Origin: Bdellovibrionia bacterium
GTDB lineage: Bacteria > Bdellovibrionota > Bdellovibrionia > Bdellovibrionales > UBA1609
DNA length: 64,000 bases
Assembly (NCBI GenBank): GCA_030432925.1
Contig: JAUILT010000001.1
Span: 13,468-77,467 of the forward strand
Reading direction: 5' to 3'
The position numbers and the translations under genes are program-made. Positions 1 to 64,000 of this stretch are shown in pieces; position 1 is the first letter of the stretch; every line of letters starts with the position of its first letter. The notes under the pieces are model-generated. The model made no database searches. It was not told the DNA's origin and saw only the letters and a program-made list of their open reading frames with translations.

Positions 1-601
1 AAAGAGAGAAACTCGAAGAACAAAGAGAATGACTTCAGTCAAAAAAAATCTAGAACTAGTCAAAAAACAACTCAATGACGCCAATCAGAATATGCGCCTA
101 GATCACTTGACCAAAGCCTTTAACAGAAAAAGCTTTGATGAACAGATTGAACAACAAATTCGGTTCTTTCAGGTAGCTCAGACACCTGCGACCCTTATTT
201 CAATGGACATTGATCACTTCAAAAAATTCAATGATACCTATGGGCACGCTATTGGCGACTTTATTCTAGTGGAGTGTGTGAAACTTCTCAAAGAATGTTT
301 TTCAAACGAAGGCGAATTTGTTGCCCGCACAGGGGGAGAGGAGTTTTGCGTAATCCTTCCTGATACAGGGTTGGATCAAGCCGTCAACAAAGCCAATAGC
401 ACTATCGAAAGAATTCGTAAAGAAACATGGCTAGAAGACGGTCACAAACTAAAGTTCACCATGTCCATGGGAATTGCTCAATTGATGGAGACCGAGTCTT
501 CAAATGATTGGATCAAACGAGCTGACGAGGCCCTTTATGCTTCAAAAAGTGGTGGTCGAAATAGGTATACCATTGCGTCTCATATCAAAACAGCTGCCTG
601 A
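1..601 (+). CDS. GGDEF-domain diguanylate cyclase, C-terminal part (5' end lies outside the window)
   Basis: The reading frame is open from nt 2 to the first ATG at 29. GGDEF core motifs are present: 'DIDHFKKFNDTYGHAIGD', 'RTGGEEFCVILPD', 'ADEALYASKSGGRNRY'. Confidence 0.85.
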   Translation, partial: KRETRRTKRMTSVKKNLELVKKQLNDANQNMRLDHLTKAFNRKSFDEQIEQQIRFFQVAQTPATLISMDIDHFKKFNDTYGHAIGDFILVECVKLLKECFSNEGEFVARTGGEEFCVILPDTGLDQAVNKANSTIERIRKETWLEDGHKLKFTMSMGIAQLMETESSNDWIKRADEALYASKSGGRNRYTIASHIKTAA

Positions 602-808
602 TCTACAAAAAAGTACGCCGTATCTTTTTGCAACGATAGGCGTCTAAATTGATCTGGTACTTTATTTTTTTATTCAGTTGAAAAAAGGTTGAATTCTTGC
701 CATTCCCTTTGACAGTTGTGGTGTGGTTTTTCAATTGTAGGAACTCTTAGCTTCAAAAAGCTCTTAATAAGCCTATAGGCTGGCTTTGCCCTTGCACATG
801 TCTCGGGT

Positions 809-1807
809 ATGAAAACTAAAAATCTTTTACTCAAAGCTTTATTCGTTTTCAGTCCGTGGGCTCTTGGCAATAACCTTTCAACGCCTGTGATGCTAGTGGA
901 AAAGTCTGAAGATTTTTTCACATCTTCAACACTCAATGACTTACCCAATGTTTTTAAACTGCAACGAACATACCACTCTAGAAGTCTGCACAGAGGCCTT
1001 TTGGGGTATGGATGGTGTCTAAGTTTTGAAAAGGTGTTAATTAAGCAACCAGATGGCAGAATTGATCTATTTTCCTGTTCATCAGACCGCCCAGTGCGTT
1101 TTCAGTTCCACCACCAGAGCCAAAAACACTCTATATATAAATCAGGGAAATATCCAACCCACACCTTAATTCTTATGCACAACCAGATGATCGTCACTGA
1201 TGGCCAAAGTAACCAGTGGTATTTTGACAGTGGCGGCCATCTCCGACGCTGGCTTCTCCCCCAAAATCAGAGGTTCTACCTGACTCGAAGTAGAGACGGA
1301 ACCCCAGAACAACTGGCAGGCCCCTTTGGAAAAGTGCGGCTAGTGATAAATCAAGAAACCGGTCTCCTCGAAAAAATAGATTGGAACCAGAGAAGAATAA
1401 CCTACTCTTTTAAAGAGTTTCTCCTGACTTCTGTTAAAACCCCCTCCACTTTTTGGTCTTATCAATATGATTTCTCCCGTAACTTAACTCGCATTGAAAA
1501 AAACGGACAGCATATTAAGTCTATCTCCTACAACACTAGCAACGATGAAGTTCAACAATTGATTGAATCGTCCTATATATTGAAGTTGAATCCTGCAGGT
1601 CAGATCATTACTATGGAGCACCCAAAGAAAGGAAAAGTCACTTTTAACTATGATAATGCAGGAAGTATCATCAGAGTTTACTGGAAACAACAAGTCTGGA
1701 CACTGTCTGAAATTCAGGGGATGCCAAAGCGAGATCCCCGACAAATACAAATTGTGGAGTATCTACTCGTTGCCTCACGTGCCATCCAATCCCTGAAATC
1801 CCTTTAA
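809..1807 (+). CDS. secreted YD/RHS-repeat-like protein
   Basis: ATG start with signal peptide MKTKNLLLKALFVFSPWALG. It carries 'GYGWCLSFE' plus YD-type repeats 'WSYQYDFSRNLTRI' and 'TFNYDNAGSIIRV'. It ends 14 nt before the subtilase gene. Confidence 0.5.
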   Translation: MKTKNLLLKALFVFSPWALGNNLSTPVMLVEKSEDFFTSSTLNDLPNVFKLQRTYHSRSLHRGLLGYGWCLSFEKVLIKQPDGRIDLFSCSSDRPVRFQFHHQSQKHSIYKSGKYPTHTLILMHNQMIVTDGQSNQWYFDSGGHLRRWLLPQNQRFYLTRSRDGTPEQLAGPFGKVRLVINQETGLLEKIDWNQRRITYSFKEFLLTSVKTPSTFWSYQYDFSRNLTRIEKNGQHIKSISYNTSNDEVQQLIESSYILKLNPAGQIITMEHPKKGKVTFNYDNAGSIIRVYWKQQVWTLSEIQGMPKRDPRQIQIVEYLLVASRAIQSLKSL

Positions 1808-1821
1808 CTAGGAGAGATGAC

Positions 1822-2976
1822 ATGCGATCAATATTTATTTTTATATTTTTACTCACTTTTTATCCCTTACCAGAAGATCAAAAGAGTATTCAACAACGAT
1901 ATATTGACCAAATCAATGAATTCTCTCCCTCACCAAAACCTTCTTCCAAATGGGATCGCCAGTTAATTGAAATTGATCAGGCACGGCAGTTCCTCAAAAT
2001 ACACAAAACCATTGTAGTTGCAGTGATTGATACAGGAGTGGATCTAGTTCACCCTCTTTTGCAAGATAAGATCTGGACAAACCCAGGAGAAAGTGGTGTT
2101 GATATTCATGGAAAAAATAAAGCCAGCAATGGTATTGACGATGACAAAAATGGCTTTATCGACGATATTCATGGCTGGAACTTTGTCAACCACAATGGCA
2201 ATACTCTAGATACTCATGGCCATGGCACACATGTTTCAGGTATTATTGCTCAGTTGGCCCCCGAGGTAAAAATTCTTCCATTAAAATATTTTGACCAAAG
2301 TTCCAATGGAGAAAAGCACATGATCAATACCATAAAGGCCATTGAGTACGCCCGTAAAATGGGCGCGCATATTATTAATTATTCAGCTGGAGGACTTTCT
2401 GCAAATGCCTCTGAAAAAGCTGCTATCGAAAGAACCTGGAGACAAAAAATCCTATTTGTTGCAGCTGCTGGTAATGAGTCCTCCAACACTGATGTTGTTG
2501 GCTACTACCCAGCTGGCTATGACCTCCCAAATATCATCTCCGTGACAGCCATTAATTCTAAAACAAAAATTCTACCTTCCAGTAACTACTCTACAACCAA
2601 AGTTGACCTTGCCGCTCCTGGAGAAGATATCATATCCAGTCTACCTGGGGGTGGATATGGGGCTCTTACAGGCACATCACAGGCCACAGCCTTTGTCAGT
2701 GCCACTGCGGCTCTTTTGATGAGCCATCGTCCAGAAGTAACAGACCCTGAAGATATCATTCACTACCTGGTCCAGACTGGAGACTGGAACAAGAATCTGA
2801 AAAATAAAGTTCGCAACGCCTCCCGCCTGAATGCCCTTTATGCACTCACAATGGCCGGATCTGTTGTCAAAGCAGACAATAGAGATATCTATGAGCCCAT
2901 GGCTCAACAATTAAAAATAGTTCTTGATAACATTGACGAAACAACCATCCATCGAGCGCCTTCAGGAGAGTTTTAG
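1822..2976 (+). CDS. secreted subtilisin-family (S8) serine protease
   Basis: RBS AGGAGAG lies just upstream. The triad motifs VAVIDTGVD / HGHGTHVSG / GTSQATAF and the oxyanion motif AAAGNES are all present. Confidence 0.9.
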   Translation: MRSIFIFIFLLTFYPLPEDQKSIQQRYIDQINEFSPSPKPSSKWDRQLIEIDQARQFLKIHKTIVVAVIDTGVDLVHPLLQDKIWTNPGESGVDIHGKNKASNGIDDDKNGFIDDIHGWNFVNHNGNTLDTHGHGTHVSGIIAQLAPEVKILPLKYFDQSSNGEKHMINTIKAIEYARKMGAHIINYSAGGLSANASEKAAIERTWRQKILFVAAAGNESSNTDVVGYYPAGYDLPNIISVTAINSKTKILPSSNYSTTKVDLAAPGEDIISSLPGGGYGALTGTSQATAFVSATAALLMSHRPEVTDPEDIIHYLVQTGDWNKNLKNKVRNASRLNALYALTMAGSVVKADNRDIYEPMAQQLKIVLDNIDETTIHRAPSGEF

Positions 2977-3044
2977 AAGTTTTCTGCAAAACTGATTCTT
3001 ACTAACTACCCGTTACTGAAGCTGATGGTTTCTAGAAGCAGTCT

Positions 3045-3326
3045 CTATTTGTAGCGTTTGATCAAATGATATCCAAACTGAGTCTGGACAGGAGTAGAAA
3101 TCTCATCCACATTCAAAGAAAATGCCGCTTCTTCAAAACTGGGTACCATACGGCCTTTTCCAAATTCACCCAGGTCTCCACCCTGTTTGCCCGATGGGCA
3201 TTTTGAAAACTTCTGGGCTAAGTCTTCAAAACTAGTGCCTTCCTCCAGTTTTTTCAGTAAATCCTGGGCTTCATGTTCAGCGTCGACAAGAATGTGCTTA
3301 GCAGCAACGGAATCCATATAATTCAT
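3045..3326 (-). CDS. ppiC: parvulin-type peptidyl-prolyl cis-trans isomerase (PpiC-like)
   Basis: 'HILVDAEHEA...CPSGKQGGDLGEFGKGRMVPSFEEAAF...TQFGYHLIKR' matches the rotamase fold. I chose the internal ATG at 3326 (MNYMDS...), which gives the usual ~93 aa and removes the overlap with the divergent ABC gene. The track ORF extends to 3458. Confidence 0.8.
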   Translation of the reverse strand: MNYMDSVAAKHILVDAEHEAQDLLKKLEEGTSFEDLAQKFSKCPSGKQGGDLGEFGKGRMVPSFEEAAFSLNVDEISTPVQTQFGYHLIKRYK

Positions 3327-3442
3327 CTCCTGAGTCAGTTGAAAAACGCCTATTATAGCTACTCCAGTGAATTTGTCACGTTTTGCGCAAGCCGACATTT
3401 TACTTGGGTCCCACTTAACTTTCATGTAAATTCCCCACTGGG

Positions 3443-5212
3443 ATGACAAAAAATTCAACAGCCTTATTTCAACTGCTTTTTCATATGAAATCTCATCGTC
3501 TCCAGGTGTTTCTGGCTACTTTGTGTTCAGTGATTAACAAACTTTTCGATATTATGCCGGAAATCCTTATAGGTATGGCCATAGACGTTGTGGTTCGAGG
3601 TAAGGAGTCCTTTCTTTCTCAATGGGGAATTCATGAACCCTGGCAGCAAATTCTAGTACTTGGTGGACTGACATTTTTTATCTGGGTGGGGGAATCAATT
3701 TTTGAATACCTATATATGATTCTTTGGAGAGGCCTTGCTCAGATGGTCCAGCATGACCTTCGCACGGAGACCTACTCTCACCTTCAACAACTGGATCTTC
3801 AGTTTTTTGAGGATCAATCTTCTGGAAACTTGACCACTATTTTGAATGATGACATCAACCAATTAGAAAGATTCCTTGATGGAGGAGCGAATCAAATCAT
3901 TCAGACCATCACTGCTGTTATTGGAGTGGGTGCCGTTTTCTTTTATCTCTCACCATCCATTGCAGTAGTGGCTTACCTACCCATTCCAGCCATCGTCTTT
4001 GGAGCTTTTTATTTTCAGAAAAAAGCCACTCCTCTTTACACTGAAGTAAGAGATAAAGTTGGTACCCTTGGAACTCGCATCAGCAATAATATCTCAGGAA
4101 TACAAACTATAAAAAGTTTCACCCAGGAGGCTCGGGAGTCTGACACACTCAAAAAAGAAAGTGCTGATTACGTGGAAGCCAATAAAAAGGCCATTGCCGT
4201 GTCTTCGGCTTTTATACCCGTGATTCGTATGGGAATTCTTTCTGGGTACCTGGCTACTTTTTTATTAGGCGCCCACTATGTTCTTACAGGCACTTTGGAG
4301 ATTGGTGCCTATGGCGTTCTTGTGTTTCTCACCCAACGTCTATTATGGCCTCTGACTGGAATTGCCCAAACTGTGGACCTATATGAAAGAGCCATGGCCT
4401 CTACAAGACGAGTTCTGAACCTTCTTTATCAACCCATCCATATTGACGATGGAATGATGTCTGCTGAAACTCTGAAAGGAGAGATAACCTTTGAAAGCAT
4501 CCATTTTGCTTACTCCTCAGGCCCTGAAATTCTTAAAAATCTAAGCTTCCAGGTCCCTGCAAAGCAAACTATAGCCTTTGTAGGCTCCACCGGTTCCGGA
4601 AAAAGTACTCTCATTAAGCTTCTATTGAGGTTTTATGAGCCCCAATCCGGCAGAATTCACCTGGATGGTCGCCCACTGGAGGAATACCGGTTAAAAGACC
4701 TTCGAAAAAATATCGGACTGGTCTCTCAAGACGTGTTTTTATTCCACGGAACAGTTCGTGAAAACCTCCTCTACGGACAGCCAGAGGCTTCTGAGGCAGA
4801 CCTTTTGAATGCTGCCTCAAAAGCTGAAGCCATAGAATTTATTGAAAAGCTCCCCAAAGGTCTGGACACCATTATTGGAGAAAGAGGGCAAAAGCTCTCT
4901 GGAGGGCAAAGGCAACGCCTATCACTTGCCCGAGCCATCTTAAAGAACCCTCCCATTTTGGTACTTGATGAAGCTACAAGTGCTGTAGACAATGAAACGG
5001 AAGCTGCCATCCAGAGATCTCTTTCTAAAGTATCCAAAGACAGAACTGTCATTGCCATAGCCCACCGGCTCTCCACCATCGTCAATGCAGATATAATCTA
5101 TGTACTAGAAGATGGGTGTATCCAACAAAAGGGACGGCATCAAGATCTCATGAAAAACCCTGGTGTATATAAAAATCTCTGGAGTGTTCAAACGGGCTCT
5201 GCCAACATTTGA
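3443..5212 (+). CDS. ABC exporter, fused permease/ATPase (MsbA/MdlB-like)
   Basis: The N-terminal half has six hydrophobic segments. Walker A GSTGSGKST, signature LSGGQRQR and Walker B ILVLDEATS are present. Confidence 0.9.
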   Translation: MTKNSTALFQLLFHMKSHRLQVFLATLCSVINKLFDIMPEILIGMAIDVVVRGKESFLSQWGIHEPWQQILVLGGLTFFIWVGESIFEYLYMILWRGLAQMVQHDLRTETYSHLQQLDLQFFEDQSSGNLTTILNDDINQLERFLDGGANQIIQTITAVIGVGAVFFYLSPSIAVVAYLPIPAIVFGAFYFQKKATPLYTEVRDKVGTLGTRISNNISGIQTIKSFTQEARESDTLKKESADYVEANKKAIAVSSAFIPVIRMGILSGYLATFLLGAHYVLTGTLEIGAYGVLVFLTQRLLWPLTGIAQTVDLYERAMASTRRVLNLLYQPIHIDDGMMSAETLKGEITFESIHFAYSSGPEILKNLSFQVPAKQTIAFVGSTGSGKSTLIKLLLRFYEPQSGRIHLDGRPLEEYRLKDLRKNIGLVSQDVFLFHGTVRENLLYGQPEASEADLLNAASKAEAIEFIEKLPKGLDTIIGERGQKLSGGQRQRLSLARAILKNPPILVLDEATSAVDNETEAAIQRSLSKVSKDRTVIAIAHRLSTIVNADIIYVLEDGCIQQKGRHQDLMKNPGVYKNLWSVQTGSANI

Positions 5213-5326
5213 ATTTTAGGTAACTATTGATCTCTGGTTTCATTCTGGATAGAGCATGATAAACTTTATCCCCAACACAATGCTGACTGGACACAAATAC
5301 CCCATCACCTATAAGCTCTCACGCTT

Positions 5327-5968
5327 ATGAAAGATCAGATTGCCTTTTTTCTTCTAGCACTAACAAGCATCTTCACCGTGGTAAACCCATTTGGAGCCAT
5401 GACTATGATTGCTTCATTGACTGCTGGCCTTACGCAAAATGATCACAAGGAAATTGCTAAAAAAGCCTCTTTAGTTGGTTTCTCTACAATGCTGTCATTT
5501 GCCTTTGCCGGAGAGTTTATATTCAACTTTTTTGGTATTTCTGTTTATGGTTTAAAAATTGTGGGTGGAGTTTTATTTTTTATTTCTGGCTACGACATGC
5601 TTCAAGGAAAAGAGTCTCGAACAAAAAGTGTGGATACCGAAGATACCGACGGCCACTATGGTACAGCTATCAGTCCCTTAGGTATTCCCACGATCTGCGG
5701 ACCAGGTTCCATTACTGCCAGTACAGTTCTTGTCAAACAATCCCAAGGTTTTATTGGAGTGGCCTCTGTCATTACAGCTATTTTAATTGTAGGAGCCAGC
5801 ACCTATTTATTTTTACGCAACTCCCGTAGACTTTTGCGGTTGATTGGTCCCAGTGGCAATAAGGTTTTTATGCGTCTGATGGGGTTGATTATAATGATGA
5901 TTGCTGTGGAGTACTTTTTCTCAGGCTTGGGCCATTACACTCAGCAAATCGGCCTTAATAAGCACTAA
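5327..5968 (+). CDS. MarC-family (UPF0056) integral membrane protein
   Basis: 213 aa and polytopic, with 'IFTVVNPFGAMTMI' typical of MarC-family N-termini. Confidence 0.7.
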   Translation: MKDQIAFFLLALTSIFTVVNPFGAMTMIASLTAGLTQNDHKEIAKKASLVGFSTMLSFAFAGEFIFNFFGISVYGLKIVGGVLFFISGYDMLQGKESRTKSVDTEDTDGHYGTAISPLGIPTICGPGSITASTVLVKQSQGFIGVASVITAILIVGASTYLFLRNSRRLLRLIGPSGNKVFMRLMGLIIMMIAVEYFFSGLGHYTQQIGLNKH

Positions 5969-5996
5969 AAAACCAGCCTCCAAAAAAAGGCTGGTT
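5966..5996 (-). terminator. rho-independent terminator between convergent MarC-like and csp genes
   Basis: Perfect 9-bp stem aaccagcct / aggctggtt (5971-5979 / 5988-5996). On the minus strand it is followed by a T-run (the complement of 5966-5970 'taaaa'). It lies downstream of the csp stop. Confidence 0.65.
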
Positions 5997-6031
5997 GACT
6001 CATTTCCAAGATATAAGGAAGTGATCGGAAA

Positions 6032-6232
6032 CTACTTTCCTGTCACTTTAACGCCGATAGCACATGGGCCTTTTTTCCCTTGCCCGACTTCATACTCTAC
6101 TTTGTCACCATCTTGAGGCTCCTGCCCACCTTGAACCTCAGAAATATGGAAGAAAATATCATCTCCGCTTTCCTGAACGATAAAACCGAAACCTTTACTT
6201 GCGTTAAAGAACTTAACTGTACCTGTACTCAT
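6032..6232 (-). CDS. cold-shock protein (CspA family)
   Basis: 'MSTGTVKFFNASKGFGFIVQESGDDIFFHISEV' contains RNP1/RNP2-like motifs. I chose the ATG at 6232 (66 aa); the track ORF adds 15 unlikely residues. About 200 nt of non-coding leader lies upstream, as is usual for csp genes. Confidence 0.9.
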   Translation of the reverse strand: MSTGTVKFFNASKGFGFIVQESGDDIFFHISEVQGGQEPQDGDKVEYEVGQGKKGPCAIGVKVTGK

Positions 6233-6446
6233 TAAAAAATACTCCATGTAATTGTTATTGTCCCTAAAAGTTACCATAGAATATCAACGGGAACGAATAA
6301 ATCTTAAAACCCGTTGGAAAATTTAAAAGGATCCAATGTTAAATCTGTTAAGATCTTGAAAAGATAGTGAAATTGCTAAAATTTCTTTTAAAAATACAAT
6401 TATTTATAAGGCTTCTGACCAAAGTATAAAAATTTAACACTTCGCA

Positions 6447-7535
6447 TTAATAAGTGACTATACCACTTTCTATAGGTCTATTTTTTTGAAGATTCAGCAG
6501 AGCTTGCATCACCACATCGGCGGCTTCTGAGGTTTTAAGATAAGGAAGGTAGTGATCAGAACCTCTCGATACCAATACTGGAAAGCCAAAATGACCTGCT
6601 ACACTTTCAATTTGCCCTGCTGGCACCAGTTGATCATTGTCACTACGAACAATAAGCATAGGAATCCCCAACTCTTGTATCTGCTGAAAGTCTTGCATGA
6701 TTTCAGCATGCTCCATTCCTATCAATTTTTGGCGAAGACCTTCTAGAACCTCTGAATCATCGACACCTAACTCTTCAGACAAAATCTTGTGAACCATCCG
6801 TTGATCATGAATATTCATATACATTTTGAAAGTTGATAAAGCCCACTTAGTTCCTGCTTCTTCAAGCAAAGATGCTGTGATACCTGCAGCCACACCTACC
6901 CCAGGCACCCAGCCCCAAAGCGTGTGTATCATGCGAAAGCCTGAGCTAAGAGCTTTTCCATGAAGTTGAGCATAATAATCTGGAATCCAACCCACGTAAG
7001 GGTTGAACTGAATAATACCAGCAAACCGATAATTTTCATGATAGGCCCTCACAAACCGGGAACTCACCAAAGTCCCTCGCGAATGATTGACAAAAAGTAA
7101 TTTTTTCCGAAAATGCTTTTTTGTAAACCCAAGATGCTCCAGTAGAGCATAAAGAAGTTCTGCATCTTCTTCAGGGGTCGGAGCTTCAAAAGGCCCTGTG
7201 CCGTTAATATTAATTAAGTCTAAGGATATGGCTTGCTCCCCCCGCTCACCAATAACTTCAACCATCTCTTCAAAGGAACCCTTATTTAGCCCTGGAATGA
7301 CAACTATTAAATCCTTACTTTTTAATAGGCGCTTCCTATTGGTAATAAAGCTCACCTTTAGAGGTTGCCCCCGAAACGTTGTAACAAAGCTCTCTTTGTA
7401 AGTTTTGGAGAAACTCCTTTTGCTTACTAAATCTGCACAGATAAAGCTTTGCTTCTCTAAGGGAGAAGTTGCATACAAACTTTGAGTCCATAAAATAAAA
7501 GATAAGAAAATAAAAATAGACCCCTGCCCCATCAT
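6447..7535 (-). CDS. secreted alpha/beta-fold hydrolase (putative)
   Basis: Signal peptide MMGQGSIFIFLSFILWTQSLYA. Nucleophile-elbow-like 'VNHSRGT', with a late 'SDNDQLVP' and 'GSDHYLP' (candidate Asp/His). Confidence 0.5.
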   Translation of the reverse strand: MMGQGSIFIFLSFILWTQSLYATSPLEKQSFICADLVSKRSFSKTYKESFVTTFRGQPLKVSFITNRKRLLKSKDLIVVIPGLNKGSFEEMVEVIGERGEQAISLDLININGTGPFEAPTPEEDAELLYALLEHLGFTKKHFRKKLLFVNHSRGTLVSSRFVRAYHENYRFAGIIQFNPYVGWIPDYYAQLHGKALSSGFRMIHTLWGWVPGVGVAAGITASLLEEAGTKWALSTFKMYMNIHDQRMVHKILSEELGVDDSEVLEGLRQKLIGMEHAEIMQDFQQIQELGIPMLIVRSDNDQLVPAGQIESVAGHFGFPVLVSRGSDHYLPYLKTSEAADVVMQALLNLQKNRPIESGIVTY

Positions 7536-7680
7536 GCTCCCCAGTCTCCTAACCAGTCATTACAGCAATCTTTGGATAAGTGCCAGAAGTAACTGAAAGT
7601 ACAAACTCCCATTGTAAATCTTATGGGTAAAACCAAATATAGCCTTTCCCCTAAGATAAAATTCGTCTAAATTAAACCTC

Positions 7681-8211
7681 ATGGGAAACTCAAATAAACA
7701 AAAAGTCCATATTTTGACCACTGGAGGGACCATTGAAAAATCCTATTGCGAAGCAGATGGCTCTATTAAAAATATGGAGTCCCAATTAAAGGCCCGGCTT
7801 CTGAGCCGACTTCGTCTGCCTCACACTGATTTTTGGGTCGAAGAGGTGATGGCTAAAGACTCACTGGACATGACTGAAGATGACCGAAAAATCATTCTTA
7901 AACGGATTCAGGTTAAGTTTCCAGATGGTAACCCTGTGGTGGTGCTACACGGAACGGACACCATGGAAAAAACGCTGAGATATTGCTACAAAAACATGAA
8001 GCGCCCACCAATAGCAGTGATCTTTACAGGAGCTATGACTCCCGCTGGTTTTATTGACTCCGATGCTCAACAAAACTTCACAGAAGCACTTTTTGCCTCT
8101 CAGATTGTCCCTCCAGGGTTCTATATCTCCTTTCATGGTGCCTTGTTTGAAGCTCCCAATGTAACTAAAAATCATATACTGGGAACCTTCGAAGAGTCGG
8201 CTTTTCAGTAA
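7681..8211 (+). CDS. asparaginase-family protein, N-terminal domain only
   Basis: Both asparaginase signatures are present ('ILTTGGTIEK', 'VVLHGTDTM'). The ORF stops at 176 aa. Confidence 0.6.
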   Translation: MGNSNKQKVHILTTGGTIEKSYCEADGSIKNMESQLKARLLSRLRLPHTDFWVEEVMAKDSLDMTEDDRKIILKRIQVKFPDGNPVVVLHGTDTMEKTLRYCYKNMKRPPIAVIFTGAMTPAGFIDSDAQQNFTEALFASQIVPPGFYISFHGALFEAPNVTKNHILGTFEESAFQ

Positions 8212-8313
8212 TTTCTACATAAATGTCTAATCTTACTACACATATTGTCTATTTTTTTGTACTTCGCTCTCTGAAGTTTAAAGACCATAAAAACTGAGGG
8301 GAGAACTTTACCA

Positions 8314-9207
8314 ATGACAATAAAAAACCTTGTTCTACTACTATCACTGGCTCTACCAACCATCACCTGGGCGGCAAATCTGGACGATGTATTAAAAGTT
8401 GATAACGGTCAAGTACTGCTGGAAAATAACGATGCCGGAGAAAAGGTTTATGGCAATGAGGTTTCCGAAGATCTCTTTCAGCCCACACATCACAAGTATT
8501 TTCACTATAAATTAAGTTTTGAAAACGTCACCAAAGTGATCACTCCAGAGGTTGAGGATGCTTTTGATCTATTTATTTTTGCCAATGTTTCCTATCAGGC
8601 CTATGGCAGCCCCAATGATGAAATCCCCTCGCAACGGATGAGAATTTACCGAAAGCCCACCTCCAGCACACGTATTTTTAACCGCGGCATGAGAGGCAAT
8701 ATTCTGCCTCATAACCCGGTCTCAGCTTCAGCCTTTGGAACTTCAAGTCACAAACCAGCTTTAGCAGGGTTGCCCGGAGAAATCCCTATTTCTTCGGGAG
8801 CTGGACACCTTGGAAGTTCTTATGTTGATACTTTTAGTGGTGTTTTTCGGATGAATCACAAAAAGTCTCGAACTCATCGCCATCAGGATGGAATGATTCA
8901 CTCTCTGTATGTGGACATCAAGTATCCTTGGGGGAAGTCCTCAGGAATCGCGGTCCATGGAACACCCAAAAATAATTACAAATATCTTGGCCAACAGGCC
9001 TCCCACGGCTGTATTCGTGTAAAACAAACAGTATCCCTTCCATTGTATGAGTATGCTATGGGACGCAATCTCTATGACTCCAATCTTTTAGATTTTTCTC
9101 GTAGCCAAAGACTTCCTACCGGACCTTTAAGAAATCCACGCCCCGGTCAGCGGGTTTTAATGGTTTTCTTTTATGGTTATAATGGCAATCAAGGGCTTGA
9201 TTTTTAA
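8314..9207 (+). CDS. secreted L,D-transpeptidase (YkuD domain)
   Basis: Signal peptide with a GAGGGGA RBS. Catalytic motif 'HGTPKNNYKYLGQQASHGCIRV'. Confidence 0.75.
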   Translation: MTIKNLVLLLSLALPTITWAANLDDVLKVDNGQVLLENNDAGEKVYGNEVSEDLFQPTHHKYFHYKLSFENVTKVITPEVEDAFDLFIFANVSYQAYGSPNDEIPSQRMRIYRKPTSSTRIFNRGMRGNILPHNPVSASAFGTSSHKPALAGLPGEIPISSGAGHLGSSYVDTFSGVFRMNHKKSRTHRHQDGMIHSLYVDIKYPWGKSSGIAVHGTPKNNYKYLGQQASHGCIRVKQTVSLPLYEYAMGRNLYDSNLLDFSRSQRLPTGPLRNPRPGQRVLMVFFYGYNGNQGLDF

Positions 9208-9640
9208 TAAAAGGACACTCCCTTTGGATTTATTGCGACTGTTCTTCACATCATGGAGTTTTTTTGACCGCCCTGGCGACAGTTTCCGAACCCGGCTGAC
9301 TCTCTACCAAGATGCAACTCCAATTCTGGAGCAGAACTGGCCGGAAACTGTGAGCTTCAAGTGGTGGCAACTGATATTTAACCCGGCAGGAAATGACTGG
9401 CACTACTCTAAACAACTGGAGTCCTGTGCCGCAATTTTGTCTCAAAAATATCCTTCAGAGGACTTTCTCCAATCTCGTGAGTTTAAACAGTATCTCAATC
9501 ACATCCTTAAATATGTAGGGCCCAAAAGTTTCGATACCATATCAGTACTTCTGGAAGTAAAAAAATATTCTGCGAACGCTGATTTTCAAAGGCTCGTGTT
9601 CCTCACTTTACCCACCACAAATAAGAAGACCTTCATATGA
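9173..9640 (+). CDS. hypothetical protein
   Basis: ATG start; overlaps the upstream gene by 35 nt and the downstream gene by ATGA. No recognisable motif. Confidence 0.4.
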   Translation: MVIMAIKGLIFNKRTLPLDLLRLFFTSWSFFDRPGDSFRTRLTLYQDATPILEQNWPETVSFKWWQLIFNPAGNDWHYSKQLESCAAILSQKYPSEDFLQSREFKQYLNHILKYVGPKSFDTISVLLEVKKYSANADFQRLVFLTLPTTNKKTFI

Positions 9641-10314
9641 GTTGGGAGTGGACCAGCATGGTGACAGCCAAGCTTCTAGGACTAGTATTCTTCACCTGTT
9701 CCCTTGAGTATTTTTCTTTGCCCCATCTAGCCCACAGACTCTTCCCTGCCTGGTCCTACCTACTCAGTGCCATTGTTCTTTGGTTCATTCCTATACCCCT
9801 TTTGATCTGGCTACCTGTAATCTCTGTGATCGCCTCGTCCTGTTTTTTTACACGCCGGTTCAATGGAGGAGCGGATTCCGTCATGTTTTGGGTAGGACTG
9901 CTCCTGGCATTAACTTACACCACTGCTGACTCAAAGACCCATTTTTCAGTTATTTCTGTTATGACCATTGGCTTTGTAGGAGCCTTTGCCTACTTTATGG
10001 CCGGAGTTAGTAAACTACTATCTCCTCAATGGCGCACTGGAGAAACTTTTCAATGGAGCCTATCACAGACTTGTTTTTCTGAAACTTTCCCCATACTCAG
10101 GCAGCACAGTCGTTGCTTATCCCTAGGGATCTTGCTCTGGCAGTTAAGTTTCCCTCTGGCTCTTACTCACAGATATCTAGCTATTTTTTACATTGTCTCT
10201 GGTTTGGTATTTCATATTGTCAATGCTCGAGTTCTTGGGCTCAGTAGATTTACCTTAGCCTTTTCCTGTTTTTATCCGGCAATTTTATTTTTATCCCATT
10301 CCGGTGACCACTGA
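9637..10314 (+). CDS. hypothetical polytopic membrane protein
   Basis: ATGA-coupled to the preceding ORF. It has 5-6 hydrophobic helices. Confidence 0.55.
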   Translation: MSWEWTSMVTAKLLGLVFFTCSLEYFSLPHLAHRLFPAWSYLLSAIVLWFIPIPLLIWLPVISVIASSCFFTRRFNGGADSVMFWVGLLLALTYTTADSKTHFSVISVMTIGFVGAFAYFMAGVSKLLSPQWRTGETFQWSLSQTCFSETFPILRQHSRCLSLGILLWQLSFPLALTHRYLAIFYIVSGLVFHIVNARVLGLSRFTLAFSCFYPAILFLSHSGDH

Positions 10315-10347
10315 TGGCTTTACATCTACCAGATGTGGTCCAATCAC

Positions 10348-13014
10348 CTAAAGTAGACAGCGCTTGACCTCTTCAATAGTAGTCAATCCATTGAGAACCA
10401 TACGAAGGCCAAATGCAAGAATAGTTTCGAAGCCATCTTTCTCGGCAATTTCCTTTAAATGATCCCACTCCTCTTTTTGAGTCAGTGCAAATTTGAAATC
10501 CTCTGTAGAACGCCAGATTTCAAATACCGGAATTCGGTTATTATAACCAGATCCATTACAGCGTACACAGCCTCTCCCCTCATGAACTGTCCCTGGTGGC
10601 GTCACCCCCTTCAGATTTTGCAAAAAGAAGGCTTTTTCAAATTCCGTAGTGGAACGTTCATGGGTACAACTGGCACAAATAGATCGTAAAAGTCTCTGAC
10701 TCACACACCCCAACATGGCGGATGCAATAGTGACAGGACTGATACCAAACTCTGACAGCCGGCTAATGGTATCTAAAGACGAATTGGTATGCATAGTAGA
10801 AAGAACAATATGCCCGGTAATAGCTGCCTCCAAAACAATATGAGCTGATTCCTCATCTCTAATTTCTCCCACCATAATCACATCTGGGTCTTGCCTTAGA
10901 AAGCTCTTCAGTGCAGCAGGAAAGGTCAAGCCAGCCTTGGGATGTAACTGTACCTGATTGAGTCCAACAATTTCCTTTTCTACTGGATCCTCCACAGTCA
11001 TGATATTCACACCCACTTGATTGATCTCATTGAGTAATGAATAAAGTGTTGTAGATTTTCCCGACCCTGTGGGTCCAGTTACCAAAAAGAGTCCTTGTTT
11101 AGCCTGTGAAACCTCTTTCAATACACTGATCACCCGCTTGTCGGGGGCCAACATATTCAATGGCACAATCCCTCCACTAGAGCGAATCACCCTAAGCACT
11201 GATTTTTCTCCTTTTTTTGTCGGAATAGTTGAAACCCTGGCCAAAAAGTCCAAGCCTTCCAACTTCACTTTGAGTTGCCCATCTTGTGGAGACTTATCAT
11301 TAGAAATATCCATCTCTGAAAGAATCTTAATCCGGTTGATCAACTCTCGATGAAACTCCATAGGCAAAGATTCTGAGCGCTCCTGAAGAACCCCATCCAC
11401 TCGAAAACGAATGGAAACACTCTCCTCACCCGGCTCAAAGTGAATATCGCTGGCTCGATTTTGCAAGGACTCCAAAAAAATCTTGTCTAACTCCTGAACA
11501 GGATCCACTTTTCCTTTAGTTTTGATATGAGTGATTTTAGTCGTTTCCCCTTCGGGCTGTTTGATGTATTCAGGGATTTTATTCATCCAGAGGTGGAACT
11601 GCTGCTGAGAGATCATCTGCAAAGACACCCGATAACCAGAAAGATACCTAGAAATCAGGGTATAAATTTCTTCACTTTCAGGGTTTACCAGACCCAATAC
11701 CAACTCATTGTCTTCACAAAGAACCGGTATCACCTTGTGACTTTTCATCACTGACATAGGAATCAAATCAGCAATGCCATCGAAGTTCACTTTGGACTCA
11801 TCTTCAAAGTACTTTAAACCAATTTGATTGTTTTTACTATGAAGACGTTTTGCCAGATCCTGAGCCAAGGGGAGCAAAAAGTTAGGAGCCTTCATCAGCT
11901 CTTGGAAAATTTTAAAGTCCAAAGCCCGCACTATGGATGGTCCAATTGACTTGGCTAAATGTTTATGAGCTGTTTTGTTCAAAAGAGACAGCTCACTGAA
12001 GCCCTCTCCCCGCTCCAATGCCACAACATGCGTGTATGCTTTGGTATTTTTCAAGGGATGAGAGATTTCAATTTTTCCCTGTTCCACAATAAAATAATGA
12101 CTGCTGGGCTGACCAACTTGAAATAGCACCTGTCCCGGCTGAAGCTGTATGGGCTTGAAATGAGGGAACAATTGCTTGAGTAGCTTATCTGGCAGGTCGG
12201 TAAATAAGTGATGGGTTTTGATCATGTCCTCAAATGACTGTTCACCGACATCACTCAATGTCTTTTTCTTTTGCTTAGAGTTCACCCCCTCTCCAAGATA
12301 ATAACCTCTAAGTTCCGTAGATGTTTTTTCAAAGTCTGAGTCACCAATTAAAAATACATTGATCACTCCTTTAGGAATTCTTGCGCTAATATTTTCGTAA
12401 AACTGTGGATTGTATGGAGTCTTCAGTGCCACAGTTAACACTCCCGATTCAAATGCCAATGGCAAAGCTTCAAATCGCTTCCACATATTGATGGGCAAAA
12501 TATCAAGAATCTTTTTGTCAACTTTGATACTTTCTGGACGGAAGTACTCCACAAAAACTTTGCTCTCTGCCACTGCATTATTAAGGCTGGCCAGCCGGTG
12601 CACTAGGTTTTTGGCCACCACAGGGTACCGGTTGAGAACTTCCAAAAAACTGGAACCACTCATTCGTAAAAGGTGAGTGTCTTCAGTGGCAAACCCCGAA
12701 GCTGATTTGGTAGTTCTGTTAAGTACAGAAAATTCAGAAAAATGCTGCCCAGCTTTAAGAATAGCCAGCCGATTCACCTGCTTTAATTGTGGAATATAAG
12801 TAACAATCTCAATAGATCCACTTTCGATAATAAATACATCATCGCTCACTTCATTTTGTAAAATCACGGGCTCACCAGAACGCACAAAGACCTCATTGAT
12901 GCGATCAGCAACAAACTGAAGGGCCTGTTCGTTCAGCCCCTGGAATAACTGAGAAGCTTTCAGCAATTCCATATATTTGACGCCCTTAGAATGGACGATT
13001 TTTGGTGCACCCAT
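10348..13014 (-). CDS. GspE/PilB-family secretion ATPase with two N-terminal cyclic-nucleotide-binding domains
   Basis: Walker A GPTGSGKSTT, Walker B DPDVIMVGEIRD, His box LSTMHTN, and Cys cluster CASC...CVRCNGSGY. Two cNMP-binding-like segments and two T2SSE_N-like segments lie upstream. An alternative start exists at 12972. Confidence 0.85.
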   Translation of the reverse strand: MGAPKIVHSKGVKYMELLKASQLFQGLNEQALQFVADRINEVFVRSGEPVILQNEVSDDVFIIESGSIEIVTYIPQLKQVNRLAILKAGQHFSEFSVLNRTTKSASGFATEDTHLLRMSGSSFLEVLNRYPVVAKNLVHRLASLNNAVAESKVFVEYFRPESIKVDKKILDILPINMWKRFEALPLAFESGVLTVALKTPYNPQFYENISARIPKGVINVFLIGDSDFEKTSTELRGYYLGEGVNSKQKKKTLSDVGEQSFEDMIKTHHLFTDLPDKLLKQLFPHFKPIQLQPGQVLFQVGQPSSHYFIVEQGKIEISHPLKNTKAYTHVVALERGEGFSELSLLNKTAHKHLAKSIGPSIVRALDFKIFQELMKAPNFLLPLAQDLAKRLHSKNNQIGLKYFEDESKVNFDGIADLIPMSVMKSHKVIPVLCEDNELVLGLVNPESEEIYTLISRYLSGYRVSLQMISQQQFHLWMNKIPEYIKQPEGETTKITHIKTKGKVDPVQELDKIFLESLQNRASDIHFEPGEESVSIRFRVDGVLQERSESLPMEFHRELINRIKILSEMDISNDKSPQDGQLKVKLEGLDFLARVSTIPTKKGEKSVLRVIRSSGGIVPLNMLAPDKRVISVLKEVSQAKQGLFLVTGPTGSGKSTTLYSLLNEINQVGVNIMTVEDPVEKEIVGLNQVQLHPKAGLTFPAALKSFLRQDPDVIMVGEIRDEESAHIVLEAAITGHIVLSTMHTNSSLDTISRLSEFGISPVTIASAMLGCVSQRLLRSICASCTHERSTTEFEKAFFLQNLKGVTPPGTVHEGRGCVRCNGSGYNNRIPVFEIWRSTEDFKFALTQKEEWDHLKEIAEKDGFETILAFGLRMVLNGLTTIEEVKRCLL

Positions 13015-13182
13015 ACTCTGTGCGTATCGGGTTTATAAATAACCTACATTATCAAGAGCTATTAGAACTGGCGAAAGGTCGCAAGACCCCTCTCCCCTTG
13101 TTACAAACCTGACAGAGACTGAAACTCCAGAAGACCCACCAATCCAGTGGACAAACGTCCAGACATCCCGTACTCTTTGCCG

Positions 13183-15006
13183 ATGAACCTACCTATTCGA
13201 AATATCGCCATTATTGCCCATGTGGATCACGGAAAAACCACCCTTGTTGACCACCTTCTCAAACAAAGTGGTACCTTTCGCGAAAACGCTGATGTTGAAG
13301 AACGTTTTATGGACTCCATGGATCTTGAAAAAGAGCGAGGCATCACCATTGCCGCAAAAAATGCCTCTTTTATTTACAACAATATTAAAGTGAATATCGT
13401 AGACACTCCAGGCCATAGTGACTTTGGCGGTGAAGTAGAACGAATCCTAGATATGGTGGACGGTGCAATCCTTCTCGTGGATGCCAGTGAAGGGCCATTG
13501 CCGCAAACCCGGTTTGTTTTGAAAAAAGCATTAGACAAAAATTTGAAAATCCTTGTTTGTATCAACAAAATTGATCGGCCAGATGCCCGCGCTGACGAAG
13601 TGATCAATGAAATCTTTGACTTGTTTGTGGATTTAGATGCCAATGAAGAACAAGCTGACTTCGATATTATCTATGCCATTGCCAAAGAAGGTGTGGCACG
13701 CACCGAAATAGACGGACCAGAAACAGACTTCAAAGTCCTATTTGAGTGGATCACCAATAATTTCCCCCCTCCCCCTGCCGAGCCCGATGAGCCACTTTCA
13801 TTGCTGGTTTCCAATATCGACTATGATGATTATGTGGGGCGATTAGCCATTGGGCGCATTCGATCTGGTGTCATTAAAGTCGGCGATGAACTCACGCAGC
13901 ACACTGAGGACGGTAAAAAACGACTGAAGGTATCAGCTTTATTCAGTTTTGAATCCAGCTCAAAAATCAAAGTTCTGGAGTTAAAGGCCGGGGACATTGG
14001 CGTGATTGCAGGTTTTGAAACTGTTCATATTGGTGATTCTATCACAGCACCCAACCAGGAACCCTTACCTAGAATTCGAGTCGATGAGCCAACAGTGGGA
14101 GTTTTACTTTCTGTCAATGACTCACCTTTTGCAGGACTTGAGGGATCCCAGGTGACTTCACGAAAAATCAAGGAGCGCTTAGAAAAAGAACTGCTTCATA
14201 ATGTAGCTCTCCGAGTGGAGCCAACCAGCACACCTGAAACCTTTAAAGTCGTAGGACGTGGAGAGCTTCAGCTATCTATTTTGTTTGAACAAATGCGCAG
14301 AGAAGGCTTTGAAATGCTGATTTCAAAACCCCAAGTGGAGGTTCAGACCATTGACGGTGAAAAAAAAGAGCCCATGGAAATTGCCGTGGTGGATGTCGAT
14401 GAAGCTTACGTAGGTGCTGTCACACAAAAGCTGGGTGAGCGCAAAGGTGTTCTGATGAATATGACGAACAAGGGCTATGGTCGAGCCCGAGCAGAGTTTC
14501 GGATCCCCTCTCGTGGATTGATTGGATACCGCTCGGAGTTTCTCACTGACACTCGTGGAACAGGCTTACTAAGCACGTACTTTGATGGCTGGGATAACTT
14601 TAAAGGCCCCTTAAAAGGCCGCAATACAGGGGCGATTATTGCCGACAGAAAAGGCGTCGCCACTCCCTACGCTCTCTGGCAACTTGAAGATCGTGGTCGT
14701 CTTTTTGTCACTGGCGGAACCAATGTCTATATGGGTATGGTTGTGGGTGAAGCCAATAAGGGAATCAACCTAGATGTGAATGTCTGTAAAGAGAAGAAAC
14801 TCTCCAACGTGCGTGCTTCTGGAAGTGACGAGGCTGTAAAGCTATCTCCTATCAAACCTATGACTCTGGAGGAAGCTCTGGAGTGGATTTCTGATCATGA
14901 GTTAATTGAAATCACTCCAGAAAATATCCGTATTCGTTGTAAAGAAATGGATCCCAACAAAAGAAAATCTGCCGAGAAAAAAGCAGCAGCTTCAGGCGCT
15001 CACTGA
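13183..15006 (+). CDS. typA: translational GTPase TypA/BipA
   Basis: 'IRNIAIIAHVDHGKTTLVD', 'DTPGHSDFGGEVER', 'NKIDR'. The ATG at 13183 gives the canonical N-terminus; the track starts at a GTG at 13147. Confidence 0.95.
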   Translation: MNLPIRNIAIIAHVDHGKTTLVDHLLKQSGTFRENADVEERFMDSMDLEKERGITIAAKNASFIYNNIKVNIVDTPGHSDFGGEVERILDMVDGAILLVDASEGPLPQTRFVLKKALDKNLKILVCINKIDRPDARADEVINEIFDLFVDLDANEEQADFDIIYAIAKEGVARTEIDGPETDFKVLFEWITNNFPPPPAEPDEPLSLLVSNIDYDDYVGRLAIGRIRSGVIKVGDELTQHTEDGKKRLKVSALFSFESSSKIKVLELKAGDIGVIAGFETVHIGDSITAPNQEPLPRIRVDEPTVGVLLSVNDSPFAGLEGSQVTSRKIKERLEKELLHNVALRVEPTSTPETFKVVGRGELQLSILFEQMRREGFEMLISKPQVEVQTIDGEKKEPMEIAVVDVDEAYVGAVTQKLGERKGVLMNMTNKGYGRARAEFRIPSRGLIGYRSEFLTDTRGTGLLSTYFDGWDNFKGPLKGRNTGAIIADRKGVATPYALWQLEDRGRLFVTGGTNVYMGMVVGEANKGINLDVNVCKEKKLSNVRASGSDEAVKLSPIKPMTLEEALEWISDHELIEITPENIRIRCKEMDPNKRKSAEKKAAASGAH

Positions 15007-15338
15007 TTTTTCTTTTTCATCCCTTTCATTTTATCACGCATAGCTTTTCTTTTGCCTTTCCATGCCATTCGATGCTCTTTACCAGCTTTGCGAGTGGCTT
15101 TTAGGGCTTCTCTTTGAGATTTGCACTTTTCCTTTGATATGTCAGAGTTGACTTTAAGGCAGTCAGCCAGTGCTTTATGCTGGACGGACAACGTATTAAA
15201 GTGATCTGCCATTTTCATATGAGCATCGGCATTCATTTCGGCCATTTCACCTTTTATTTTCATTTTATCACCATGATGATCGGCTTGAGCCGCCCAACCA
15301 AAACAAAAAACCAGTGCTATTACTATAATTGATTTCAT
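15000..15338 (-). CDS. small secreted His/Met/Lys-rich protein (possible metal-binding)
   Basis: Strong RBS GGAGGA, signal peptide MKSIIVIALVFCFGWAAQA, then 'DHHGDKMKIKGEMAEMNADAHMKMADH'. Its 3' end overlaps the typA stop by 7 nt (convergent). Confidence 0.6.
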   Translation of the reverse strand: MKSIIVIALVFCFGWAAQADHHGDKMKIKGEMAEMNADAHMKMADHFNTLSVQHKALADCLKVNSDISKEKCKSQREALKATRKAGKEHRMAWKGKRKAMRDKMKGMKKKNQ

Positions 15339-15426
15339 AGTTCCTCCATAAAAGAATTCAATAGATCATTGAATACCTCAATTATTCCTCACTTCTGAAA
15401 GAAAGCAACTCAATAAATTGTGGAAT

Positions 15427-15461
15427 TCAAAAGAGCCTCCCCCCCCCCCGTGGAAGAGGCT
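15427..15461 (-). terminator. possible terminator hairpin with a C11/G11 loop
   Basis: Stem agcctc / gaggct (15434-15439 / 15456-15461) encloses the C11 run at 15439-15449. Only a short T-run follows on the minus strand. Confidence 0.35.
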
Positions 15462-15484
15462 TCTTAATTCTTACAAATTCTTCT

Positions 15485-15832
15485 TTATTTTGGTGCCCCA
15501 GGAAGGTCCGATGGGAAAGAAATCAAGTTGGATCGGTCTTTTTTAAAGTTCAATCCCTTATGCTCCATACCAAGCTCTTCCACTGAAATCAGACTGTATA
15601 TTGAAAGATGTAGGCTTTTGACGTTTTCAAAACGCTTTTTTAACTGCTCTTCTGTAGGCCGAACTACTAAGGTCTCTGTATGAAAAATAAATCCTGATAG
15701 CTTTACAAATCCCAACCCCAGGCTAGAGTCTTCAATACTTTGTACTTTTAAAGCCACCACTTCACCATTTTGCGGGTCACGATAACTGACCAGATATAAT
15801 GTGCCTTTTTCTCCCGTTTTAGAACTTGCCAT
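15485..15832 (-). CDS. hypothetical protein (possibly DUF1820-like)
   Basis: ATG start, 115 aa. 'LYLVSYRDPQNGEVVALKVQSIEDSSLGLGFVKLSGFIF' resembles DUF1820 as I remember it; this is unverified. Confidence 0.5.
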   Translation of the reverse strand: MASSKTGEKGTLYLVSYRDPQNGEVVALKVQSIEDSSLGLGFVKLSGFIFHTETLVVRPTEEQLKKRFENVKSLHLSIYSLISVEELGMEHKGLNFKKDRSNLISFPSDLPGAPK

Positions 15833-15946
15833 GCCCCGGACTTAATCATAAAAGACAGTCCTTGTCATGGAATCTCAACTTTTATTGTTCATTTTCAAAA
15901 AACTGTCAAAATTGTGGACATAACCCGGGTCGGTACAACTGCAAAA

Positions 15947-16612
15947 TTAAGAATAAATAATAAGGGCTATCATAACGACAGCGACAATAACTGCAACAGA
16001 GACACCGACAAGTACAGGTACAGGTAGTGACTTTTTTTCACTCGAGTCTTCATTTTTATCCACATAATCTGTGGATAACCATTTTTTTCTATCCATATTC
16101 TGTACAGAAGGCCTGGATGCTTGAGTCTGTAGGACCGTCATAGGTCTCGATTGGGAGGCTGGCTTTGAACTCTTTGGCTTAGGAACTTTTTTACGAATAG
16201 GCTCATTAGAATCTGACTCTCCCCCCTCCTCAGAAAGGTTTTTCTTAAACTCTCTCTCTAGCCGAAAGGCTCCCTCAAAAGGTGTTCGATATTTATTTTT
16301 TTTCTCACCTGTTTGGATATTGTTGTACTGGCTAGTTTGAAAATATTCTCTAACATCCTTCACATCATACTGAAAGACCGACTGCAATTGCCCAATTGTT
16401 TCTACTGAGACGGCACCGTAACCACAAATACTTTCTAAAACAAGGACAATGCGATCTAGCTGATCCTCGGAGTTAAGATGAGAAAAGTCAGGGTAATCAC
16501 TCATAAGATGGCGCACCACCATCAAATCTCGTTTTTGAATATCACGAATGCGACGCTGCCCTGAAGATTCTTCTTTACCTGCTTTTTCCTCTTTGGCTGC
16601 GAAATCAGACAT
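15947..16612 (-). CDS. hypothetical protein with C-terminal membrane anchor
   Basis: RBS GGAGGGGG. The middle is acidic and Ser-rich, and the C-terminal helix is 'LPVPVLVGVSVAVIVAVVMIALIIY'. Confidence 0.55.
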   Translation of the reverse strand: MSDFAAKEEKAGKEESSGQRRIRDIQKRDLMVVRHLMSDYPDFSHLNSEDQLDRIVLVLESICGYGAVSVETIGQLQSVFQYDVKDVREYFQTSQYNNIQTGEKKNKYRTPFEGAFRLEREFKKNLSEEGGESDSNEPIRKKVPKPKSSKPASQSRPMTVLQTQASRPSVQNMDRKKWLSTDYVDKNEDSSEKKSLPVPVLVGVSVAVIVAVVMIALIIYS

Positions 16613-16703
16613 GTGCCCCCTCCAGCCTCCATTTTAAATGAAGAAATAGCGAATGCCTACACCTTGTGTTTCTAGGACTGGCCTTAAGGGTGGAAGAAAG
16701 CTC

Positions 16704-17522
16704 TTAAAAGCCAGCAGAAAGCTTGAGCCCGTAACGATCAGCATCCAGTTGGTTAGAGTATTCTACCCCAATCTTAAAAAATAGAAGGTTCAGGTTAGCC
16801 CCCAATAGAAACTGGGCCCCATCTACCTTTTTACTCGCACTTTCTCCAGCTGTTACAGCTGTATCAAAAATAGTGCCTGAACCAGAGTATTTTAAATTTC
16901 CATCTCCCATAATAAAACCCAACCCAGCATAGGGCTCGACAATAATAAAACTTTTACTGGCAAGAACCTGTAAACCCATGATCGTATTCTCAAAAGAAGC
17001 GTCGGCATCAGACCCTGCAGTCACTGCATCGGGAATTTTAAAATCCATATTTGTTTTCGTGTAATGCCCTTTGATGGCTAGAGACAGTGGCAAAAATGAT
17101 AACAGTGTTTCCGTAGGAGTCCACATTAATGCCAAAGACTTATTAGAAAACTTAAAATCTTCATCACCAATTTCAGGAATGATCAGAACTTCACCAGTAA
17201 TCCCAAAAGGCACAGTTAAACGCCCCAACAATCCTCCAAAGGGCAGTCCTGATACATCAGAGTTAGGATCCTCTCTCTGAGCAATTTTTTCAATTCTATC
17301 AACCGAAGCCATTCCCACAATAACTCCTACCTCAAAGCCAAAAATAGACCCCATGGTATTAGCACCAGAAATTGATGTATGAGTGAAAGCTGAAGTAAAA
17401 TCACTGACAATATCTTCCATATCTTTCTCAGAAATATTATCAAGAGCCAGGTCCTGGGCTAGTACCGAAGTAGACATCATAAAAATAGAGAGAAAAATCC
17501 AATTTAAAAAAGATATTTTCAT
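16704..17522 (-). CDS. outer-membrane beta-barrel protein (putative)
   Basis: Signal peptide ending ...VLAQ, an alternating beta-strand pattern, and a C-terminal '...YGLKLSAGF' ending in Phe. Confidence 0.6.
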   Translation of the reverse strand: MKISFLNWIFLSIFMMSTSVLAQDLALDNISEKDMEDIVSDFTSAFTHTSISGANTMGSIFGFEVGVIVGMASVDRIEKIAQREDPNSDVSGLPFGGLLGRLTVPFGITGEVLIIPEIGDEDFKFSNKSLALMWTPTETLLSFLPLSLAIKGHYTKTNMDFKIPDAVTAGSDADASFENTIMGLQVLASKSFIIVEPYAGLGFIMGDGNLKYSGSGTIFDTAVTAGESASKKVDGAQFLLGANLNLLFFKIGVEYSNQLDADRYGLKLSAGF

Positions 17523-17550
17523 AGTATGAACCCTTCATTGTAAAGTCTTG

Positions 17551-18354
17551 TTAACGAAACCTACGATTTTTTAGCAATGCGTACATTGCACCCCAAATGA
17601 AAATAAAATACAACCCAGCGATTAAAAATGAGAGACTTTCAGGAAGCTGTGCGCTGCTCCCCTTGTCAGATAGAGTTATTCCCAAATTCAAGATATCTTT
17701 GGGGGACTGAATCAAACTAGCAAACACCCCCAAAGGAAGGTATCCATGAACTTCCATTTTAAAATAGAAACTTAGGCTAAAAGCTACAACAGGCTCTAAA
17801 ATATAGCGGATTCCAAAATAAGCAAAAACTGTAGGAATAGATCGTTGAATAAGTGTAGCCAAAAGCACTCCTACACTTAAAAACCCCAAGCTTCTCATTA
17901 AAAAACCGCTCACTTGCAAGTAAGAAGGCCATTCCATCTCTTGCCCACTCACCCTCCCTGCGAATAGAAAAGAGAGCCCCATAATCATGACAAAGCTAAT
18001 TACCACGAGAAATAGCACCTGGATCAAACGGCCCAATACCACCTGTTCCAGGGATAAGCCATCAATTACATGTTGCTTTAAAGTACCTAAAGAACTATCG
18101 TTACTGATCATCATGATTAAAATTAACGCCAAAAATGGCTCGAAAAACCCAGAAAAATAAAAAATCATTGATAGCGTCTGAGAAAAATTAAAACCACTCA
18201 ACCCTGGCAAACTCACACCCGACATCAATTCCACCAATATACTGGAGCTCACCCAAAGAACCATAAGAAGGCACAAAAAATATCCGATCAAAAAAATCCA
18301 AAAAAATCGAAACCCTCTAAGTCTAAGCCATTCTAACTTCAAAAGAGTCATCAT
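17551..18354 (-). CDS. ABC-2-type transporter permease
   Basis: Six hydrophobic helices. Overlaps the upstream ATPase gene by 4 nt. Confidence 0.7.
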   Translation of the reverse strand: MMTLLKLEWLRLRGFRFFWIFLIGYFLCLLMVLWVSSSILVELMSGVSLPGLSGFNFSQTLSMIFYFSGFFEPFLALILIMMISNDSSLGTLKQHVIDGLSLEQVVLGRLIQVLFLVVISFVMIMGLSFLFAGRVSGQEMEWPSYLQVSGFLMRSLGFLSVGVLLATLIQRSIPTVFAYFGIRYILEPVVAFSLSFYFKMEVHGYLPLGVFASLIQSPKDILNLGITLSDKGSSAQLPESLSFLIAGLYFIFIWGAMYALLKNRRFR

Positions 18355-19244
18355 TGCCTCAAGACCTCCAAGAAGTGCTGCTCTAAACTTTGCTGTCGAG
18401 ATCGAAGCTCAGAAAGAATAATATTTTTATCAAATAAATATCGATTAAGTTCATCACCTCCCAAAGAGTTTTCTGGCACCACTTTTATGAACTCCCCTTC
18501 ATCTACAATCTCTTTGAGACGATGAAAGCTTTTGAGCGCTGCCAAAAGTTCAGCTTTATGAGCTGATTTTAGCTCAAACCAAATATTATGCCCAAGAACC
18601 TCTTCAATGGATCCCATCTGCAGAAGTTTCCCTTTTTTAAGAACGGCTACATGAGTACAAACCTTTTCTACTTCATCCAGGATATGGCTTGCTAGCAAAA
18701 TGGTTTTCTTAGCTTTACGTTGCTCAAGAATTATGTCACGTATTTCAGCAATCCCTTCAGCATCAATACCATTGGTGGGTTCATCTAAAACTAATACCTC
18801 AGGGTCTCCAAGTAGACATGAGGCTATGGCTAAACGCTGTTTCATTCCTAAAGAAAAACTCTCGTAGCGGCTCTTCCGACGTTCGTACAGGCCTGTTTTC
18901 TTAAGTACCCGGTCAATATCAGAAAATGCCACACCTCGAATAGTCGCCGTGATCTGAAGGTTTTGTACAGCATTCAACCAAGGATAAAATCGAGGCGACT
19001 CTAATAATGAACCAATGCGCTTTCTTAATGCAGGTGCATTGCCTGAGGCAAACCAGCTGTAGTAACCCGAGGTAGGCTTCAAAACCCCAAGAGCCATTGC
19101 CAGAGTCGTTGTTTTTCCAGAGCCATTGGGCCCCAAAAGCCCAAAAACCTGCCCTTTAAGTACTTTCAAATTCAAATCCGACACAGCCCACAAAGACTGA
19201 TAGCTTTTACTGAGCTTTTCACAATGAAAAACAGAAGATTCCAT
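18351..19244 (-). CDS. ABC transporter ATP-binding protein
   Basis: Walker A GPNGSGKTT, signature 'FSLGMKQRL', Walker B VLVLDEPTNGID. Confidence 0.9.
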   Translation of the reverse strand: MESSVFHCEKLSKSYQSLWAVSDLNLKVLKGQVFGLLGPNGSGKTTTLAMALGVLKPTSGYYSWFASGNAPALRKRIGSLLESPRFYPWLNAVQNLQITATIRGVAFSDIDRVLKKTGLYERRKSRYESFSLGMKQRLAIASCLLGDPEVLVLDEPTNGIDAEGIAEIRDIILEQRKAKKTILLASHILDEVEKVCTHVAVLKKGKLLQMGSIEEVLGHNIWFELKSAHKAELLAALKSFHRLKEIVDEGEFIKVVPENSLGGDELNRYLFDKNIILSELRSRQQSLEQHFLEVLRQ

Positions 19245-19327
19245 GTCAAAAATTCTCCCACAAGCCCATGAACAATGGAAGAAAAAACCCTCGCCACCTC
19301 AAAGGATTTGAGTTAACTTTTCTTGCA

Positions 19328-20083
19328 ATGACATTAGAATTTGAAAATACTTATATTATTTTTACAGACGGAGCCTGCTCAGGAAACCCTGGCCGAGGTG
19401 GCTGGGGAGCTGTTGTTTATTCTCCTGATGGTAGCATTGAAGAACTCGGCAGAGGCAGTTTTACCACTACCAATAATAAAATGGAAATGACCGCAACCAT
19501 TGAAGCTTTAAAGGTAATTGACGGAGAGCTGGGAAAAGACGTGTGGCTGTACACCGACTCCACCTATGTGATCCGTGGAATCACCCAATGGATATGGAGT
19601 TGGAAGAAAAAAGGCTGGAAAAACTCTGAAGGAGGTCAAGTTACCAATCAGGACTTATGGAAAGCCCTTGAACACGAAGTCATACGACTCAAAAAACGAG
19701 GAGTTAAAATTGACTGGCGCTACGTGCGCGGACATACGGGTGTGCCAGGAAATGAGCGTGTTGATGAAATTGCTGTTTGTTTTACTAAAAAATCTAACCC
19801 TCACCTATATTCTGGATCGTTGCTTCAATACTCCGTGGCTATTTTAGATCTTCCTGAATCCCATGAACTACCACCTATGCGAGAGCGCAAAGAAAAAAAA
19901 GCTGCTCATTCTTATTTAAGTTATGTCAATGGCCAGGTATCAAGACATCAAACATGGAAAGAGTGTGAGGCAAAGGTCAAAGGTCGTAGTGGAGCTCAAT
20001 TTAAAAAGGCTTTATCTGCATCCGATGAATTAAAAATTCTTAAAGACTGGGGCGTATCACCAGACCGCCTAAAGGATAATTAG
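19328..20083 (+). CDS. rnhA: ribonuclease HI with C-terminal RNase H1-type hybrid-binding (Cauli_VI-like) domain
   Basis: 'IFTDGACSGNPGRGGWGAVV', 'MEMTATIEAL', 'LYTDSTYV', 'VRGHTGVPGNERVDEIA', followed by 'YLSYVNGQVSRHQTWKECEAKVKGRSGAQFKKALS'. The start is uncertain; the track uses 19268. Confidence 0.85.
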   Translation: MTLEFENTYIIFTDGACSGNPGRGGWGAVVYSPDGSIEELGRGSFTTTNNKMEMTATIEALKVIDGELGKDVWLYTDSTYVIRGITQWIWSWKKKGWKNSEGGQVTNQDLWKALEHEVIRLKKRGVKIDWRYVRGHTGVPGNERVDEIAVCFTKKSNPHLYSGSLLQYSVAILDLPESHELPPMRERKEKKAAHSYLSYVNGQVSRHQTWKECEAKVKGRSGAQFKKALSASDELKILKDWGVSPDRLKDN

Positions 20084-20115
20084 AAGCCGCCTCAAGGCTG
20101 TCACAACGGCAGGCT

Positions 20116-21306
20116 TCAGCGACTTACACCTTTGGGCAAACGTAAATGAAAGTACAAAAACTGAGTTTTCTGAAAAGTAGTAAAGTTATTGTCACTTACC
20201 AGAATCAGTAAATGTCGCCCATCTTTAGTTTGAGGGCCTAAAGTCATTCCCTCCAAGTTATCAACTCTTGGATGCTCTTCACTGAGAGAACCAATCAAAT
20301 TATCAAAATCATAGATCATTTGTTTTTTACAAGGCTCCAGCTTCACACTCTTTACAGACTTTAAAGAAATTACATTTGTAGCGTTTGAACAGTCTGCCAG
20401 GAATAACTTCACCCGGTTCTTTGAGCGCCCGGCCAGATAAGCCCTTTCCAATACAAATACCTTTTTATTTTTAAAGCCTATAAGGTCAACCACACCAATA
20501 ACTGACTGGGTGTTTAAGCTCTTATCCGGAATAGGGGATAATTCATAAACGTGCTGCGAGCTTTCAAGAAGTACCTCTTCTGCGCTCAACTGATTAAAAG
20601 ACAATCGAACCCTTGTTCCCAGCTCATTGGTTGATTTTTCTCCGTCTTGAATAAGAGCAGATTCCGTCGTTGTCACCAATGTTCCGTCGTCTGGATTGAT
20701 ATCTAAAGACTCAAAGGAAAGATTATTTCTTACCCCATTATTCGAGTCCCAGTCTTCAGGGTCAGAGGAAAACCATGGCATTGGAAAATTATAACGATCT
20801 TGAAGAACCCCTGCAGCGTTTAATTTAAAGATTGCCGGCACAGCAGTTTTGGTCTCTTTAAAATCTCCTTCTGAAGACACATAGATCCATCCTGCAGCAT
20901 CCAGGGAGATACCTTCTGGGTCCATACTACGATCTGGAAAATTCTTGCCATTTTCAGCCTTGATGGTTTGCACAGCTTGAACATTTACTGAGTACTTTCC
21001 CGTATCAGATGAACTTAAACGCAGTTCATAAAACCGGCTGGGTCCAGCTCTTCCACCTCGGTCATCACTTATTGCATATAGGGTTTTATTTAAATCTGAC
21101 CAAGCCAAGCCAGAAAGCCCCCCAATCTCAACCTCATCACCTGGCCACTCAGGTGGTAAGATCTGATCGTTGATAAACTCCAAGTACTGTGGCTTGGGGG
21201 CTACGGCCTTATCTTGCCTTAATAAATGCGTCATATACTTGTCATGCAGGTAAAGGCCTAAGGCCACAGAAGCAGCAATGACAATCAATCCTATTACTTT
21301 TCTCAT
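20116..21306 (-). CDS. secreted phytase-like esterase family protein (PF13449-like)
   Basis: 'GLSGLAWSD...YAISDDRG', 'FESLDINPDDGTLVTTTESAL', 'NLEGMTLGP...LLILVSDNNF'. The ATG at 21306 gives a classical signal peptide; the track starts at a GTG at 21336. Confidence 0.6.
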   Translation of the reverse strand: MRKVIGLIVIAASVALGLYLHDKYMTHLLRQDKAVAPKPQYLEFINDQILPPEWPGDEVEIGGLSGLAWSDLNKTLYAISDDRGGRAGPSRFYELRLSSSDTGKYSVNVQAVQTIKAENGKNFPDRSMDPEGISLDAAGWIYVSSEGDFKETKTAVPAIFKLNAAGVLQDRYNFPMPWFSSDPEDWDSNNGVRNNLSFESLDINPDDGTLVTTTESALIQDGEKSTNELGTRVRLSFNQLSAEEVLLESSQHVYELSPIPDKSLNTQSVIGVVDLIGFKNKKVFVLERAYLAGRSKNRVKLFLADCSNATNVISLKSVKSVKLEPCKKQMIYDFDNLIGSLSEEHPRVDNLEGMTLGPQTKDGRHLLILVSDNNFTTFQKTQFLYFHLRLPKGVSR

Positions 21307-21371
21307 GAGAAGAAAGACATTAGTGATTGCTCCCACAAAAGGTCAAGCTTAAAAGGTCCACAGGTTGTCAA

Positions 21372-21854
21372 TCAGGGGGCTTTTCTTAAATGGGCTAAAT
21401 ACGGCTCCCAATCGCTAGGACAATGACTATTACGAGAGTAACTGAACTCCTTACTGGGCAACCACTTGGGTTGAACCGGTCGTTTTTTCAAACGCATCCC
21501 CGCCTGCTCAGGAGTCATATCGCCTTTTTTATTATTGCAAGGACCACAGGCCGCAACCACATTGGTCCATATATGTTGTCCTCCCTTTGAAACTGGGTGC
21601 ACATGATCCACAGTCAAAGCTTTTTCAGGAAACCGATCTCCACAATACTGACAAGTGTGATTATCTCGAAGAAACAAATTTTGCCTAGAGAGCTTAACGA
21701 CAACAGAAGAGAAGTTAGGTCGAATATATTTTCGAAGTCTCAGAACGCTGGGAAGGTGAAAAGCCGCCGAAGCACTTCTCACCTGAACAGAATGAAACTC
21801 CAACACGTCCACTTTGTTTTGCAGCCAGAGAATCATTGCTTTTTGCCAATTCAC
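21372..21854 (-). CDS. HNH endonuclease
   Basis: 'CQYCGDRF...LTVDHVHPVSKGGQHIWTNVVAACGPCNNKKG'. GTG start. Confidence 0.8.
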   Translation of the reverse strand: MNWQKAMILWLQNKVDVLEFHSVQVRSASAAFHLPSVLRLRKYIRPNFSSVVVKLSRQNLFLRDNHTCQYCGDRFPEKALTVDHVHPVSKGGQHIWTNVVAACGPCNNKKGDMTPEQAGMRLKKRPVQPKWLPSKEFSYSRNSHCPSDWEPYLAHLRKAP

Positions 21855-22083
21855 TACCTTTAAGGGCTCGTATCCGGCATTGAGAATGAGAGCGCCTGAA
21901 CCAGCTAATTTCTTATTGAAAGCGTCCCTCCTCTTTTTTATAATTCTTTATATATTTTCCCTGAAAACCGCTCAGGGACGCAAGTCCAGCTCTTGATCAA
22001 GATTGTGTTGGCTATGAAAAAGCAATTGTGCCTCAAGTTGAGACACAGTTAGAATTCCAAGCCTCAAGTATGCCTAGGCTATG

Positions 22084-22120
22084 AAAAATGCCTCTCTATG
22101 GGCAGAGAGAGGCTCTTTTC
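22084..22120 (-). terminator. rho-independent (bidirectional-looking) terminator
   Basis: Stem gcctctct / agagaggc (22090-22097 / 22106-22113) is flanked by an A-run and a T-run. It lies immediately downstream of the lipoprotein gene stop at 22127. Confidence 0.6.
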
Positions 22121-22126
22121 TCAAAG

Positions 22127-22837
22127 CTATAGACTTTTCACAGAGTTTTTGAACTCTGCAAGAACAGCTTTAACTGAAGAAAGCTCCATCTGCACCAGAA
22201 TGTTCACTGGAAATGGCACTGCAGCGGCCAACAAGTCTAACTTATTTCCAATAAAGTCCACTTTATCAGCTAATAAGCTCAGAATATCTTTATACCTAGA
22301 CTCTACCTTATCCACTTTTTCCATGACTCGCATCAAAGCAGCAATACCTCTTTGATGAAGAGGACTTGAGATATCCAACTTAGACATGGCATCGGCTAAT
22401 TTTCCACGAATCATGTCAAACTTGGATGGAATTTTTTGAAGACCTTCTAAAACCTTATCGAGAACCTTTTTAACGAGTTGATCCACAATCAGCTGTTGAT
22501 CTATTCCCCCAGAAGGACCAAAAGAAACTCCGCTACTTCCTAATGATATTTTATTCAATGCTTTTTCAGCCTCCTGAGCAGCCTGTTCAGCAGCTGCTGC
22601 AGCTGCTGCAACATCTTCCAAGGCCTTTGCCTGAACGGCCTCATAATCAATGGTATCAACGGTTGCGCCACCTCCCACGCTATCAGGACCACTTGGCGTA
22701 TTGTTATCCCCCACTCCTTGACCAGAATCCAAAGCTGTTGATGCCCAACGGCTATTTCCGGAGTTCATACCTTGCCCACAGGCGGTTAGTATCAGTGCAA
22801 ATACTATAACGATGATATGCATGACGTGCTGTTTCAT
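22127..22837 (-). CDS. lipoprotein, Ala-rich coiled-coil (hypothetical)
   Basis: Lipobox 'ALILTAC'; 'AAAAAAEQAAQEAEKA'. Confidence 0.6.
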   Translation of the reverse strand: MKQHVMHIIVIVFALILTACGQGMNSGNSRWASTALDSGQGVGDNNTPSGPDSVGGGATVDTIDYEAVQAKALEDVAAAAAAAEQAAQEAEKALNKISLGSSGVSFGPSGGIDQQLIVDQLVKKVLDKVLEGLQKIPSKFDMIRGKLADAMSKLDISSPLHQRGIAALMRVMEKVDKVESRYKDILSLLADKVDFIGNKLDLLAAAVPFPVNILVQMELSSVKAVLAEFKNSVKSL

Positions 22838-23288
22838 TTTTTTACCTCTACCCTTTTTTTATTTGTTTTTAAAATCGATACACCCAAACCTTGAGTGCAA
22901 CTCTAATACCGACAAAACTTTGCCTGAAGCTCTACAAAAGAACAGAAAAGTCGAAAAAAACGTCTAGCCTCATTTCTCTGACAATGGTCTTGTCTGTTTT
23001 AATAATTTTACACAGGACCCCAAACGTTTAAAAATTAAGCAGCTTTAAATCAATCAACGATTCCAAATATCTGCATACCCCCCTGTTGACACACTAGACG
23101 CGCCACTTTGATACACAATTTTATAACAACTCCAGGTTCATCTACAAAATGCTGTCGAACTTTTTCACAGGACTTTTACTGTAGACATTGTTTCAAACTT
23201 ATACCGCTTTGAAATCAGAGACTTAAAAAGTTTTTTTAGGTATCAAAATTGCTCTATCTACAGTCAAAGTTAAGAGGAGAAGTACACT

Positions 23289-23756
23289 GTGACAAAGTTT
23301 ATTATTGCCTTCGTTTCAGGGCTCTTTTTACTCTCAAGTTCATCTGCGGCCAATAATTTGGAAGAATCTATTGTTAGCTCCTTACAGGAGTTTGCACAAA
23401 GCTCCGTTCAATCAGTCAAGCTCAGTTGTGCACCTTCACGAGGACCCGCTAGCGTGAACAAGTCTTATATGGTATCTTTTCGCTCAAACTCCGATACAAA
23501 AACTCTCTTGATTCAATCTGAAGGTGACAGAGTCCAGTTTGTATCTTTGGTTAGAGACTTCGTTGAATTTACTCGATGGAAAACTTTTATTCCCAAAGAA
23601 GGGGCCTTTCGCGTAGACGCTGTTGGCAAAGATAAAAATGTTTCAGAACTTATTTTAAACAGTCACAAACCAGACTATATTAAAGCTTTGGAGTCTCTTG
23701 CCCCCAAAGCTCTTGATTGCTGTAGCAATAAATCTTGTCGATCAAAATTAAAGTAA
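23289..23756 (+). CDS. hypothetical secreted protein
   Basis: GTG start 8 nt after the RBS AAGAGGAGA. Signal peptide 'FIIAFVSGLFLLSSSSA'. Confidence 0.5.
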   Translation: MTKFIIAFVSGLFLLSSSSAANNLEESIVSSLQEFAQSSVQSVKLSCAPSRGPASVNKSYMVSFRSNSDTKTLLIQSEGDRVQFVSLVRDFVEFTRWKTFIPKEGAFRVDAVGKDKNVSELILNSHKPDYIKALESLAPKALDCCSNKSCRSKLK

Positions 23757-23796
23757 CCTAAACTGATCTGTCTTGAGCGACAAACGGAAGAACTTC

Positions 23797-24771
23797 TTAC
23801 CTTCCATATAAATAATAAAGCCGCTCTTTATCTACACGACTCAGTTCATCTCGGGAAGGGTGAATAGCCCTGCGTCCTTTGGAACGCATGGTTTTTTGTC
23901 CTTGAAGTTTCGCAAATGCGTTGTCGGGGTAAAGCATAATACTTTCAGAGTCAAATTCAAAGACCGAGCCCGAGTAATTGTGTACCATCTGATCCGGCAT
24001 TTTATTGAACTGAAACAAAAATTGCGGTTGGATATTTTCCCAAAGAATATCAATATAGTTATCTCGATCCTGCCGAGAGTGCTCATGCACAAACCCCAGC
24101 GCATGCATTAATTCGTGCATGACTTCGGTTTTTCCACATTTAGGTGAGATCAACACTGGCTGAGGTCCTCCTGTACGCCCCAGGTGACTTGCACAATGAT
24201 TCTCTATCGCTACAAACACCAAAAAACTTTGATCTCCCTCTTCAGCTGGTACAAAGCGCACAGAGGTATTATCATTAAAATAATCAATGGCCTCTACAAT
24301 AGGTTGAGTGTTGGTGATTTCACCAGTTATCGTATAAGGGATAATATTTGAGGGCCATAACAGAGTTTTCTTGGGTTGAGAAATCCCATTTTCAATACCT
24401 TTTTTATCTGAAGGCACTTGACCCATTAAAATATCTCCTTGAGTAATAGCATACCCACCTTCAATGACTTCAAAGTATACTTGGTTTTTAGGGAGATTGG
24501 AGGGGTATCTATTATCATTTGATTGAGGTTTTTGGAGAGCATTGGGTGCTTCTATTTTGAGTGGTTGGGGAGTATGACTTGGCTCGGCGGGTGCTGACTT
24601 GAATTGGATTGGCTCAGGGGCGTGCAGAGTTTCTTCACCTTCATCATCGATATGTATAACTTTTGTTTTTGGAGCCTCCGAGTGACTTAAAAAATAGATA
24701 GCTCCGCCGCCAACTACAAAAATAGCCATAGCTAACAAAAAGCCCAAAAATTTTTCCACAGCCGGATTCAT
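23797..24771 (-). CDS. astacin-family (M12A) zinc metalloprotease with N-terminal membrane anchor
   Basis: Full astacin signature 'HELMHALGFVHEHSRQDRDNYI' and Met-turn 'SIMLY'. N-terminal helix 'FLGFLLAMAIFVVGGGAIYFL'. Confidence 0.85.
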   Translation of the reverse strand: MNPAVEKFLGFLLAMAIFVVGGGAIYFLSHSEAPKTKVIHIDDEGEETLHAPEPIQFKSAPAEPSHTPQPLKIEAPNALQKPQSNDNRYPSNLPKNQVYFEVIEGGYAITQGDILMGQVPSDKKGIENGISQPKKTLLWPSNIIPYTITGEITNTQPIVEAIDYFNDNTSVRFVPAEEGDQSFLVFVAIENHCASHLGRTGGPQPVLISPKCGKTEVMHELMHALGFVHEHSRQDRDNYIDILWENIQPQFLFQFNKMPDQMVHNYSGSVFEFDSESIMLYPDNAFAKLQGQKTMRSKGRRAIHPSRDELSRVDKERLYYLYGR

Positions 24772-24906
24772 GCGATGATTGCAACTTATTTTACTCTTAT
24801 TGGCAATATCTCTTTAGAAGAACAATTTTGAACCTTTCCAAAAACTCGCTCCTACTGCGTTGCATTTTACTGCCCATTCAAAGTGGATCGATTTACCCTG
24901 ATAAGC

Positions 24907-27234
24907 ATGAATTCACAAAAAACATTACCCAAAGAACTAACAACAATGGTGAACTGGTCTGTGACCCTTCTTGGAGAAGTCATCAAGGACCAGGCTGGAG
25001 ATAAAACCTATCTAACTATAGAAGCTCTAAGAAAACGAACCAAAGAAACTCAAGATGCAGCTCCAGAAAAAGTTCACGCTATCCTGAATGAAATGACAAA
25101 AGAGCTCTATAAACTTTCACCTCCATTGCAGCACAACGTATGCCATGCGTTTGGTATGATGTTGGAGCTTATCAATGCCTGTGAGGCGGCCTACAGAAGT
25201 TTTCGCCTAAAATCTTACGCAAGCCCCGATCTCTCCAAAAGTTCTGTAGAGCGAATCACCTACGTACTCACAGCACATCCGACTGAAGCCAAAACTATTG
25301 AACTCATTGAAAGCTTTGAAAGAATTCAAGCTGTACTTGTAGAATCTCTAATTGAGGGGCGCCCTCAAGTGGAACAAAAGTTAAAGTTTTGGCTCACCAT
25401 GGCCTGGAAGTGGCCTATGGCTAAACACAAAAAACCAGCTGTGAGTGACGAGGCCAATGCTATTTGCACACTGGCATTGAGACCAAAAGTTGTGGATCGC
25501 TGGATTCAGCTCCATCAAACGGGAGTGCCTATCTATTTACGCACCTGGGTGGGAGGTGATAAAGACGGCCACCCTGGCGTAGATGAAATCACCATGCGAG
25601 CGTCTCTTAATATCAGTCGCAAACATATTGTAAAGTATATAGAAAGCCGCTGTGATGAGTCCCTCAAGGCATTGTCTCAAATTCCAAAGGATTATGTAAC
25701 ATTATCGTTAGCCACAAATATTCGTGGCCTTAAAGCCGACTTGCGAAAGTTAAGAGTTCTTGAAAAGGGCGATGGTGCTCGCTGTCAGAAATGGGCAGAA
25801 AAATTAGCTCGTGTAATGAAGGTCTATAAACAGGAACTGGGCGTAGAATGTTTTTATCTCAAACAAATGACTTCATTACTTGAAATCACGCCTGCATTAG
25901 TCATTCCTTTGGAGCTCCGAGAAGACTCTGCCGTCGTGGCCAAAGCCTTGAGTTCTCCTTCAAAATATGCCATTGGACGCATGCTCCAAAATTTACAAAA
26001 AATTAGTGGAAAAACACCTACAGATTGGTATGCCAAAGGCTTTATCTTGAGCATGTGTGAGAGTTCGAATGACCTGCTCAATGGTGTGGAGCTTATGAAG
26101 CGAATCATCAAGGCTCAAGATCTTCCGGTAGTACCACTTTTTGAAAATGAAAAAGCACTGTTGAAAGGGCCTGAAATTATCAAAGAGTTTTCGACAAAGT
26201 CGGGAATAAAAAAGCTGGTGCGGTCCTGGGGAAATTCTATGGAGATCATGGTTGGTTATTCTGATTCATCCAAAGAAAATGGCAGCCTTCGATCACGTCA
26301 GTTAATAGAAAGTGCTTTGTTTAAAATGGAAAAAGCCATCGAAGAATGTCACTTTGAAGCAAGGTTTTTCCATGGTAGTGGTGGAAGCGTTGCCAGAGGA
26401 GGTGGGAGCCTCGAGGAGCAAACCCGGTGGTGGCCAATAAGTGCCCAACGTCGCTTTAAAGCCACTATTCAGGGCGAAATGATTGCGAGAAGTTTTGCCA
26501 GCCCCGAAGTATTTACCAGGCAGGCCTCAAAAATTATGGCTCAATCAAATATCCAACCGCAAAATGTACCAGAAAATATAAGAGTCGCCGTAGAGGCACT
26601 AGCACTAAAAACTCGTGACCATTATCGTATGATGGTGAATGATAATGATTTCATGAAAATAGTAGCAGAAAGTACACCCTATAATTATCTACAACTTTTA
26701 AAAATAGGCAGCCGCCCCTCAAAGAGAAAAAAAGATCTCTCACTAAAAAGTTTAAGAGCCATTCCATGGATTCTATGCTGGACACAGACAAGAGTGTTAT
26801 TTCCCAGTTGGTGGGGTCTAGGAAGTGCCTGGGCCACTTCTACTCTTAAAGAAAAAAAACAACTTCAAGAGGCCTATAACAAAAGTCCTGTATTCAGAAG
26901 TTATATTAACTTGATGGGCTTCACGCTGGCAAAAGTTTCACTGGGTGTATGGCGCACCTACTTGAGCCGGACCGAACTGGATAAAAACGTTCAGGAGTCT
27001 GTGTATGAACTAGTCAGTCGGGAGTACAAAGAGACCGTATACTGCATTAAAGACCTCTCTGGCAGCAATGAGCTTTTATGGCATAAACCCTGGTTAGGAG
27101 CCTCAATCTCTCTGAGAAACCCATTGATTCACCCACTCAATGCCCTACAATTGATAGCACTAAAAAACCAGGACCACACTCTACTAAGAGAAACTGTCAC
27201 GGGAATTGCCTCAGGAATGATGACTACAGGCTAA
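24907..27234 (+). CDS. ppc: phosphoenolpyruvate carboxylase
   Basis: 'VLTAHPTE', 'GYSDSSKENG', 'FHGSGGSVARGGG', and a C-terminal '...MMTTG'. The start is uncertain (GTG 24883 or ATG 24907). Confidence 0.9.
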   Translation: MNSQKTLPKELTTMVNWSVTLLGEVIKDQAGDKTYLTIEALRKRTKETQDAAPEKVHAILNEMTKELYKLSPPLQHNVCHAFGMMLELINACEAAYRSFRLKSYASPDLSKSSVERITYVLTAHPTEAKTIELIESFERIQAVLVESLIEGRPQVEQKLKFWLTMAWKWPMAKHKKPAVSDEANAICTLALRPKVVDRWIQLHQTGVPIYLRTWVGGDKDGHPGVDEITMRASLNISRKHIVKYIESRCDESLKALSQIPKDYVTLSLATNIRGLKADLRKLRVLEKGDGARCQKWAEKLARVMKVYKQELGVECFYLKQMTSLLEITPALVIPLELREDSAVVAKALSSPSKYAIGRMLQNLQKISGKTPTDWYAKGFILSMCESSNDLLNGVELMKRIIKAQDLPVVPLFENEKALLKGPEIIKEFSTKSGIKKLVRSWGNSMEIMVGYSDSSKENGSLRSRQLIESALFKMEKAIEECHFEARFFHGSGGSVARGGGSLEEQTRWWPISAQRRFKATIQGEMIARSFASPEVFTRQASKIMAQSNIQPQNVPENIRVAVEALALKTRDHYRMMVNDNDFMKIVAESTPYNYLQLLKIGSRPSKRKKDLSLKSLRAIPWILCWTQTRVLFPSWWGLGSAWATSTLKEKKQLQEAYNKSPVFRSYINLMGFTLAKVSLGVWRTYLSRTELDKNVQESVYELVSREYKETVYCIKDLSGSNELLWHKPWLGASISLRNPLIHPLNALQLIALKNQDHTLLRETVTGIASGMMTTG

Positions 27235-27240
27235 AGAATA

Positions 27241-27498
27241 TTATTTTTTTCCAGGGCGTGATCCCCATTTCTTGCGGAATTTCTCTGCCCGACCCTCAGT
27301 ATCAATCAAGCGCTGAGTTCCTGTATAGAAAGGGTGAGAAGCACTGGAGATATCCACCTTTACCAAGGGGTACTCTTTACCATCTCTCCAAGTGATAGTC
27401 TCTTTCGCTTTGACCGTAGACATAGTCTTCAATTCAAAGTCACAAGAAATATCCTTAAAAACCACTTCACGAAACTCGGGATGAATATCTGCTTTCAT
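27241..27498 (-). CDS. rpmE: 50S ribosomal protein L31, type B (no CxxC zinc ribbon)
   Basis: 'MKADIHPEF...[28 protein letters not shown]'. Only one Cys is present. The start is at the ATG at 27498. Confidence 0.9.
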
Positions 27499-27629
27499 TT
27501 GCCTATCTCTCTTCAAAAAATAAAAATCCACTGAATCCGATGATTTATCACCTTTTGAGCGTCAACGCAAGGGGCAACACTGTTCTGTATATAGGTTCAT
27601 TAATTGAGTATTTTCAGTATGTTATAGTT

Positions 27630-29438
27630 CTATCGAAGAAATAGGTGAAAAGAGGGCTCTTTGTCCACAGAGCCCTTCTGGTCAACATTAAACAAGGCAA
27701 TCACCTCAGTAGTAACCCCTGAACGGATATTGAAAACCACTAGGTCTGAATTTTCAATAATCTGGTGCAATCCCCGGCCGGCCCCCCCTTTGTTGATCTG
27801 AAACTTTCCAGCCTCTCCTGTGTAGCAACTCTCCAAGTAATTTAAAATGGTCTCACCTTTAAGGCTCCCATTGGGATCTTGCACCGATACGGCCATCAGC
27901 ATTCCATCCGTAGCGTAACGAAGCTTGGCCTGATGCTCAGGACCTAGTTCTACTTTTGTTTTTCTATCTAAATGATTGTAAATAGCTTTGCCATTTTCAT
28001 CGGTAGGGGCATCATAAATAGCGTTCATTAACAACTCTTCCAAAACTAACCCAGCACGATCTCTATTTGCTCTCCGAATTCCCAGTTTTTCAAAGTACTC
28101 TTCTACGCTGCCAATTAAACTTGCTCGTTGATCACTACTTACAATATCGAGTTCACGAATTTCTACACCCCAAGACAAATATTTATCTGGTCCAAAAATA
28201 TCTTGGCTTGTTAGTTTTGAAACACTAGTTACAATATTCTTCATGGTAAAGGCTCTGTCCTCAGAACTACGAGACACGATATTTGGCATATAAGTCATGC
28301 TCTTTACCTGCTGAAGGTAATTGGGAACACTATCTGCAGTCATCAATACAACTTTAGATGTTGGACTTATTGATGGAACCTTATTGATAAAGTCAAACAT
28401 AGTTTCATCAGCAAAAATAATATCAAATGTAGATTTGGATATTGCCTCTTCAGCTTCTTCAGGGGTTGTTGCAATTTCCAATTGAGCTCCTGTTCCCCCT
28501 AACGCCATTTTTGCCAAAATTTGCTGCTTTTTCTGAGAATCAGCTAACAGGACCTTTTGCTGTTCCATAGCCTGTTCTGCTCGAAAAAGCTCTGTGATTG
28601 GCTCCAATAAACCGATGGTTTCCAGAACTTCGTGACCAGCTAGCTTGACCTCAGCCAATGATTCTTCAGGTACCTCCATCTCAAGAGTATCTAAAGTAAG
28701 CCTTAAAGGAATGAGGTGATCTTTATAAAGCTCTTCCAATTTTTTAAAAGTCATTTTCTTGGTCGAATAAAGCTCTTCTAGTTTTCTATGAGAAGCCAGA
28801 AGTTCCACATTTTGAGTTTCAAGTTTAGAATGTGAATTGATTAAATCTTGGGTTTTTCGATAAAGATCCTGAGTTCTTTGCTCTACCTTCTTTTCTAGTT
28901 TTTCATTAGCAATTTCCAACTCAGCCTTAGTGACCTCTAGCTCTTCATTGATATGTTCAATTTTTTTAGCTTTTTGGTTTGTAGCATGTAACTTATCTAC
29001 TAGGACACTGGCATAGATTTTATAAAGTGTGTGGCGAAGCCTGTCTCGGTCACCTTTACTGAAGTTATTAATATCGTTAATCCCTATACGAAATAACTCA
29101 ACAGAATCTTCCGCACGAATAGTTGCTGAGCAGGCTTTACCCTGAATTACACTCATTTCACCAATTAAATCACCAAAAGTTTCTAATTCAGCGACTTTTC
29201 CATCGTCCACATAGACGCCAATTTTACCTGAGATAATCAAATAAATACTGGAGTTAAACTGCCCTTGCTTTAAAATATCTTCACCGTTTTCAAAACGCAC
29301 CACATTGGTGATTTCAGCAATTTCAAAGAGTAATTCATCTGGAAAGTCTGCAAAGAAACAAACTTCACGCAACCGTTGAGCCATCTGTATGATCACCGGG
29401 CTGTGATTGGAAATTTCAGACTTTTTTGCTGCTCCCAT
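27630..29438 (-). CDS. signalling protein: cNMP-binding domain, coiled coil, receiver-like domain, RsbW/SpoIIAB-like GHKL ATPase domain
   Basis: N-terminal 'FADFPDELLFEIA...GDLIGEMSVIQGKACSATI'. A long heptad region follows, then 'VLLADS...IIFADE...VVLMTAD'. The C-terminus has 'LVLEELLMNAIYDAP' and 'GGAGRGLHQI'. Confidence 0.7.
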   Translation of the reverse strand: MGAAKKSEISNHSPVIIQMAQRLREVCFFADFPDELLFEIAEITNVVRFENGEDILKQGQFNSSIYLIISGKIGVYVDDGKVAELETFGDLIGEMSVIQGKACSATIRAEDSVELFRIGINDINNFSKGDRDRLRHTLYKIYASVLVDKLHATNQKAKKIEHINEELEVTKAELEIANEKLEKKVEQRTQDLYRKTQDLINSHSKLETQNVELLASHRKLEELYSTKKMTFKKLEELYKDHLIPLRLTLDTLEMEVPEESLAEVKLAGHEVLETIGLLEPITELFRAEQAMEQQKVLLADSQKKQQILAKMALGGTGAQLEIATTPEEAEEAISKSTFDIIFADETMFDFINKVPSISPTSKVVLMTADSVPNYLQQVKSMTYMPNIVSRSSEDRAFTMKNIVTSVSKLTSQDIFGPDKYLSWGVEIRELDIVSSDQRASLIGSVEEYFEKLGIRRANRDRAGLVLEELLMNAIYDAPTDENGKAIYNHLDRKTKVELGPEHQAKLRYATDGMLMAVSVQDPNGSLKGETILNYLESCYTGEAGKFQINKGGAGRGLHQIIENSDLVVFNIRSGVTTEVIALFNVDQKGSVDKEPSFHLFLR

Positions 29439-29661
29439 GCTTCTCCACTGTGGATGAACTCAAGTAAATTATAACTACAATAAGGTTATCGACACTCCAC
29501 ATCGCCGCCTTAAAGAACTCCTCGACCAGTGGACGATCTAGAAATCAATTGTAGACCTAGGTCCTAAGCCCTACACACGGCTGACTTCCGGCACTGATTT
29601 TGTAGCTCCCCAGCCAGATGGAATAACCTTACAGCCCGTTGATCTCTATAAGGAGGTTCAT

Positions 29662-30105
29662 TTGGATTTAAAGCAAAGTACAGATGATCAATACAAAAAG
29701 AGAGTGACAATTTTTGTCGTATACTTGCTGTTATTGGGACTCAGTCAGGCCTCTTCGACATGGGCCACAACTGAAGATGATGATGCTGATTTTAGTATTA
29801 AGAGGCCATTGCCCTTAAGACCTTTTGGAGGTCCCAATACAACTAAAAATAAATATAGAAGTAACAGTACAGATGAGCCAAAAAGACGTGATAAATATAA
29901 GTGGGATAAAAGCAAAGGCCACACAGCCCCAAGTATAAAGGCCAACGAGCGGTTTGGAAAAACTGAAGGTAAAGTGGAATTTCGCCTTGTTCATGACACT
30001 CTGATTAAAAAAACTCTTCAGAAAAAAAATAAGACCGGAAAAAACTTTTCAAAAGCTCCTCTACTCCCCAATCTTGATACGAATAAAAGATCTTACAAGC
30101 CCTAG
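29662..30105 (+). CDS. hypothetical basic secreted protein
   Basis: TTG start 5 nt after the strong RBS AAGGAGG (29650-29656). Hydrophobic signal 'IFVVYLLLLGLSQASS'. Confidence 0.4.
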   Translation: MDLKQSTDDQYKKRVTIFVVYLLLLGLSQASSTWATTEDDDADFSIKRPLPLRPFGGPNTTKNKYRSNSTDEPKRRDKYKWDKSKGHTAPSIKANERFGKTEGKVEFRLVHDTLIKKTLQKKNKTGKNFSKAPLLPNLDTNKRSYKP

Positions 30106-30135
30106 TATCTCAACCAGTAAAGTCTGGCCGAGACA

Positions 30136-32631
30136 CTAACTTTCATGAGGGCGTCGAACCACCATCTCAGGACCTGTCTCAGGCAGCCCTCCAGGGCCAT
30201 ACTCATGGCTATTAAATGAGTCCACTTGAATGGCATCGTAACGCAACATTTCGGCTTCTTTAATCACCTCCAACTCTTGTTGTGAGATAATTTTTTTCTC
30301 AACAGCCAAATCCAACACACTCACTATGCGACCTTTGGGCAGTTCTTTTTTACGTATGGCTTTTTTTATTTTCTTCTCTACTGGCTCTGCTTCACGAATT
30401 TTATAGTAAGCCCGCTCCATACGGCCTAAGCCTTCATTGGGATCTTTAGGAATATAAATGCCTCGACTTAACACTTCACGAACACTCTCATCTGTGAGCA
30501 TTCCACGAACTACCCGATGCCCCATTTCATCACTTGGTTCAAAGCTCATAGTATTGAACCGAGACCACCAACGGATAGGTCCCTTAAAGAAAAGTCCCAA
30601 AATCGGGATGTCCATGTTAGCAAAAATACCATCGAAAGCTATTTGAATGTTGTGAAAAGCAACTGCCATAGAGTAATGAAATAGAGGTTCATGCTCTTTT
30701 TTTCTTCCATCAGCATCAAATTTTTTGAGCATAGCAGAGGCTATGAACATCCAGATCAAGATATCTGCAAATCGACCAGTGAGCTTCTCTTTGATTTTTA
30801 ACTGCCCACCCAATAGCCCCATAGCTAAGTCCGCTAAAATAGCAAAACTGGCCGAAGCCCAAGCCAATTTTTTAAAGTACCTCTTACTAGGACCACTGTG
30901 AGGGCTGGTCGCCAAACACCCTCTAGTAAAGCTTAACACCACAGAACGTAAGGTATTTCTAACAATGTGTCCAATATGCCCCCAAAAAGCTTTATCAAAA
31001 GCTTTAAGGTCATTGTTTTCAATGGCATCTACCTCTTTAAAGGCAAATGGGTGAGCTCTCAAAGCCCCTTGGCCAAAAATCATCAATGTACGAGTTAAGA
31101 TATTTGCTCCCTCCACCGTAATGCTGATGGGAATAGCAATCCAACCAGTGGCAATACTATTTCTAGGCCCCATAGAAATAGCAGCTCCGCCAAGAACATC
31201 CATTCCCTCTTTTAGAGTTTCTCTTGCCATTTCTGTACATGCAAACTTTGCCATAGCCGTAACAACAGGAGGGGCTATACCTTGATCCAGAGCACTCAAC
31301 ACATACTGAGACATAGCTTCTGTATGATAAGTTTTTGCTGCAATACGAGCCATAGGCTCTTCTACGCCTTCAAACTTTCCGATAGGGAGACCAAACTGCT
31401 TTCGAATTACAGCATGATTTGAAACCAAACGGGAAACCAGTTTATTCCCTCCAGCACTTTGTGCTGGAAGACTGATTCCACGACCAGCCCCCAGCGACTC
31501 CATTAACATGCCCCAACCTTTTCCAGCATTAACTAGCCCACCAATAATACATTCTTCAGCATCAACAATGACATCCTTGCCTTCCATTGGACAATTATGA
31601 AAAGGAATACTCAAGGGGTCATGCCTTAACCCCAATGATATACCGTCCAGATGAGAGGGAATTAGAGCACAAGTGATACCAATATCTTCCCCTTTCCCCA
31701 AAAGGTTTTCCGGGTCACGCAACTGAAAAGCCAAACCAATGAGAGTAGAGATGCTCGCCAAAGTAATCCAGCGCTTGCGCCAGTTCAATTTGATTTTTAT
31801 ACGACCATCACTATCTTTAAATAGAACTCCTGAAGATGTAATACTCCCTGCATCGCTTCCCGCCATAGGTTCAGTCAGACCAAAACATGGAATCTCTGTT
31901 CCGTTTGCTAAACGCGGTAAGTATTTGTTCTTTTGCTCATCTGTTCCGTAATGATTGAGCAGCTCTGCCGGTCCTAATGAGTTGGGAACCATAATAGTAA
32001 TACTTGCTGGAATTGAACGCGATGAAACTTTTTGCAAAATCATTGAGTGGGCGGTATGGGAAAAACCTAGGCCTCCATACTCTTTAGGGATAATCATTCC
32101 AAGAAACTTTTTCTCTTTCATGAAATCAAAAACTTCAGCCTGCATCTCGCGAGTCTTCCAAAACTTCCAATCATCAATCAAACGACAAAGCTCGTTCGCC
32201 TCGTTATCTAAAAACTTTTGCTCTTCATCAGATAACTTTCCGTAAGGCTGATCCATCATTTTTTTAAAATCTGGCTTCCCACTAAATAGCTCTGCTTCCA
32301 TCCATACAACTCCGGCTTCAAGGGCCGTCCGCTCCGTATCAGAAATCTTGGGAATCAATTGCAATGCCTTCATGACTTTCATGACTCCACTAGATACAAT
32401 GGCTTGCCTCAGGGGTTGAATGTTAAATAGTAGTAACACCATTGCCAGAGCATAGATCATAACCGGAGGCGCTGAGTACCCAATGGCAACAGCTACAAGA
32501 TACAAGGACCAAACCACCAATGGGGACCCCATATAACCGATGGTAATTCCAGCAACCACCACGCCAATTAAAGTTGGCCAACAGTAAGCTGCGTTGGTGA
32601 GTATTCCATAAAAAGGACCGAGAAATTCCAT
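30136..32631 (-). CDS. fadE: large acyl-CoA dehydrogenase (FadE type)
   Basis: 831 aa with an N-terminal membrane region. 'GLTEPMAGSDAGS'. RBS AAGGAGA. Confidence 0.85.
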   Translation of the reverse strand: MEFLGPFYGILTNAAYCWPTLIGVVVAGITIGYMGSPLVVWSLYLVAVAIGYSAPPVMIYALAMVLLLFNIQPLRQAIVSSGVMKVMKALQLIPKISDTERTALEAGVVWMEAELFSGKPDFKKMMDQPYGKLSDEEQKFLDNEANELCRLIDDWKFWKTREMQAEVFDFMKEKKFLGMIIPKEYGGLGFSHTAHSMILQKVSSRSIPASITIMVPNSLGPAELLNHYGTDEQKNKYLPRLANGTEIPCFGLTEPMAGSDAGSITSSGVLFKDSDGRIKIKLNWRKRWITLASISTLIGLAFQLRDPENLLGKGEDIGITCALIPSHLDGISLGLRHDPLSIPFHNCPMEGKDVIVDAEECIIGGLVNAGKGWGMLMESLGAGRGISLPAQSAGGNKLVSRLVSNHAVIRKQFGLPIGKFEGVEEPMARIAAKTYHTEAMSQYVLSALDQGIAPPVVTAMAKFACTEMARETLKEGMDVLGGAAISMGPRNSIATGWIAIPISITVEGANILTRTLMIFGQGALRAHPFAFKEVDAIENNDLKAFDKAFWGHIGHIVRNTLRSVVLSFTRGCLATSPHSGPSKRYFKKLAWASASFAILADLAMGLLGGQLKIKEKLTGRFADILIWMFIASAMLKKFDADGRKKEHEPLFHYSMAVAFHNIQIAFDGIFANMDIPILGLFFKGPIRWWSRFNTMSFEPSDEMGHRVVRGMLTDESVREVLSRGIYIPKDPNEGLGRMERAYYKIREAEPVEKKIKKAIRKKELPKGRIVSVLDLAVEKKIISQQELEVIKEAEMLRYDAIQVDSFNSHEYGPGGLPETGPEMVVRRPHES

Positions 32632-32765
32632 GGGAGTCTCCTTGCTGATTTCAGCTCATATGATACCAATTATAGGAGTAATTTTAATCATATTCTAGCA
32701 TTTATTCTTGCCCCTTTCTCAATAGTTTGAGACCATGGTCTTGGTGACCACGGGGGGCATACATC

Positions 32766-33917
32766 ATGAAACTCTTCTGTTTGATAGGGCTGTTTATAAC
32801 CCTCCAAGCCGTACCGGCCTTTTCCTATTATGATGAGTTTGTCATTGGCTCCTCCGCAGATAAGTTCACCTTGAAAAAACAACCTGATGGCAACTACTAT
32901 GTGGGAAATAAAAAAGTTCAACTTGGCTCCTTCAACGATTTTATTTATTTATTCGGCACTGAGATTGCTGGCGCCTGTCCTCAACTCAACAAAAAACCAG
33001 ATATCACTATTATTGCCAAACGCTTCAAGACTGATGCCATGGGGGATACAAAAACCAATAAATCCGAAAGACAATTCTTTCTAGATAAAAAAATTGTTAA
33101 AGGCGATCAGGGCTGTGCACCTATTACTGGCGATGGTATCTATTATCTTCCTATGCACAAATACTGGTTCACTGGCGAAACAGTTTTATCCTTACCTAAA
33201 ATACAAACCCTCAGAATTGAAAAAGACGGCATTGTTCTAGCTCATGTAAAAAATAATAAAGACACCCTTGAGGCCCATGAAGATATAGAAGGCATGAACT
33301 GGGAGTTTTTTAATAATTTCAAAGGCTCCCTTCAAAAATTTCCGATTTTTGCAAGGCTTCACCCCACTATAGGAAAAGGCAAGCCCACCTTCACTATGAC
33401 TGTGAACAATCGCGAGTACCAAGCCTACTACGTAGCCAGGAATCTCTGGGCCATGAAGTTTCCTAAATCTCCCTGGCTAGTGGCTTCGCAACAGTGGTCC
33501 ACTTGGGAAGACATGCGACAAGAACTATGGAAAGACCGACACTTTGACCTAATACAAGCGTTCACCAACCCAAAAAATCCTCCTGACAAGCGCTATGCCA
33601 GCATGCAAGACTTAGGAAGTCGCTGGTCCCCGTCCATCAAAAAATCTCTACAAAAAATCATTAAAAACCCCACCAACCCTAAAGAACTCCGATCCTTAGC
33701 TCTTCGTCACCTCAAGCAAAAACCGAGCCTTGATAACTTCAAGGCCATGATTCAAGCTCTTGAAGTCACCGAGGACCGAGACCTTTTGACTCAGCTGACA
33801 AAAACACTAAAAATCCGAAACCCTAAAGGGCCCGTGATTGAGGAAACTACCGCTGACGAAAATGTACAAAAAGCTATTGCACAATGGCTCCAGTGGTGGA
33901 AAAAAATTGATCAGTAA
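32766..33917 (+). CDS. hypothetical secreted protein
   Basis: Signal peptide MKLFCLIGLFITLQAVPAFS. No recognised motif; the C-terminus is helical-repeat-like. Confidence 0.55.
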   Translation: MKLFCLIGLFITLQAVPAFSYYDEFVIGSSADKFTLKKQPDGNYYVGNKKVQLGSFNDFIYLFGTEIAGACPQLNKKPDITIIAKRFKTDAMGDTKTNKSERQFFLDKKIVKGDQGCAPITGDGIYYLPMHKYWFTGETVLSLPKIQTLRIEKDGIVLAHVKNNKDTLEAHEDIEGMNWEFFNNFKGSLQKFPIFARLHPTIGKGKPTFTMTVNNREYQAYYVARNLWAMKFPKSPWLVASQQWSTWEDMRQELWKDRHFDLIQAFTNPKNPPDKRYASMQDLGSRWSPSIKKSLQKIIKNPTNPKELRSLALRHLKQKPSLDNFKAMIQALEVTEDRDLLTQLTKTLKIRNPKGPVIEETTADENVQKAIAQWLQWWKKIDQ

Positions 33918-35166
33918 AAAGATTCTTCTCAACAAAAAAACTCTCAGTTGGGCTCTCTATGATTGGGGGAATTCCGCATTCGCCACCACAGTCATTGCAG
34001 GTTTTTTTCCGATTTTTTTTAAATCCTATTGGGCTCATGATGTATCTCCCCAAGACTCTACATTTTATTTGGGCCTAAGCAACTCCATAAGTAGTTTCTC
34101 TCTCGCTCTATTGGCTCCTTTCCTTGGTTATTTAGCTGATCAAGGTCGCTGTAAAAAACAGTTTTTATCAGGCTTTGCAGCTTTGGGGATTCTCTGCACA
34201 GCCTGTTTGTTTTTTCTCTCCCAAGGGCAAATGTTTTTGGCCTGTACGCTCTTTGCCTTGGCGTCTTTAGGCTTTTCTGGTGGAAATATATTCTATGACG
34301 GCTTAATTGTGGATATCTCTGACAAAAAGTGGTTTCACATAGTTTCTGGGTATGGTTATGCCCTTGGCTACCTTGGCGGAGGTTTATTATTTGCTGTCAA
34401 TGTAGCTATGACTCTAAAACCAGAGTTATTTGGTCTTGCTGATAAAGTCGAGGCTGTTCAAGTGAGTTTTTTAACAGTTGCTGTCTGGTGGTTGGCGTTT
34501 ACCGTTCCTTTAATTCTCAATATCCATGAAGAAAGGGGACAACGCCAACATTTACCCCTCTTGCAAGGCCTAAGAGAGTTTATTTCCACACTCAGGACTA
34601 TGATCCATAATCGACCACTGATTTTATTCTTTGTAGCCTATTTATTTTATATTGATGGCGTCAATACGACCATTAAGATGGCCGTGGATTATGGCATGTC
34701 TCTTGGGTTTGAATCAACTCACCTAATTACAGCTCTGCTTATAGTTCAATTTATCGGCTTTCCTGCTGCTATTGGCTTTGGATTTTTGGGACAAAAAGTG
34801 GGCGCTCGACCAGGAATTTTTTTAGCCATAGGGGTTTACGTACTGGTTATTATTGGTGGCTACTTTATGCAAGAGCCCATACACTTTTATCTTATGGCCA
34901 TAGCTATAGGGTGTGTTCAAGGCGGAATTCAGTCCCTGAGCCGCTCTTTTTATGCAGAAATGATTCCTTCTGAAAAATCTGGAGAATTTTTTGGCATATT
35001 CAACATGGTCGGCAAATTCTCCGCTATTCTAGGGCCCATGGCAGTAGGCCTAGTCAGTCACGCAACAGGAAGCTCTCGTTTGTCCATTTTAGTGCTGTTG
35101 ATCTTTTTTGGTATCGGCGCTTTACTATTATACAAAGTCACTGAAGGAGAAACAAAAACCACATGA
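33862..35166 (+). CDS. MFS transporter, UMF1/Atg22-like family
   Basis: 'LSWALYDWGNSAFATTVIAGFFPIFFK' and 12 predicted helices. The start is uncertain: TTG 33838, ATG 33862, or TTG 33907 preceded by GGTGGA. Confidence 0.8.
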   Translation: MYKKLLHNGSSGGKKLISKKILLNKKTLSWALYDWGNSAFATTVIAGFFPIFFKSYWAHDVSPQDSTFYLGLSNSISSFSLALLAPFLGYLADQGRCKKQFLSGFAALGILCTACLFFLSQGQMFLACTLFALASLGFSGGNIFYDGLIVDISDKKWFHIVSGYGYALGYLGGGLLFAVNVAMTLKPELFGLADKVEAVQVSFLTVAVWWLAFTVPLILNIHEERGQRQHLPLLQGLREFISTLRTMIHNRPLILFFVAYLFYIDGVNTTIKMAVDYGMSLGFESTHLITALLIVQFIGFPAAIGFGFLGQKVGARPGIFLAIGVYVLVIIGGYFMQEPIHFYLMAIAIGCVQGGIQSLSRSFYAEMIPSEKSGEFFGIFNMVGKFSAILGPMAVGLVSHATGSSRLSILVLLIFFGIGALLLYKVTEGETKTT

Positions 35167-38090
35167 GAATACTTGTGTTAATTGGGATGATGATATCAGG
35201 AGGATTCCCTTGTTGGACTTCAGCCCAATTGGACCCTTCTCTCTCTTGGAGAGTGATTGAAACAGATCATTTTGAGGTGATTTACTCCACCTCTTATAAC
35301 GAACTCGCCCGTGTTTACGCCTATGAGGCCGAACAAAGTTATACAAGCCTGAAGCCTGTATTTGGAGAAGTCACAGAGAAAACCATTGTTGTTATTGTGG
35401 ATAATACAGACCTTACTAATGGCTACGCTCATTTTCTTCCCTACCCGCACATAGTGCTCTTTCCCGTGCTTCCAGGAGATCTAACAACTATTAACTACTT
35501 TGATAACTGGGCCCGAGATCTCATGATTCATGAATATACTCATATTCTCAGTCTTCAGCCCTCCAATGGGTTTTATACACCATTAAGGTGGATTTTTGGA
35601 ACTATTGTCCGCCCCAATGCGATTTTACCAAGGTGGTTTCTTGAGGGTGTCGCTGTGCAAGTGGAAAGTCGCTATACGGCCAAAGGAAGACTGAACAACC
35701 CAGCCACAATGGGCGTTCTTCGAGCCATGGTCAAGGACAATACACTTCAAGAAAATAGCCTCGATAAAATCAATGAAACTGACATCCCTACTTACCCCTT
35801 TGGACGACGCCCCTATTTATTTGGATCTCTTTTATGGCAAGAAATGCTTGAGAAAGCAAAACCTGGTTTAGTAGAGCGTCTGCACCAACGTCACTCTCGT
35901 AGACTACCATTTTTGCTGAATACCCCCATCAATGATGAGACTGGAAGCACTTACGCTCAGCTTTTGCATGACCGTTATCAAAAAATTACTGAAAATGCCC
36001 AACGACAAATTCGCTATCTAAAGTCTTCCGGAGACTTCAGCGGTAAGAGAATAAAGACGCTTAATGGCAACACTCATATATCTCCAAAAGTCAGCCCCAA
36101 CGGGCAGCACCTGATATTTATTAACTATGACACCAAAGCAGGATCTCGCATTCAGATCCTCTCTAAAACCGATCAAACCAGCGATTCATTTCAAAGAATA
36201 AAAGCTAAAAATCTATTGACCTCTTCAGGAACACAAAGGCTTGACTGGTTCCCTGATTCAAAGAAGTTTATTTACGAAAAAGTAGGACGCTGGAAACGTT
36301 ATTATTACTTTTCTGATCTCTATATCTACGATATGGAGAAAAAAACATCTGAGAGACTCACCCATGGAGCTCGAGCTCGTGAGGCAGCAGTATCTCCTAA
36401 TGGCACTCACCTGGCTTTTGTCTCCTTAAAAGGTGCTCGCACTTCACTCTCTATTTTAAATTTATCTGACAAATCCACCTCTCAACTCTTTCAACCGGCA
36501 GCATTCAATCGCATCAGTTCTCCACTTTGGTTAAGCCCCCAGCGCTTAGCCTTCATCGGCCGAAGTAAAAAAGGAGGAGCTCAATCTCTTTATGCCTATG
36601 ATCTCAATACGGATAAAACAAAAGTCATCGGCAAACCCAGGAAACTACTTACCAAGTTCCACCACATCTCACAACCAGTAATGACCAATGCTGGACTCCT
36701 TTTTGTATCTCATGATTCAGGTGTCGCCAATTTATATCTGGCACCCAAACCCTTTAACCGAGCCTGGGCCATTTCTAATTCTCTAACTCATGTCCTTAAT
36801 GGAGATATGGACCCTCAATCCAAAGATATCATATTTTCTCAGTCCACAGGCAGTGGGCCCAAGCTACACACTCTGCGCAATCAAAAACCTGTGCACCTTA
36901 AACGTCTAAAAAAATCTGCTGTTAAAAATTTAAAACCTTTAGGTCCTGTGTCCAAGCGAGACTCCAAATCAGTGCGCATGGAAGAGGAGGATTTTTGGGG
37001 TATTGAGTACCTTCTTCCTCGCTATTGGATTCCGTTTGTATTTCCCATCGAAGGGGGGGCTATTTTTCAAGGCTCTGTTGCGGCCAATGATCCACTGAAT
37101 ATCAATACCTGGTACCTCAATGGATCTGTTGATACGGTCACAGAGAAGGTCAGTTACGGAGTGGGGTACTTCAATCAAAGCACTCCCATAGGGCTAGGAC
37201 TTGATTATGCTGAGTTTCAAAATTTTCTTCCCGGAACAGATCTTGTACTCACTCACCGTTTTGCCGCTGCTTCTACAAGTTTTTTTCTCCCATGGCTGTC
37301 ATATAAATGGCGTGGATATTTGAGCTATGTTTATGAGGAAACTGAAATCCCATCAAAAACTTTAAAAGGGTCTGGCCCTAGTGTTGGATTTATCTATTCC
37401 GGCTCCGAGCAAGATGTAAATACTACTGAAACCACACAAAATAGCTCTCTCGTTTCCGTTACTCATACCGAATATCTGGAACAAAGTAGTCACTACAGCT
37501 TTGGCCGTACTCGCGCCCACCTTTATAAATCTTCAAACTTATTTCTTCCCCAAACCCATTCACTAAACCTACATATAAAAGGTTCGCACAGCCCACTCAT
37601 GAACTCAAATCATATTATTCCGTTGGGAGATAAAACTGTCGGTGGAAATTATCTAGTAAATATTATCAATAGCTCCTATATCATGAGGGGTTATCCCACT
37701 GGAGCCTTTGCAGGAAAAATCCTGGTCAATACAAATATAGAATACAAGTTCCCACTTAACGATATTTATAAAACAAATGACTTATTCCCATTGTTTTTCA
37801 AAAATCTAACTTCAACAATTTTTCTCGATGGTGTCGCTGTTGATGGAGGCTATCTTGATAGCAACACAGAAAATTACGAAACCTCTACCATCGAAGAACC
37901 CTTCTGGTCTACAGGTATAGAATTTAATATAAACACAACAGTGGCCTACCACCTACCTGTGACATTCACTCTTGGTCTGTATTATGGTTTCACTGAAAAA
38001 TCTGGCGGCGGCTTTACACCCTTTATAAGCCTTGGTTACACAGGTCACGGTGGTGTGGACACTAACAAAAGTCCCCATTCACAGAAATAA
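35163..38090 (+). CDS. fusion protein: HExxH peptidase-like domain, TolB-like beta-propeller, C-terminal Omp85/D15-like beta-barrel
   Basis: The ATG overlaps the MFS stop (ATGA). It has a signal peptide and 'ARDLMIHEYTHIL'. PD40-type repeats are 'ISPKVSPNGQHLIFINYD' and 'AAVSPNGTHLAFVS'. The C-terminus has 'ILVNTNIEYKFPL'. Confidence 0.75.
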   Translation: MRILVLIGMMISGGFPCWTSAQLDPSLSWRVIETDHFEVIYSTSYNELARVYAYEAEQSYTSLKPVFGEVTEKTIVVIVDNTDLTNGYAHFLPYPHIVLFPVLPGDLTTINYFDNWARDLMIHEYTHILSLQPSNGFYTPLRWIFGTIVRPNAILPRWFLEGVAVQVESRYTAKGRLNNPATMGVLRAMVKDNTLQENSLDKINETDIPTYPFGRRPYLFGSLLWQEMLEKAKPGLVERLHQRHSRRLPFLLNTPINDETGSTYAQLLHDRYQKITENAQRQIRYLKSSGDFSGKRIKTLNGNTHISPKVSPNGQHLIFINYDTKAGSRIQILSKTDQTSDSFQRIKAKNLLTSSGTQRLDWFPDSKKFIYEKVGRWKRYYYFSDLYIYDMEKKTSERLTHGARAREAAVSPNGTHLAFVSLKGARTSLSILNLSDKSTSQLFQPAAFNRISSPLWLSPQRLAFIGRSKKGGAQSLYAYDLNTDKTKVIGKPRKLLTKFHHISQPVMTNAGLLFVSHDSGVANLYLAPKPFNRAWAISNSLTHVLNGDMDPQSKDIIFSQSTGSGPKLHTLRNQKPVHLKRLKKSAVKNLKPLGPVSKRDSKSVRMEEEDFWGIEYLLPRYWIPFVFPIEGGAIFQGSVAANDPLNINTWYLNGSVDTVTEKVSYGVGYFNQSTPIGLGLDYAEFQNFLPGTDLVLTHRFAAASTSFFLPWLSYKWRGYLSYVYEETEIPSKTLKGSGPSVGFIYSGSEQDVNTTETTQNSSLVSVTHTEYLEQSSHYSFGRTRAHLYKSSNLFLPQTHSLNLHIKGSHSPLMNSNHIIPLGDKTVGGNYLVNIINSSYIMRGYPTGAFAGKILVNTNIEYKFPLNDIYKTNDLFPLFFKNLTSTIFLDGVAVDGGYLDSNTENYETSTIEEPFWSTGIEFNINTTVAYHLPVTFTLGLYYGFTEKSGGGFTPFISLGYTGHGGVDTNKSPHSQK

Positions 38091-38120
38091 AATACACTCA
38101 CCGAGTCAGTATAACTAACT

Positions 38121-39059
38121 CTACTTATCTTTTTTTTTCATAGAGGTCTCATAAACAGACACTCTGTTTCGCCCATAGTCCTTGGCATCATAAAGGGCAT
38201 GATCAGCCCTGCGGACGAGAGCTCGAGCATCCAGCCCTTCACTTCCCTTGGTTACACAAAACCCTATAGAAACAGTGAGTTTCATACTGCTTTTACCGTC
38301 GTCAAAGGTGTGGTTGAGAATATTTTCTCTGAGACGATTACAAAAAATCATTGTCCCCTCTTTATCAGTTTCCGTAAGTACCATTAAAAACTCATCACCT
38401 CCATAACGAGCGGCAAAATCAATCTCTCTCATGGTATTTTTAATAATCTCCCCTGTTTCCTTTAAAACAAAGCTTCCAAATAAGTGGTCATTAGTATCAT
38501 TTACTGATTTAAAGTGATCCATGTCCATCATGATGCAAGAAACATTTCGCCCAAATCGCCTTCCCCTCTTAAGTTCAAAGTCAATGCGGTCATACATGGA
38601 ACGCATATTGTACAACCCTGTGAGGTAATCCAATTCTACCATTTTCTGAAGTTTATCATTGGCCTCCAGAAGATCTCGGTGAAGATTATTAACCCTTAAA
38701 CTGGCTTCAATTCGTGCTAGCATCTCTTCAAAACGAAAGGGTTTTCTAATATAATCATCAGCTCCAGCTCTTAATGCTTGCGCCACAAGAGAAGACTCTC
38801 CTCGGGCAGATATAAAAATCACTGTAGTGTAGTTTTTCTGCCGACGAAGGTCTTCCAACATCTCAAGACCTGTCAACCCTGGCATATCATGATCGGTAAG
38901 AACAATCGTTGGAGAAAAACTATCTACCTTTCTCAAAGCTTCGTCGGCCTGAGAAGCCTTATCCACTACATATCCAGCCTGGACCAAAGCCTCACAGATC
39001 ACCTCAAGAGTATTAGGGTCATCATCTACAACGAGGATTTTTACTTTTTCAGATGCCAT
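38121..39059 (-). CDS. response regulator-diguanylate cyclase (REC-GGDEF, PleD-like)
   Basis: 'KILVVDDDPNTLEV...VLTDHDMPGLTG...RKPF' then 'RYGGDEFLMVL'. The ATG at 39059 (MASEKVKILVVDD) is preferred over the track start at 39107. Confidence 0.85.
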   Translation of the reverse strand: MASEKVKILVVDDDPNTLEVICEALVQAGYVVDKASQADEALRKVDSFSPTIVLTDHDMPGLTGLEMLEDLRRQKNYTTVIFISARGESSLVAQALRAGADDYIRKPFRFEEMLARIEASLRVNNLHRDLLEANDKLQKMVELDYLTGLYNMRSMYDRIDFELKRGRRFGRNVSCIMMDMDHFKSVNDTNDHLFGSFVLKETGEIIKNTMREIDFAARYGGDEFLMVLTETDKEGTMIFCNRLRENILNHTFDDGKSSMKLTVSIGFCVTKGSEGLDARALVRRADHALYDAKDYGRNRVSVYETSMKKKDK

Positions 39060-39179
39060 CTTCTTTATTCTAGGAACTGTCCTAACAAAGAACAAACACC
39101 ATCCCATACCCGCAGCGACAAAAGTCTAGAACCTCATTTGTAAAATAACACTTTTCCTAAGGAATTCCGATAACATACC

Positions 39180-41546
39180 GTGGAGAAAAAACTGCTTTAC
39201 AGTGCCATTGCACTGTTTACCCTGGAACTGGTTATATTTTTGGCAGATCTTGGTTATCTACCAACTCCCATATTTGAATCCAATGAGGTCCAAACACGTC
39301 AACCCATGATTGGATTTGTCAGAAAAACCAGAGAGACTGTTCGAAAAAAGTCCCATGAATCTATTTTCTGGCAACCTACGTCCAATAAAGATACTTTAAA
39401 TGCCTATGACTCGATACTCACACTTGAAAATAGTGCTGCCGAACTGGAATTGGAAAATGACATTCAGCTAAATCTCAACGGCAATACCCTAGTGGTGTTG
39501 GAGCCTGTAGAAGCCCAAGGACAAAAGCGTTTTCGTATTCAGTTTCAAAAAGGTAATCTTCGAACTCTTTCTTCAAAACAAGATGTCACCATGAAAACCA
39601 GCGACTGGATACTAGAAGCCAATAAAGGCACTGATATTTCTGTTACTCAGATGAAAGATCAACACATTCAAGTGGAAGTCTTAAAAGGTCAGGCTCGAAT
39701 AAGTCATACAGAGGTCAAAAAAAACAGTACCATTATCAGCTCTGGATCAAGAGTGGCTCTATCCAAACAACACGTAAAGTCTGCAGTAAAAATTTCAAAA
39801 GACTTTGAGTGGATAACCAATAACAACCAAATGGTGAAGTATGATTATCAGTTTCCAACACCCGTAACACTGAGCTGGAAAGGTCGTGCTACACGACTGC
39901 GCTTACTTCAACCAGGACAAAACTTTATAAATAAAAAACTACGGACTGACCGCCATGGCACTTGGACTGGTCAATTTGAACCCGGTACATGGCTCATCAC
40001 TGCAGAAACAAACACTTCCACCTCCCCCACTCTAATGCTTAAAGTTCTTCCGACAAAAAAGCCTCGCTACCTGAGCCCTCTTCCTAGAGATCGACATGAC
40101 GCAACCACAACCACTCTCTTCGATTGGTTAAAACATCCAGATATAGATGAATATGAATTACAAATTTCTGATACCTCAGATTTTTCAAACATCTTGGAAA
40201 CCTATAAGACTAAAGATACACATTTGGACATTTTTTTAAAATCTTCAGGCCTTATCTACTGGAGGCTTCAAGGAAATGATCACAGAGGCTATCAAGTTCC
40301 AGCATTTTATATTTACCCCCTATATAACGTAAAAACTCCTCTGGACCCACCTCAACTTCGACCACCTTTACAAAGACAACCCGCTCAGAAAAAACAAAAA
40401 AAAGGAACCTCTTTATTAAAAAAGTTTTATCAAAAACAGTCCGTTTTGGGTATAATCGATTGGCTGCTTCCAACAGCTCATGCTAAAAATACTCCCTCCC
40501 CTTCGCCAGAAAAAACAAAAAAAACTATAATTTTCAGTTGGTATGAAGTTCCCGAAGCAGATTATTATGTGATCGAGATTTCTGTCTCGAAAGACTTTCT
40601 AAACCCTCTTTTGGTAAAAAAAGTGACTCAAACAGAGTTTTCCTGGTCAGAATTTGATATCAATACCTACTATTACAGAGTCGCGGCGGCACAAAATAAT
40701 GGGCGTATGGGATTATTTTCTACACCAGAAGAGGTTAACCTAAATCTTCTTGATACAGAAACAGCATCTAAAGAACTTAAACCCGGAGTGCGTTTGAGTA
40801 TTGAAAAAATAAAAAATAAAATTAAAAAACAACAAAAAGAAGATACAACAGAACTTGAAAAAAAAACCACCAAACCAAAGAATATAGTTGTGCGCTCTGT
40901 ACTGAAAGTAGAGAAGCCAGTGGCTCTTAAGCGCCATGAAATGAACATTACAGGGTCACTATTTTGGTCCGGAGGATATATTATCAACTCTCACTCCACA
41001 AAAAATAGTGTTAAAGCCCATCAAAGTGGCTTTTCTGTCCGAAGACTGGGACTCAACTTGACCCTTCCTATGCACAAATATGGACATCTGTCTCTTCATT
41101 CAGAATACAATGAAAATAAATGGCAGTCTGACACTGATAAACTGCCATTTCAAAACTCTCTGATACAGACTCATTGGTTCCACTCCTTGATGTACGCCTC
41201 TCAAAACTCCCCATCCCCTTATGGATTATTTTATGAATCTATTGGTATTGCCGAACGATCTGGCAGCGAATCAATGAGTTTAAAGAATATTGAGATCTAC
41301 GGCCTATTAACAAAAACCAGATATCAATTTTTTTCATCATGGAATACACAACACACCTTGGGTATGGGTTATGGCCCCCCTTTCTTTGTTCTTCACTCTG
41401 ACAATTATGTATTTTACGGATTAAATTTTTGGGGAGAACATACTGGCAATACAGGCTTAGAGTTTAACATCAAATACGGCCAAGGCAGCAGTGGTCTCAA
41501 CTTTATTTATTCACAGATTATGTACCGCATTGGCTTTGAGTTTTAA
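39180..41546 (+). CDS. large envelope protein: N-terminal TM, FecR-like region, two repeated beta-sandwich modules, Lys-rich linker, C-terminal barrel-like region
   Basis: GTG start. Repeats are 'YELQISDTSDFSNILE...LIYWRLQG' and 'YYVIEISVSKDFLNPL...YYYRVAA'. It ends '...MYRIGFEF'. Confidence 0.6.
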   Translation: MEKKLLYSAIALFTLELVIFLADLGYLPTPIFESNEVQTRQPMIGFVRKTRETVRKKSHESIFWQPTSNKDTLNAYDSILTLENSAAELELENDIQLNLNGNTLVVLEPVEAQGQKRFRIQFQKGNLRTLSSKQDVTMKTSDWILEANKGTDISVTQMKDQHIQVEVLKGQARISHTEVKKNSTIISSGSRVALSKQHVKSAVKISKDFEWITNNNQMVKYDYQFPTPVTLSWKGRATRLRLLQPGQNFINKKLRTDRHGTWTGQFEPGTWLITAETNTSTSPTLMLKVLPTKKPRYLSPLPRDRHDATTTTLFDWLKHPDIDEYELQISDTSDFSNILETYKTKDTHLDIFLKSSGLIYWRLQGNDHRGYQVPAFYIYPLYNVKTPLDPPQLRPPLQRQPAQKKQKKGTSLLKKFYQKQSVLGIIDWLLPTAHAKNTPSPSPEKTKKTIIFSWYEVPEADYYVIEISVSKDFLNPLLVKKVTQTEFSWSEFDINTYYYRVAAAQNNGRMGLFSTPEEVNLNLLDTETASKELKPGVRLSIEKIKNKIKKQQKEDTTELEKKTTKPKNIVVRSVLKVEKPVALKRHEMNITGSLFWSGGYIINSHSTKNSVKAHQSGFSVRRLGLNLTLPMHKYGHLSLHSEYNENKWQSDTDKLPFQNSLIQTHWFHSLMYASQNSPSPYGLFYESIGIAERSGSESMSLKNIEIYGLLTKTRYQFFSSWNTQHTLGMGYGPPFFVLHSDNYVFYGLNFWGEHTGNTGLEFNIKYGQGSSGLNFIYSQIMYRIGFEF

Positions 41547-43184
41547 AGCCAAGAGTAAAGGTACCACTAACAAGACAGTCAATACAAAAAGAAAAAATAT
41601 GGGCGGTTTTTTTCTATCAAAATCTACAACCATTCCACACCCTCCTCCCTGATCAAAATCAAATTTCTGCTGAAAATAAGGTGAGTAATGAATCTGTATG
41701 CCTTGCAGATAAGACCCATTAGACTCATCAACATTCGTCAAGCTTGCTCTAAAACGAATGTATCGCCCCTGGGGCTCTGTTAGGCTATTAACTTCTACCC
41801 AGGATACAGGAACAAAATCATTACTTTCACCAGAAGAAATATCTAAAAAACTCGAAGCTCCCGAAGAAAGAGAACTTGTCAATGTGACCCCTGTCACACT
41901 GGGACGTGTGCTCATAAAATCAATGGGCTGAGAAGATAAAGTGAATGTTCCTGCTTGAAAGCGGCTATACCCGACATGAGCAAGCAGGGTATCTGGTTTT
42001 TCTGCATTTAAAGCATAAGGCGGAAGAGCTATCGAGTAACCACTCTTACCAGAAGCCCAAGTACGACCAGCACCTCCACGACCACCATTCACTCCAAAAA
42101 TATTGCTCCCCCCCACTCCGCCATAGGCTCGCACCGGACCAGAAATATAAACATCACCCAGTGCAAAAAGCTGAATAGACCCCCCACCACCACCGCCGCC
42201 AGCTCCTGAATTCTGAGTAGCGTTTCCACCACCATTTCCACCATTGGCATAAATACCTCCTGAGGGTGAAATTTTAATATCTCCAAAGGCATGAATAATA
42301 ACTCCTCCACCACCGGCACCTCCACCACCGCCAGAAAGATTCGAAGCCCCCCGATGATCACCTCCTCCACCACCAGCGCCTCCACCTAAAAATAAGAAAC
42401 TATGATCAGGTTCCACATCACCGCTTACGCCACCTGTTCCTGGCATCTGTGCGGTTCCAGCCTCTGCAACGCTGGCCGCAGTATTGGCTGTATAAGAGCC
42501 ACCGCCACCGCCGCCAGAACCAGTTCCACTAGAAGAGGCTGCTCTCCCAGGACTCGGCTTTCCGGGAACAACTGTCACGCCCAAAAACTCACCACTTTCA
42601 GCCTCCACAGTAATGGCTGAAACAACGTAGGATCCGGCGCCTCCAGCCCCACCTCCACAACGGCCTGTTCCTCCCAAGGCCTTTGTATCAAGATTTTGAA
42701 AGCTCTCTCCATCCTCTCCAGAGCAATCAATAGAACCATCAATAATGACATCTCCTTGAGAGTAAATGACCAGAGCGTTATCTCCCTCAGGCTGCAATGT
42801 CCAACCAGAATCCAAATAAAATCCTGTTACCTGAAGCTGTGAATACATCGACGTATCTAAACGAATAATGTTACCAGAAATATCACCATCTTTTGAGAAA
42901 TGAGAATATGTTGTAGAATCAAAAACCCCATGCTCCCCACTACCAATATCAAAATTTTTGGAAAGTGTAACATTGCCTGCCGTTACGTAGTTATTGATTT
43001 TTAAAGGGGGATGAAGCGCTTGCAGAGAAATATTCCACTCCAAAGTACCGGAATCTTTATTAAGTAAAAGTGAAAAATCCTCAGAAACCTGTGCTGCCTG
43101 AGCCAAGTTTGACACAATAAAAGAAGCCATCCAGCCACTCAAAATAAATACAAGGTTTGTTCTCCAATCAGGCAGATTCCACAT
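41511..43184 (-). CDS. glycine-rich repetitive secreted protein with C-terminal hydrophobic anchor
   Basis: It has a signal peptide. Gly runs include 'GGGAGGAGS', 'GSGGGGGGSY', 'LGGGAGGGGGD' and 'GAGGGGGGGS', interleaved with 'VIIHAFGDIKISPSGGIYANG'-type strands. The tail is 'GGGCGMVVDFDRKKPPIFFLFVLTVLLVVPLLLALKLK'. Confidence 0.65.
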   Translation of the reverse strand: MWNLPDWRTNLVFILSGWMASFIVSNLAQAAQVSEDFSLLLNKDSGTLEWNISLQALHPPLKINNYVTAGNVTLSKNFDIGSGEHGVFDSTTYSHFSKDGDISGNIIRLDTSMYSQLQVTGFYLDSGWTLQPEGDNALVIYSQGDVIIDGSIDCSGEDGESFQNLDTKALGGTGRCGGGAGGAGSYVVSAITVEAESGEFLGVTVVPGKPSPGRAASSSGTGSGGGGGGSYTANTAASVAEAGTAQMPGTGGVSGDVEPDHSFLFLGGGAGGGGGDHRGASNLSGGGGGAGGGGVIIHAFGDIKISPSGGIYANGGNGGGNATQNSGAGGGGGGGSIQLFALGDVYISGPVRAYGGVGGSNIFGVNGGRGGAGRTWASGKSGYSIALPPYALNAEKPDTLLAHVGYSRFQAGTFTLSSQPIDFMSTRPSVTGVTLTSSLSSGASSFLDISSGESNDFVPVSWVEVNSLTEPQGRYIRFRASLTNVDESNGSYLQGIQIHYSPYFQQKFDFDQGGGCGMVVDFDRKKPPIFFLFVLTVLLVVPLLLALKLKANAVHNL

Positions 43185-43584
43185 AGTCTTCCCAGCCCAT
43201 AATATCCCAAATCTTTTTTCTTAAAATATCGGCACGAAATGGTTTAATGATATAGGAACTCACTTTCATTTGTGCCGCCTGAGTAACTTTAAACCGTTCC
43301 ATGGACCTCTGGGATGTAATCATTATGAAGCTCGTGTTCTTCCTCAATGGATGATTACGCACAGCTTTTAATAAGGTAAGTCCATTTAATCCAGGCATTT
43401 CCCAATCTGATATGATTAATCCAATGGAATTTTTTTGGTCATTGATATATGACAATGCGCTCTTGGGATCTTGCATGGATTTTATATTTGTAAAACCATA
43501 TCCCTTCAAGTACTCAACAAGAACTTCTCTTACCATAGCATCGTCATCTATTAATAATATTGGCAATGTATAATTAGCGTTCAT
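43168..43584 (-). CDS. single-domain CheY-like response regulator
   Basis: 'ILLIDDDAMVREVL...LIISDWEMPGLNG...YIIKPF'. The ATG at 43584 overlaps the upstream stop by 1 nt (TGATG). The first 'M' in the track is a TTG. Confidence 0.85.
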   Translation of the reverse strand: MNANYTLPILLIDDDAMVREVLVEYLKGYGFTNIKSMQDPKSALSYINDQKNSIGLIISDWEMPGLNGLTLLKAVRNHPLRKNTSFIMITSQRSMERFKVTQAAQMKVSSYIIKPFRADILRKKIWDIMGWEDYVESA

Positions 43585-44876
43585 CAAACAGCTCCATTTG
43601 GTTTACATGCTTTTGGTAATCGAATCACTGCCTCAAGGCCCTTAACTCCATGGTTAACTAGTTGAAACTCTCCTTGATGATCTACCTCAATAATTTCACG
43701 GCAAATAGGAAGCCCCAATCCGGTGCCTTGTTTGCCCTTTGTCGTATAAAAGGGCTCTAATACCTTGTCCATAAGTTCTTTTTTGATACCAGGTCCATAA
43801 TCTCTCAATCGAATTTCAGCAAACTCACCAACATCAGTAACTGTTAAGTCAATTTGTCCACTGTTTCCCATTGCGTGAATAGAGTTAATAGTAAGATTCA
43901 CAAGCACTTGAAGTATTGAGGTTTGATTAACGTGAATACTAACTTTTTCTGTTTTAATCCTGCAGACTTTTAATTGAGATACTTTAATCTTATGCTCCAT
44001 TAATACCAGAACCTCATCCAATAAACTATGAGCATAAATATCTGTTTTTTCTCGTGCGGACTCTGCAGGATTGGACAGATCCTTAAATTTTTCTAAGATC
44101 TCATTTGCTCTTCCTGTAGCGTCCAAAATGACTTCTAACCCTGCTTTCATTTTTTCAGGATTCTTTTCCGCCAAACAAATATCCGCTTTACCCATAATTT
44201 GCATAAGTAGATTACCAAATTCGTGAGAAACCCCTCTAGCGACAGCCGCAATGGAGCTTAGTTTTTCACTCTCCATCAAACGCCTTTGAGCTTCAGCTAA
44301 TTGTGCGTTCTGCAGTTTTTTTTCTTCGTTCAGATTCCATAATGAAGTAAAATTTCTAGCCTTTTGCAGAATCTCCCCATTACTGAAGGGTTTATTTAAA
44401 TAATCCCAGCGGTTAGTTTTATCCTCACCAAGAAATTGCTGAATAGAATCAACACTCCGATCATTGAAGGCAGTAACAAATACTGCGTACATGTTTGGAT
44501 CCAAATCATGAATTTCTTTAACCAAATCAAACCCATCTTTGCTCCCGCCTAACAATACGTCAAAGAAACCCATAGCAAATGGCGCCCCTTCACGAATTTG
44601 CTTTTTAACAATGGCTAGAGCTTCATCATAGTTTTTTGCTACAACAACCCTGAACTCTGTATCACTTCGAATAGTTTCAGGCCTTTGTGACCTGGAGCTT
44701 TTTATGGAAATCACATTATTTTCGGCTTCAGGGGTTAAAATATCTAGGTAGGATTGAATAATTTCTCTTTCATCATCAACAACCAAAATCCGATGATTGT
44801 GTTTAAACTCAGACTTAGATAATGCCTGGTTTTCTTGCATGGATTTATGCTTAACAATTTTTGCTAGCTGCTTCAT
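43584..44876 (-). CDS. histidine kinase with N-terminal receiver-like domain
   Basis: 'ILVVDDEREII...FFDVLLGG...LNKPF', H-box 'SHEFGNLLMQI', G-boxes 'GPGIKKE' and 'GTGLGLPICREI'. The ATG at 44876 forms an ATGA overlap with the upstream kinase stop. Confidence 0.85.
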   Translation of the reverse strand: MKQLAKIVKHKSMQENQALSKSEFKHNHRILVVDDEREIIQSYLDILTPEAENNVISIKSSRSQRPETIRSDTEFRVVVAKNYDEALAIVKKQIREGAPFAMGFFDVLLGGSKDGFDLVKEIHDLDPNMYAVFVTAFNDRSVDSIQQFLGEDKTNRWDYLNKPFSNGEILQKARNFTSLWNLNEEKKLQNAQLAEAQRRLMESEKLSSIAAVARGVSHEFGNLLMQIMGKADICLAEKNPEKMKAGLEVILDATGRANEILEKFKDLSNPAESAREKTDIYAHSLLDEVLVLMEHKIKVSQLKVCRIKTEKVSIHVNQTSILQVLVNLTINSIHAMGNSGQIDLTVTDVGEFAEIRLRDYGPGIKKELMDKVLEPFYTTKGKQGTGLGLPICREIIEVDHQGEFQLVNHGVKGLEAVIRLPKACKPNGAV

Positions 44877-46969
44877 GCCACATCCCTCTCTTCTACACCT
44901 TGAACAGGTGGCAGGGTTACGCAAAATATGGCACCTTCGCCTGGCACTGATTTCTCTAGGGTAATATCACCACCATGGGCCCTTATGAATCTTCGGCTAA
45001 TATTTAACCCCAGGCCTGTTCCTTGTTCTCTTTTTTTCGTGGTAAACTGAGATTGAAAGAGCTTTTTTATATGGTTCTCTTCAATTCCCACACCATTATC
45101 CTCTATTAAAATCTCTGTGGATTGGTCTTGTTTTCTTCGCACATGAATCTGAATTAAACCTCGAAATCCAGCCTCAACATCTTTCGCCTTATATTCCATA
45201 ATAGCCTGAATGGAATTTCTAATCATATTTGTCATGCTCTGCAGAAACTCATCTCTATCTAGAGCTACTTGAATTGTCGGGTCTGGTTGTGAGATAACGA
45301 CTGTAATATCTTCTTTAGAAGCAAAGTCAGCCATGATATTGACTGTCTCATCCAGTATAGGAGCCAATTCATGAACACGTTTTTCACTTTTTACAATAGA
45401 TAAATTTCTCATACTCTGAACAATCCGGTTGATTCTCTCAGATTCTCGAATCAAGAACTCTGTATCGCTAATTAAACTTTTCCATTCTAAATGAAAGTGA
45501 GCATCCAGTTTCTGTAAATTATCTAGATCTTCATCCCAAAGAGATTCTCCAGGTTTTAACAAAGATGGCTGTTTCCAGTTTTTGATCAACTCATTAAAGC
45601 CTCCTTGAGAATAATCCCTCCTCCAGCTTTCTGTGATTTCTCGAAACAACTGTGATTTCTGGTTTTTTTCTAGTCGACTTTTAATTTTCTGAATGCGCGA
45701 TAAAATAGATGTTAATGGGTTAAGAACTTCATGAGCAGCCCTTCCAGCGATCTCTCCGACTGATGCCAACCTTGTCGTTCGTAGCAAGGCTTCTTGAGCA
45801 TCCTTCACAGCCTGATTTTGTTTCTCTAACTGCTGAGTACGCTCTTTAACCTTGGCTTCCAAGTTTCTGTTAGCCTCTTCCAACTGCTCACGACTCTGCT
45901 TCAAGTCAATAATCATTGCATTGAACTGATCGGCAAGAACTCGGATTTCATCTCTTGACTGAACTTCAATCTGTGTTTCAAGATTTCCCGTAGAGACCTC
46001 TTTCATCCCCCCGACAAGAACCTCCAGAGGTCGAGTCAGTGACTGAGAAAATAAAATAGCCGCGATAAAAGCTAGGGTTCCTACCATCATAGCAAAAAGA
46101 AGAGAACGCATCACCAACCGGTTCACTACTGAAAATGCCTTAGCTTCAGAGACCATAGAAATTACGTTCACTTGATCACCATAGGTTCTGGAAAACCCTC
46201 CTAAAATTCGACCATGATTTGTCTGCATTTCAAGAACAGATGTTCTTGCGGGAGTGTTTAAAGCTTTTTCGATCACTCCACTTTCAACAACTTGCTTACC
46301 ACGCATAACTTCAGCATTTGAATGGATCAGCACTTCTCCATCTTTATTAATAAGAAAAACGTCATTATAAGTTCCACTAGTGATAGATTTTAAAATTTTA
46401 TCTGCCTTAATAAAGGCTACCACTGCGTAATGATTTACAACCTGTCCACTTTCAGTCTCCTCCACAACGCTCTTACCATACCCTATCAAAGGAGGTCCCG
46501 CTTTTTTGGTGGCATTCCAGATGGCTTCTCCATCTCGTTTAATTCTTGCAAAAGGAATTTGAGATGAAAGGTCTACAGTAATATAAGAATCACTGACCCC
46601 ATAGGTTTCTAGATAAGTTTTGTCCAGATGAAATTGCCGAGTTAAGCCCTTAAAATCCTCACTTCCAGAGACGTAAACCAAATCTGAGTTATCATGAATT
46701 AACTTTTGAATAACACCCAGTGATTTTTTACTTTTCGAACGAAAAAAATAAGCCACTAACTCCATTTTATCAGAAGAGTTTTGAAACAAAGACTGAACAT
46801 CTGAGGATATATTGGTAACAAGGCTCCGGTTATAATCAAAAACCAGGTTCAGTTTATCCGTACGAATCACAGTAGTTGCCATTAACAAATAGGCCGTCAC
46901 ACAAAAAACCAACAGGGCTGTTGTCACCATGAGAAATTTGTAGCGAATAGAAAATCTTTGTTTCTTCAT
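44873..46969 (-). CDS. membrane sensor histidine kinase (periplasmic Cache-like domain, HAMP, HisKA, HATPase)
   Basis: Two TM helices flank a loop of about 270 aa. HAMP 'RPLEVLVGGMKEVSTGNLETQIEV', H-box 'AHEVLNPLTSI', 'GTGLGLNISRRFIRAHGG'. Confidence 0.85.
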   Translation of the reverse strand: MKKQRFSIRYKFLMVTTALLVFCVTAYLLMATTVIRTDKLNLVFDYNRSLVTNISSDVQSLFQNSSDKMELVAYFFRSKSKKSLGVIQKLIHDNSDLVYVSGSEDFKGLTRQFHLDKTYLETYGVSDSYITVDLSSQIPFARIKRDGEAIWNATKKAGPPLIGYGKSVVEETESGQVVNHYAVVAFIKADKILKSITSGTYNDVFLINKDGEVLIHSNAEVMRGKQVVESGVIEKALNTPARTSVLEMQTNHGRILGGFSRTYGDQVNVISMVSEAKAFSVVNRLVMRSLLFAMMVGTLAFIAAILFSQSLTRPLEVLVGGMKEVSTGNLETQIEVQSRDEIRVLADQFNAMIIDLKQSREQLEEANRNLEAKVKERTQQLEKQNQAVKDAQEALLRTTRLASVGEIAGRAAHEVLNPLTSILSRIQKIKSRLEKNQKSQLFREITESWRRDYSQGGFNELIKNWKQPSLLKPGESLWDEDLDNLQKLDAHFHLEWKSLISDTEFLIRESERINRIVQSMRNLSIVKSEKRVHELAPILDETVNIMADFASKEDITVVISQPDPTIQVALDRDEFLQSMTNMIRNSIQAIMEYKAKDVEAGFRGLIQIHVRRKQDQSTEILIEDNGVGIEENHIKKLFQSQFTTKKREQGTGLGLNISRRFIRAHGGDITLEKSVPGEGAIFCVTLPPVQGVEERDVA

Positions 46970-47038
46970 TTATTTTACCTACTTGCTTACCGATGCTATC
47001 GGTTTTTTTACATCCAAAAAGTAGGCAAAAACCCCTAT

Positions 47039-48208
47039 TTAACGACTGGTTCTAAAGTCCACTGTTGAGGAGCTTGCCGAAAGACCTGTGGCTCCCTTAG
47101 AAATCCCCTTCACTCTGTAGAGACGGTTAGACATAAGTCCTGTTGCGTTTACTGAGTGACTCGTCACCATACTGATGTCTTCCGTGGTAAATATTATTGC
47201 TCCTGATAAAACATCTAGAATTTCCACTTGAGATGTTGAGGCAATGTCCGTATCCCAAGTCACCGTTGCCCCACTGGTCCCAATACTACTAACGGCAATA
47301 TTTGAAAGTGTCGGAGGAACAGGATCATCACAAGGATTATCCTCTTCACCATCCGGAAGTGAGTAATTTTCAGGAGTCAAAGGCGCCCAAGTTCTATCTA
47401 ACAAACCTAAGTAGGCTTGCTGTGGCTCCGGAGGACTCTGCTTCGAGTCAAAAAATCTGGAATTTCCCTGCTTGCCACACTCAGGATCCTCTCGGTCAAC
47501 CACCTGCTCTGGCAATGGTCGCATCATGACCACCAGAGAAATGTGGTACCGAGGCCCTTGAAAATATTTTATGCGAAACTTGTATTCTGTATTTTCACCA
47601 AAATACACAGGCATCTGTCCACACCCCATTTTTGTAGGATGAGTGCCATCACTATCTACAATGGTTTCAAACTCACCATCATCATCCAAATCCATTTCCA
47701 TAACGACTCCATCATCTGCCAGAATAGCAAACTGGTAATTACCAACTGCTTGAGTCGAGTTGAGATGAATTTTTCCATGAATATCCAAGGCAAACCACTC
47801 ATACAAGGTATCTCCCTCAGGAGTCATCATTGTGGTTCCACCCTCAGTAACAAACCCCCTATTAAATGGGCGTGTTGGAAGATTCAGCTGATTAAAATAT
47901 ATATCCACATCTTCATAGGAAAGCCCATAGTCCAAGTAGTCATCAACATACTGATATTCTGGGGCATCATCTGGGAGGTAATAAAGTTGAGCTAAAACAC
48001 CTTGTCGATCATCAATGACCGAAGGTGGATGACCTCCACTGTCTGGGTCTACAACGGGATCACAGATATATGTATCCCTGTCCCTTGGAAGCTCTGCCGG
48101 CCATGTTGCTTCTGTTCCATCTTCTTGAATTGTACCTTGATCCTCACAGGCCACCAAAAATATACAGGACGCAATGAGAACCAAGATTCTTGCACAAACG
48201 TCCCGCAT
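47039..48208 (-). CDS. lipoprotein with PA14-like domain and C-terminal fibronectin-III-like domain
   Basis: Lipobox 'FLVAC'. 'GVLAQLYYLPDD...EWFALDIHGKIHL...GNYQFAILADDGVVMEMD' and 'PTLSNIAVSSIGTSGATVTWDTDIASTSQVE'. Confidence 0.65.
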   Translation of the reverse strand: MRDVCARILVLIASCIFLVACEDQGTIQEDGTEATWPAELPRDRDTYICDPVVDPDSGGHPPSVIDDRQGVLAQLYYLPDDAPEYQYVDDYLDYGLSYEDVDIYFNQLNLPTRPFNRGFVTEGGTTMMTPEGDTLYEWFALDIHGKIHLNSTQAVGNYQFAILADDGVVMEMDLDDDGEFETIVDSDGTHPTKMGCGQMPVYFGENTEYKFRIKYFQGPRYHISLVVMMRPLPEQVVDREDPECGKQGNSRFFDSKQSPPEPQQAYLGLLDRTWAPLTPENYSLPDGEEDNPCDDPVPPTLSNIAVSSIGTSGATVTWDTDIASTSQVEILDVLSGAIIFTTEDISMVTSHSVNATGLMSNRLYRVKGISKGATGLSASSSTVDFRTSR

Positions 48209-48645
48209 CGTGAATCCCTTTGGTTAGTTCTTCCTCTAGTATAAAATCTCCTCCAAGGAATGTGTGCAAAAACTGCCTATGACTGACTCGTGTTGAGAAA
48301 CAGATGAAGAGTTCCATGTAACTAGCTAAAATTTCTAAATAAATATATGATATTTTTTTAACAAACTGTGTTTCAGTTGGAGGCAAATCTTCTGGATGTA
48401 CTTTTTCGGCAAAGCTTCTGAGAAGACTGAGAAAGAACCAATAAATTATAATAGTTAGTATATTCAATAAGTTAAAGAGTTATGTAACGACTCTTAAAAA
48501 AACTCCCCCATGGCACTAGACATTAAACACCAGTTGTCATATACCTACCTCCTTAAAACCACTGAATAATCCAGCCTTTAGGCACTGTTACGGACAGGGA
48601 GGATTCAGGTCTGTTAAACGCCGTGAAGATTGAAAGGTCTACTTC

Positions 48646-49281
48646 ATGGGAAAAAAGAAGCCGGGCAAAATAGCTCGTTTTAAGATTCAAAGACGATTTG
48701 GAGCCGAACTTCCTGGCCTAGGTAAAGCAGGTGCTCTAGAGAGGCGCCCTTATCCTCCAGGGGAAAATGGAAACAAAAGAAAAAAATACTCTGACTTTGC
48801 GCTTCGCCTTGAAGAAAAACAAAAAGTCCGTTTGCACTACGGGCTGAAAGAAAAGCAGTTACGCCGTTTCATACGTGACTCCAAACGGGGCCAGGGAACC
48901 AACTGGGTTGAGAAGCTTGTTGGCCGCCTTGAATGCCGGTTGGACAACCTTGTCTTTCGAATGGGCTTTGCCCCGAGCATTCGTTCTGCACGCCAACTCG
49001 TAAGCCACGGACACATTCTTGTTAATGGTAAAAAAGTCGATGTTTCTTCTTTTGTCACCAAGGTCAGTGATGAGGTGACAATCACCGATAAAGCTAAAGA
49101 AAACCAAATTTACTTACAGGCTCAAAAGTCACCTCGCCTAGAAGTGGCTGATTTCCTTAGAGTTGAGGAAAAAGACGGAAAGCCTTTAGGAATTGTCCAA
49201 GCCGTCCCTGGCAAAGAACATGTTCCCTTTGGTTTTGATGCCGGTTTGTTTACAGAATACTATGCTGCGAGAAAAGCCTAA
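48646..49281 (+). CDS. rpsD: 30S ribosomal protein S4
   Basis: 'RLDNLVFRMGFAPSIRSARQLVSHGHILVNGKKVDVSSF'. It is monocistronic, with about 150 nt of leader. Confidence 0.95.
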   Translation: MGKKKPGKIARFKIQRRFGAELPGLGKAGALERRPYPPGENGNKRKKYSDFALRLEEKQKVRLHYGLKEKQLRRFIRDSKRGQGTNWVEKLVGRLECRLDNLVFRMGFAPSIRSARQLVSHGHILVNGKKVDVSSFVTKVSDEVTITDKAKENQIYLQAQKSPRLEVADFLRVEEKDGKPLGIVQAVPGKEHVPFGFDAGLFTEYYAARKA

Positions 49282-49295
49282 GGCAGAAAAAGACA

Positions 49296-49341
49296 AAAAG
49301 CCTCTCTCCTGCAGAAAATAAGTGCTGGATTGAGGCTTTTT
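49296..49341. terminator. long imperfect hairpin/terminator between the convergent rpsD and YceI-like genes
   Basis: aaaagcctc (49296-49304) pairs with gaggctttt (49332-49340). Inner pairing tcctgca/tgctgga adds to the stem. An A-run lies before it and a T-run after it. Confidence 0.5.
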
Positions 49342-49343
49342 AC

Positions 49344-49985
49344 TTAGCGGTCTAGAAAAAATGAAGAACCAAGTATTTTCTTTGGCTGCAATTGAAATAA
49401 TAAACTTAAATCCTTACTCACCTTTGCTCCGATCCCTCCCCACAGTCGTGGTGGTTTCAAGTCAAAGTCCTTAAATTTTGTGGATATCACCCCTTGAATA
49501 GCCATCTGCTTTCCACCATTATTTTCAACAATTTCAATTTGGGCCACAACAGGGTACTCTTTACCCGCAATTTTTAAAAACCCCTTAAGATCAAATCTTC
49601 CTGCAGAGATTTTTTCTTTCCAAATATTCAAGGTCAGGGACTCTGAATGAAAATCTAAATTTTTTTGTGACTCTACTTTAAGAAATTTAGCAACATCTCG
49701 ATCTCTTTCTACTTCTCCACTTTCAAAACTGAGAATGGGAACAGAGACTTCCACATGAAATAAATTTCCAGGTTCAGGAATAACTTCTGAAGAAATATCA
49801 CAGTTTTTACCAATGACGCCAACGGAAGCAATAAAAAACACTCGCTTTTTCGTCTTGTAGGCAACACAGTGCTCTTCTACTGAGAAAACCTCACTAGAAA
49901 ACAACGAGGCCGTAGAACCCCAAACCTGTGCAGGACTCATAAGAAAAGTTAGAATAGATACATAATAGAGCAGAGAGTCCTTCAT
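49344..49985 (-). CDS. YceI-like periplasmic protein (putative)
   Basis: It has a signal peptide. 'FHSESLTL...GRFDLKGFLKIAGKEYPVVAQIEIV...FKDFDLKPP' resembles the YceI fold pattern. Its start overlaps the upstream stop by 1 nt. Confidence 0.5.
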   Translation of the reverse strand: MKDSLLYYVSILTFLMSPAQVWGSTASLFSSEVFSVEEHCVAYKTKKRVFFIASVGVIGKNCDISSEVIPEPGNLFHVEVSVPILSFESGEVERDRDVAKFLKVESQKNLDFHSESLTLNIWKEKISAGRFDLKGFLKIAGKEYPVVAQIEIVENNGGKQMAIQGVISTKFKDFDLKPPRLWGGIGAKVSKDLSLLFQLQPKKILGSSFFLDR

Positions 49986-50584
49986 TACCCCTCAGACTTG
50001 CTTTTCTCAGCCTCTACTTTTTTCTTTTTTATTTCGAACTCTTTACTCTTCACAGCAGCATCACAAATATCCACTTTTTCCTCATACTCATCCTGACGCT
50101 TTTGCAAAGTTCTTTTATATTTTTTAAAGCGTTTGATCCGGTCTTTCAAAAATTCTTCAGAAACACCTACAATTTTTTCTTTTTCATCAATTCCTATTTC
50201 AAAATCCTCTTCTTTGTCAGTGACACGATCAATGGGCTCTGTCCACATGAGCTTGCCATCGCCACCCATCTCACGAGAAACAAGTTTTAACCGACAGGCT
50301 TTCAAGGTGCCATACAAACCTTTAGACCCGTACTTACGATTTCCATAAACTCGATCTTCCAAACCATAGACTTCATTTTGTAATCTTCGAAGCTCCTCAT
50401 TCATTTGAACTTTCTTTTGCACCACAAGATTTCCATCCTTGATGCCCATTTTAGTATCACCAGAAACTGTGGAGTTTTTGTCCATTTTGGTTTCAATTTT
50501 TTCGGCTTTATGAGGATTACTGGAGCACGCACTCAAAACAACGGCCACAGCCAAAACACCCATAATGAGCAGCTTATTCTTCAT
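49985..50584 (-). CDS. lipoprotein, Lys/Glu-rich (hypothetical)
   Basis: Lipobox 'VVLSAC'. Confidence 0.6.
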   Translation of the reverse strand: MKNKLLIMGVLAVAVVLSACSSNPHKAEKIETKMDKNSTVSGDTKMGIKDGNLVVQKKVQMNEELRRLQNEVYGLEDRVYGNRKYGSKGLYGTLKACRLKLVSREMGGDGKLMWTEPIDRVTDKEEDFEIGIDEKEKIVGVSEEFLKDRIKRFKKYKRTLQKRQDEYEEKVDICDAAVKSKEFEIKKKKVEAEKSKSEG

Positions 50585-50710
50585 AGAACACCTCTCCTAT
50601 AACAAGGTTGATCACTTTTGAAGGCCATTATGACATGTCTAATAGCAATGAAAACACTGATTTTTTTATCTACTGACAAGATGCATGAATCTGCTTATTT
50701 TCATAGCAAA

Positions 50711-51478
50711 CTATTCACTCAACCGCTCATAAAAAACACTCTTCATTGCATGAGCCTTATCCGAGAGCTTTAAACCTCTTAAAGTTGAAAACTTTCGTTT
50801 TACTACAGGAAATAGCTTTTCCGGAATACTATCTAGAGTCATTGCACCCAGCCAATCGTCAATAGGCTGGCTTTGAAGCTGTTCAGCCAACTCTCCAGAG
50901 GCCCAGGCTTGAATGTCTCCAATAGGAGTGCAACTCTTAGAGGGCTGACTTTGCCAATGGAGTCCATCCAACTCAAGACTAAGTTCTGCATCCACTCCAA
51001 TACCTGTTTTTAGAATCAAAGACTGAATACGAAACCCAATTTCTGTAGTAAGACTCTGCTCTCCGTGCATAGACACCTTCAAGCGCTCCCCAAGATCCAC
51101 ACAGACGGACTCCCAAACAACACCATTAGGAAGAGGCACTGAAGAGGCCAAAGACCAAAGCCCTTGCCCTAGAGCCTCGAGCGTCAACACAGAGCTTTCC
51201 CACTTCATCTCATTAAGAAACCTATGATCCCAGACTTTGAGTGAGTCTTGTATTTTTTCTTGTAGACCCTCAATAGTTTTGACCTGTGGCCATCCACCAT
51301 TAACAACGGGAATACTCACTGTGCCTGTCAGCAAAAAGTTTCCCCCACAACCTTCGGGGCTATATAAGCTCCCCAACCACTTCTGGTTTTCTGCAAAACT
51401 CCAGTCAGGATGGACCATACAAAAGCCACAGCTCACCCATTGATGGACAGAATAAGAATGGACAATTTGTACACTCAT
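50711..51478 (-). CDS. hypothetical protein (weak PTPS/QueD-like pattern)
   Basis: ATG start, 255 aa. 'GNFLLTGTVSIPVVNGGWPQVKTIEGLQEKIQDSLKVWDHRFLNE' is loosely like 6-pyruvoyl-tetrahydropterin synthase family strands; this is unverified. Confidence 0.45.
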   Translation of the reverse strand: MSVQIVHSYSVHQWVSCGFCMVHPDWSFAENQKWLGSLYSPEGCGGNFLLTGTVSIPVVNGGWPQVKTIEGLQEKIQDSLKVWDHRFLNEMKWESSVLTLEALGQGLWSLASSVPLPNGVVWESVCVDLGERLKVSMHGEQSLTTEIGFRIQSLILKTGIGVDAELSLELDGLHWQSQPSKSCTPIGDIQAWASGELAEQLQSQPIDDWLGAMTLDSIPEKLFPVVKRKFSTLRGLKLSDKAHAMKSVFYERLSE

Positions 51479-51617
51479 AGTCTGGTATCATGCCTGCTTT
51501 ACTCCATCATGTACAAGTTTTAACCGATCCGGCATGAATTTTAAAGATTGAATTTTGAACAGCCCTTCGGAATACTGAAAAAGCATAAAAAACACACAGA
51601 ACTTCAAGAGGTGCTCC

Positions 51618-53309
51618 ATGAGTCAGCCCATAGATAAAATCTGGTTAAAAAATTATCCCAAAGGTATCCCTCACGAAATTGATCCAAACAAATACCAGTC
51701 CATCACTGAATTATTTGAGATCAGTTGCAAAAAGTACAGAAACAATGTGGCATTTAAAAACTTTGGTGCCACTCTCACTTATGATGAACTTTTCAAGGCT
51801 TCAGCGGACTTTGCTTCTTTTTTACAAAATACAGCTGGCTTAAAAAAAGGGGATCGTGTTGCCATTCAAATGCCCAACGTTATGCAATATCCAGTGGCAT
51901 TATTTGGAGCCTTAAGAGCCGGGCTTGTTGTAGTCAATACCAACCCCCTCTACAGCCCCAGAGAGATGGAGCATCAATTCAATGATTCCGGAGCCAAAGC
52001 TCTTGTTGTCCTTGAAACCTGTGCCCACAATACTGAACAAATTCTTCACAAGACTGGTATTGAAACAGTGGTCGTCACTGGAGTAGGAGATATGTTGGGT
52101 TGGCCCAAAAGCCTTCTTATCAATTCAGTGATCCGACATGTAAAAAAAATGGTTCCCAAGTATAACCTTCCAAAAGCCTACAGGTGGTTTGAAGCACTGG
52201 ACCTGGGCTCAGAAAAACCTTTTACTCCCACTGTCACTGGACATGAGGACCTTGCCTTTCTGCAATACACGGGAGGCACAACAGGCGTGGCCAAAGGCGC
52301 TATGCTCACCAATAGAAATATCATTGCAAATATGCTTCAAATTAAATCCTGGATCAGCCCATCTCTAAATGAAGGAGAGGAAGTAGCTATTCTAGCTCTC
52401 CCCTTGTATCATATATTTTCCCTAACGCTCAATGGTTTAGCCATTATTGACTTTGGCGGAACCAACCTAATGGTCACAAACCCAAGAGATATCCCCGGCT
52501 TTATTAAAACTCTTAAAAAAGAACGGTTCACGCTGTTTCCAGGAGTCAATACCCTATTCAATGCGCTTTTAAACCATGAAGACTTCGACAGTATCCACTG
52601 GAAACAGTGCAAAGTTGCTGTAGCTGGAGGAATGGCTCTTCAAACAAAAGTTGCTTTGGAATGGAAAGATCGAACCAAAGGAATTATCGTGGAAGGCTAC
52701 GGCCTCACTGAAACTTCTCCTGTGGCCTCAGTAAACCCCATTAATGGGACTGACCGGGTGGGCACCATTGGCCTACCAGTTCCCTCTACAGAAATCTGCC
52801 TCATGGACGATAATGAGAATAGAGTTCCTCTCAACGAACGAGGAGAAATCTGTATTCGAGGTCCTCAGGTCATGAAGGGGTACTGGCAGCGTCCTGAAGA
52901 AACTGCCTGTGTAATGACCAAAGACGGTTGGTTTAAGTCTGGCGATATTGGGATTATGGACGAAGATGGCTTTACTAAAATTGTAGATCGTAAAAAAGAT
53001 ATGATTTTAGTCTCGGGCTTCAATGTTTATCCCAACGAAATAGAAGATGTTCTAGCTATGAATCAAAAAGTATTAGAAGTCGCTGCTATCGGTATTCCTG
53101 ATGAAAAAGCCACCGAAGTTGTCAAAGTCTTTATCGTAAAAAAAGATCTCACCCTTACTGAAGAAGAAGTCATTTCCCACTGCAAAAAACACCTCACTGG
53201 CTACAAGGTCCCCCGAGCGGTTGAGTTTCGAGAGGATCTCCCCAAAACCAATGTTGGGAAAATTTTAAGACGAGCTTTAAGGGACGAAGTCACTCATTTG
53301 AACTTATAG
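51618..53309 (+). CDS. fadD: long-chain-fatty-acid--CoA ligase
   Basis: AMP-binding motif 'LQYTGGTTGVAKGAMLTNRN'; 'GYGLTETSP'; 'SGDIGIMDEDGFTKIVDRKKD'; 'PKTNVGKILRR'. Confidence 0.9.
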   Translation: MSQPIDKIWLKNYPKGIPHEIDPNKYQSITELFEISCKKYRNNVAFKNFGATLTYDELFKASADFASFLQNTAGLKKGDRVAIQMPNVMQYPVALFGALRAGLVVVNTNPLYSPREMEHQFNDSGAKALVVLETCAHNTEQILHKTGIETVVVTGVGDMLGWPKSLLINSVIRHVKKMVPKYNLPKAYRWFEALDLGSEKPFTPTVTGHEDLAFLQYTGGTTGVAKGAMLTNRNIIANMLQIKSWISPSLNEGEEVAILALPLYHIFSLTLNGLAIIDFGGTNLMVTNPRDIPGFIKTLKKERFTLFPGVNTLFNALLNHEDFDSIHWKQCKVAVAGGMALQTKVALEWKDRTKGIIVEGYGLTETSPVASVNPINGTDRVGTIGLPVPSTEICLMDDNENRVPLNERGEICIRGPQVMKGYWQRPEETACVMTKDGWFKSGDIGIMDEDGFTKIVDRKKDMILVSGFNVYPNEIEDVLAMNQKVLEVAAIGIPDEKATEVVKVFIVKKDLTLTEEEVISHCKKHLTGYKVPRAVEFREDLPKTNVGKILRRALRDEVTHLNL

Positions 53310-53421
53310 CTTACGACTAGAGTCCAGGTGCGGCGCAGTAATTAGAACTCCTTATTGCACTTTTGGCCAGTCAGCGCGCAGACTAAGACCTCATGGAAGA
53401 ATCACAATACATGGAGATATT

Positions 53422-54930
53422 ATGAAACGTATACTTTTATTTGCTTTTTTTATATTTTCGGCGGCCTCACAGGCCGGTGAATACATTGTAAAGTTCAAAG
53501 ACCACACTCATATGGGACTGACTCAGGCCGCCCAAAGCCTAGGGCTTAAAGTCCAAGATACACACGAAAAAGGCCGATTGGTTCAGGTAAAGATTCCCGA
53601 TAATCAATTGCTTGAAAAATATAAACAAATCAAAAATAACAAAAATGTTGAGTACATTGTTGAGACATTTCCGCTGAAAGCTTTTCGCGCGCCCTACACT
53701 TTAGCAGAGCTACGTGAGCAATGGGCTCTTGCTAAAGTGAACGCAGAAAAAGCCTGGCAATTGGCCGGAAATAAAGGCCATAGAAACATCATTGTAGCTG
53801 TGATTGATACTGGTGTGGACTACAATCATGAGTCTCTAAGTCCCAATATGGTGCCTGGCTATGACTTCAATGCCAACGACGATGACCCTATGGATGAGAC
53901 CAGTTTTCAAAACCCTGGCCACGGCACTCACTGTGCCGGAGTTGTGGGGGCTACAGGTGAGGTCAATGGCGGAATTGTGGGGCTAAGTGCCAGAGTCTCC
54001 ATTATGCCCCTTAGGTTTCTCGGAGCCAATGGCAGTGGGGATTTAATGGCTGGCATTAAGGCTATCGACTACGCTATCGAACACGGTGCTAAAGTGATCT
54101 CTGCTAGCTGGGGAGCCGAAGTACAAAAGTCTCAAGCAGAGCCTCTTATTGAAGCTGTCAAACGAGCCAGTGATGCCGGCGTTATTTTTATTGCCGCTGC
54201 TGGAAATAGTAATAAAAATAATGACACCAGTGGCTTTTGGCCCGCCAACGCAAAATTTGAAAATACAATCACAGTTGCTGCCAGCAATTCTTCTGATGGC
54301 AAACCCAGTTGGTCCAACTACGGACGAGCGATTGTTGACTTGGCTGCCCCTGGTGAAAATATTATGAGCACCATCCCTGGTAACAAATATAAAAATCTCA
54401 GTGGTACTTCCATGGCAACCCCTTTAGTATCTAGTCTTGTTGCCCTACTCGCCTCTCAAAACCCTGAGATAACTGGTGCAGAAGCCCGCTCTCTTATTCA
54501 GGCCACTGGCGCTCAAGTAGATATCCAAACAGCATGTAACTGCCGCATTGATGCTGGTGCTGCTATGGAAGCCTTGAAGAATAACACCATGATTGTTGTT
54601 CCAGCGGCTGGAACTATTGCCCCCAACTCTACTTCCAAGTTTTCTGCCTTTCAAGGGACAGCCCCGTTGTCCTTTACCAGCTCGAATACAAATGTAGCTG
54701 ATATTGCTGCTGACGGAACTTTTACAGCTAAGACTAAAGGAGAAACTACAATTACTGTGACCGACGCTCATGGCAAAACAGCCACTTCTCTACCCATTCG
54801 CGTGGCTGAACTCAGTGATGGGGGTGGCGGTGGGGGAACCCCTCCCCCTGGTGACGGTCAATGTCCGTTTGACCCACAAACATGTGAGCTTATTTGTGGT
54901 ATAGCACCTGATATGCCTTGGTGCCAATAG
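53422..54930 (+). CDS. secreted subtilisin-family (S8) protease with Big_2-like domain and Cys-rich C-terminal tail
   Basis: Triad motifs VAVIDTGVDYNHE / HGTHCAGVVGA / GTSMATPLVSS. Big_2-like 'SSNTNVADIAADGTFTAKTKGETTITVTD'. The tail is 'GGGGGGTPPPGDGQCPFDPQTCELICGIAPDMPWCQ'. Confidence 0.9.
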   Translation: MKRILLFAFFIFSAASQAGEYIVKFKDHTHMGLTQAAQSLGLKVQDTHEKGRLVQVKIPDNQLLEKYKQIKNNKNVEYIVETFPLKAFRAPYTLAELREQWALAKVNAEKAWQLAGNKGHRNIIVAVIDTGVDYNHESLSPNMVPGYDFNANDDDPMDETSFQNPGHGTHCAGVVGATGEVNGGIVGLSARVSIMPLRFLGANGSGDLMAGIKAIDYAIEHGAKVISASWGAEVQKSQAEPLIEAVKRASDAGVIFIAAAGNSNKNNDTSGFWPANAKFENTITVAASNSSDGKPSWSNYGRAIVDLAAPGENIMSTIPGNKYKNLSGTSMATPLVSSLVALLASQNPEITGAEARSLIQATGAQVDIQTACNCRIDAGAAMEALKNNTMIVVPAAGTIAPNSTSKFSAFQGTAPLSFTSSNTNVADIAADGTFTAKTKGETTITVTDAHGKTATSLPIRVAELSDGGGGGGTPPPGDGQCPFDPQTCELICGIAPDMPWCQ

Positions 54931-54943
54931 CTACAAAAACATT

Positions 54944-54975
54944 GGGCCCATGTTCAACATACATGGGCCTTTTTC
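54944..54975 (+). terminator. rho-independent terminator of the S8 protease gene
   Basis: gggcccatg / catgggcc stem followed by ttttt (54970-54974). Confidence 0.7.
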
Positions 54976-55038
54976 TCAAAAAGGTGAAACATCAAAACCT
55001 TGTCTTCAAATCAAGTCAAATAAACAAGAATAGAGCTT

Positions 55039-55452
55039 CTATTCAGCAAATATAAGAGCTCTGTAATTGAGCGAAGATGCTCTACGCCCTACCCTACTAG
55101 TTCTCGCTTTTACATCAATGTGCTCAATACAGGCCTGACGGTTCAATAAAATATCCACTCCTCGAGACGTCAGGATTTTTCCACTAAACTCAACTTTTTG
55201 AGGTTGTCCGGCAGCAAAATAAATATATACGGTCTCAAGACGGAGCCTTTTCTTCTTTTTAAACACTCCGAGTCTTTTTATTTGAACTTTTGAAAGGGCT
55301 CCATAAGAACACCCCACAGGCACCCTCTCGATTGTAGAACTTCTACCAAATTTTCCTGTTTCTGCAGAAAAACTTTCAGCGAACCCCGTTGAACAAAACC
55401 AAAACCCCAAAACAACAAAAGATAACAATACAGGTTTTCTTAGTGGAAACAT
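55039..55452 (-). CDS. hypothetical secreted protein
   Basis: RBS GGAAGGGGGG; signal peptide 'LLSFVVLGFWFCSTGFA'. Confidence 0.55.
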   Translation of the reverse strand: MFPLRKPVLLSFVVLGFWFCSTGFAESFSAETGKFGRSSTIERVPVGCSYGALSKVQIKRLGVFKKKKRLRLETVYIYFAAGQPQKVEFSGKILTSRGVDILLNRQACIEHIDVKARTSRVGRRASSLNYRALIFAE

Positions 55453-55533
55453 TTTACCCCCCTTCCTCTTGTCTTCACTAATAATATTTATGATATGTGG
55501 TCAAACAAATTCATAAACGCAAGTGAGTTGAAA

Positions 55534-55704
55534 ATGACTCCCAAGGGGCAAATTGTCATCCCTGAAGAGATCGTCAGCACCGCCCCTTTAGAGCCAAAAA
55601 TAGAGAAACAGAACCAAAATTCCAAGAAAATGTGCACTCGACTGAAGTTCTTGGAGGGCTTCACCATCATTATTCGTTTGTTGGATGAATTTTTGCTATG
55701 GACA
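55534..55704 (+). mobile_element. collapsed remnant of an AbrB-antitoxin/PIN/rve-transposase module (antitoxin head joined directly to transposase tail)
   Basis: 55534-55572 aligns with 60816-60854 (the antitoxin start). 55574-55704 aligns without gaps with 61952-62082 (the last ~37 codons of the rve gene, its stop, and 16 nt beyond). The final ~55 nt are identical. Confidence 0.7.
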
Positions 55705-56406
55705 GCTTTAAAAGGTGCTTTAAGAGCTAAGGGAGTGTCTTATAAAGATCTAGCCGAATCTTTGTCACTGAGCGAAGCCAGCATAAAAAGAATTTTTTCC
55801 ACAGGCTCATTTAGCCTAGATCGCTTTTTAGAGATTTGTGAAGTATCGGGGATCACACCTCAAAGCCTATTTAGCTTAATGAGTGAAAAATCGGCAAAGG
55901 TGTATGAATATAGCGAGATACAAGAGCAATTTTTTGTTGAAAACCCGAACCATTTATCCTTTTTTGATCTACTCCTGAAGGGTAATTCACCTAAATCAAT
56001 AGCCAAGAAGCACGAGCTAACAATCACTCAAGTTCAAAAGTTTCTACGAGATCTCGAAAAAATCGACCTTGTAGATTGGTTAGCCGGAGATCGAGCAAAA
56101 TTAAAGGTATCTAGGAATGTTCGCTGGCGAAAAGGCGGCCCACTGAAGCAAAAACTCTTGCCGAAGGCAAGAGAAGAGTTTTTAAGAAGCTCTTTTGAAG
56201 ATATACACGCGGAGAGTAAATTTATGCTAATAGACCTGTCCGAAAGAAATCAGAAGAAATTGAAAGTTCGCTTTCATGAACTCATCGAAGACCTTTCAAA
56301 AGACTCTAGTATCGATCAATTGGCAAAATCGAAACGAGAAACAATTGGTATATTTTTGGCTTATCGACCCTGGAACTTTTCGTTACTTAAGACTCCAAAA
56401 ATGTGA
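55630..56406 (+). CDS. XRE-type HTH transcriptional regulator (two-domain)
   Basis: 'LKGALRAKGVSYKDLAESLSLSEASIKRIFSTGS' is an HTH_3-like helix-turn-helix. The frame is open back to 55495 through the transposase-tail remnant, so the true start (ATG 55630 or a TTG near 55676-55681) is uncertain. Confidence 0.6.
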   Translation: MCTRLKFLEGFTIIIRLLDEFLLWTALKGALRAKGVSYKDLAESLSLSEASIKRIFSTGSFSLDRFLEICEVSGITPQSLFSLMSEKSAKVYEYSEIQEQFFVENPNHLSFFDLLLKGNSPKSIAKKHELTITQVQKFLRDLEKIDLVDWLAGDRAKLKVSRNVRWRKGGPLKQKLLPKAREEFLRSSFEDIHAESKFMLIDLSERNQKKLKVRFHELIEDLSKDSSIDQLAKSKRETIGIFLAYRPWNFSLLKTPKM

Positions 56407-56632
56407 CTGGCAAAGAAACTTTCGATACTTGAGATATCGTGACTTAGCGATGTCTTAGCCATAAGAAAATATTGACTTAAGTATAAATTGCACTGAGACC
56501 ATGTCTTGTTAACAGAACATAGGCGCCATGGTGTACCAAGGTTGAGAGTGCGTATTTTCAAAAAGAAAAATTACTGTAGAATCATCAACTTAAGAGTTCT
56601 GGTTTTTTTCACTCAAGACAGACTGTTAACAA

Positions 56633-56752
56633 ATGTTAATGGATAATTTCAAGATTGCTTTTGTCTCATTGCTCGGTGGTTTTGCTCTTGCTAATTTGCA
56701 TCCAGTAATCGCGATTCAGTTAAACTATAAAAGTCAACGAATGGGGGAATGA
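56633..56752 (+). CDS. possible 39-aa hydrophobic leader peptide ORF
   Basis: It encodes MLMDNFKIAFVSLLGGFALANLHPVIAIQLNYKSQRMGE. Its stop overlaps the ATG of the next gene (ATGA). There is no clear RBS, and it is below the ORF-track size cutoff. Confidence 0.2.
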   Translation: MLMDNFKIAFVSLLGGFALANLHPVIAIQLNYKSQRMGE

Positions 56753-57663
56753 TGAAATCTATTATTTTACTGCTTACAATAAGTCTAGCGAATGCAAATT
56801 TTGCTTTCGCAGATACTAACTACTACCAAGACCACTTGGATCTACAAAGGGCATGGGGAATCACTACTGGTTCGGAAGACGTTCATATAGCAATTTTGGA
56901 TACTGGAATGAACTACAGAATCGAAGAGTTCAATGGCAAGATTGCAAAACATCCGATAAATGGAAGTTACGGGTTTGATGCTGTCAACGGGACCTCGGAT
57001 CCATTTGACACGTTTGGGCTAGGAACTCAGTTGGCCAGCCTGATTGTCAGTGATGAGCTGGGTGTCGCTCCAGGGGCAAAGATCGTCCCAGTTCGAGTCT
57101 TTGACGACCGAGTTGGCGGTAGTCAAATTACTATCGCGAGAGGTATCGAATATGCGATTTCAAGAAACGTGGACATCATCCTTCTAGCGATAGGTATCGG
57201 ATCACCTGGAGCAACTATTTGTAACAGTCTGCAAAAGGCTGCAAACGCTAATATTTTTGTTGTCCTGTCCGCAGGAAATCAAGCCGAAGAGATCACAGAT
57301 GGTCATTTTCCAGCCAATTGTGGTGTAGAAAGTTTGATTACCATAGCTTCCTCAGACCAGGAAAAGAGCTTGGCAAACTACAGCTCGTATGGATTTAAAA
57401 ATGTGCATACAGCAGCCCCAGGTACTATGGTGAACGGCATTGATCATACTGGAGCGATGGTTGAGGGAACCGGAGGATCTTTTTCTGCAGCTCTTGCTGC
57501 GGGTACGGCGGCTCTTGTTTTAAGCCATAACCCCTCTTATTCGCCCCTTCAGCTTAAAGAAGCTCTTATTAGAGGCTCAAATACTAGTGTAGCATTGAGA
57601 GGGCTTGTCTCCTCAAATGGTATTCTAAGTGCATACAAAGCCTTAACGGTAGATCTTGATTGA
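56749..57663 (+). CDS. secreted subtilase (S8) homologue lacking the catalytic histidine
   Basis: It has a signal peptide. The Asp motif 'HIAILDTGMN', Asn motif 'LSAGNQA' and Ser region 'GTGGSFSAALAAG' are present. The His motif position reads 'DTFGLGTQLAS' where 'HGTH' is expected. Confidence 0.8.
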   Translation: MMKSIILLLTISLANANFAFADTNYYQDHLDLQRAWGITTGSEDVHIAILDTGMNYRIEEFNGKIAKHPINGSYGFDAVNGTSDPFDTFGLGTQLASLIVSDELGVAPGAKIVPVRVFDDRVGGSQITIARGIEYAISRNVDIILLAIGIGSPGATICNSLQKAANANIFVVLSAGNQAEEITDGHFPANCGVESLITIASSDQEKSLANYSSYGFKNVHTAAPGTMVNGIDHTGAMVEGTGGSFSAALAAGTAALVLSHNPSYSPLQLKEALIRGSNTSVALRGLVSSNGILSAYKALTVDLD

Positions 57664-58544
57664 TGACTTCATCTTCTGCAACCAGAGAGAAGAATGAGCA
57701 ACTTTCGGTATTCGACTATGTCGATTACCGAAAGTTTTTATGTGAGTATTACAAAGTCCAAAAGAGTCGGCGATCAACATTTTCTTTTAGAAACTTTGCA
57801 CAAAAAGCAAAACTATCTTCAGACAACTATCTGAAGCTCGTGATGGATGGAAAGAGGAGAATAACTGATAAAAATCTCCCGGCATTTATTAGAGGCTTAG
57901 GACTAAAGAGCGATGAAGCTAAATACTTTAGACTCATCGTTTTGTTCAACGAGGCTAAAGATCCCGATGAAAAAAGAGATCTACTGTCAAAAGTTTCTGT
58001 ATTGCGAAGTCGGAAAAAGCGATCATCTCAAACGATGAGCCCTAGCCAAGAATCAGTTTTGAAACACTGGGCTACTTGGGTAATTCGTGAAATGGTCCTG
58101 TTGAAAGATTTTAAATCTGATTCCAATTGGATATCCAAAAAGATCAATCGAGAGATCACCCCTAAAAAAGCGGAAGAAAGCTTAGATCTTCTCTTAGAAT
58201 CAGGACTGATTGAATGCATAGATCGTGGCAGATTTTCTCCTACAGCTCGCAAGCTTGCGACACAGGATGAGGTTGTTAGCTGCTTGATCCGTGACCTTCA
58301 TGCTCAATTTATTGAGCGAGGTCTTAAGTCTTTGTTTGAAGATGATCTTCCACATAGAGAGTTTGCTGGACTGACGATTGCACTGTCTGATGAACAAATT
58401 CCAAAATTTAAGGAAAAGATCAAGCAGTTTAGAAAAGATCTCAACAATGAGTTCTCTGACAGTAGCCTACCACTAACAAAAGTACATCACTTTGAAATGA
58501 TGTTCTTTCCTGTAACCGATGGAGAAATTGAATGCGAGAATTGA
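57663..58544 (+). CDS. TIGR02147/DUF4423-like putative DNA-binding protein
   Basis: 'DYRKFLCEYYKVQKSRRSTFSFRNFAQKAKLSSDNYLKLVMDGKRRIT...YFRLIVLFNEAKD' matches my recollection of the TIGR02147 N-terminal pattern. The ATG overlaps the upstream stop (TGATG). Confidence 0.6.
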   Translation: MTSSSATREKNEQLSVFDYVDYRKFLCEYYKVQKSRRSTFSFRNFAQKAKLSSDNYLKLVMDGKRRITDKNLPAFIRGLGLKSDEAKYFRLIVLFNEAKDPDEKRDLLSKVSVLRSRKKRSSQTMSPSQESVLKHWATWVIREMVLLKDFKSDSNWISKKINREITPKKAEESLDLLLESGLIECIDRGRFSPTARKLATQDEVVSCLIRDLHAQFIERGLKSLFEDDLPHREFAGLTIALSDEQIPKFKEKIKQFRKDLNNEFSDSSLPLTKVHHFEMMFFPVTDGEIECEN

Positions 58545-59017
58545 GAATAAAATCAATGATGATTTTTGTTGGCGTTTTAATATGGAATAATCCGGGATGG
58601 GCTGGAGGTGAACTAGGTAATGCATACGTTAAATATGAAAATTTCATCGGCAACTATTCTATTGCATACCCAAAAAATTGGAACTACTTGGACCTCAATA
58701 CATCTGTCAGTTTCGTGAAGTCCTCAGATGTCGAACCAATTATGACATCTTCGTTGTCAGTTGTCGAAAAAAGATTTCCCAACATCACTTCAACCGGAAA
58801 GCTGCTTCGGATGATTCAACACGAACACCCTAATGAGTCTTGGACTCCAGTTAAGCTATCAGGTTGTGAAGGCTATAGGAGCAATAAAGGTTCGGCGGGT
58901 ACTCTCTACTTATTAAGAGAGCCAGAAAATGTAATGACTTTGCGTTTTCAATCCAATGCTGAGCCAACGGATTCTGACAAAATAGAGAAAATGATACAAA
59001 CACTTGAAATTGACTAA
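58532..59017 (+). CDS. hypothetical secreted protein
   Basis: RBS GGAGAA 5 nt upstream. It overlaps the previous gene by 13 nt. Signal peptide 'MMIFVGVLIWNNPGWA'. Confidence 0.55.
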   Translation: MRELRIKSMMIFVGVLIWNNPGWAGGELGNAYVKYENFIGNYSIAYPKNWNYLDLNTSVSFVKSSDVEPIMTSSLSVVEKRFPNITSTGKLLRMIQHEHPNESWTPVKLSGCEGYRSNKGSAGTLYLLREPENVMTLRFQSNAEPTDSDKIEKMIQTLEID

Positions 59018-59037
59018 ACTCTCAGGCCTGCGGGTTT

Positions 59038-59061
59038 TGCCCCAGCAATAAAGCTGGGGCA
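59038..59061. other. perfect 9-bp hairpin between convergent genes
   Basis: tgccccagc aataa gctggggca. No flanking T-run follows the stem on either strand. Confidence 0.5.
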
Positions 59062-59113
59062 TCTAATCTGGAGGATAGTAATGAATATCATCTGGTCTGG
59101 ATCGAGAGACATT

Positions 59114-59335
59114 TTAATCAAGGTCAACCAAAAGATTTAAGACTTCTACTGATTCAGTTACCTCATTCATGACTCTTCTGTGATAAATATCAATGGGATG
59201 CTCACTTTTGAGCATTTCATCCTGAGCTTTTTTTAAATCAATGGCTTTCAGGTAGTAAATAAGAAACTCTCTTCCGACACTGCTTTGCATTTTCGGTACT
59301 TTTCTGACGAATTTTCGACAGTGAAGATTTTCCAT
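59114..59335 (-). CDS. hypothetical small protein
   Basis: The first 'M' in the track (59356) is a TTG. The first ATG is at 59335. There is no motif and no clear RBS. Confidence 0.3.
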   Translation of the reverse strand: MENLHCRKFVRKVPKMQSSVGREFLIYYLKAIDLKKAQDEMLKSEHPIDIYHRRVMNEVTESVEVLNLLVDLD

Positions 59336-59401
59336 ATGGGTGAACCTAAAATTCAATATCGCTCCTACTCAATTGACACGAAGCTACAAGTGGTTCTCAA
59401 C

Positions 59402-59767
59402 TCAAAAAAGTTCCCAAACTTTGCCCGTATAAGAGTCATATATCTGAGACTCACTCAGTATCTCAAAAGTCATTGTATCCGGCATATCGCCTGGTGAAAC
59501 TGACTTGAGTATAATTTCACTACCATTCTCAATTGAATACTCCGCTCGATTAGCTATATCCGTCAGCATAACCATGGCAAATCCATCAACCTCAAAGGTT
59601 ACAGCTCGAAAACAATTGAACCACTCCCCAGTCTCTTTCTTAAAATCTTCACACTCTTTTTCCGTCTCAAAATCACCTACAAGGTGCCTATAGGATGTTT
59701 TTGAAGGAAAAAAGTCTCCAAACGCTGAACAAGTCAAAAAAATCAAAGCTAAACATATTTTTCTCAT
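59402..59767 (-). CDS. hypothetical secreted protein
   Basis: Strong RBS GGAGG 6 nt upstream; signal peptide MRKICLALIFLTCSAFG. Confidence 0.6.
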   Translation of the reverse strand: MRKICLALIFLTCSAFGDFFPSKTSYRHLVGDFETEKECEDFKKETGEWFNCFRAVTFEVDGFAMVMLTDIANRAEYSIENGSEIILKSVSPGDMPDTMTFEILSESQIYDSYTGKVWELF

Positions 59768-59797
59768 AATTGACCTCCATACTTCTGATGAAAATTT

Positions 59798-60202
59798 TTA
59801 ACAAAACCCACATGGCTCTTTGCACCCTCCATCTCCAAATACAGAAACAGACCATTGCCCTGACTGAAACTTTACTCTAGCCGTCTTAATGACATTTCCA
59901 GAGGGGTTTTTGAAATTCAACTGAACCTCATAAGGATTCTCATTCAAAGGATTGTCAACGGTCAAGGAGACTTTGACCTCAGTTGGCGAACACAGGTCAT
60001 AGCAGAGCCTATCCATGACAAACGGTCCATTTTTATCATAGGTAATTCGCAGACTCACATCACTCCGTTCAATTTCAGCAGCATAAATGGGCCGGTCCCC
60101 AATACGACAGTCGAAAGAATCAAAGCGTAAGAGCTGGGCGTCTTTACGTTCCCACAGACACCTTTCTGGATCTTGAGATAAAAAACCAGGGAGAAAAAAC
60201 AT
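59798..60202 (-). CDS. hypothetical Cys-rich protein
   Basis: ATG at 60202 (the track starts at a TTG at 60205). It has 8 Cys, including the C-terminal 'GDGGCKEPCGFC'. No RBS is seen. Confidence 0.45.
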   Translation of the reverse strand: MFFLPGFLSQDPERCLWERKDAQLLRFDSFDCRIGDRPIYAAEIERSDVSLRITYDKNGPFVMDRLCYDLCSPTEVKVSLTVDNPLNENPYEVQLNFKNPSGNVIKTARVKFQSGQWSVSVFGDGGCKEPCGFC

Positions 60203-60730
60203 CAATTACAATCCGAGTTCGCAGAGCCCCATCTGAAGACATGGTATTGCCGTATTACCTTTCAGGTGTCACTTTCCGAGTCTATAATTATTCTTTGGAG
60301 AAAGTGCTTCTGAAAAGGGATTTTGACTTCACGGCTGACTGCACCTCTTCACTAAGCATCATGCCTGGTCAAGCGACAGTTTTGACGGAAACCGAAGTCG
60401 AGGTCCCAGCAAATCATTCTTATTTTGTTGAGATCTCATCCCAAGGCAGCAATTAAAGTTTCTCAAGTGTTTCTTTGCTTGTACTAGATCTATCGAAATC
60501 CCTCTATTTTTGAGAAGACCAGCGATTTCGCAGCAATTGGGACTCCTCGCCCCTCCGCAGAGGCGGACCACATTTTCATCCGAATAGCTCTCGATCAAAA
60601 GAACGGACAGATTTTTGATGCCTAGAAGGTCAATGACCTCTACTCATCAGGTCACCTAACCTCGGAAAGACCAGTAATTCCTTAACAATAGTCCCCCTGA
60701 CTCTAATCAAAAAAAGAAATAAAAATCATC

Positions 60731-60774
60731 TTTACTTTGGCATCGAAATCTTGCTATAATCTTACCAGTAAGAT
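60731..60774 (+). promoter_or_regulatory. candidate sigma70 promoter plus palindromic operator of the AbrB/PIN module
   Basis: TTTACT (60731-60736), an 18-nt spacer, then TATAAT (60755-60760). The palindrome ATCTTAC-CA-GTAAGAT (60759-60774) lies between the -10 element and the RBS AGGAG (60777-60781). Confidence 0.4.
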
Positions 60775-60788
60775 TTAGGAGAAAGAAT

Positions 60789-61055
60789 ATGTCTTCAGCT
60801 GTAGCTACCACTAAAATGTCGTCCAAGGGACAAATTGTGATCCCTGAGGAAATCCGAGAACGCCTTGGTCTCGATGCGGGAACTCAGTTCGTGGTCCTCG
60901 GAGATGGAGACTCCGTATTACTAAAAGTGATCACTCCCCCTTCCAAAAAAGAGTTTCGAGAGATGCTCAAGAAAACTCGGGCCTCCGCAAAAAAGGAAGG
61001 CCTTAAAAAAGAAGACCTGGCAAAAGCCATCCGCTCGGCCCGATCTAAAAAATGA
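60789..61055 (+). CDS. AbrB/SpoVT-family antitoxin
   Basis: 'KMSSKGQIVIPEEIRERLGLDAGTQFVV' is a SpoVT-AbrB fold. Its stop overlaps the toxin ATG (ATGA). Confidence 0.8.
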   Translation: MSSAVATTKMSSKGQIVIPEEIRERLGLDAGTQFVVLGDGDSVLLKVITPPSKKEFREMLKKTRASAKKEGLKKEDLAKAIRSARSKK

Positions 61056-61345
61056 AAGTTGTCTTAGATACAAATGTGCTGATGTCAGGCATTTTCTGGT
61101 CTGGCACTCCTTGTAAGATCCTAGAACATTGGGCTGATGGAAAATTCCACATCCTTTTGAGCATAGATATCATTTCTGAATATCAGAGAGTTTTCGAAAT
61201 TCTCGGCAAAAAGCACCCGGACTCCTCTCAATCAGGAAGTTCTATAATAAGTGCTATTATCGCAGGCTCATCAATTGTCGAAATTAAACTTAAAAATCCA
61301 CAACAGATCTCCAGTGACCCCGATGATGACAAATTCACCCACTGA
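61052..61345 (+). pseudogene. PIN-domain toxin (TIGR00305-like), C-terminally truncated at the junction with the rve gene
   Basis: 'VVLDTNVLMSGIFW...ISEYQRVF...SSDPDDDKF', after which the frame ends 'TH*'. The last ~30-40 residues usual for this family, including the fourth acidic residue, are missing. Confidence 0.7.
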
Positions 61346-62066
61346 ACAGCTTGTACTTCGGCTAAAAAGTGAAAACAGACTCTGGGGAGTCCCGCGTATT
61401 CACGGAGAACTGGTCAAACTCGGCTTTAAGATCAGCAGGACAACCATCAGAAATATTCTTAAAAGAAATGGCCTCTATCCCAAAGACATCGGGCAAAATT
61501 ACCAAACCTGGAGTCAATTTTTACGGCAGCACAAAAAGGTTTGGGCCATCGACTTTTTTACCGTGGAAACGGTATTCCTAAAAACAGTTTATGTCTTCGC
61601 AGCCATTGATATTCATAGCCGACAGCTCGTTGAGTTAAGATGCTGCACGACTCCTCTGCAAAGCTGGACTCGAAATGCTCTTTTGCAAAGATTTGGATTC
61701 GATGATGCCCCAGATCTCATCATCAGAGACAGCGATTCCAACTACGGCACCTTAGACAGCATAGGCAATGTCAAAGTAATCACCTCCCCACCAGGATGCC
61801 CTTGGTTTAATACTTATGTTGAACGCTTCATTGGCTCGGCGCAACGGGAGTGTACTGATCACTTCCTTTATTTTTCATCAGAGCAAATACAAAAAACGCT
61901 CAATGAGTACAAAAAGTATTACAACCACCACCGACCCCACCAATCATTGGCTCAGCACTGCCCCTTTGAGGCTGGAAACAGAGAAACAAAAACGAAATTC
62001 CAAGAAAATGTCCACTCAACTGAAGTCCTCGGAGGGCTTCACCATCATTATTCGTTTGTTGGATGA
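61323..62066 (+). CDS. rve (DDE integrase-core) transposase, apparently N-terminally truncated
   Basis: 'ENRLWGVPRIHGELVKLGFKISRTTIRNILKRNG', 'DFFTVETVFLKTVYVFAAIDIHSR', 'IIRDSDSNYG', 'PWFNTYVERFIGSAQRECTDH', and a tail 'LGGLHHHYSFVG'. The first ATG (61323) is built from the Asp codons of the PIN remnant in another frame. Confidence 0.75.
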   Translation: MMTNSPTEQLVLRLKSENRLWGVPRIHGELVKLGFKISRTTIRNILKRNGLYPKDIGQNYQTWSQFLRQHKKVWAIDFFTVETVFLKTVYVFAAIDIHSRQLVELRCCTTPLQSWTRNALLQRFGFDDAPDLIIRDSDSNYGTLDSIGNVKVITSPPGCPWFNTYVERFIGSAQRECTDHFLYFSSEQIQKTLNEYKKYYNHHRPHQSLAQHCPFEAGNRETKTKFQENVHSTEVLGGLHHHYSFVG

Positions 62067-62082
62067 ATTTTTGCTATGGACA
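61337..62082 (+). mobile_element. IS/transposon remnant (right end defined, left end not defined)
   Basis: The right boundary is placed where the two copies stop matching ('...tttttgctatggaca' at 62082 and 55704). I found no matching inverted repeat on the left. Confidence 0.5.
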
Positions 62083-62122
62083 ACATAAAAAACAGGATAC
62101 TTGGCTCAAATCAGTTGAGAGC

Positions 62123-62371
62123 TCAAGAACCCGTTTTCTTTTGGAAGACTTTCTTTTCAAGCTTTTCTAAGCGTTCCTCAACAGACTCACGCTCAAGCAT
62201 AACCTTTCTCAAAAACCAGTTTAAATAGGTCTGATAACCCATTCCCTCGGCCTCGCCTTGCTCCTCAAGCCACTCTAAAATATCGACATCCAAGCGAAAA
62301 GTTTTTGAAACCTTGATCTCTTTAGCCGTTTTACCTTTCTTTCCTTTTGAAAAATCATAGTTCTTTTTCAT
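62123..62371 (-). CDS. brnA: BrnA antitoxin
   Basis: 'DFSKGKKGK...KVSKTFRLDVDILEWLEEQG...GYQTYLNWFLRKVM'. ATGA overlap with brnT. Confidence 0.8.
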   Translation of the reverse strand: MKKNYDFSKGKKGKTAKEIKVSKTFRLDVDILEWLEEQGEAEGMGYQTYLNWFLRKVMLERESVEERLEKLEKKVFQKKTGS

Positions 62372-62658
62372 AGCTTTAACCTCTCAGTATAGGTCTGTTG
62401 TTCCATCTTATCTGCTTTTCTGGCAGAGATAATTCGTATGGTCTCGGCCTCGGCCTTCTCTGCAAAAACGACCACAAGGATTCTTAATTTTTTAGAGAAA
62501 CCAAGTCTTACCCAACGATCATCGTCATCTTTAGAATGATCCTCGTCATGGATTTCGATAGAGTTGGGGTCAAGCCAAATTGAGGCCGCCTCGGTGAAGC
62601 GAACTCCGTGTTTTTTCAGATTACTCGCAGCTTTCTTGTCATTCCACTCAAAATCCAT
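62368..62658 (-). CDS. brnT: BrnT (DUF497) ribonuclease toxin
   Basis: 'MDFEWNDKKAASNLKKHGVRFTEAASIWLDPNSIEIHDEDHS...IRIISARKADKMEQQTY'. Confidence 0.85.
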   Translation of the reverse strand: MDFEWNDKKAASNLKKHGVRFTEAASIWLDPNSIEIHDEDHSKDDDDRWVRLGFSKKLRILVVVFAEKAEAETIRIISARKADKMEQQTYTERLKL

Positions 62659-62803
62659 GCTTAAAGATACTACAAAGTAGTAACGATGTAAATACTATTT
62701 CCTGAAACTGAATTTATTTAAAATAAACTTTATTGCCACAAAGATATTCTCACCAAACTCGACTCGCAAAGAATGCGGGGTGAGCTTCTTAGTAATGGTA
62801 GCC

Positions 62804-62840
62804 GGTAGACGCACCTTAGATTGAATCCTGTGCGTCTACC
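62804..62840. repeat. perfect 11-bp-stem hairpin whose right arm is a 14-nt copy of the tRNA-Leu D-arm/anticodon-stem segment
   Basis: ggtagacgcac (62804-62814), a 15-nt loop, then gtgcgtctacc (62830-62840). 'tcctgtgcgtctac' at 62826-62839 is identical to 63062-63075. Confidence 0.85.
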
Positions 62841-62902
62841 TCAGATGCCGTTTGATTGGAGCTTATCCCCGGTTTTAGCAACTGTTTCTGACTTAAAAAC
62901 AT

Positions 62903-62929
62903 CAACTGTTTGTTACGTATGTGTTGCGG
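62903..62929 (+). repeat. 27-nt direct repeat, copy 1 (caactgtttgttacgtatgtgttgcgg)
   Basis: Matches 63232-63258 with 3 mismatches by hand alignment. Confidence 0.85.
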
Positions 62930-63004
62930 TCCTTGATTTTTAGTCAAGATTCATGTTGTTGTGGTTTTTAGAGGTCCTATAAATATCTAGAATTAATTGA
63001 CTTT

Positions 63005-63075
63005 TGGTCCCCGAGGCCAGACTTGAACTGGCACGACCGGTGAAGGTCCCAGGATTTTAAGTCCTGTGCGTCTAC
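63005..63075 (-). pseudogene. 3' fragment of tRNA-Leu(UAA) (D-loop through encoded CCA); att-site-like remnant
   Basis: The minus strand reads GTAGACGCA-CAGGA-CTTAAAA-TCCTG-(variable arm GGACCTTCACCGGTCGT)-GCCAG-TTCAAGT-CTGGC-CTCGGGG-A-CCA. No complementary 5' acceptor strand (CCCCGAG) lies upstream. Confidence 0.8.
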
Positions 63076-63176
63076 AGAGTCAAATTCCTAAAAGCGGAAA
63101 GCTGAAAGTGAGGTAAAGGGTTGAAGTTACTTAAACTTGAAGAACTAAGCCCTTTTCTAAATCACTGAAAGACTTT

Positions 63177-63210
63177 GGTTTTCCAACTTCAAACCGACGT
63201 TTGGAAAACC
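63177..63210. repeat. perfect 10-bp inverted repeat
   Basis: ggttttccaa (63177-63186), a 14-nt loop, then ttggaaaacc (63201-63210). Confidence 0.8.
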
Positions 63211-63231
63211 TTGAAAATACGTCCAACCTAC

Positions 63232-63258
63232 CAACGATTTGTTACGTATGTGTTACGG
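63232..63258 (+). repeat. 27-nt direct repeat, copy 2 (caacgatttgttacgtatgtgttacgg)
   Basis: See copy 1. It contains two GTTACG words. Confidence 0.85.
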
Positions 63259-63273
63259 AAATTGGGCGAAAAA

Positions 63274-63303
63274 CCTTGTTACGGTTCCTAAAACGTAACA
63301 AGG
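63274..63303. promoter_or_regulatory. perfect 10-bp inverted repeat carrying GTTACG/CGTAAC (operator or terminator-like)
   Basis: ccttgttacg (63274-63283), a 10-nt loop, then cgtaacaagg (63294-63303). A T6 run begins 9 nt downstream. Confidence 0.6.
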
Positions 63304-63384
63304 CCTGCTTATTTTTTAGGATCACCATCTCGGGCTTCCGTACACAAAGGCGAAGCCCTCAACTTTTTGACAAGGAGAATTATT

Positions 63385-63570
63385 ATGCGGGAAGCAATCG
63401 ATTTCGCAATCGCAATCATTTTTAGCGGGTCACTGATTTTTGGTGGCGGTTACTCAATTAAGCAGATACACGATTATGTGAAGAAAGAGGCTATCGAGCA
63501 AATTTCTCAAGGCATGAGTTCATCTGAAGCCCAGGCAAACTTATTGACTGGAGAAAAATTAGATTTTTGA
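63385..63570 (+). CDS. small single-pass membrane protein (hypothetical)
   Basis: ATG 7 nt after the GGAG RBS. 'AIDFAIAIIFSGSLIFGGGY' is a TM helix. The track start at 63367 is a TTG inside the RBS region. Confidence 0.5.
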   Translation: MREAIDFAIAIIFSGSLIFGGGYSIKQIHDYVKKEAIEQISQGMSSSEAQANLLTGEKLDF

Positions 63571-63575
63571 TGCAA

Positions 63576-63600
63576 AGAGAGAGGGATCTCCCCTCTCTCT
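63576..63600. other. 10-bp perfect hairpin between convergent genes (non-canonical terminator)
   Basis: agagagaggg atctc ccctctctct followed by A8 on the plus strand. On the minus strand the T8 run precedes the stem rather than following it. Confidence 0.5.
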
Positions 63601-63659
63601 AAAAAAAAGTGAATTGCTCAACTCATGACGTATGGTTTGATCGCTAAATCAAAATCGAT

Positions 63660-63989
63660 TCAAAAAAAACCTTCTTCTTCAGATTCATTTTTTTTACAAA
63701 ATAAATTTAAGGTCATCATTTCAGGCGCTCCTCTTTCAAGAGTATCGGAGATTCCGACAAAGTGAACCATATGATAGCCATTATCTGCATCAACCCAATA
63801 TTGATACTTAACAAAAGTACCGCCTTCGACCCGCAAAGGCTCCCATAGATCGCTCAAAGAATCTGAGTCCATTTCAAGATAATCAAGGGTTACAACTTTT
63901 GGCCCAAGGTGTCCGTCATCATCAATGAGCTTATGGCAATTAAAACCAGCCCAAGATTTTGGTGTAAAAACACAAAGAAATAAAACCAT
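63660..63989 (-). CDS. hypothetical secreted protein
   Basis: ATG at 63989 (the track starts at a TTG at 63992). Signal-like 'MVLFLCVFTPKSWA'. No motif recognised. Confidence 0.5.
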   Translation of the reverse strand: MVLFLCVFTPKSWAGFNCHKLIDDDGHLGPKVVTLDYLEMDSDSLSDLWEPLRVEGGTFVKYQYWVDADNGYHMVHFVGISDTLERGAPEMMTLNLFCKKNESEEEGFF

Positions 63990-64000
63990 CAAAGAAACTG

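Follow-up and report, generated by a model that had tools for sequence, protein, structure and literature searches.

The question raised by this locus is how the 3' part of a tRNA-Leu(UAA) gene came to lie near the right end of the window, i.e. the whole 64,000-nt stretch of DNA which was analysed. Islands and prophages classically integrate at tRNA genes. In the textbook case the gene ends up intact and a 3' copy of it is displaced, the crossover having taken place in the anticodon loop, in the T loop or at the 3' end. Examples involving tyrosine integrases are the P4-type elements at leuX/tRNA-Leu(CAA) and HP1 at a tRNA-Leu gene, and Williams in 2002 reportedly distinguished anticodon-loop and T-loop sublocation classes. 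The initial annotation had interpreted the fragment along the textbook lines, as a displaced 3' copy left at an island junction.

The tRNA fragment itself was analysed by comparison with intact genes of relatives. From 63075 to 63005 the minus strand reads GTAGACGCA-CAGGA-CTTAAAA-TCCTG-(variable arm)-GCCAG-TTCAAGT-CTGGC-CTCGGGG-A-CCA, and its anticodon loop CTTAAAA is undamaged. Seventy of the 71 bases are identical to positions 19–89 of an intact Bdellovibrionales tRNA-Leu(UAA) gene (L032). The sole mismatch is at tRNA position 72, which is G in the window and C in L032 and all other aligned relatives. A tRNA-Leu profile built from 89 intact relatives matched the fragment with E = 5e-21. ARAGORN called no tRNA gene in the whole 64-kb window, and the Rfam search of the window gave no tRNA match at the gathering score, only a weak partial one (E = 0.079). 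These results confirmed the earlier statement that the fragment derives from tRNA-Leu(UAA) and is non-functional.

A 5' acceptor strand and a D stem had also been stated to be missing upstream of the fragment. This is correct for the 45 nt that had been inspected (63076–63120), but GCCCGAGATGGTGA was found farther upstream, at 63335–63322 on the minus strand, 246 nt from the 3' part and in the same orientation. It corresponds to tRNA positions 1–13 plus one extra A, comprising the acceptor strand (1–7) and one side of the D stem (8–13); the tRNA-Leu(UAA) genes of relatives start with GCCCGAG-TGG(C/T)GA. The pattern GCCCGAG.?TGG[CT]GA was searched on both strands of the window and 128 loci (1.85 Mb), and it occurred in 13 intact tRNA-Leu genes and at this site only. 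In the minimum-free-energy fold, GCCCGAGATGGTGA was paired with the 3' acceptor strand. No such 5' piece was present within 3 kb of the other tRNA-Leu(UAA) fragments found in relatives (0 of 10), where two mini-islands with complete tRNAs (see below) are a separate matter. The features of this unit are as follows.

63005–63075, minus strand: tRNA-Leu(UAA) 3' part, about positions 19–76 plus CCA, with G at position 72.
63076–63321, no strand assigned: discrete non-coding insertion of 246 bp, with a homologue in L128/L122/L124.
63322–63335, minus strand: tRNA-Leu 5' remnant GCCCGAGATGGTGA, recognized by a pattern unique outside intact tRNA-Leu genes and by its pairing in the minimum-free-energy fold.

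Since the two pieces share one orientation and are 246 bp apart, with the 5' end upstream, they are one gene, which was cut in the D arm by 63076–63321. In conclusion, the sequence from 63335 to 63005 on the minus strand is a dead tRNA-Leu(UAA) gene whose D arm is split by a 246-bp non-coding insertion. The D loop is short of about 5 bases at the split. In an alternative reading, GCCCGAGATGGTGA comprises the acceptor strand and a duplicate of the D-loop core TGGT(A)GA. The working tRNA-Leu(UAA) gene of the cell would have to sit elsewhere in the genome.

Whether this tRNA is a target of integration in the order was examined in relatives. Species-representative genomes were scanned with a relaxed pattern consisting of the anticodon loop and the T arm, which gave 119 stretches, almost all of them from Bdellovibrionales or Pseudobdellovibrionaceae MAGs. 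On this basis the window was assigned to the Bdellovibrionales. Most were intact tRNA-Leu(UAA) genes, and ten 3' fragments were not called by ARAGORN (L005, L026, L037, L039, L082, L083, L089, L101, L116 and L120). According to Pfam, tyrosine integrases adjoin the fragments in L037 (two integrases), L082 and L089, and adjoin the intact gene in L101. An integrase profile built from these also matched L072 and L044, and in part L052. Two integrase-less mini-islands were also found between an intact tRNA and its fragment. One is about 1 kb long (MEPT01000043), the other is about 0.7 kb long and made of a BrnTA pair (CAUJEF010000149), and the complete tRNAs lie 0.8–1.1 kb upstream of the fragment. 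Strict scans with 52–59-nt patterns gave no match in genome, metagenome and viral collections; both 59-nt patterns included the private G72 of the fragment, and the 52-nt viral pattern did not. The fragments and the adjacent integrases in relatives therefore support the hotspot idea of the initial annotation well, and tRNA-Leu(UAA) is a real integration hotspot in Bdellovibrionales.

The window itself was searched for a tyrosine recombinase with five integrases from relatives and the profile built from them. None was found in its six-frame ORFs even at E ≤ 10, in agreement with the previous observation. The gene context next to the tRNA unit is the following.

62123–62658, minus strand: BrnT/BrnA toxin-antitoxin pair (Pfam), directly downstream, which is context outside the tRNA unit.

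In two other MAGs, BrnTA homologues accompany tRNA-Leu(UAA) fragments as cargo. A decayed plus-strand fragment bounding a BrnTA island on the left, as in CAUJ and L082, was considered and found unsupported, and the intergenic similarity was not significant. Synteny of the window with relatives was limited to a FadD homologue common to L103; the window lacks the IMPDH-like gene and MurI, which lie upstream of the tRNA in L032 and L063. The ORF at its right edge is part of a 116-aa protein.

The insertion was then compared with metagenomes, which were scanned with a 27-nt word contained in it as the query. Eight loci were obtained. L122, L124 and L128 are marine assemblies of one population, unrelated to the genome of the window. 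They align to 63005–63302 of the window and are collinear with it over about 300 nt. Their homologue of the module is 248 bp long and exhibits 68.5% identity to it, versus 50 ± 1.5% in shuffles. The window and L128 share, in the same order, a hairpin, the word, ACGTATTTTCAAGG, GGGCTTAG, CTTTAC and a TTTTAG...CTCT end. No match of the module was observed in Rfam, phage or plasmid records or viral contigs, and only two full-length members of the family are known. The word matches in L125–L127 were judged to be due to chance (GC 29–64%, one of them inside a fungal-type gene).

The module in L128 is placed as in the window, within tRNA-Leu(CAA)-like sequence. The adjoining tRNA-like 3' part matched the profile with E = 2e-4 and has CAA at the anticodon position. 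Upstream of the module there is the D-arm-like TGGATGAAAACGGT, a pattern which alone gives about 9 chance matches per 1.85 Mb. An acceptor strand matching the 3' part was not found upstream of the L128 module, and a proximal acceptor-like pairing (GCCTTCG) was dropped because it is conserved neither in the window nor in L101. ARAGORN detected no tRNA in the 14-kb L128 locus, and a Pfam scan of ten large ORFs at that locus detected no integrase. The flanking genes are ordinary or core genes (PAP2, phosphoesterase, Rnk/GreA, MreB and COX1).

These data bear directly on the textbook interpretation. According to it, 63005–63075 would be a displaced 3' copy (attR-type) at the edge of an island which extends rightwards, with the intact tRNA and the integrase past 64,000, and the left copy of the tRNA sequence would be an older, collapsed tandem scar. 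The geometry and the hotspot status are right for the order, given the fragments and adjacent integrases in relatives, and collapsed mini-islands exist there as well. In addition, the ORFs in 63385–64000 are orphans (P0001 matches only itself among 5.8 billion proteins), and the contig runs on for up to 17.6 kb to the right of the window. However, integrase-mediated accretion produces 3' copies only, yet here the fragment has its own tRNA 5' end 246 bp upstream in the same orientation. Beside the fragment there is a discrete module, conserved in length, which elsewhere is located between core genes, and a compositional break was not found. The initial annotation had taken 63.08–64.0 kb for the end of an island; instead, this DNA begins with the module that separates the two halves of the gene. 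Thus the displaced-copy interpretation was not supported for this fragment, and we regard an island edge as unlikely.

The module contains short repeats, and two features made of them are given here.

63232–63258, plus strand: right copy of the 27-nt word, with two direct TGTTACG repeats 11 bp apart (63240 and 63251).
63274–63303, no strand assigned: hairpin made of two inverted TGTTACG copies (63277 plus, 63294 minus).

The word occurs at 62903–62929 and 63232–63258 with 3 mismatches between the copies (0 expected by chance), and no further copy is present in the 64-kb window. The repeat itself had been correctly recognized. It is not a scar specific to the flanks of the tRNA pieces; the right copy is part of a four-copy array inside the module. 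The array consists of TGTTACG in the order +, +, +, − at 63240, 63251, 63277 and 63294, with spacings of 11, 26 and 17 bp, and five of the eight TGTTACG copies in the window fall within 62911–63300. In L128 all four copies are TGTTGCG (4/4), with the spacing nearly unchanged. Two TGTTGCG copies exist in L101, and the word in its TGTTGCG form was found in both L128 and L101. The stem of the hairpin is preserved in L128 through an A-T to G-C change. The motif thus changed in concert also in copies which have no pairing partner, and this argues for recognition by a cognate protein rather than for RNA structure. These results suggest that the four TGTTACG copies are putative binding sites of one cognate DNA-binding protein. 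The likeliest binder would be a tyrosine integrase, through its arm-binding domain, or the directionality factor of such an integrase; in their layout the motifs recall the arm-type sites that heterobivalent tyrosine integrases use. It was also considered that a degenerate tRNA might follow the word downstream, and this was rejected, since the profile search was empty there.

The same observations can be used to weigh whether the whole 331-nt unit works as an RNA, either as a tRNA with a removable intervening sequence in the D loop or as a non-coding RNA which resembles a tRNA and contains a large internal domain. The predicted fold, in which the 5' piece pairs with the 3' acceptor strand and the T arm is kept, would fit such an RNA, as would the z-scores (−2.0 and −2.5) and the compensatory change that preserves the hairpin. 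However, the joined halves lack G18-G19 in the D loop, gain an extra base after position 7 and have a G1-G72 mismatch, and a matching acceptor strand is missing at the equivalent place in L128. The two-sequence consensus fold recovered the hairpin only and no cloverleaf, Rfam gave no match, the group I intron included, and the concerted change of the unpaired direct repeats is at odds with an RNA function. Hence we consider a functional RNA very improbable.

L101 provides a link between the word and a recombinase. Its fragment has exactly the same boundary as that of the window (GTAGAC), and a 30-nt block upstream is in the same register, with an observed score that was reached by 10 of 500 shuffles. 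The word lies 100 nt from the fragment and is inverted relative to it. Directly after the word comes an intact tRNA-Leu(UAA) gene in the opposite orientation, whose position 1 adjoins the word, and then the tyrosine integrase; this tRNA and the integrase are found within 350 bp. The acceptor complement is perfect in the displaced fragment and contains a G-U pair in the intact copy, which fits a foreign origin of the latter. The position of the word in L101 also raised the idea that it natively serves the tRNA as a promoter or leader. This idea was rejected, because the ~100 other intact tRNA-Leu genes all lack the word upstream. As no recombinase was found in the window or among the ten large ORFs scanned at L128, the link to a recombinase is drawn from the motif architecture and from L101, which is the sole locus connecting the word with an enzyme.

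L101 is also relevant to whether the module could be a miniature transposon. Such an element, MITE-like or palindrome-associated, would be moved by a transposase in trans, would prefer the tRNA-Leu D loop, and would use the TGTTACG copies as transposase-binding sites. The discrete length of the module, conserved in two genomes, is in line with this idea, and inverted repeats are present near both of its ends (TCCTAAAA / TTTTAGGA, read directly), but they are short, imperfect and, on one side, non-terminal. A short TGGTAGA-like duplication may exist at the two junctions. Sequences of this kind were seen at both junctions, imperfect in the window and in L128, and other readings are possible, which makes the exact limits of the module ambiguous; TGGTGA at the left junction, for example, can be read as tRNA positions 8–13 or as a copy of positions 17–23. 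A phage-like contig (L121) in which the word is fused to inverted GGTAGACG copies would fit as well. On the other hand, one or two copies per genome were seen, and the word occurs only twice in 64 kb, whereas the usual elements of this kind are multicopy. Moreover, the sole relative with an enzyme nearby, L101, has a tyrosine integrase. A miniature transposon is therefore an improbable explanation in our opinion.

To the left of the split gene there is a second unit, which consists of the following features.

62841–62976, no strand assigned: second, degraded copy of the module, with the word at 62903–62929; its outer limit is approximate.
62826–62840, minus strand: tRNA-Leu positions 18–32 (GGTAGACGCACAGGA), identical up to the first base of the anticodon loop.
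62802–62814, plus strand: inverted copy of the tRNA D arm (CCGGTAGACGCAC), positions 16–28, which is half of an 11-bp palindrome.

The initial annotation had reported that 14 nt of the fragment recur here in the same orientation. The 14-mer GTAGACGCACAGGA indeed occurs exactly twice, at 62826–62839 and 63062–63075, both times on the minus strand (0 expected), and the left copy grows to 15 nt (62826–62840) when set against the intact tRNA. The recurrence is thus real, but the polarity of the left piece is ambiguous, with a profile E of 0.0017 for the minus strand and 0.012 for the plus-strand arm. Two further observations were reproduced, namely that the identity stops at the anticodon loop and that 62804–62814 and 62830–62840 form a perfect inverted repeat of 11 bp, with a 15-nt spacer. 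In five fragments of relatives the tRNA identity starts exactly at the place in the anticodon loop where the left piece stops. The 37-nt palindrome of the left unit was found here and in one identical Logan contig only, a 1-kb contig which is identical to 62660–63080.

The left unit contains the word (24/27), a shortened hairpin at 62932–62948 and a 5' end resembling GA.C.TAAAAA, and its end motif CTGAG (CTNNG) lies beside GTAGAC/GGTAGAC. The similarities other than the word were obtained by direct reading and are weak. MAFFT found nothing alignable between the two units apart from the tRNA pieces and the word, and a recognisable 5' tRNA piece flanking the left unit was not found. The earlier proposal of two related units in tandem was supported. 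The left unit (62826–62976) may be a degraded copy of the same arrangement, in which the tRNA piece became fused to its inverted copy. The break in the anticodon loop and the inverted fusion would then record further recombination at the site, and the break point would be where another integrase family of the order starts its tRNA identity block.

Taking the two units, L128 and L101 together, we consider it somewhat probable that the module is derived from a site-specific integrative element, as a relic or a miniature form of it which has no recombinase, and we infer the mechanism from the architecture described above. The module would represent the remains of both ends of such an element. A short common core would have served for the entry of the element into the D-loop sequence, around TGGTAGA, and the tRNA was presumably not rebuilt. 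One option is that the interior of the element was lost, including the recombinase, the cargo and possibly a replacement tRNA as in L101. The other option is that the form of about 250 bp would be a non-autonomous miniature which is moved in trans. A further and more speculative idea, which we regard as rather doubtful, is that the ~250-bp module is a non-autonomous but active element with site specificity, or else the recognition cassette of an undescribed recombinase. It would home to the TGGTAGA of the tRNA-Leu D loop in different lineages, with TGTTRCG bound by a protein and palindromes of the GGTAGACG type as crossovers.

If the module is mobile, it would establish the D arm as a new target sublocation and miniature integrative elements without a recombinase as a class, and the signature of four TGTTRCG copies beside GGTAGAC would help to find full-length parents. 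A practical consequence is that a tRNA 3' fragment is insufficient for placing an island boundary, as the 5' half may be a few hundred bases away.

Compared with islands and prophages that integrate into tRNA genes, the locus shares the tRNA-Leu target, and in relatives the same tRNA is accompanied by fragments and adjacent integrases. The short repeats near the tRNA-derived core resemble arm-type sites, and the left piece breaks at the anticodon loop. The differences are that the gene in the window was not rebuilt and the insert is flanked by two halves of one tRNA, that the break is in the D arm rather than in the anticodon or T loop, and that no integrase is present.

CIMEs, integrative elements reduced to their att sites, have been described for streptococcal ICEs. 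They are likewise remnants without a recombinase, which lie at a hotspot between attachment-site sequences and in some cases form tandems with related elements, and the integrase-less mini-islands of 0.7–1 kb in Bdellovibrionales relatives are comparable. However, CIMEs are flanked by directly repeated att cores and their target stays intact, whereas here the repeat, if one exists, is imperfect and no longer than 7 bp, and the tRNA is disrupted. The group I intron of cyanobacteria and plastids also places an intervening sequence of a few hundred bases in tRNA-Leu(UAA). It sits in the anticodon loop, whereas this loop is intact in the window, the break is in the D arm and the halves do not give a normal tRNA; consistently, the Intron_gpI model had no match in the window at E ≤ 10.

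A precedent for integration that disrupts a tRNA is tRNA-dependent lysogeny, which uses a common core of about 10 bp within the tRNA gene and does not restore this gene (Guerrero-Bustamante and Hatfull 2024, PMC10865867). A replacement tRNA is provided by the integrated element, and the elements are full-size actinobacteriophages with an integrase and tRNA genes (PMC10865867). The locus differs from it in that 246 bp are left, the host belongs to Bdellovibrionales and the window has neither a compensating tRNA nor an integrase. The likeness lies in the split architecture, in a loss of the tRNA which needs another copy, and in L101, where an intact tRNA-Leu(UAA) gene and an integrase stand beside a fragment with the same boundary.

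In the window, a BrnT/BrnA pair (62123-62658) adjoins the tRNA scars, i.e. the broken tRNA-Leu(UAA) gene and a second degraded unit.

Homologues of the pair were also detected beside tRNA-Leu(UAA) fragments in two other MAGs. They are the only cargo of a 0.7-kb mini-island (L005+L114, CAUJEF010000149) that extends from an intact tRNA-Leu(UAA) to its 3' fragment, and in another MAG (L082) they adjoin the tRNA-Leu(UAA) fragment, which is then followed by an integrase. The association of BrnTA with tRNA-Leu(UAA) fragments is recurrent across the window, CAUJEF010000149 and L082, and the orientation of BrnTA relative to the fragment in the window is unlike that in the other MAG loci.

The displaced fragment of the 0.7-kb mini-island and that of a second integrase-less mini-island (L026+L063, MEPT01000043) have the same conserved stretch directly upstream, GCACTTTA..TGGCTATC.GC.TGTTATTGTT; the two mini-islands therefore come from one element family, in which the tRNA identity begins at the anticodon loop. 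A different layout was observed in two long-read MAGs (L101 5123-6646 and L083 2322-2790), where only 126-300 nt separate the tRNA-Leu(UAA) 3' fragment from an intact copy that faces it head-to-head. In L101, an integrase comes after the intact gene. This inverted arrangement is something other than the product of simple integration.

The left part of the locus was also covered by an independent sequencing run. A 1016-nt contig (L001, Logan SRR24442553) is 100% identical to window 62660-63080 and stops 5 nt inside the 246-bp insertion that splits the tRNA gene. Its end at this point may reflect an assembly branch at the repeat, or junction variation.

The right side of the window is closed by the following feature:
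63660-64000, minus strand: last ORF of the window, running off its edge

Its full product is 116 aa long and begins like a signal peptide (MKFSVSLMVLFLCVFTPKSWAG), and no relative but itself was found among 5.8 billion proteins.

Further to the left, a toxin-antitoxin locus has been interrupted:
60789-61055: MazE/AbrB-type antitoxin of the interrupted PIN-domain toxin
61052-62091: insertion sequence, splitting the PIN-domain toxin gene
61251-62066: rve-type (integrase-core DDE) transposase of the insertion sequence

A solitary 140-nt copy of the insertion-sequence end is present at 55574-55713 (87% identity), and direct repeats of the ends therefore bracket window 55.6-62.1 kb.

The 246-bp insertion has a homologue in one marine metagenome population. 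Close to this copy, upstream of a small gene, is a guanidine-III riboswitch match (L128 6720-6758, also L122 and L124), which barely reaches the threshold (36.1 bits versus a gathering score of 36). Two further metagenome loci carry the word of the insertion or copies resembling it. L123 (786-973) contains two word-like copies, CCGTAACACATACGTAACAAAT and CCGTAACAAGTGAGTAACAAAT, 157 nt apart, each preceded by a similar stretch of ~30 nt with weak tRNA D-arm resemblance on the other strand (E = 0.16). In L121 (632-809), the word (20 nt) is joined directly to GGTAGACG, which occurs three times in an inverted arrangement that echoes the D-arm palindrome at window 62804-62840. The L121 contig is phage-like, with an XRE repressor, a replication-type protein and three iterons.
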